From: an uncultured Planctomycetia bacterium
GTDB taxonomy: Bacteria; Omnitrophota; Gorgyraeia; Duberdicusellales; 4484-171
Assembly (NCBI GenBank): GCA_964519975.1
Contig: CAZFML010000001.1
Coordinates: 1-28,812 of the forward strand
Direction of reading: 5' to 3'
Length of the DNA: 28,812 nucleotides
Below are positions 1-28,812 of the stretch, in pieces. Under the pieces are notes generated by a model that worked only from the letters and a program-made list of their open reading frames with translations, was not told the origin of the DNA and made no database searches. How positions within the stretch are numbered: the first letter of the stretch is position 1; every line of letters begins with the position of its first letter. The translations under genes were made by a program, and so were the position numbers.

Positions 1-1
1 A

Positions 2-466
2 AAAGACGTAAGGTCAATGGGCAGAACAGCGGCTGGGGTAAAAGGAATTAGATTAAAGAAGGGCAAAGAAGGCAAACCTTCTTCTTCCCCCTTCGTTAAA
101 ACTCGGGAAGCAGATGAGATTATTGGAATGGAGATTATCAAAACACAAAGCACAAAACGCAAAGCAAAGAATTATCTATTGATTGTCATGGAGAATGGAT
201 ATGGAAAAAGGACTAACATTCAAGAGTATCGAGCACAAGGAAGAGGTGGTTCAGGCATTAAAACAGCTAATATTACTGCTAAAACAGGCGAGATTGTAAG
301 TGCCAAGCTTTTGACCGAAGAAAAAGATTTAATTGTTATTTCTCAGAAGGCCCAAGTAATCAGGACAAAGATTTCTCAGATTTCAAAACTTTCTAGGGCT
401 ACTCAAGGTGTGAGGATAATGAGATTGCAGGAGAAAGATAAAGTAGCTTCTGTGATTTGCATATGA
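2..466 (+). CDS. gyrA: DNA gyrase subunit A, C-terminal beta-pinwheel part (5'-truncated by window edge)
   Basis: Frame is open from nt 2 (KDVRSMGRTAAGVKGIRL). Contains GyrA CTD blade repeats LLIVMENGYGKRT, EYRAQGRGGSGIK and SRATQGVRIMRL. TGA at 464-466. Confidence 0.9.
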   Translation, partial: KDVRSMGRTAAGVKGIRLKKGKEGKPSSSPFVKTREADEIIGMEIIKTQSTKRKAKNYLLIVMENGYGKRTNIQEYRAQGRGGSGIKTANITAKTGEIVSAKLLTEEKDLIVISQKAQVIRTKISQISKLSRATQGVRIMRLQEKDKVASVICI

Positions 467-1047
467 GAACATTCTTAAATCCGAATAAAGTTTTAAAACA
501 GCTTAAACTAAAACCAAACATAACAGCGGTTGATTTTGGTTCTGGCTCTGGAAAGATTGACTTTATGCTAGCGGTTAATGGAGCCTCTGTCGACGGCTGG
601 GAAGAAAACATGAATGTATTTTTAAGAAGCATTGCAATGCAGATGAAGATACTTAGAAGGGTTGCTAGCAGGTTTAATAACAGCTTATCTGATGAGGAAA
701 GTAGGTTATTGATTCAAGCAGTTACTAGGGTTAATTTTACTCAAGGCGACGTCTTTACTGCTCAGCCAGCGATTAATTTTAGAGATTATGATGTGGTTTA
801 TCTTTATTATCCTGAGCCCAAAGATGCCATAACGGTACATTTTCTTTCTGAGTTAGGGCGGGTTTTGTCAGATCCTCAGACTGGTATGCGCCCAGATGCC
901 ACATTGGTTATTTTGCGTCAACGAAAAGGCGAGGATCTTGTAATTGAAGGTTTTGATTTAGCTGATTCACGGGAAGTTACACTTACCGAATGCGAAAATG
1001 TTACTACTAGTGTTTTGTACAAATACCGCCTAGCTAAAGGAATTTCT
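463..1047 (+). other. Module 1: class I SAM-dependent methyltransferase-like domain
   Basis: Motif I AVDFGSGSG (DFGSGSG at 532-552), then VDGWE, FTQGDVF and YDVVYLY in the order expected for a Rossmann-type methyltransferase. Confidence 0.7.
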
Positions 1048-4000
1048 TTAGATAATGGAGGCAAGGAGAAATCTTCAGAAGGCTCAAGAGAAATCTCTCC
1101 CCAATTACTGGATAAAATCACAAAGATACAAAGTTGCATGAGAGAAATAGGTTTTACTAGACCGCTATTTTTAGCTGGTTCAACCTTGATTGATCGGCCG
1201 GGAGCTGATTTAGATCTTTTTGTTAGTGAGCGGTTTCGTTCAATATCTATGCGTATCCCTGGTGGTCCGCTTTCGAAATTAGAGGATTTAGTCAAACAAA
1301 GGCTTAAGCTAGATCGGTCAATAATTATACATTATCTACAGCGGGAGATGCTTCTTGAAGATGAATTCGATATAACTTTTAGATATGGTTTTCTTATAAT
1401 TATCTATCCTGATTCTTATGCTGTAGTTAATAAGCCTATAGCTCGGGAGATTTTTATGCATAATTTTATTAATCCAGAAGGCGGCGATAGTAGCAGCTGG
1501 CAAGCTTTAAGCCCCAACTTTGGTAGCGATTCTACCAATAATGATCAGGATGGTTCCGCTAACCTTGATAACGGGGGCAGCAGCAAAAAGAAAGTAAAAC
1601 GCCTAACTGCCCTCGAGAGATTTAAGGCAGACATTGATCAACTTCTTGCTGATCCACAAACCCCTCAGGTAAGCATAACGGCTATCATGGATTTTTACGG
1701 AGAAGGGTTAGAGCGAAATCAAGTATTGGCAGTTCTTTCCGAGAAAGGCTTTCAGCGTCAAAGCGACGAGATCTATTTACTTCCCAAATCCAGAGAAAGT
1801 CTGGATAACGGTGGCCAAAGAAGATTAACCGATCAAGACCAGAGAGATGAGTTGGTTCGCGATGATGGAGTTGGCGGGAGAGTTGTAAGGAGCAAGACTC
1901 CTTCGGGTGCTTATATATATCGTACCGAATCTAGTCCCGGTGACTACCGCAACTATACTGTTAATCCTAGTGCTGAAGAGGTAGTTTCTGCTTATCAAGC
2001 TTACAACTATGAACCAACAGCAATGAATGTAGATCCTAGAGTTCTTAGGAGCATAAGAGAGTGGATTGAAGGCAGATATAAGAGTCTAAAACAAGATCGG
2101 TATTTAAAGCTAGGAGGTTTGCGTCAGAGGGGAGGCGAGGTAAGTCCGTCGCAGTTATATCCCAAGCCAGAGTTTCTTGTTTTTGAATACCGTATGGTTT
2201 TAGGCGGAAAGTTACCTAATAGCGGCAACGCTCTTTCAGCAGATTTGGTATTTTTAGCTGAAGCCGGACGCATAAAAGCTAAAATACTTTCTCCTAAAAC
2301 AGGCGCTGAATACTTTAATCCTCAATGGTTCTCTGACAAGGAAGATTTTCCTCAAGTTAGGGCTGAGCTTGAGCGAGGAAGACCAATCAAAGATTTTATA
2401 GATTCTCGGGAGTCTCTAGATAATGGGGGAAGGAGGGAAGTTTCGAATGAGTTTTCCGGTGGTGGACGACGGACCAATGAAGATCGTGTAGATTTTGTAT
2501 ATTTTCTGGCCGAGTCGTATTTAAATTCTTTGTTTAGTTTTCGTAAATTAAGAGCAAACAATATAGATGTTGCTGGTATGTATATCCCAGCGATTTCAGA
2601 AACGGCAGTTAGAAAGAAAAGAAAAAAATGGCATGTGTCTGATAGTGAGATTGCCGAGCGGGCTTTCCAAATTATGTCTGGGCCGGGGTTTAGACATCAA
2701 ACTGGCTATGCTCTCGAGGGTCTCCTTGATTCCATCTTAGCTTCCGGAGGAAGAAATCAGGCTGCTGATCAGCTGGGAGTTGATCGAACCAGTCTAACTC
2801 GTTGGGTTAATAGCTTACCTAATGATCTATTGGCTAGTTTAGATCAGAGATTAGTTGATAAGAAAAGACAGGTTCTTGACTTATTTGATGAGAACAACAC
2901 TAAGGATTCAGCCAGTTCTTTAGACAATGGCGGTCAAAGGAGCCTTATTGTTTCGGAAGGAGATATTGTTTTTGCTAGATTAAAAGATAACCAAACTTTA
3001 TCCATACCCTATCTCTATTCTGACTCAGCCTTTATAGCCAGAGCCCATACTAAACAAGGAGAGCTTTTGCATATACTTGCTCACATCGGACATAGACCTG
3101 AGCTTCAGGATGGTAGTTATACCGTTGCATCTTCAATAGACCACCAGATGGGATTTTTAATCCGCAATCTTGAACATCTAGGCATGTCTTGGATAGAGTT
3201 TTATCTTAATCTGTTTACTGGCGGAGGAGCCTTAATTTATCAAAGAGCCGAGGAACTGAAAAGGACTTTGGGCCCAAAAGTTAAAGTAGTAGTAAATGAG
3301 AGCAAAAATCGATACCGAACAGCCAGAGATGACCCTGAGGCTTTAGAAGTTAACAATCAGGGCTTTAGAGTCCTTCATAATATTACCCACCGAGGAGTTG
3401 CTCCTACAGTTTATTCTTGGATAGCTTTTTCTGATAGAAAAGATGCAGTTTCTAGATCAGAGCAGAGAAGGAGAGCCTTTGCCCGAAGGCATCTTCGAGC
3501 TCTAGGTCATAAGCCAGATAGCCAGTCTAAATCAGCTTCGCTTGATAACGGCGGTAGTGAATCTGTTTTGGTAACCCGCAATTTTGCAACTATTCAGGGA
3601 GATCAGTTTATTTTGCAACAACCTATGGTTAGGAAAGATGTCGGTAAGGCAAGACTGATCTATCAGGGAAAAAGAAATTACCTCAGAGAAGTTTTTGATA
3701 GGGCAAGAGATACAATTAAGGCTGATGCTGTTCTGTTGTTAGAGCTAGATAGATTAAGAGAAGTAGAGATTCGTGAAGGAAATTTTACTCAGATTTTAGC
3801 TTTGTACATTGATAATGCACTCTATCTTCATGGAGAACTGCTATATCTAGCTGAAAGATACGATAGATTATTAGCTATTTTATTTTTTATTGCACGAACT
3901 CAAAGTTATCCCCAAGCTTCTATCTTTGGTAGTAAAATTTTTGCTCTTGGGCATAGCAGAGAAGTTGTAGCCAGGCAGTTAGAATCTGGAGTGCAGCAAC

Positions 4001-7000
4001 AAGATACAACCCTTACTCATTTTCCTTTTTATACTGAATTTTCTGCAGTCTCTGGTAGCAAGTTTAAGGCCTTATATAGAAAACTCTATGGCCAAGAGGC
4101 TAATCCAGAGGTAGCACGCTTTGCTCAAACTCTTGATAGTCTTAGTCCAGTAGTTATCCCGCTTTACCATGCTATTACTGATGATCGAGGTAAGCCCTTT
4201 TATCCAGAAGGTTGTGGGATGTTCTCGGAAGCTGTGGGTAAATATTTAAGGGAAAGAGGCTTTAAGGCTTATCTTACTAGTAGCTATGATAGTGAGCACG
4301 AGTCTATCATGATAGAGGTAGGTAAGGGATGGTTTTTACTTGACTACACTCCTGATCAGTACCTTCAGAAATCAAAAAATTTTAAAATAAACCCAGTTAT
4401 TATTCCTTTAGATACTGTTGCACAGTGTTTAAACCTTTTCTTACCGTATTATCCTGCTTCACATATGCACGATCGAATTCCTGATGTTGATGAACCGATG
4501 ATGGCTAAAAGTCACCAACTTTATGAAACTATTGTTACCCGCTTAAAGAGTAGCTCTTTAGACAACGGTGGCAGAAAAGTATCTGAATCGGTGTCAGACT
4601 ATAAGATAATGACTAACCAGGGTGAACGTAGGCTTTTGGTTGAAGCTGCAACAGCACTGGTTCATAAACTTAGAGGACAATCCTCGCAACGGACTATTGT
4701 CGCTATCCCTGGTAGCGGTTATTGGGCCGCTAAACTTCTTGAAATAGTTTGGACTAGGCTTTATCCAGATGATCGCATAAAACTCATAACCATGGATGAA
4801 ATAGCAGCTGGTGGTGGGGAAATGGCTAGGACAGAAGCACTAAGGATTCAAGCCAGAGGAGAAGATTTAATTATTTTAGATGACGTTCTTAGCACTGGTC
4901 ATGAAAAAACGATGCGCATAACTCAGTTGGGCATTAATCCTCAAGATTTAAATGCTATTCTGGCGGTGTTGCTAGTTGCACCTGACTTAGCAAGAGGTAG
5001 CTTTGAGTATAGGGATTCTTTTGTCTGTTGTGAAATTCCTCTAGTTTACGGAGAGGCAGCAAATTTAGCTATACACGAAGAGGGTATATGGCGAAAATTA
5101 CCTAAGTGGCATTTTTTGAGAAAGTATTGGGATTCTATTATTAATTCCCCACAGCCTACAGCTGAAGAATACTTTCGGCACAACAACCAGCTTTTAAGCG
5201 AATTCCAAAGGATGGTTAAAGCGGATTCCCTCGACAACGGTGGCCGCTTTTTAAGCAGAAAAATTAATAATGATCATCTACGTAGCGGAACCAGAGTTCG
5301 GCAATATGACTCAAAGAAAGGCTCATCGAGAATCAGCATAGGAGAATCAGCTGATATTATTCCTGAGCAGTATTTGATGCATTGCAATGGTGTTGTTATT
5401 TATGACACGAAAGTTAAGAAGGCAGCTCTGATTCATGCTGGTATGGAAACAAGCTTTGAAGATGCAGAAGATATATTGAGGCAGGCTTTCGATTTGTTAG
5501 AAATAGATATTTCTGATGTAAATTATATAAGTGAAAACATTTTGACAGTTATTGTTAGGGCTAAGCTAGAAAACGCAGAAAAAATTGAGACTTTATTTGC
5601 CAAGGCTTCTGATAATCTTAAATTACCAAGACTGGAGTCAGATCTTAATGATCATTGGCGCAATAGCATGCTTCGGTTTGTGGTTAGCGAAGGTCTGTTT
5701 TTAGCCTTATTGATCGGCGCCGAGAACGAGAGGATTGTTCATTCGATTAACCTAGATGAATTAGCTCATAGAGGAAATTTTGTCGCTAACAGGCGTTCTC
5801 TTAACAACGGCGGTCAGGTCAAATCCGCTCAAGGTGACAGCAGCAGAGATGCTATTGAGTATGGTTTCGGAGTAGATGTTAGTCGTTCGGGAAGAGAGTT
5901 AAAGGTCTATCTTGGCGATCAGGCTTTACATATTGTTTTTGGGGATGATGTTTTGCGTAATAGAATAATCGGCTCCTTGCCATTTGGAGTAAAAGTTGCC
6001 GCCTTCAGGCCGACTTCATATCAATTAGGTTATCGGATCTGCAAGGCTCTGTTGGAATTATTTCCTGAAGATATGCGTCAGGTAATGAGGTTAAGTTCTA
6101 GTGGGGTAGGCATGGCCTTAGCTTTTCCTGAACAGTTTTTTGTTAGCTGCCGGGTTAAATTTTATCCAAACAGGATAGAGATATCTATAGCAGAGAAATC
6201 TTTGCTGGTTTTCTCTTACGATTATGGAAGCGAAGATCCGTTTGGAGGATTGATAATGGCTCCTTTCCTTTTCGCCGATGATGCCGAAGATATACTCGGT
6301 AAGCAGTGGTCTGAGTTTTGGCGGATTAAGCATGCTAAAGTTGTTACTCCTGCCCCTCTATCGGATGGACCCAATCACTTACCTATGGCAATTTTTCAGA
6401 ACAGCCTTGTGCGCGAACTGAATAGAAGAGGAGAGGCAGATGTCTTACGTTTCCTCTTAGAACGAGCTATCTCTGAACCGGGAAGTATCAGGACATTTAA
6501 AGGGTTTAACGCCCCTGCATTCAATGCTGGCTTAGTTCAGGAAGTTTTAGGAGAACTTACTCACGATATATATTTAGAATCTCCTCAAGAGGTGGAGGAA
6601 GACTTAGTTTTTCCTGTAAGCGCAGAGCAGACAGGATTCATGCTTTCTGCGTTCGCATCTCCTAATGTCTGGGTAGGAGCAGAACCGTTAGCGGCTTTAC
6701 CCTCACAGTCAAACCTTGACAACGGCGGCCGAAGAAGAACCTCGGCAGAGGGATTGGCTCTTCGGGATAAGAGCAAGTTTGTAGCTGGAGGTTTAATTAA
6801 TCTAACCATTGCCACAATAATACTCGGAGGTTTTTATCTGCTCAGCCATGGCTATCTCCCAGCCAGTAAAATCTGGGCTTTACACAGCATCAATATTAGT
6901 TTCTACTTATCGGCTATTCTAGCTCTAGCTTTGCCACTGTTGTGGTGGTTTATGTTAAGAGACGAAGTTCCGGCTTTGGAGAGTCGCGATTCTCTGCTAA

Positions 7001-10000
7001 AGGGTGAAGGAACTGGTAAATTAGTAGTTTTAAGTACAGTCGTTACTTCTTTGGTCATTGCCATATTTTGCGCTTTAGCCCATCCGCATCATATCCCGAT
7101 GTTTATCCTTACCTTTATCATGCTTTTATTTCCGCTTAATGTATTTTTTAACGGATTTTTTGCTATTGCCTTTGATGTTCCGGGTATTGTCCAGGGCAGA
7201 CCATTTAGAAATCGTGGTTACACCAACATTCCGGTTGAAGTAATTGAAGATACCAGGGGATTAACCGCTACGCTTTTAGTTCCGATATACGATGAAGATT
7301 TTACTAAGGTTGAACCTACCCTGGAAGCAGCCTTAAGAGAGGTGGCTGATTTTAATACTCATAATGGAGAAGCCAGAGTCTGGGTTTGTGATGATGGCTT
7401 GCAGAAATTTTCCGATAATGATGTTGAGGGATTTTATCAAGCTATTCAGGACAAATTAGCCGGAGGAGTTGTTTTAAGTAAAGATGAAGAAAATTTCCTT
7501 AGGCGGATGCAGTTTTATCAGAATCATCCCGAGATAGTAGTTGTTGCCCGACCTTATCCGGTACAGGGAGATGCTGATACCCAGAGAGCCGGTAGTTTTA
7601 AGAAGGCCAGCAATCTTAACTACTCAATCAGACTTTCGGAAATGATTGATACCCGGATTAAGCAAGGAGATAGTTTTGCTGACTCCCTAGCTGCAGTAAG
7701 ACTCGAACAGCCTAAATACGCCTTAGGATATATGCGCGGAGAAGGAGTTGTCGGAGATTACTTATTGTGTCTGGATAAAGACAGCTATCTTATCCCTCAA
7801 GGGGTATTAAGGCATACTTTAGGAGAGTTTCTTAATGATCAAAGGTTAGCCTTTACTCAGCATCGGATAATACCTTTAAACGAGACTGATTCTTTTTATT
7901 CGAGGATTAGTGGGTATTTCCTGCGGATGCTTTATGGTTATGCTTTACCGGTAAAATCTATTCTTGGCGGAATGGTTCCTTTGATGGGGCATAATTTCAT
8001 CTTAAGGAAATCTGCTTTAGTTGAGAGCGATTTGTGGCGGGAAGATAGAGCTACTGAGGATATTAACTTAAATCTTACTCTCCAGACACTGGGTTATCAT
8101 AGCAGGTTCGTAGCTTATCCTAATATGGATTTTGGCGAAGAAGTAACTACCAGCTTTTCCGATGATGCTGGCAAGTTCAGCCGCTATGCCTACGGTATGA
8201 TTGAGATTGTTTTTAATCCTTTGTTAAGCTGGTTAAGAAGAGGGCCCTTGACTCAAGGGATGATAAAGTTTATCTTTTCGACTTCAGCCAGAATAGAGCA
8301 TAAGCTAGATTTTCTTTTTTATGCTTTATCTTATCTTAATCTGGCTATGATTATACCGTTTAATCTTTTTGGAATTAGTTATCCTTTGCTTTGGGGGGTT
8401 ATTCTGGGTAATTTTGTCTTTTTAATTATCCTGTTTACGATTGCAATACCTACAATGATGACCTTTATGACTCATAAAGGTACTAATGCCATACATCATC
8501 AACATAGAAATCTCCTATCAGCAATTGCTTATAATGTTTCACTGGGTTATCTTATGGGGCTTTCCTTTATCGCTTACTCTCTGGGTATAGCCAAAAGCAT
8601 TGTTTTAGCTCTGTTTACCCGGCAGGCGGATTTTAAAGCTACTCGGGTCGATGAGCGTTCTGAGATGAGCACAAAAGAAGCTTGGCAGGAGTTAGCAGTA
8701 ACTAGCAGCGCAACCATAATTGTTGGACTCCTGGCAGCTTTAAGTTTCTGCACTTATATTATTAGAGGCGAACCTAGTTTTGTAATCTATTTTGCCCTTT
8801 ATCCAATAGCAGTTCAACTTTTAATACCTTATTTGTTTAACCCTTACCTATCGCGGTTGGTAGGTCTGGGGAAAAAAGAGAGTGCTTCTTTTGCTGAAAG
8901 ATTAGAGCAGCGAATGGAGCTAATTTCCCAGAGAGAGCAAACCACAAACCAGTTTCAGCCTCAAACTCAACCCGGTTTAAGACGCTTATTAGCCAGAGGT
9001 GTTTTATTTATCGAAGTCCTTGGCTTAGGGGTAATATTTCGTCTTTATACCGACCGGCTAAGTGCCCTTGAATATGCTTTAGCAACGATTGTTCTGCCGG
9101 TAATATTGTTTTTATTTTATCGGGCCTGGCTAGCAAGGACCGATAAAAGAGCCGGTTTTCGGGCTTATCAGCTCAGCGCTCTTTCTTTGTTAGGGACGAT
9201 GTTCGGGGTGGCTTTAGTCTGTGCTATGTTTCGAGGCCATGTTTTAACCTCGGTAGACAACATTAGTTATTTTTTCGAGTATGATCAATATTGGGGGTTG
9301 ATCGAGAACGTTTCAGGTATCTATATGTTCTTTTTAGCGACTATTTTAATTGCAGCTATTGGCTTTAGCCTGACCGTAAAATATTTTATCGGAGAGTTTA
9401 AAAGAGCTTCTCTTGGCAAAATCGTAAAAGTCTTTATAGCGGCAGTTATTTTACCTCTGGCTTTTATTATGTTAATGCTCGATTCAGGTTATGCCTATGG
9501 CGGCTGGGGGATAGTTTTTCTGGGAATTACTTTTAATTTAGCAATAATTATTGCTGGTATTAAATTACGCGATCGTATTCATCCCAGTTCTCGACTGAGT
9601 CCGGCCAAGGATAAATCAGAGGAGAAAAGTCCTGGCAGGGCCGGAGGCAGGGAGATTCAAAATTTAGGCCTTCCTATACCCGATGAAGCTTGGAGGGGAT
9701 TCAATGAAGTGGCTTGGGCTGAAAGTTGGCTTGAGTGGTCTCAGAGACAAGTTCGTTCTCCTCCAGCAAAGGATCAGAACCAAACTCCTTCCGATTGCCC
9801 GGAAAAAAAATCCTTCGATAACGGCGGCCGTAGACGGTCGAGGAGGAAAAAACCAACTCGCAGAAGTAACCAATCTTCAGGTTTAAGTCCCGTCCCTACG
9901 GTTGCTAGGGGCAGCCTAGTTAAGGGTTTAGTTACCTATATCAATATAGCCCATGATTCAGAAGAAGATTTCTTAAGATTCAAAGAATATCTTGATCAAG

Positions 10001-17644: not shown

Positions 17645-18606
17645 CCGCCTATATAATCCGCCGCCTGCTTATTTTTATCCCTCTTTTGTTAATAGTTACT
17701 TTTATTGGCTTTGCTTGTATAAATCTGGCCCCGGGAAATTATTTTGATAGTTTAAGGCAAAATCCGCAAGTTTCTCCGGAAACCATAAAACAATATGAGC
17801 AGAAGTATCATTTAGATAAAAATGTCTTTGTTCAGTATTATCACTGGTTACTTAATGTTATCCGACTCGACTTCGGTTATTCCTTTAGCAACAAAGCTCC
17901 GGTAATAAAGGTATTAAAGTCAAGAATGTTTAATACTTTTATTTTATCAATTTCAGTTCTATTGTTTAGCTGGTTTATTGCTTTGCCTTTAGGGATATAT
18001 TGTGCGGTTAATCAATATAAATTTAGTGATAAGTTTTTCTCCTTGTTGTCATTTATTGGTTTATCAATTCCTAACTTCTTTTTGGCTTTGCTACTTTTAT
18101 ATTTAGCTTCAGTAACCGGGATTCTGCCCACTGGAGGTATGCATTCAGTTGGTTATGAGAACTTATCGCCTTGGCTAAGATTCTGGGATGTAGCTAAGCA
18201 CTTAATAATTCCCACCCTAGTTATTGGTACTTCAAGCATTGCTGGCTTGCAAAGACTCATGCGGGGGAATATGTTGGAAGTACTTAGGGCTCAGTATATT
18301 ACAACTGCTCGCGCTAAAGGGCTACCGGAAAAAAGAGTAATCTATGTTCACGCCCTAAGAAATGCTATAAATCCGATGGTAACTATGTTTGGCGGTACCT
18401 TAGCCGGTCTTTTAAGCAGTGCCGCTTTAACTGAAATTATCTGCAGTTGGCCGGGAATGGGCAAGCTAATGCTAGAAGCAGTAATGAGCCAGGATTTGTT
18501 TTTAGTGGTTGGCAATATGCTGATGATGAGTTTTCTTTTGGTTTTAGGCTATTTGATTGCTGATATAGTTTTGGCCTGGGTAGATCCGAGAATTCAATAT
18601 CAGTAG
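17641..18606 (+). CDS. ABC transporter permease (OppB/DppB-like)
   Basis: YIIRRLL start; EAA loop YITTARAKGLPE...HALRNA; ATGA overlap with the upstream gene. Confidence 0.93.
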   Translation: MTAYIIRRLLIFIPLLLIVTFIGFACINLAPGNYFDSLRQNPQVSPETIKQYEQKYHLDKNVFVQYYHWLLNVIRLDFGYSFSNKAPVIKVLKSRMFNTFILSISVLLFSWFIALPLGIYCAVNQYKFSDKFFSLLSFIGLSIPNFFLALLLLYLASVTGILPTGGMHSVGYENLSPWLRFWDVAKHLIIPTLVIGTSSIAGLQRLMRGNMLEVLRAQYITTARAKGLPEKRVIYVHALRNAINPMVTMFGGTLAGLLSSAALTEIICSWPGMGKLMLEAVMSQDLFLVVGNMLMMSFLLVLGYLIADIVLAWVDPRIQYQ

Positions 18607-18617
18607 AGATAAAAACA

Positions 18618-19706
18618 ATGAAGAGCAATAGTCAGTTAGCAGCAGGTTTTAGAAAACTAAAGCGCCACAACTTAGCCATGGTTGGTTTTTGGGTACTTTT
18701 GGTTTTATATCTATCGGCAATCTTTGCCGGATTTCTGTCACCTTATCACTACGATAACGAAGAAAGAAGTTTAAGCTATGCTCCGCCGTCAAAGATTCAT
18801 CTTGTTAGTCAGGAAGGTAAGTTAACCTGGCCGTTTATTTATAAAAGAAGTTTTAGCTTCGATGAATTTTATAATCGGGTATACAAGGAAGATCAATCTA
18901 AAGAATATCGGTTTAAGTTTCTAATCCGCGGCGATAGCTATTCTATCCTCGGGTTAGTTAAGAGCAATATTCATCTTTTTGGAGTTGAAAAAGGGGCTAG
19001 GCTTTATCTTTGGGGTGCGGATTCAAGGGGTAGGGATTTATTTTCACGAATTATTTACGGCGGTCAGGTCTCTTTATCGATCGGCATTATCGCGGTGGTA
19101 ATTTCTCTATTGTTGGGACTGTTTTTTGGCGGAATTTCCGGCTACTTCAAAGGAAAAACTGACACTATAATTATGCGAATTTGTGAAATTATCATGATGA
19201 TTCCAGCCTTTTATCTTATGCTTTCTTTGCGGAGCATGTTTTCTTACAGTTTAAGTTCTTTGCAGATTTATTTTGCTATAGCTTGTATTATGTCTTTTAT
19301 TGGCTGGCCGGGAATGGCTCGAATTATCCGGGGAATGAGTCTGTCTCTAAGGGAGAGAGAGTTTGTTTTAGCGGCCCGGGCTTTAGGAGTATCACATCTT
19401 AAAATTATCTGGCGTCATATTATACCGCATACTTTCTCCTACTTAGTAGTTGCAGTATCGCTTTCAATTCCCGGCTATATTTTAGGTGAGTCGGGTTTAA
19501 GTCTTTTAGGTTTAGGTATTCAGGATCCCTATGCTTCTTGGGGAAATTTGTTGTCAGAGTCAATGGCTATTGCCCAGATTAAGTTTCATCCCTGGATTTT
19601 GATTCCGGGAGTATTTATTTTTCTTACGGTAATGGCTTTTAACATCTTAGGTGATGGTTTACGAGATGTTTTTGATCCTAAGATGACCATTGGAAGAAAA
19701 TCTTAA
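18618..19706 (+). CDS. ABC transporter permease (OppC/DppC-like, with extended periplasmic loop)
   Basis: WGADSRGRDLFSRIIYGG, EFVLAARALG, ESGLSLLGLGI, FNILGDGLRDVFDP. Confidence 0.93.
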   Translation: MKSNSQLAAGFRKLKRHNLAMVGFWVLLVLYLSAIFAGFLSPYHYDNEERSLSYAPPSKIHLVSQEGKLTWPFIYKRSFSFDEFYNRVYKEDQSKEYRFKFLIRGDSYSILGLVKSNIHLFGVEKGARLYLWGADSRGRDLFSRIIYGGQVSLSIGIIAVVISLLLGLFFGGISGYFKGKTDTIIMRICEIIMMIPAFYLMLSLRSMFSYSLSSLQIYFAIACIMSFIGWPGMARIIRGMSLSLREREFVLAARALGVSHLKIIWRHIIPHTFSYLVVAVSLSIPGYILGESGLSLLGLGIQDPYASWGNLLSESMAIAQIKFHPWILIPGVFIFLTVMAFNILGDGLRDVFDPKMTIGRKS

Positions 19707-19707
19707 T

Positions 19708-20679
19708 ATGGGAAACATTTTAGAAATTAAGAATCTCCATACTTATTTTTATACTGAAAACTCTTTAGTTAAAGCTGTAGAAGGTCTAGATTTATCAGTA
19801 AAAAAAGGCGAAGCCTTAGGTTTAGTCGGTGAATCAGCTTGCGGAAAAACTGTCACTGCTTATTCGGTAATGCGCTTAATTGAAAAACCAGGAAAAATTG
19901 TTAAAGGTGAAATTCTTTTCGAGGGAAAAGATCTCTTAAAGCTTTCCCAAAACGAGATGCAAGGGGTTAGAGGAAATGATGTTGCTATTGTCTTTCAGGA
20001 GCCGTCAATGGCCCTAAATCCTTTATACCCAATAGGTTTTCAGATTGGTGAGGCAATGCCTTTTCACCAAAAGGGTATTGACAGTTCCAAGCAAAGGCAA
20101 AGAGTTTTAGAGCTCTTAAGGCAAGTTGGCATACCTGACCCTGAGGTTCGGATTAAAGATTATCCGCACAATTTAAGTGGCGGTCAGGCTCAACGGGCAG
20201 TAATTGCTACGGCCTTAGCTTGCAGGCCGAAACTTATCATTGCTGATGAGCCAACTACTAGCTTGGATGTTACAGTTCAGGCTCAGATCATGGATCTTTT
20301 TACCCAGCTAAAAAAAGAAGGCAATTTTACCTTTATTTTAATAACTCACAATTTAGCTCTTTGTTCAAAGGTAGTTGATCGAATAGCCATAATGTATGCT
20401 GGAAAGATCGTTGAGCTTGCTGAGACCAAAGAGATTTTTAAAAATCCTTTACATCCTTATACTAAGGCTTTGTTTTCATCAATACCTAAAGGTGATGCTG
20501 TAAAGAGAAAACTTAAAGTTATTGAGGGCTCAGTAGCTGATCCAGCCAACAAGCCCTCGGGTTGTCATTTTAATCCCCGTTGTCCGGAAAATAAGGAAAA
20601 TTGCCAAAGAGGTTATCCTCAATATCGCGAGATAAAGCCTGGGCATTGGGTAAGTTGTCATTATGCAAAACTAGGTTAA
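19708..20679 (+). CDS. ABC transporter ATP-binding protein (OppD/DppD-like)
   Basis: Walker A GESACGKT, LSGGQAQR, IADEPT, C-terminal Cys-containing oligopeptide-ABC tail. ATG 19708, just after the oppC-like stop, is preferred over TTG 19690. Confidence 0.92.
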   Translation: MGNILEIKNLHTYFYTENSLVKAVEGLDLSVKKGEALGLVGESACGKTVTAYSVMRLIEKPGKIVKGEILFEGKDLLKLSQNEMQGVRGNDVAIVFQEPSMALNPLYPIGFQIGEAMPFHQKGIDSSKQRQRVLELLRQVGIPDPEVRIKDYPHNLSGGQAQRAVIATALACRPKLIIADEPTTSLDVTVQAQIMDLFTQLKKEGNFTFILITHNLALCSKVVDRIAIMYAGKIVELAETKEIFKNPLHPYTKALFSSIPKGDAVKRKLKVIEGSVADPANKPSGCHFNPRCPENKENCQRGYPQYREIKPGHWVSCHYAKLG

Positions 20680-20680
20680 C

Positions 20681-21481
20681 ATGGGAGCAATTTTAGAAGT
20701 AAGAGATTTAAAGAAGTATTATCCGGTTAAACGGGGGATACTCTATAAGACTGTTGACTGGATAAAAGCGGTTGACGGAGTAAGTTTTTCTCTTGAACGC
20801 GGTAAAACTTTAAGTCTAGTTGGTGAGTCTGGTTGCGGAAAGACTACTTTAGCCAGGGCAGTTGCCCGCTTGATTAATCCCGATTCAGGATCAGTTAATT
20901 TTTTAGGCCACGAGATAGCAAAGGGAAGTTTAAGCCAGGTAAAGCAGTTTCGCCGCGATTTACAAATCATTTTTCAAGATCCTTTTAACTCTTTGGATCC
21001 ACGGTTTACAGTAGCTAAGATTATTGAAGAAGGCCTTTTTGCTTTACATGCTGCTAAGGGGAAAGCCGAAATCGCTGAGCTATCAGCTAAGATGCTTGAA
21101 AGAGTGGGCTTACCTTTAGACAGCTTAGAGCGTTTTCCGCATGAGTTTAGCGGAGGACAACGTCAAAGAATCAGCATCGCCCGTTCTTTAATTCTTAATC
21201 CTCAGCTGCTTATTCTTGATGAACCGGTTTCATCGCTGGATGTTTCTGTCCAGGCTCAGATAATTAATCTGCTTCTAGAACTGCAGCAGAGATTTAAGCT
21301 AAGTTATCTTTTTATTGCTCATGATTTAAATGTAGTAAAGTGCCTAAGTGATGAGATTTGCGTTATGTATCAGGGCAAGATCGTTGAACAGGCTAAAACA
21401 GAAAAGTTATTTAACAATCCTTCACATCCTTATACTAAAAAGTTACTTTCCTCATCACCGCAGCTAGATAAAATCAGATGA
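20681..21481 (+). CDS. ABC transporter ATP-binding protein (OppF/DppF-like)
   Basis: GESGCGKT, FPHEFSGGQRQR, LDEPVSSLDVSVQAQI, HPYT. Confidence 0.93.
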   Translation: MGAILEVRDLKKYYPVKRGILYKTVDWIKAVDGVSFSLERGKTLSLVGESGCGKTTLARAVARLINPDSGSVNFLGHEIAKGSLSQVKQFRRDLQIIFQDPFNSLDPRFTVAKIIEEGLFALHAAKGKAEIAELSAKMLERVGLPLDSLERFPHEFSGGQRQRISIARSLILNPQLLILDEPVSSLDVSVQAQIINLLLELQQRFKLSYLFIAHDLNVVKCLSDEICVMYQGKIVEQAKTEKLFNNPSHPYTKKLLSSSPQLDKIR

Positions 21482-22749
21482 AAAAGTCACATAGAACAAC
21501 AATAGTTTTGGGATTGTTTTTACTTATCAGTAGCAGCCTCCAAGCTGAAGCCGATTTAGGGCCGAGCCAGGTTTACTTTAAAGGAAAACAGCTTTTAGTG
21601 GCTAAGCCCGGATCTCAAGCAACTCCTTTTATAATAAAAGGAGTTACCTGGTCTCCGGAGACAGTTGCTCCTGATTACGGACCTAACCCCTTAGATTTTA
21701 ACCAAACAGTAGAGTATGGGTTTTTCTTTGACTGGCCTAATCGTCACCCTCAGGGACATGAAATTTTTGTTTACTGGAAGGAAAACCAGTTCATAAAGCA
21801 TTATCAGAAAGATATTCCCTTGATGAAAGAGATGAATTTAAATGTAGTTAGGGTTTATAGTTGTTTTAGTGAGGATTGCGAAGAGTCGCTCAAAATTCTC
21901 GATCATTTTTTTAAAAACGGGATTATGGTTATCATGAATGTAGCCATGTCTAAGAAAGACATTGATAGCCAGAGGTATAAAAAGATAGTTAAGGCCTACA
22001 AAGATCATCCAGCAATTCTTTTCTGGGCAATCGGCAATGAGTGGAATTTAGAATACAACAAATACTGGGGTTATGAGACAGTAGCCGAGGCAGCTAAAGC
22101 TACCAACCAGGTAGCTAGGGAAATAAGAAAGATTGATTATAACCATCCGATAACCTCAATATTAGGTGATCGTTTTGAAGATAAAGATTGCAATAGTACA
22201 GTTAGCTATATACTTTCAGTTTGTCCGGATATTGATGTCTGGGGGTTTAATATCTATCGGGGAAAAAGTTTTCGTAATCTGTTTAAACAGTTAAAAGGAT
22301 TAACCAGAAAGCCCTTCTATATTTGTGAATTCGGAACTGATTCTTTTCGGACAACTAGTTTCGAAGTAGTCAATGAATACCAGGCTGATGACTGCAAGGG
22401 TGTCGAAGATCAGGCTCTGCAGGCAGAATTTGTTTTAGGCCTCTGGAAAGAAATTGAGATTAATTTATCAGCCCTCAATCCCGACAAACAGTGTCTGGGC
22501 GGAATAGTTCATGAATTTAATGACTCTCTATGGAAGGTTGGTTCTTATCATGTAAGCTTAGGCGGATTAGTTGACTACAATTCCCCGGAAAGATGCAGCT
22601 ATCGTCAATACAACAATGAAGGATTTTACCTTCCCGGTGGTCACCCAGACGATGTAGCCAACGAAGAGCATTTCGGAATAGTAGATAGCGAGCGTAAGCC
22701 TAAGCAGATTTTCTTTAAGCTGCAGGAATATTATGGTAGACTAAAATAG
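21478..22749 (+). CDS. Secreted clan GH-A (GH2 TIM-barrel-like) glycoside hydrolase
   Basis: Signal peptide; IKGVTWSP, DIPLMKEMNLNVVRVY, acid/base WAIGNEWN, nucleophile ICEFGTD, C-terminal NEEHFGIV. Confidence 0.8.
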   Translation: MKKSHRTTIVLGLFLLISSSLQAEADLGPSQVYFKGKQLLVAKPGSQATPFIIKGVTWSPETVAPDYGPNPLDFNQTVEYGFFFDWPNRHPQGHEIFVYWKENQFIKHYQKDIPLMKEMNLNVVRVYSCFSEDCEESLKILDHFFKNGIMVIMNVAMSKKDIDSQRYKKIVKAYKDHPAILFWAIGNEWNLEYNKYWGYETVAEAAKATNQVAREIRKIDYNHPITSILGDRFEDKDCNSTVSYILSVCPDIDVWGFNIYRGKSFRNLFKQLKGLTRKPFYICEFGTDSFRTTSFEVVNEYQADDCKGVEDQALQAEFVLGLWKEIEINLSALNPDKQCLGGIVHEFNDSLWKVGSYHVSLGGLVDYNSPERCSYRQYNNEGFYLPGGHPDDVANEEHFGIVDSERKPKQIFFKLQEYYGRLK

Positions 22750-22753
22750 AGAG

Positions 22754-22760
22754 GGAGGTG
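22754..22760 (+). promoter_or_regulatory. Shine-Dalgarno site of the pilin gene
   Basis: GGAGGTG, 4 nt before ATG 22765. Confidence 0.7.
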
Positions 22761-22764
22761 CCCT

Positions 22765-23364
22765 ATGAAAAAATCATTCACCCTAATCGAACTAATCGTA
22801 GTTATTGCTATCATTGCCATCTTAGCCGCAATCATTGCCCCCAATGCCTTTAAAGCTATTGAAAAAGCAAAAGTTGCTAAAACTACTGCTGATTTAAAAG
22901 CCATAAAAACTGCTATCGGAGCCATGTATGCTGATACCGGAAAATTCCCTAGCGGTTGCGTTGCTTTTACCGTTAATGATCCTGAAGTTTTTTTAGATAC
23001 AGCACAGGCGGGTTTAGTATCTGAACCTCCAGTTGGAGTTTTTGTCGCTGCTGGTACTGGTGGCACTTGCGAGTGGACTCAGGCTAATGTTAATGCTTGG
23101 GATGGTCCTTATCTTGAAAGCGGGCAAGTAAAGGATGTCTGGCGCGTAGCATATTATTATGATCCTGATTATTTTTTTTGTACCGATGGATATTTAGGCC
23201 CAGACGGACCGATAAGCAGTTGTGGTGATGTTCCAGTAGCCCAAATTTGTTTAGACATGTGTGGCGGAGCTTTTAATTGTCGTTTTCCGGTGATACAATC
23301 GCTAGGACCAGATAAGAGCAGCTATAGTTGTGATGATATTATAGTAAAAATGACCCTCGATTAG
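22765..23364 (+). CDS. Type IV pilin / T2SS pseudopilin (GspG-like) with class III signal peptide
   Basis: MKKS|FTLIELIVVIAIIAILAAI; WDGPYLE...KDVWRVAYYY resembles the GspG motif; GPD near the C-terminus. Confidence 0.88.
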   Translation: MKKSFTLIELIVVIAIIAILAAIIAPNAFKAIEKAKVAKTTADLKAIKTAIGAMYADTGKFPSGCVAFTVNDPEVFLDTAQAGLVSEPPVGVFVAAGTGGTCEWTQANVNAWDGPYLESGQVKDVWRVAYYYDPDYFFCTDGYLGPDGPISSCGDVPVAQICLDMCGGAFNCRFPVIQSLGPDKSSYSCDDIIVKMTLD

Positions 23365-23394
23365 TTTAACCTTTCCTTTCCCTCCTGATTTAAT

Positions 23395-23423
23395 TTGACA
23401 TATCAAGGTATATTCTATATAAT
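23395..23423 (+). promoter_or_regulatory. Consensus sigma-70 promoter for the lysS operon
   Basis: TTGACA (23395-23400), 17-nt spacer, TATAAT (23418-23423); ATG follows 8 nt later. Confidence 0.88.
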
Positions 23424-23431
23424 AGCGCATT

Positions 23432-24847
23432 ATGGAAGGCAATGAGAAACTGCAAAAAATAAGCGAAGATTTTGGAAATCCTTTTCTAGAAACTAGCTTC
23501 CCTAAGTCCTTGACTATCAAAGAGATATTAGATGAATTTGAGGAAGAAAAGGAAGTTTCGGTTGCCGGAAGGCTGGTTTCTAAGCGCGAACATGGAAAAT
23601 CCGGATTCGGCCACTTAAGTGATCATACCGGAAAAATACAGTTTTATGCTCAAGCTAATAATTTAGGCGATAAGTTTAAACTTTACAAGGATATCGATAT
23701 CGGCGATATCGTAGGTGTTAAGGGTAAACTTTTTACTACTCGTACCGGTGAGTCAACAGTATTGATTGATCAGTTAACTCTTTTAGCCAAAGCCTTACGA
23801 TCAATGCCTGAGAAGTGGCATGGATTAAAGGATGTAGAGGTAAGATACCGGCAGCGCTATCTGGATTTAATTGCTAATTCTCAGGTGCGTGATGTTTTTA
23901 TTAAGCGTTCCAAAATAATTTCTTTAACCAGAGAGTTTTTTGATAAGTTAAAGTTTGTCGAAGTCGAGACGCCGATGCTTCACAAATTAGCTGGAGGAGC
24001 AGCTGGCCGGCCGTTTATGACTCATCATAACGCCACAGATAGCGATGTTTATTTGCGGATTGCTCCCGAGCTTTATCTTAAACGGCTTTTAGTTGGCGGA
24101 TTAGAAAAGGTTTATGAGATAAACCGTTCTTTTCGCAACGAAGGAACTTCAACTAGGCATAATCCTGAGTTTACCATGCTCGAAGCCTATAGTTGTTATG
24201 AAAACTACGAGTATATGATGAAAGTTTGTGAAGATCTGTTTTCTTATTTGGCTAAGGAGCTAACTGGAAGCACTTCTTTAGAGTATCAGGGTAGGAAGTT
24301 AGATCTAACTCCTCCCTGGCAGAGGATTTCTTTTGCGGAGTTGTTCGCTAAGGAGTTTGGAGTAAAGGAAACTGATTCTCAAAAAGAGGTGTTGGATAAG
24401 GTTAGTAAAAAGCTAAAGTTAAAGAAGGGTTTGAGTCGTTCTCAGATTCTTAATATAACCGAGGAGTTGATTGAGAAAAATTATCCTAAGGATAAACCAG
24501 CCTTCATCATTGATTTTTTTACCTGGACTTCTGTCTTGGCTAAGCGAAAAAAAGACAATCCTAATCTGGTTGATAGGTTTGAGCTTTTTATAGCCGGGCT
24601 AGAAGTTGCCAATGCTTATTCTGAGCTTAATGACCCGATCGATCAAAGAGCCAGATTTAAGAAACAGCTTGAAACCGAAGATGAGCTGCCTAAAAAAATT
24701 GATGATGATTTTCTCTTAAGTCTAGAATACGGCATGCCTCCGGCTGCTGGTTTAGGAATCGGCATGGACAGATTAGCCATGATTCTTCTTAATCAGCCTT
24801 CGATACGGGACGTAATTCTTTTTCCTCTGCTTAAGCCAATAGATTAA
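23432..24847 (+). CDS. lysS: Lysine--tRNA ligase (class II)
   Basis: OB-fold anticodon domain; YRQRYLDLI, LRIAPELYLKRL, FRNEG..TRHNPEFTMLE, GMPPAAGLGIGMDRL. Confidence 0.97.
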   Translation: MEGNEKLQKISEDFGNPFLETSFPKSLTIKEILDEFEEEKEVSVAGRLVSKREHGKSGFGHLSDHTGKIQFYAQANNLGDKFKLYKDIDIGDIVGVKGKLFTTRTGESTVLIDQLTLLAKALRSMPEKWHGLKDVEVRYRQRYLDLIANSQVRDVFIKRSKIISLTREFFDKLKFVEVETPMLHKLAGGAAGRPFMTHHNATDSDVYLRIAPELYLKRLLVGGLEKVYEINRSFRNEGTSTRHNPEFTMLEAYSCYENYEYMMKVCEDLFSYLAKELTGSTSLEYQGRKLDLTPPWQRISFAELFAKEFGVKETDSQKEVLDKVSKKLKLKKGLSRSQILNITEELIEKNYPKDKPAFIIDFFTWTSVLAKRKKDNPNLVDRFELFIAGLEVANAYSELNDPIDQRARFKKQLETEDELPKKIDDDFLLSLEYGMPPAAGLGIGMDRLAMILLNQPSIRDVILFPLLKPID

Positions 24848-26001
24848 TGTTAACCGAAATCTATTTAGCCCGACGCTATATTTTTCGAGGTAAGTCTCGG
24901 CATATCTCGTTTATCGGTGTTATTTCCTGTTTGGGGGTGGCAGTTGGGGTAGCAGCTTTAATAATTGCTTTTTCAATTGTAAACGGAATTGATGGTGGTC
25001 TGATGAAGCGGATTATGCGTTTTCAGGATCATTTAATTATTGATAGTTTTCAAAATCAGGATTTAACTGCTGCCAAGAAAGAACTAAATACTTGGAATGA
25101 CGTTGAAGCAGCTTATTTTTCGCTTAACACTCAAGTGTTTGCTAAGTTTAATGAGGTTATAGTTCCTTTGGCTGTAAGGGGAATGGTTTTTTCTGATCCA
25201 GAAGCTAAGAATTTATTTTATCAATATGTCGAAGGGGAAAACTACCAAGAAGGTTTCTTTGTTGGCGAGGGATTAAGAAATCAGTTTTTTATCACTGATA
25301 CTATAGAGTTTTATCCTTTGGAAAAGAAGCTAAAACTTCAAACTGCCAAGGTAAGAGGAGTATTCAAGGTCGGGCTTTATGATATTGATAATTATTATTT
25401 AATCGGCGATATTAATGAAATAAAGGCTCTTTCGCCAAATTACTCTTTATTTTTGGGGGTAAAATTAAAAGATCCTTACAAGGCTGATCAAGTTAAGGCT
25501 AAGATTGAGAAAATTTACCCAAACTTAATGGTTAACAGCTGGATAGAATCTAATTCAGCTCTATTTGCTACTTTAAAACTTGAGAAGTTAGCCTTGTTTA
25601 TTATTCTCGGTTTAATTATTCTGGTTGCTTCGTTTAATATATTTTCGGCGCTTACAGTTAAGGTAGTCGAAAAAACCAAAGATATAGGAGTTTTGAGAGC
25701 CTTAGGATTTAGAAAAGGGAAAGTCAGAGATATTTTTACCTTAGGCGGTTTGATGATCGGTACTTTGGGCGTAGGTTTAGGCACGTTATTAGGTTTAGGA
25801 ACTTGCTGGCTTTTAACCAAATATCCAGTTATAAAAATCCCGGCTGATGTCTTCGGTACCGAATATTTGCCGCTAGTAGTAAGCTACCGCGATGTTTTAG
25901 CGATTGTTGTTGTCGGGCTAATTATTTCTTTTGTGTCCAGTTTTTTACCGGCCTTACGGGCCAGCGGACTTAAGATAGCTGAGGCTTTAAGATATGAATG
26001 A
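24847..26001 (+). CDS. LolC/LolE-family ABC transporter permease
   Basis: N-terminal TM segment after RHISFI; IILVASFNIFS..TVKVVEKTKDIGVLRALG; SFLPALRA; lies next to a LolD-like ATPase. Confidence 0.88.
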   Translation: MLTEIYLARRYIFRGKSRHISFIGVISCLGVAVGVAALIIAFSIVNGIDGGLMKRIMRFQDHLIIDSFQNQDLTAAKKELNTWNDVEAAYFSLNTQVFAKFNEVIVPLAVRGMVFSDPEAKNLFYQYVEGENYQEGFFVGEGLRNQFFITDTIEFYPLEKKLKLQTAKVRGVFKVGLYDIDNYYLIGDINEIKALSPNYSLFLGVKLKDPYKADQVKAKIEKIYPNLMVNSWIESNSALFATLKLEKLALFIILGLIILVASFNIFSALTVKVVEKTKDIGVLRALGFRKGKVRDIFTLGGLMIGTLGVGLGTLLGLGTCWLLTKYPVIKIPADVFGTEYLPLVVSYRDVLAIVVVGLIISFVSSFLPALRASGLKIAEALRYE

Positions 26002-26662
26002 GTTGATGGAAATAAATTCAGTAACTAAGGTTTATGACAATGGGGTTGCTTTTAAAGCCTTGAAAGGAATTTCTTTATCGATTTTAAATCAGGATTATTT
26101 GGCGATAACCGGTCCTTCCGGGGCTGGCAAGTCAACCTTGCTTCATATTATCGGAGGGCTAGAGCCGCCGACCGAAGGAAAAGTATTCTTTGGCGAGAAA
26201 GAACTGTATAGAATGAGGGATCGTGAGCTTTCCAGTTGGCGCAACAAAAGAGTAGGTTTTATATTTCAGTTTTATCACTTAATTGAGGAGCTAAATGTTT
26301 TAGAAAATGTGGCTATTGCCAGGTTTGGCGATTCAAGAAAATCCTCTTTTAAAAAGGCTAAAGAGTTGTTAAAATACTTAGGGTTGGAGGCGAATTTTGA
26401 GTCTTTTCCCTCGCAGCTAAGTGGCGGTCAGAAGCAGCGGGTTGCCATTGCCAGAGCTTTAGCTAATGATCCCGAGGTGCTTTTGTGCGATGAACCGACC
26501 GGAAATCTCGATAAGGAGTCAGAGCTAAGAATAGTTAAGCTGCTCGATGATTTAAACAAGAACCGGAAGAAAACAATAGTTTTAGCAACCCATAATCAAG
26601 ATCTGGCCAGACAAGCCAAGAGGGTTTTAATTTTAGAGGACGGAAAAATAAAGGGGGCTTAG
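25994..26662 (+). CDS. lolD: LolD-like ABC transporter ATP-binding protein
   Basis: GPSGAGKST, VGFIFQFYHLI, LSGGQKQRVAIARAL, CDEPTGNLD. Confidence 0.82.
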   Translation: MNELMEINSVTKVYDNGVAFKALKGISLSILNQDYLAITGPSGAGKSTLLHIIGGLEPPTEGKVFFGEKELYRMRDRELSSWRNKRVGFIFQFYHLIEELNVLENVAIARFGDSRKSSFKKAKELLKYLGLEANFESFPSQLSGGQKQRVAIARALANDPEVLLCDEPTGNLDKESELRIVKLLDDLNKNRKKTIVLATHNQDLARQAKRVLILEDGKIKGA

Positions 26663-26663
26663 A

Positions 26664-27539
26664 ATGAAAGTCTATATCAATGGGAGTTTAGTTGATAAGA
26701 GTCAGGCAAAAATTTCAGTGTTTGATCACGGCTACCTCTACGGAGACGGTGTGTTTGAAGGAATCCGTTCTTATAGCTGTCTAGTGTTTAAATTAAAAGA
26801 GCATGTTGACCGGTTGTATGAGTCGGCTTACTCAATCATGCTTAATATCTCTCTAACCAAAAAACAGATGACTGAGGCGATTATAAAAACCCTTAAAGCC
26901 AACGGCTTAAAGGACGGTTACATCCGAGTGGTTGTTTCGCGTGGTCAGGGTGATTTAGGGCTTGACCCCAGAAAATGTAAAGGTAATGAGACAGTAGTTA
27001 TTATTACCGATAAGATTGCTCTCTATCCTAAAAAGCTATACCAAAAAGGCATGGAGATAATTACTGTTCCTACGGTGCGCAATATCCCTGAGGCTTTAAA
27101 CCCTCAGATTAAATCGCTTAACTATCTTAACAACATTTTAGCTAAGATCGAGGCCATAAATTCCGGGTATCAAGAAGCTCTTATGCTTGACCACTTAGGT
27201 TACGTAGCTGAATGTACTGGTGATAACATTTTTGTGGTAAGAAATGGTGAGCTTTATACTCCACCACAGTGCATGGGGACTTTGCGCGGAATTACCCGTG
27301 ATAGCGTCTTAGGCATTGCTAAAAAATTGAAGCTACCTACTCATGAACATGTTATAACTCGGCATGAGCTCTATATTGGTGACGAGTGTTTCTTAACTGG
27401 TACGGCAGCTGAGATAGTGCCGGTGGTTAAAGTTGACGGAAGAACTATCGGCGAAGGCAGCCCCGGTAAGATCACCAAGCGGATAATGCAGGAGTTCAAA
27501 AAGTTAACTAAAACCGCTGGAACAAAATACAAAATTTAA
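26664..27539 (+). CDS. ilvE: Branched-chain amino acid aminotransferase (PLP class IV)
   Basis: DHGYLYGDGVFEGIR, IKSLNYL (PLP lysine), ECTGDNIF, GITR, FLTGTAAE. Confidence 0.95.
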   Translation: MKVYINGSLVDKSQAKISVFDHGYLYGDGVFEGIRSYSCLVFKLKEHVDRLYESAYSIMLNISLTKKQMTEAIIKTLKANGLKDGYIRVVVSRGQGDLGLDPRKCKGNETVVIITDKIALYPKKLYQKGMEIITVPTVRNIPEALNPQIKSLNYLNNILAKIEAINSGYQEALMLDHLGYVAECTGDNIFVVRNGELYTPPQCMGTLRGITRDSVLGIAKKLKLPTHEHVITRHELYIGDECFLTGTAAEIVPVVKVDGRTIGEGSPGKITKRIMQEFKKLTKTAGTKYKI

Positions 27540-27540
27540 G

Positions 27541-28023
27541 ATGCTTTGCGATATTTGCCATAAAAACATTGCTACGGTACATCTTACTGAGATTATCAAC
27601 AATCAGGTTTCCGAGATGCACATCTGTCAGGTTTGCGCCCAGGATAAAACTCAAGAACTTAATCAGCAGCCTAACATCTCTGATTTTCTTAGCGGTCTGG
27701 TAAGTGCCAGTAGAGTCAGAAAGGAGGAATACAGCTTAAAGTGTTCTTCCTGCGGTTTTAACTACAGCGACTTTAAGAAAAAAGGAAGGTTGGGCTGCGG
27801 ACGTTGCTATCAGTCTTTCCGGAGGCAGCTGTTACCACTGCTTAAAAAAATTCACGGCACAACCCGCCATACCGGAAAAATTCCCTTAGATAGCGAGAAA
27901 CCAGTATCTTCACGGGATAAACTGAGTGAGTTAAATGAGCAGCTTAAGCGGGCAATACAGCTTGAGGAGTATGAAGATGCAGCTAGAATCAGAGACCAGA
28001 TAAAGAGGCTGAAGAAGAAGTAG
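27541..28023 (+). CDS. mcsA: McsA, activator of protein arginine kinase
   Basis: Four CxxC pairs (CDIC, CQVC, CSSC, CGRC), GRLGC, C-terminal UVR domain EEYEDAARIRDQI. Confidence 0.93.
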   Translation: MLCDICHKNIATVHLTEIINNQVSEMHICQVCAQDKTQELNQQPNISDFLSGLVSASRVRKEEYSLKCSSCGFNYSDFKKKGRLGCGRCYQSFRRQLLPLLKKIHGTTRHTGKIPLDSEKPVSSRDKLSELNEQLKRAIQLEEYEDAARIRDQIKRLKKK

Positions 28024-28034
28024 AGACTCAAATT

Positions 28035-28812
28035 ATGTTCGATAATTTTGTTAATAGCAAGGAAAGTTGGTTAAGTAAAAAGGGTCCGGAGTCAGAGATT
28101 GTTTTCTCATCGCGTATTAGGCTGGCCCGAAACATTGCCGGAATTCCTTTTCCTTCCAAGGCAACAGCTAGTCAGCGCCAAAGCGTGTTTAAAACGATGA
28201 AGGAGGTCTATCCGCATATCAGCCGGTTTAAAGATAGTTTTTTTGTTAATATGGATGATTTGGGACCCCTAGATAGTCAGTTTTTGCTTGAGCGCCACCT
28301 GATTGCTCAAGAGCATCTTGCTTCGGGAGTAGGCCGGGGCCTTATCATATCTAGGGATGAAGAAATTTCGATTATGATTAACGAGGAAGATCATCTCCGG
28401 ATGCAGGTTATCACTGCTGGTTTTGATCTTAAGAAATGCTGGGATATCCTCGATAATATCGACAATGATATCAGCAAGAGAATAACCTTTGCTTTTTCAT
28501 CGGAAATCGGCTATTTAACTGCTTGTCCAACCAATGTCGGTACAGCTTTAAGGGCATCGTGCATGTTGCATCTGCCGGCTTTAATTCTTACTAAAAGAAT
28601 CAATAAGATATTAGAGCTTTTAGCCCGGATATCCTTTACTACCCGCGGTCTTTTCGGTGAAGGCACTCAAGCCTTGGGGGATTTTTTTCAAGTCTCCAAT
28701 CAGGTTAGCTTAGGCTTAAGTGAAGAAGAGTTGATCGATAATCTGATCAGCGTGGTTAATCAGGTTAAGAGTCATGAACTCGATGCCCGCAATATCCTGA
28801 TTAAGAAATATA
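28035..28812 (+). CDS. mcsB: McsB protein arginine kinase (3'-truncated by window edge; not in the ORF track)
   Basis: Manual translation: MFDNFVNSKESW...SSRIRLARN, INEEDHLRMQ, GYLTACPTNVGTALRAS; follows mcsA. Confidence 0.93.
   Translation, partial: MFDNFVNSKESWLSKKGPESEIVFSSRIRLARNIAGIPFPSKATASQRQSVFKTMKEVYPHISRFKDSFFVNMDDLGPLDSQFLLERHLIAQEHLASGVGRGLIISRDEEISIMINEEDHLRMQVITAGFDLKKCWDILDNIDNDISKRITFAFSSEIGYLTACPTNVGTALRASCMLHLPALILTKRINKILELLARISFTTRGLFGEGTQALGDFFQVSNQVSLGLSEEELIDNLISVVNQVKSHELDARNILIKKY

Follow-up and report, generated by a model that had tools for sequence, protein, structure and literature searches.

What is the role of a six-residue peptide that recurs at every boundary between protein-sized cassettes in one very long open reading frame (ORF)? 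The ORF lies in a window of 28,812 nucleotides (the whole stretch of DNA that was analysed) from the genome (G000) of an uncultured marine Omnitrophota bacterium, which has been assembled to 65% completeness. It consists of 16 cassettes (Table 1) and starts with an ATG which shares bases with the stop codon of gyrA (ATGA). An oppABCDF-like operon lies downstream, and the order of giant ORF followed by opp was also found in G001, a genome of the same genus. As in the giant multi-enzyme proteins of this phylum (West-Roberts et al. 2023, bioRxiv 10.1101/2023.11.21.568195; Seymour et al. 2023, PMC10066038), distinct domain families tile one very long ORF, including the Pfam families GT2, M23 and sigma-70. 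Separate assemblies of four public seawater DNA runs, which may be the source samples of the genome, gave contigs which match the locus with 0 differences and contain neither indels nor alternative joints, and several of them reach across junctions. It should be noted that these contigs are short (~2–5x depth), so that the support is local and the long-range continuity of the ORF is without independent confirmation. There were no RNA runs among the runs listed as holding the locus, and a homologue search with the whole 5,131-aa protein matched only the query itself.

Table 1 Positions of the giant ORF, its junctions and selected cassettes in the window, with the first base of the Asp/Asn codon of each junction.
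Feature	Positions	Strand	Asp/Asn codon	Remarks
Giant ORF	463..15858	+		5,131 aa, 16 cassettes, in frame to 15858
Junction 1	1045..1062	+	1051	SLDNGG
Junction 2	1561..1578	+	1567	NLDNGG
Cassette 3	1579..1815	+		Small helical module, 79 aa
Junction 3	1798..1815	+	1804	SLDNGG
Junction 4	2413..2430	+	2419	SLDNGG
Cassette 5	2431..2934	+		168 aa, weak HTH match
Junction 5	2917..2934	+	2923	SLDNGG
Junction 6	3538..3555	+	3544	SLDNGG
Cassette 7	3556..4572	+		339 aa, Cys-His-Asp pattern; transglutaminase-/papain-like leads weak
Junction 7	4555..4572	+	4561	SLDNGG
Cassette 8	4573..5244	+		Phosphoribosyltransferase-like, 224 aa; under Pfam threshold
Junction 8	5227..5244	+	5233	SLDNGG
Junction 9	5797..5814	+	5803	SLNNGG (D>N variant)
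Junction 10	6712..6729	+	6718	NLDNGG
Cassette 11	6730..9828	+		Polytopic membrane GT2 glycosyltransferase, 1,033 aa
Junction 11	9811..9828	+	9817	SFDNGG
Junction 12	11170..11187	+	11176	SLDNGG; disordered flank, 9 aa ahead of cassette 13 fold
Cassette 13	11188..12351	+		388 aa; free-standing family; AF2
Junction 13	12334..12351	+	12340	SLDNGG; 10 aa past cassette 13 fold, then Tat signal
Cassette 14	12352..13293	+		314 aa; twin-arginine signal
Junction 14	13276..13293	+	13282	SLDNGG; 30-nt identical run in common with junction 15
Cassette 15	13294..14253	+		M23-like peptidase, 320 aa; 27.2 bits vs cut-off of 28.7
Junction 15	14236..14253	+	14242	SLDNGG
Cassette 16	14254..15858	+		Sigma-70 family factor, 534 aa; regions 1.2, 2 and 4

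A reading made from the sequence alone (the sequence-only reading) had claimed 15 in-frame junctions, and all 15 were recovered as [S/N][L/F][D/N]NGG, with 13 exact copies of [S/N]LDNGG and two variants at junctions 9 and 11. The module lengths given there, from 195 to 534 aa, were exactly reproduced when the motif was counted as LDNGG, and [DN]NGG was indeed found in no other frame of the window. Based on composition, 0.014 copies would be expected in the ORF (Poisson probability ~1e−40), and 2,000 shuffles of the ORF gave at most 1 copy. Genome-wide there were 26 copies, all located in two giant frames: the present ORF and a second giant frame which fills contig C19 and contains 11 further junctions (2.18 copies per 1,000 aa in the two giant frames vs 0.031 in other open frames). 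The junctions use five codons for Leu and all four for the first Gly, and the peptide is invariant. As synonymous codons vary freely, selection acts on the junction peptide. The first junction (TTAGATAATGGAGG), which contains TAG and TAA in its other two frames and a Shine-Dalgarno-like GGAGG, had prompted the idea of a disguised stop-RBS unit at the DNA level; this was rejected because synonymous positions vary and GGAGG is missing from most copies. Internal translation starts were also rejected, as the residues after the junctions show no start pattern with Met, Val or Leu.

The junction was also found in giants of G001, G011, G070 and G068. Including the studied genome, these five junction-bearing genomes represent three genera of one Omnitrophota family, and the giant ORFs that the junction divides are as long as 45,891 aa; this longest giant, from G001, contains ~91 copies of LDNG. 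The pooled set (120,083 aa) has 281 junctions with complete flanks and the consensus [S/P/N]-Φ-[D>N]-N-G-[G/K/R], with the common core Φ-D-N-G. The N and the first G hardly ever vary, D>N is the sole recurring substitution and no conservation was found upstream of position −1. Other junction motifs (RSEΦR, GARLA, DxAM[TS] and KxSSAG) had 0–1 copies in LDNG-type polyproteins, which means absence or the level of chance. In G002, of the same genus as the studied genome, the linker of the giant ORF is another one, SSEPGS, and M54 metallopeptidase was not found.

The sequence-only reading had placed its emphasis on cleavage after Gly-Gly, and this part was not supported. A second Gly follows Asn-Gly in 4 of the 5 genomes, resembling the sites of C39 peptidases, deubiquitinases acting on polyubiquitin, adenain and PLpro, but the junctions of G001 are P-L-D-N-G-K/R, and the replacement of the second Gly by Lys or Arg weakens the idea. 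Also unlike Gly-Gly processing, conservation at the junctions reaches upstream (Φ-D-N). C39 (PF03412) had 0 matches in the five junction-bearing genomes and matched 7 of 14 control genomes, and C39 double-glycine processing, which would need Gly-Gly (or GA/GS) at P2-P1 of each site, does not fit the G001 junctions. Separation during translation, with the ribosome skipping the peptide bond at the junction as in viral 2A (StopGo) peptides, appears highly implausible to us: the junction has only a superficial likeness to D-x-E-x-N-P-G-P, with E-P-G also occurring within the SSEPGS linker of G002, and in contrast to 2A (D(V/I)ExNPG|P) it has no Pro after the Gly, no conserved upstream nascent peptide before position −1, in the stretch which the exit tunnel would sense, and synonymous codons which are free to vary.

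The cassettes were found to be whole proteins, matching free-standing homologues or orthologous cassettes, with several complete proteins in one ORF. Cassette 13 aligned end to end with free-standing proteins of ~363–379 aa, cassette 15 matched free-standing proteins (~236–257 aa) from their first residues, and orthologous cassettes from different genomes aligned end to end between junctions (median cassette length 270 aa). An alignment of cassettes 13–15 with homologues, in which M23-family sequences had been placed on the wrong cassette, was left out. Cassette 5 had 63% identity, end to end, to cassette m072 of G001, and cassette 16 had 46% identity to a cassette in the interior of the giant of G011. 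Homologues of cassette 8 are cassettes in G011, G070 and G068, cassette 3 recurs in the giants of G001 (there as the final module), G011 and G002, and a methyltransferase-like module is also among the 16 cassettes. We checked domain boundaries against the linkers by structure prediction (AF2), as the sequence-only reading had advised, and all four of the junctions modelled lie outside folds; these four are the structural basis for describing a recurrent boundary consensus outside folded domains. Junctions 12 and 13 are in flanks of pLDDT < 50, 9–10 aa outside the core of cassette 13 (block-mean pLDDT 74–98), whose fold is confident and had no PDB match, and flanks of pLDDT < 50 likewise contain both junctions modelled for G011, those of its M54 cassette.

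The cassettes also open in the way that separate proteins do. Sec signal peptides with AxA sites and one Tat signal begin directly after junctions, the latter (DRRDFLKSSAGA) 12 aa past the junction in cassette 14. The N-terminus of cassette 11 is basic and is followed by a TM helix, and 26 of the 61 cassettes which have a TM-like segment have it within their first 45 aa. The giant of G001 contains phosphofructokinase, FBPase, guanylate kinase, thioredoxin and others (Pfam), and a sigma factor is an internal cassette in the giant of G011. Such a mixture has little logic if the chain stays uncut. Nonetheless, the chain could stay whole as a membrane-anchored multi-enzyme scaffold, with the junction as a conserved joint between modules or as a short linear motif (a hinge, or a docking site for a chaperone or for a secretion or assembly factor). 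Nielsen & Lui 2026 (bioRxiv 10.64898/2026.06.07.730766) describe giants of this kind as multi-enzyme or membrane-anchored and do not mention processing, cleavage, linkers or motifs, and the tandem junctions which we observed 7 aa apart (RVPLDNG) would fit a repeated binding motif too. We consider an uncut chain unlikely given the Sec and Tat signals directly after junctions, the equivalence of cassettes to free-standing proteins, the internal position of sigma factor, thioredoxin and phosphofructokinase, an invariant D-N-G which a passive hinge would not need, and the bracketing of a protease cassette by the motif across the class. The chemical instability of exposed Asn-Gly also argues against it.

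Whole cassettes have been gained and lost at the junctions. Between the giants of G011 and G070, which are 96–99% identical (the genomes ~98%) and too close a pair to measure selection on junctions, the sigma cassette and three others were gained or lost exactly at junctions. One cassette family has another junction, ARSEMR, in a different giant and a stop codon in its free-standing form; the junction therefore belongs to the host system and not to the cassette. A joint which mainly lets cassettes be shuffled, and does nothing in the protein, would account for these gains and losses and for the 30-nt identical direct repeats on both sides of the M23 cassette (cassette 15). However, except for that 30-nt pair, junction DNA varies while the peptide is invariant; we hold such a joint to be very improbable, and would rather regard the recombination at junctions as a consequence.

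Our main candidate for the protease is an archaemetzincin (M54) cassette, which is absent from this window. M54 (Pfam PF07998, above the cut-off) was found inside the giants of G001, G011, G070 and G068. It was not found in the assembled 65% of the studied genome, and no match above the Pfam cut-off was found in the junction-less genomes of the same genus (G002, G003 and G067); G069 had only a sub-threshold match, to a different family of ~507 aa. The M54 cassettes of the relatives have both the signature and the fold of archaemetzincins (AmzA 2x7m, 3zvs and 4axq; AMZ-tk; human AMZ1/2). In our alignment the three His and four Cys of HExxHxxGxxH-C-x4-C-x-M...CxxC are invariant and the catalytic Glu is present in 11 of 12 sequences, while the signature Met is substituted in G011 and G070 and some copies have a 10-residue insert ahead of the third His. 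Foldseek matched the fold to AmzA (2x7m: E = 1.9e−12, TM 0.80; 3zvs: TM 0.85). Unlike the known archaemetzincins, which are free-standing proteins of ~180–200 aa, these are cassettes in giants bracketed by xDNGG.

This bracketing extends to genomes which lack the junction. Six junction-negative genomes have an embedded M54 cassette with x[DN]NGG at the N border, and three of the six have it at the C border too. Within ~1,190-aa windows round these cassettes x[DN]NGG was found at the borders only, except for one RDNGG in G182, and the M54 cores are 27–55% identical with flanks that are otherwise unalignable. M54 is therefore associated with DNGG across the class, even in giants without the junction elsewhere, though the xDNGG flanks could have travelled with the cassette by descent. 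An archaemetzincin has been found to have endoproteolytic and self-cleaving activity in vitro (PMC4681839). As M54 also occurs in giants with non-LDNG junctions, it might only trim itself or be ordinary cargo. Metzincins usually prefer hydrophobic or acidic residues at P1′, which leaves the invariant Asn-Gly unexplained and counts against M54.

Other proteases were sought and set aside. Legumain C13 (PF01650) had 0 matches in the five junction-bearing genomes, taspase/Asparaginase_2 (PF01112) had 0 matches in 85 genomes of the order, and no cassette matched the C80 cysteine protease domain or RTX repeats in Pfam at E < 0.1. Transglutaminase-like modules were abandoned as the protease: no counterpart of cassette 7 was found among the cassettes of the other junction-bearing polyproteins, Atlas leads to a transglutaminase-/papain-like identity were below 0.9, and Transglut_core was found inside a giant only on contig C19, with free-standing copies of ~800 aa in other genomes.

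That C39, C13 and taspase-like enzymes were not found would suit chemistry without a protease, in which Asn-Gly breaks via a succinimide, in the manner of Asn-lyases and aided by Asp, or after deamidation to isoAsp. The near invariance of N and G, the replacement of D only by N, and a protein-isoaspartate methyltransferase cassette in the G001 giant fit this too. However, asparagine peptide lyases (MEROPS class N) keep their Asn in a folded active site, whereas the junctions tested are in disordered flanks, though their Asn is invariant, and the S/P and hydrophobic residues ahead of D-N-G resemble protease subsites. Asn-Gly in flexible peptides also deamidates far faster than it cleaves, and we judge this chemistry improbable. 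It is likewise a long shot that a minimal Φ-D-N-G breaks itself with no protease, chemically at Asn-Gly or on the ribosome; if true, it would be to bacteria what the 2A peptide is to viruses, and a portable tag which cuts itself.

We favour, with a probability of about 0.55, a polyprotein which is cleaved at ΦDNG(G), with M54 as the probable protease. The 16 protein-sized cassettes would be translated as a single chain joined by the six-residue junction, which, in its short disordered linker, would most likely be recognised and cut by a site-specific endopeptidase. This enzyme would free the cassettes from the chain, and exported cassettes could then use the Sec and Tat signals right after the junctions. 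The M54 cassette appears to excise itself at xDNGG on its own borders, and this type of site may then have spread to every cassette boundary in the three genera. We infer cleavage, the bond cut and M54 as the cutter, and the M54 cassette of the studied genome would lie in its unassembled part. The proposal of a maturation site in a polyprotein, made in the sequence-only reading, is thus supported indirectly, from several independent sides: free-standing equivalents, junctions outside folds, export signals, and a sigma factor and housekeeping enzymes as internal cassettes.

Published giant Omnitrophota ORFs reach ~147,000 aa and whether or where they are cut is stated as unknown, although cleavage into smaller products has already been proposed in the literature. 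The present giants are of the same phylum and are likewise tiled by unrelated enzyme domains, but here the junction peptide is defined and the candidate protease is another one (M54); we found no paper on such junction motifs, including LDNG with archaemetzincin. With such a peptide and a concrete candidate, the question of cutting becomes a simple experiment. Viral polyproteins (picornavirus 3C, potyvirus NIa, flavivirus NS2B-NS3 with host signal peptidase, coronavirus PLpro/Mpro) share the boundary consensus, many independent proteins per ORF and an embedded protease flanked by its own sites, and flaviviruses also have internal signal peptides after boundaries. In contrast, the present gene lies between gyrA and opp in a cellular chromosome, cleavage is only inferred, and there are up to ~100 cassettes, including housekeeping enzymes, with a metzincin as the candidate. 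MARTX and large clostridial toxins have an embedded protease (C80, cutting after Leu), disordered linkers and a hydrophobic residue in the site, whereas here Pfam scans gave no C80, RTX or T1SS context, most cassettes resemble cytoplasmic or housekeeping proteins and not effectors, and D-N-G is invariant, unlike the CPD sites of those toxins.

If the polyprotein reading is true, a free-living or episymbiotic bacterium makes many of its everyday proteins, dozens of them, as virus-style polyproteins, with glycolytic enzymes, thioredoxin, sigma factors and exported proteins among them. This would also be the first physiological role for archaemetzincins, which occur in archaea, bacteria and vertebrates, and annotation and structure prediction would gain a rule for dividing giant ORFs, at the junctions, into units of protein size. 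An excess of the pattern at the DNA level in G322 was found to be a different thing: a tandem-repeat protein with LDNG in each repeat of ~90–130 aa.

The giant ORF of the window opens at an ATG overlapping, as ATGA, the stop with which a gyrA C-terminal fragment ends, and we found that it carries 15 in-frame copies of [S/N][L/F][D/N]NGG (13 exact [S/N]LDNGG, one SLNNGG and one SFDNGG), against 0.014 predicted from its composition (Poisson probability ~1e-40; highest of 2,000 shuffles = 1). No [DN]NGG was found in any remaining frame of the window. The claims of the sequence-only reading that the motif is repeated through the giant ORF and missing from the other ORFs were thus borne out, and its module lengths were reproduced exactly. 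The junction copies differ at synonymous positions of their DNA (four codons for Ser, five for Leu, all four for the first Gly and three for the second), and therefore the constraint acts on the peptide; the same variation ruled out a disguised stop and Shine-Dalgarno unit, suggested by the TAG, TAA and GGAGG contained in TTAGATAATGGAGG. Contigs from four public seawater/marine DNA runs, which were short (~2-5x depth) and may come from the source samples, agreed with the region throughout: no base differed, and neither indels nor other joints were seen. Junctions were crossed by several of these contigs. One segment of the ORF had about twice the flanking depth in these runs, with loose ends at 15170-15220, because conserved sigma-70 region 2 there also draws contigs of sigma genes from other organisms. 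At its end the window has two adjacent genes, one McsA-like (UVR motif) and one McsB-like (ATP:guanido phosphotransferase); McsA and McsB form a protein arginine kinase system known chiefly from Firmicutes.

Table. Coordinates of features in the window and in related loci.
Feature	Location	Strand	Description
Giant ORF, 5,131 aa	463..15858	+	Open frame from ATG at 463
Cassette 13	11188-12351		
30-nt direct repeat, two copies	13263-13293 and 14223-14253		Spans junctions 14 and 15
Segment of doubled public-run depth	14851-15400		
McsA/McsB-like pair	27541-28811		Window end
Contig C19 of the window's genome, 4,960 aa	L001:1-14880 (14,880 bp)	-	Single open frame, both ends cut; 11 junctions, 12 cassettes
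Giant ORF of G001	G001:C2:53363-191038 (L011-L018)		Contains PCMT cassette
Giant ORF of G002	G002:C5:5089-35445 (L035-L036)	-	No LDNG
LDNG-rich frame of G322	G322:C8:1-16200		Tandem-repeat protein

Φ-[D/N]-N-G-G, where Φ is a hydrophobic residue, occurs in only two open frames of the window's genome assembly (872 kb, 74 contigs, 65% complete): the window ORF (n = 15) and contig C19 (n = 11). Contig C19 is a second polyprotein gene of this genome, and its cassettes, the protein-sized modules between junctions, include SF1 helicase, phosphorylase-like, FkbO/RidA-like, methyltransferase and transglutaminase-core modules. The density of ΦDNG was 2.18 per 1,000 aa in these two giants vs 0.031 in the rest of the open frames of at least 100 aa. 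Giant frames in which homologous cassettes are differently ordered were found in related genomes, including two of the same genus (G001, 45,891 aa; G002, 10,118 aa) as well as G033 (27,261 aa) and G011 (16,369 aa). The junction takes the form P-L-D-N-G-K/R in G001, with 91 LDNG and GG practically absent, and S-[L/F]-D-N-G-G-S-S-P in G011, while in G070 and G068 (a Candidatus Omnitrophota MAG) contigs are entirely open frame, punctuated by [S/P]-Φ-D-N-G-G-x. Counts of a degenerate DNA pattern encoding [L/F]-D-N-G, made in 85 genomes from the order and 401 from the phylum, showed enrichment only in the window's genome, G001, G011, G070 and G068, which fall into three genera of one family. The sole other outlier, G322, has ~40 LDNG-coding sites in one frame, 260-440 nt apart, and was rejected as a false positive, as LDNG lies within each repeat of its protein.

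We pooled 281 junctions with full flanking context (120,083 aa), D-N-G being fixed by the search. Ser (122) and Pro (116) dominate position -1, Leu (227), Phe (33) and Ile (10) position 0, and Gly (171), Lys (40) and Arg (37) the residue after D-N-G, with a hydrophilic dip from about -8 to +12 only. In a census of near-misses D>N was the sole recurring change, and N and the first G nearly never vary. Together, the logo and this census show that the conserved core is Φ-D-N-G, not G-G. The polyprotein interpretation first made from the sequence is supported, with whole-protein cassettes and the modelled junctions outside folds, but its stress on Gly-Gly is not, given this core and the K/R of G001. 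The giant of G002 has a different linker (n = 8), ..GASSPG..[D/N]SSEPGS.KKASS[S/P], one copy directly following its homologue of cassette 3.

Homology, structure, N-terminal signals, content and dynamics all indicate that the junctions bound independent proteins. Orthologous cassettes align end-to-end, junction to junction, between genomes (812 vs 829 aa at 54% identity, 483 vs 472 at 64%, 168 vs 151 at 63% and sigma cassettes of 535 vs 562 aa at 46%), and their neighbours are unrelated. Free-standing homologues were found when 1.84 billion representatives were searched exhaustively without a profile: cassette 13 belongs to a family of such proteins of ~363-379 aa, whose alignment runs from around residue 12-20 to the C-terminal end, and cassette 15 to one of ~236-257 aa which begin where the cassette begins. 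The cassette 13 family of free-standing proteins (~375 aa) is widespread and takes in the majority of the 102 library representatives with E<1e-10. Cassette 13 has no Pfam match, and its fold, predicted with confidence (AlphaFold2 pLDDT ~95), matched nothing in the PDB significantly (best E 0.02). One homologue of cassette 13 lies inside a 6,592-aa giant from another source, with A-R-S-E-M-R at the place equivalent to S-L-D-N-G-G, and the junction is therefore a property of the host system. The separation of domains at the linkers, a check proposed in the sequence-only reading, held in an AlphaFold2 model of residues 3540-4010 of the window ORF (45 sequences), where both junctions tested (12 and 13) were outside the fold, 9 and 10 residues beyond a core at 3584-3948 (block-mean pLDDT 74-98) and in flanks with pLDDT<50.

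N-terminal signals follow the junctions: a Tat signal begins 12 residues past the junction in cassette 14, textbook Sec signal peptides open three cassettes in G001 (...VQA|AE, ...AFA|S and ...ASA|A), and 26 of the 61 cassettes having a TM-like segment have it within the first 45 residues. The median cassette, at 270 aa, has the length of a typical bacterial protein, and the contents of the G001 giant include phosphofructokinase (twice), GlpX FBPase, guanylate kinase, thioredoxin, PLP decarboxylase, radical SAM and PCMT. PCMT, protein-L-isoaspartate O-methyltransferase, repairs damage to which exposed Asn-Gly is prone. A sigma-70 cassette is internal within the G011 giant, and is an accessory sigma because free-standing 515-aa RpoD genes exist too.

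The protease families suggested by the motif (C39, legumain and taspase-like Ntn hydrolases) were not found, and transglutaminase-like modules were rejected as the cutter as they are not common to the junction-bearing polyproteins. The Pfam repertoire of the G001 giant contains a match to Peptidase_M54 (archaemetzincin, a zinc peptidase; PF07998), and a search over the order placed M54 within giant frames of all four other junction-bearing genomes (G001, G011, G070 and G068). There was none in the assembled part of the window's genome, and none above cut-off in the same-genus relatives lacking the junction (G002, G003 and G067); G069 has only a sub-threshold match to a different ~507-aa family. 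Other giants have M54 as well, and it also exists on its own in proteins of ~200 aa that carry signal peptides. The G002 linker without M54 fits, but does not prove, lineage-specific pairs of site and protease. Both the M54-bearing G001 giant and the window ORF are immediately followed by an opp operon. The embedded M54 copies group separately from the others and retain the zinc-site His, Glu and His and the four Cys. In the AlphaFold2 model the two junctions fall in disordered segments on either side of a confidently predicted core, and the fold resembles AmzA (Foldseek: 2x7m TM 0.80, 3zvs TM 0.85).

The strongest result on what cuts came from a profile of this subgroup searched against 401 genomes of the class. 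The M54 cassette was found in giants of genomes that lack the junction and belong to other families (G301, 68,606 aa; G204, 19,582; G288, 59,091; G182, 5,455; also G033 and G010), and in each of these six x[D/N]NGG occurs within ~1,190 residues only at the cassette borders, except for one extra RDNGG in G182. N-border sites lie 150-199 residues before HExxH (FLDNGG, AFDNGGSCDNGG, PLDNGG, SWDNGG, YRDNGG and YYNNGG) and C-border sites, present in three of the six, 52-64 residues past it (SHDNGG, SLDNGG and SFDNGG). The entire G033 frame contains DNG just once, where its M54 cassette begins, at the N-border site. Such a pattern would be expected of a protease that excises itself and is specific for (Φ)DNGG. 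The flanks could in principle be inherited baggage of M54; however, they are otherwise unalignable and the cores are only 27-55% identical, and retention of xDNGG over this divergence argues for selection.

We infer that the polyprotein chain is cleaved, and the best mechanism, to which we give a probability of about 0.55, is proteolysis at the specific site ΦDNG(G), with the embedded archaemetzincin as the probable enzyme. The M54 cassette would excise itself at (Φ)DNGG on its own borders, and in three genera the site would later have come to mark all boundaries between cassettes. A cut at N|G would leave stabilising Gly N-termini, which would suit the invariant N-G, whereas one before R/K or Leu would create N-degron residues in ClpS-using bacteria. 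Casein is degraded by a Thermococcus archaemetzincin, which also cuts itself, in a zinc-dependent manner (PMC4681839); the physiological role of the family is otherwise described as unknown (PMC3427221). For published Omnitrophota giants, cleavage by C39 or S8 domains was speculated and the cleavage points were stated to be unknown; a 2026 survey (Nielsen & Lui, bioRxiv 10.64898/2026.06.07.730766) defines a 'multi-enzyme' class and mentions no cleavage, linkers or motifs. Our literature search found no paper with LDNGG as a junction and none joining Omnitrophota and polyprotein. The proposed proteolysis at the junction makes the open question of giant-ORF cutting directly testable.

Cassettes are gained and lost whole. 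The polyproteins of G011:C17 (L032-L034) and G070:C16 (L049) are 96-99% identical and differ by whole cassettes, with m025 (sigma-70) and m019-m021 of G011 missing from G070 and breakpoints within the junction peptide. In the window, the identical 30-nt repeat exactly brackets the M23-like cassette, which suggests a recent insertion of that cassette or a substrate for its recombinational deletion. Where two junctions are close together, in G001 (m041 and m073) and contig C19 (P0002 residues 1937-1978), they are separated by short spacer peptides of 7-43 aa. These may be by-products or small peptides, and some are kept across genomes (e.g. ..TSPWLAG..; the 7-mer RVPLDNG, n = 2).

What the first reader, a model, noticed from the sequence alone, without database searches (positions are those of the whole stretch)
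1789..2430. The linker is conserved as peptide, not as DNA
Seen: linkers 3 and 4 both encode SRESLDNGG, but 8 of 9 codons differ (tcc aga gaa agt ctg gat aac ggt ggc vs tct cgg gag tct cta gat aat ggg gga). Across all copies Leu uses five different codons and Gly all four. Inference: purifying selection acts on the amino-acid motif. This argues for recognition by a protein (protease, chaperone or secretion machinery) rather than a pure DNA recombination site such as attC.
Basis: seen in the sequence. Interest (0 to 1): 0.7.

Follow-up and report, generated by a model that had tools for sequence, protein, structure and literature searches.

The report
Punctuation tag in Omnitrophota giant protein
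A giant gene of an uncultured Omnitrophota bacterium joins unrelated protein modules with one repeated six-residue tag whose amino acids stay fixed while its silent DNA letters vary; the tag is likely a protease cutting site, and its DNA likely also serves as the joint where modules are swapped.

Summary
Observation confirmed: both linkers encode SRESLDNGG and 8 of 9 codons differ. They are 2 of 15 in-frame [S/N]-[L/F]-[D/N]-N-G-G tags in a >5,100-codon Omnitrophota giant ORF. Peptide selection holds in a DNA-first test: 145 near-matches in frame against 3.6 in controls, with 258 of 270 mismatches at third positions or the first Leu base. Tags mark module borders. They follow the host gene's dialect: SLDNGG here, PLDNG[K/R] (100 copies) and SSP at the same locus in two congeners. 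The shared core is hydrophobic-D-N-G, not GG.

'Not as DNA' is overstated. Codons lean towards one seed, CTC GAC AAC GGC; the lean is correlated within copies and strongest at the 3' end here, and modules are gained or lost at tags. It is not attC-like.

Best reading: a polyprotein cleavage signal that doubles as a recombination joint. No protease was found and no cleavage shown. I found no paper describing it; this scan noted such tags on other Omnitrophota DNA. Window 1-552 is probably misjoined Patescibacteria DNA.

The parts
553..15858 (+). 3' part (about 5,100 codons) of an Omnitrophota giant ORF. The true 5' end is missing. Contig C19 (14,880 nt, open at both ends, 11 more tags) is probably another piece of the same gene.
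   Evidence: 22 of the 120 listed homologues of window 24847-25998 carry an organism name and all 22 are Omnitrophota/Omnitrophica
1789..1815 (+). Linker 3, SRESLDNGG (core 1798-1815). The module before it ends one residue earlier, where its homologue in G001 ends at a stop codon.
1816..2403 (+). Module between linkers 3 and 4, 196 aa. No real homologue found: itself plus 2 weak repeat-type hits among 1.84 billion representatives; no Pfam family.
2404..2430 (+). Linker 4, SRESLDNGG (core 2413-2430). The following module is 63% identical to a G001 module that is flanked by PLDNGR and PLDNGK.
1045..1062 (+). tag 1, SLDNGG; ends a methyltransferase-like module whose G439 homologue also ends at a tag
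1561..1578 (+). tag 2, NLDNGG; orthologous to the last PLDNGK of G001
2917..2934 (+). tag 5, SLDNGG; orthologous to a PLDNGK of G001
3538..3555 (+). tag 6, SLDNGG
4555..4572 (+). tag 7, SLDNGG
5227..5244 (+). tag 8, SLDNGG
5797..5814 (+). tag 9, SLNNGG
6712..6729 (+). tag 10, NLDNGG; followed by a multi-helix membrane module with a GT2 domain (Pfam hit 7963-8406)
9811..9828 (+). tag 11, SFDNGG
11170..11187 (+). tag 12, SLDNGG
12334..12351 (+). tag 13, SLDNGG; a twin-arginine-like string (DRRDFLK, 12382-12402) starts 10 residues after it
13264..13293 (+). tag 14 (core 13276-13293), exact seed codons; 29 nt identical to tag 15; followed by a weak M23 peptidase hit (13588-13734, below the Pfam cut-off)
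14224..14253 (+). tag 15 (core 14236-14253), exact seed codons; starts the sigma-70 module (regions 2 and 4 at 15037-15246 and 15661-15753), whose homologue is internal in the G011 giant protein
1..552 (+). Not part of the system: Patescibacteria-type gyrA end plus the first 30 codons of a methyltransferase, joined to the giant ORF at a shared DFGSGSG motif (532-552); probably a misassembly

Best explanation
The tag is a short peptide kept by selection at the borders of gene-sized modules in a giant Omnitrophota protein, and it is likely the recognition site of a protease that would cut the chain into separate proteins, while its DNA likely also acts as the short homology at which modules are gained, lost and reordered. 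Shown: peptide-level selection; position at module borders; one dialect per host gene; a core of hydrophobic-[D/N]-N-G; a shared codon seed; module indels that break at tags. Inferred: (1) a host-encoded, co-evolving factor reads the tag, which is why a module shared between genomes carries the resident dialect; (2) cleavage falls most likely at the Asn-Gly bond or just after that Gly, the two positions that almost never vary, in the manner of viral Gln/Gly sites (analogy from my own knowledge); (3) new tags arise by copying from, or crossing over with, existing tags, so young copies share the seed codons and old copies drift at silent sites. The protease is not identified.
For: DNA-first test: 145 in-frame near-matches (up to 3 mismatches) against 3.6 in controls; other frames 2 against 3.2; reverse strand 5 against 5.8; 208 mismatches at third positions, 50 at the first Leu base, 12 at the other nine positions. 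One-mismatch peptide variants in 87,714 aa: 0 at N, 0 at the first G, 4 at D (all D to N), 9 at the second G; in G001, 1 at N and 0 at G. 0 tags inside 35 Pfam domain hits, 9 expected. 26 of 88 ends of between-genus alignments lie within 15 aa of a tag in both proteins, 0.38 expected; 17 of 45 for G001, 0.2 expected. In those 17 pairs the G001 side is always P-L-D-N-G-(not G), and the other side has GG in 16. Flanks are short, polar and Ser/Lys/Arg-rich. Whole cytoplasmic enzymes (PGI, GDH, hexokinase, acetate kinase) and a sigma-70 factor that is internal in G011 sit between tags. DNA layer: seed bias (repeated independently in G001 for CTC, AAC and GGC but not GAC); within-copy correlation and 3' gradient, rho 0.79 in the window and 0.65 in G011 C17; not explained by local composition (C3 0.49 at tags against 0.20 in flanks); 13 G011 and 8 G441 tags share only one flank with the twin genome. 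West-Roberts et al. (10.1101/2023.11.21.568195) propose cleavage and state that cleavage points are unknown.
Against: No cleavage product was observed and no proteomic data were available here. No C39, S8 or C13 peptidase was found in 5 tag-bearing genomes that are 65-91% complete, nor C39/S8 by Pfam in the G011 head or the first 12,800 aa of G001. HExxH strings occur in G001 (7) and the G011 head (1) but not in the two G000 pieces. TatC was not found in 5 genomes, so the twin-arginine string after tag 13 cannot be counted as a working export signal in this organism. The 3' gradient is absent in G439 (two contigs) and G001. The seed score is higher at breakpoints in G011 (p 0.018) but not in G441 (p 0.26). 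Many alignment ends do not fall at tags, some modules exceed 1,000 aa, the long N-terminal head of G011 has one tag in 15,520 aa, and G011/G441 are near-twins, so pair counts are not independent. A congener uses an unrelated motif (SSP), which needs a different or very plastic protease.
Confidence: 0.6

Rival explanations
1. The tag is read by a protein but not cut: a docking or hand-over signal for a translocase, chaperone or modifying enzyme that handles the giant chain module by module.
For: Everything that shows peptide selection and host-specific dialects fits binding as well as cutting. No known processing peptidase family was found. West-Roberts et al. report SecA-like domains in giant proteins.
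Against: An internal sigma-70 factor and cytoplasmic enzymes tethered between membrane modules are hard to use uncut (inference). Near-invariance of two adjacent small residues is typical of a scissile bond (own knowledge). No SecA Pfam hit in the heads scanned.
Confidence: 0.2
2. The tag is first of all a target of a dedicated site-specific recombinase or integrase that inserts modules in frame; the peptide is kept only secondarily.
For: The same 14-nt seed occurs exactly in 22 of 186 non-redundant copies from 5 genomes with unrelated flanks, and uses the rarest Leu codon of the genome (CTC 6%). Breakpoints fall at tags. There is a 3' polarity in two genes.
Against: Third positions vary in most copies while first and second positions do not. 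Drifted copies also act as breakpoints. No hairpin in 3 of 4 sites folded and no shared one. No flank consensus. The tyrosine recombinases of G000 lie on other contigs. The dialect changes within one genus.
Confidence: 0.1
3. The tag cleaves or rearranges by itself through Asn-Gly succinimide chemistry, or forms a small structural turn that insulates neighbouring domains, with no partner protein.
For: Asn-Gly is the invariant pair. Asn-Gly favours tight turns and succinimide formation (own knowledge).
Against: Does not explain the required hydrophobic residue, the host-specific S/P and G/K/R positions, or the unrelated SSP dialect in a congener. Succinimide formation mostly gives deamidation rather than cleavage (own knowledge).
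Confidence: 0.07
4. The codon bias reflects selection for accurate translation at critical residues, with no recombination role.
For: Conserved Asn in 55 ordinary G000 genes uses AAC slightly more than variable Asn (0.42 vs 0.33, p 0.024).
Against: No such effect for CTC, GAC or GGC. CTC is the rarest Leu codon. The 3' gradient and one-sided flank sharing are not predicted. This rival concerns only the DNA layer.
Confidence: 0.03

Closest known systems
Omnitrophota giant multi-enzyme proteins ('Archaeovorins', West-Roberts et al. 2023, 10.1101/2023.11.21.568195; 'multi-enzyme metabolic clusters', Nielsen and Lui 2026, 10.64898/2026.06.07.730766; Seymour et al. 2023, PMC10066038)
   Same: Phylum, size (45,891 aa at the same locus in G001), mixed enzyme content and membrane helices. 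Cleavage is proposed in the 2023 preprint.
   Different: In the passages I saw, none describes a repeated border motif. Term counts: 'linker' 0, 'polyprotein' 0 and 'DGG' 0 in the 2023 preprint; 'motif', 'linker', 'cleav' and 'polyprotein' all 0 in the 2026 preprint; 'cleav', 'linker' and 'polyprotein' 0 in Seymour. The C39 and S8 domains named in 2023 were not found here.
Viral polyproteins with consensus cleavage sites (picornavirus 3C, potyvirus NIa, coronavirus 3CL; recalled, no call)
   Same: One ORF of unrelated proteins separated by a short consensus with a hydrophobic residue upstream of an amide residue followed by Gly.
   Different: Bacterial chromosome; up to 100 sites; modules swapped between lineages; no protease identified.
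MARTX toxins (PMC4453568, passages seen)
   Same: Large bacterial protein with conserved ends and a variable central string of domains released by cleavage.
   Different: MARTX has glycine-rich and RTX repeat arms and an InsP6-activated cysteine protease domain. None was seen here (the G011 head has only 19 Cys in 15,520 aa), and the cargo here is mostly metabolic and regulatory.
Polyvalent proteins of phages and conjugative elements (Iyer et al. 2017, PMC5512222, passages seen)
   Same: Many unrelated domains in one chain; zincin-like HExxH peptidases are proposed to release them.
   Different: 2-15 domains, in mobile elements; no border motif in the passages seen. Here HExxH strings occur in G001 and G011 but were not tested as peptidases.
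Integron cassette arrays (attC, IntI; recalled)
   Same: Interchangeable gene-sized units between repeated sites, with loss and reordering at the sites and some polarity.
   Different: The sites here are 14-17 nt, in frame, under peptide selection, without hairpin or R-box consensus, and all units are fused into one ORF.

Membership tests
Omnitrophota giant multi-enzyme ORF (Archaeovorin type) | Omnitrophota host | tested here: met
   22 of 22 organism-named homologues among 120 listed are Omnitrophota/Omnitrophica
Omnitrophota giant multi-enzyme ORF (Archaeovorin type) | Single ORF of more than 10,000 aa | tested here: inconclusive
   5,100 aa in the window plus 4,960 aa on C19, not joined in this assembly; 45,891 aa at the same locus in congener G001
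Omnitrophota giant multi-enzyme ORF (Archaeovorin type) | Glycosyltransferase, methyltransferase, peptidase, radical SAM, HEAT content and membrane helices | tested here: met
   GT2, sigma-70, weak M23 in the window; helicase, RidA, phosphorylase on C19; radical SAM, HEAT, methyltransferase in relatives; helices by hydropathy only
Omnitrophota giant multi-enzyme ORF (Archaeovorin type) | N-terminal C39 or S8 peptidase and SecA DEAD domain (reported as common, not universal) | tested here: not met
   No Pfam hit in the G011 head or the first 12,800 aa of G001; C39 and S8 in 0 of 5 genomes; the G000 head is not assembled
Proteolytically processed polyprotein | Consensus site at domain borders | tested here: met
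Proteolytically processed polyprotein | Cognate protease | tested here: inconclusive
   C39, S8 and C13 not found in 5 incomplete genomes; HExxH strings in G001 and G011 not tested further
Proteolytically processed polyprotein | Cleavage products in vivo | not testable with these tools
   needs terminal proteomics
Double-glycine leader / C39 substrate | Invariant Gly-Gly before the cut | tested here: not met
   Second Gly replaced in 9 copies and in 99 of 100 G001 copies
Double-glycine leader / C39 substrate | C39 peptidase in the genome | tested here: not met
   0 of 5 genomes, 65-91% complete
Integron attC site | Conserved bottom-strand hairpin | tested here: not met
   4 sites folded on both strands as 60-mers; only linker 3 has z below -2, from a stem the others lack; no flank consensus
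Integron attC site | RYYYAAC and GTTRRRY core sites | tested here: not met
   By reading the seed consensus on both strands; consensus recalled; no dedicated search run
Integron attC site | Linked IntI integrase | tested here: inconclusive
MARTX toxin | Repeat arms and cysteine protease domain | tested here: not met
   No such Pfam hits in any giant ORF piece scanned

The most novel reading that the evidence does not exclude
Omnitrophota run a natural 'fuse-and-cleave' cassette system. One chromosomal gene collects up to about 100 foreign or duplicated genes in frame. A 14-17 nt seed is both the crossover point at which modules are exchanged across genera and the code for a peptide that a lineage-specific, still unknown protease cuts. 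Tag and protease change dialect together within a genus.
Probability: 0.3. Interest if true: 0.88.

Novelty: new variant of a known kind. Interest (0 to 1): 0.7.

Why it matters
Whether the 10,000-147,000 aa proteins of Omnitrophota act whole or are cut is an open question; the 2023 preprint says the lack of known cleavage points blocked its analysis. A strict border tag supplies candidate cut sites, so terminal proteomics and reporter assays can now be aimed, and it lets giant ORFs be split into real domains for annotation. This window adds three things: proof of peptide-level selection that does not presuppose the peptide, evidence that the tag follows the host gene rather than the module, and a codon seed with breakpoints that explains how modules move. 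If cleavage is confirmed it would be a large-scale bacterial polyprotein strategy with an undescribed protease specificity.

Tried and rejected
Double-glycine/C39 reading: rejected because the second Gly varies and no C39 was found. S8 and C13 searches were empty in 5 incomplete genomes. Chi-like or uptake-like word: no 6-8-mer of the seed is over-represented in G000 outside the giant ORF (largest z 2.2; among 9-mers one word reaches z 3.1 on 4 counts), and all 11 near-matches to the 17-mer in G000 are tags. Source of the seed as a repeat elsewhere: a metagenome scan gave 108 stretches, mostly single hits in GC-rich DNA; 1 lay in a long low-GC ORF (L119), and none gave a multi-copy tag array. 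Local composition and translational accuracy do not explain the seed bias. Captured start codons: Met is not enriched after tags (45 of 186 against 59 expected). Phylum-wide spread of this dialect: in 401 genomes only G000 had a high count with the SLDNGG pattern; in the 74-genome family search G000, G011, G441 and G439 did. These patterns require GG, so they missed G001's PLDNG[K/R] and give a lower bound. A region of the G011 head that looked SecA-like by eye matched 7 of 74 family genomes and none of G000, G439, G446; Pfam did not name it. Module 3-4: no Pfam or NCBIfam hit, no real homologue, Atlas gave no result. Sequencing runs: no RNA holder listed; contigs showed no joints at tags and almost no cover of window 1-550, which is not counted as evidence. 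An exact search for the 5' foreign DNA in GTDB genomes found nothing. No structure or complex prediction was run. Literature: 8 searches found no description of the tag; subscription papers are not covered, bioRxiv supplements were closed, and I did not open the supplements of the PMC papers.

Full report
Observation. Window 1789-1815 and 2404-2430 both encode SRESLDNGG; 8 of 9 codons and 10 of 27 bases differ. They are copies 3 and 4 of 15 [S/N]-[L/F]-[D/N]-N-G-G strings, all in the frame of one long ORF that ends at 15858, with none in the other five frames. Independent contigs confirm both linkers. The S-R-E extension belongs to this pair only, and random synonymous codons would already differ at 5.9 of 9 places, so the pair is weak evidence alone.

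Setting. The host is Omnitrophota: 22 of 120 listed homologues of a neighbouring gene carry an organism name and all are of that phylum. Contig C19 is one open frame of 4,960 aa with 11 more tags. The start of the window's ORF is probably false. Bases 1-552 hold a gyrA end whose best relatives are mostly Patescibacteria and a methyltransferase start that is 77% identical to the gene after gyrA in one of those loci, matching only up to DFGSGSG. The genome has another gyrA on C5, and the G439 homologue of the first module continues upstream as giant ORF.

Larger set. Pattern searches found many copies in G011, G441 and G439 and a few in G446, G148 and G009. The fetched regions gave 225 copies in 7 genomes; 224 had full flanks, 222 had a hydrophobic residue at -1, and 186 remained after near-identical flanks were removed. 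At the same locus, upstream of the peptide ABC transporter, congener G001 has a complete 45,891-aa ORF with 100 copies, 94 with P before L and 81 with K or R in place of the second G; congener G002 has an SSP-type motif instead.

Peptide selection. Across the window's copies pN/pS is 0.06-0.12 in the core and 0.85-1.05 in the flanks, but copies were chosen by peptide, so I ran a DNA-first test. Searching the giant ORFs (G441 left out as a near-twin of G011) for 14-mers within 3 mismatches of the commonest form gave 145 hits in frame (control 3.6), 2 in other frames (3.2) and 5 on the reverse strand (5.8). Of 270 mismatches, 208 were at third positions, 50 at the first Leu base and 12 at the other nine positions. 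One-mismatch peptide variants show the constraint: none at N or the first G, only D to N at D, only hydrophobic residues at L, 9 at the second G; G001 has one N variant and no G variant. The core is hydrophobic-[D/N]-N-G.

Position. No tag lies inside 35 Pfam hits, where 9 would be expected. The median spacing is 302 aa and the flanks are polar. Of 88 ends of between-genus alignments, 26 are within 15 aa of a tag in both proteins (0.38 expected; pairs are not independent because G011 and G441 are near-twins); for G001 it is 17 of 45 (0.2 expected). In those 17 pairs, which involve 11 G001 tags, the G001 side is always P-L-D-N-G-(not G) and the other side has GG in 16, so the tag follows the host gene and not the module. 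The module before linker 3 is the last module of G001, where it ends at a stop codon; the module after linker 4 is 63% identical to a G001 module bounded by PLDNGR and PLDNGK. The module between linkers 3 and 4 has no real homologue.

Codons lean to one seed: CTC 40 against 7.4 expected, GAC 65 against 39, AAC 124 against 62, GGC 113 against 56, with context-matched backgrounds. The four silent positions agree within a copy more than chance allows (p 1e-4) and the score rises towards the 3' end in the window (rho 0.79) and in G011 C17 (0.65), but not in G439 or G001. Flanks do not share the bias and show no consensus. G001 repeats it for CTC, AAC and GGC but not GAC. Tags 14 and 15 share 29 bases. 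Between G011 and G441, mostly 88-100% identical in long alignments, 13 and 8 tags share only one flank while 25 and 26 share both; breakpoints score higher in G011 (p 0.018) but not in G441 (p 0.26), and several G011 cases come from one repeated unit. There is no shared hairpin, no genome-wide over-representation, no accuracy effect for three of four codons and no linked integrase on C1 or C19.

Mechanism. Shown: selection on the peptide, border position, host dialects, a seed, breakpoints at tags. Inferred: a host factor reads the peptide, most likely a protease cutting at or next to Asn-Gly (0.6), because whole cytoplasmic enzymes and an internal sigma factor lie between tags. Also inferred: new tags are copied from old ones or made by crossover between them, so young copies share codons and old ones such as 3 and 4 have drifted. 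Against this: no C39, S8 or C13 peptidase in 5 incomplete genomes, no TatC in 5 genomes for the twin-arginine string after tag 13, and no cleavage data. HExxH strings in G001 and G011 are untested candidates. Rivals are binding without cutting (0.2), a dedicated recombinase site (0.1), self-chemistry or a turn (0.07) and translational accuracy for the codon bias (0.03).

Known work. I saw the abstract, selected passages and section 7 of West-Roberts et al. 2023, which propose cleavage and say cleavage points are unknown; the abstract and passages of Nielsen and Lui 2026; and passages of Seymour et al. 2023, the Lipocone paper PMC12419801, Iyer et al. 2017 and a MARTX paper. None of these passages describes a border tag, and 8 searches found none. 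bioRxiv supplements were closed and could hold such an observation. Viral cleavage rules, attC consensus and Asn-Gly chemistry are recalled, not from calls. Earlier notes of this scan report the same kind of tag with other sequences, including PLDNG, on other Omnitrophota DNA; they are leads, not support.

Verdict. Observation confirmed; interpretation partly supported. It works like a viral polyprotein junction combined with a cassette joint. It is not an attC site, not a double-glycine leader and not a MARTX. New variant of a known kind; interest 0.7.

Noticed in passing
window 1-552: Patescibacteria-type gyrA end and methyltransferase start joined in frame to the Omnitrophota giant ORF at a shared DFGSGSG motif; probably a misassembly, so the annotated start and the first 30 or so residues of the 5,133-aa protein are likely false.
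   Followed up: yes
window 12382-12402: Twin-arginine-like string DRRDFLK 10 residues after tag 13, followed by a hydrophobic stretch; TatC was not found in 5 genomes.
   Followed up: partly
window 2449-2472: About 10 residues after linker 4 the sequence SGGGRRTNEDR aligns with the G001 tag end and module start NGRRTDEER; it may be a decayed older tag replaced by linker 4.
   Followed up: no
G001:C2:53363-191035 (L265 to L255): Complete 45,891-codon open frame with 100 PLDNG[K/R]-type tags at the same locus in a congener; thioredoxin, ATP-grasp and M54 peptidase hits in its first part.
   Followed up: partly
L257 and L266 (G002:C5): A third congener uses SSP/ASSP junctions with biased codons (AGC TCG CCG) and a repeated SSEPGS; it shares modules with G001 that start and end near G001 tags.
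   Followed up: partly
L002-L003 (G011:C17 3' part): Hybrid junctions that carry both SSP and SLDNGG, tandem tags 8-13 residues apart, and a repeated unit SSPAHDMRYT shared at DNA level.
   Followed up: no
L038 (G148:C12): A genome of another family has a block of 5 tags; one module there is 72% identical to a G441 module with tags at both ends, which suggests transfer between families. The rest of its giant ORF has no such tags.
   Followed up: partly
G001 giant ORF aa 17624 and 20454; other giant ORFs: R-[A/G]-P-P recurs in giant proteins, in two G001 cases followed by HExxH; these may be zincin-like domains and are candidates for the processing protease.
   Followed up: no
window 15923-21481: A peptide/nickel-type ABC transporter operon follows the giant gene in G000, G001 and G002, and a similar one follows it in G011.
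   Followed up: partly
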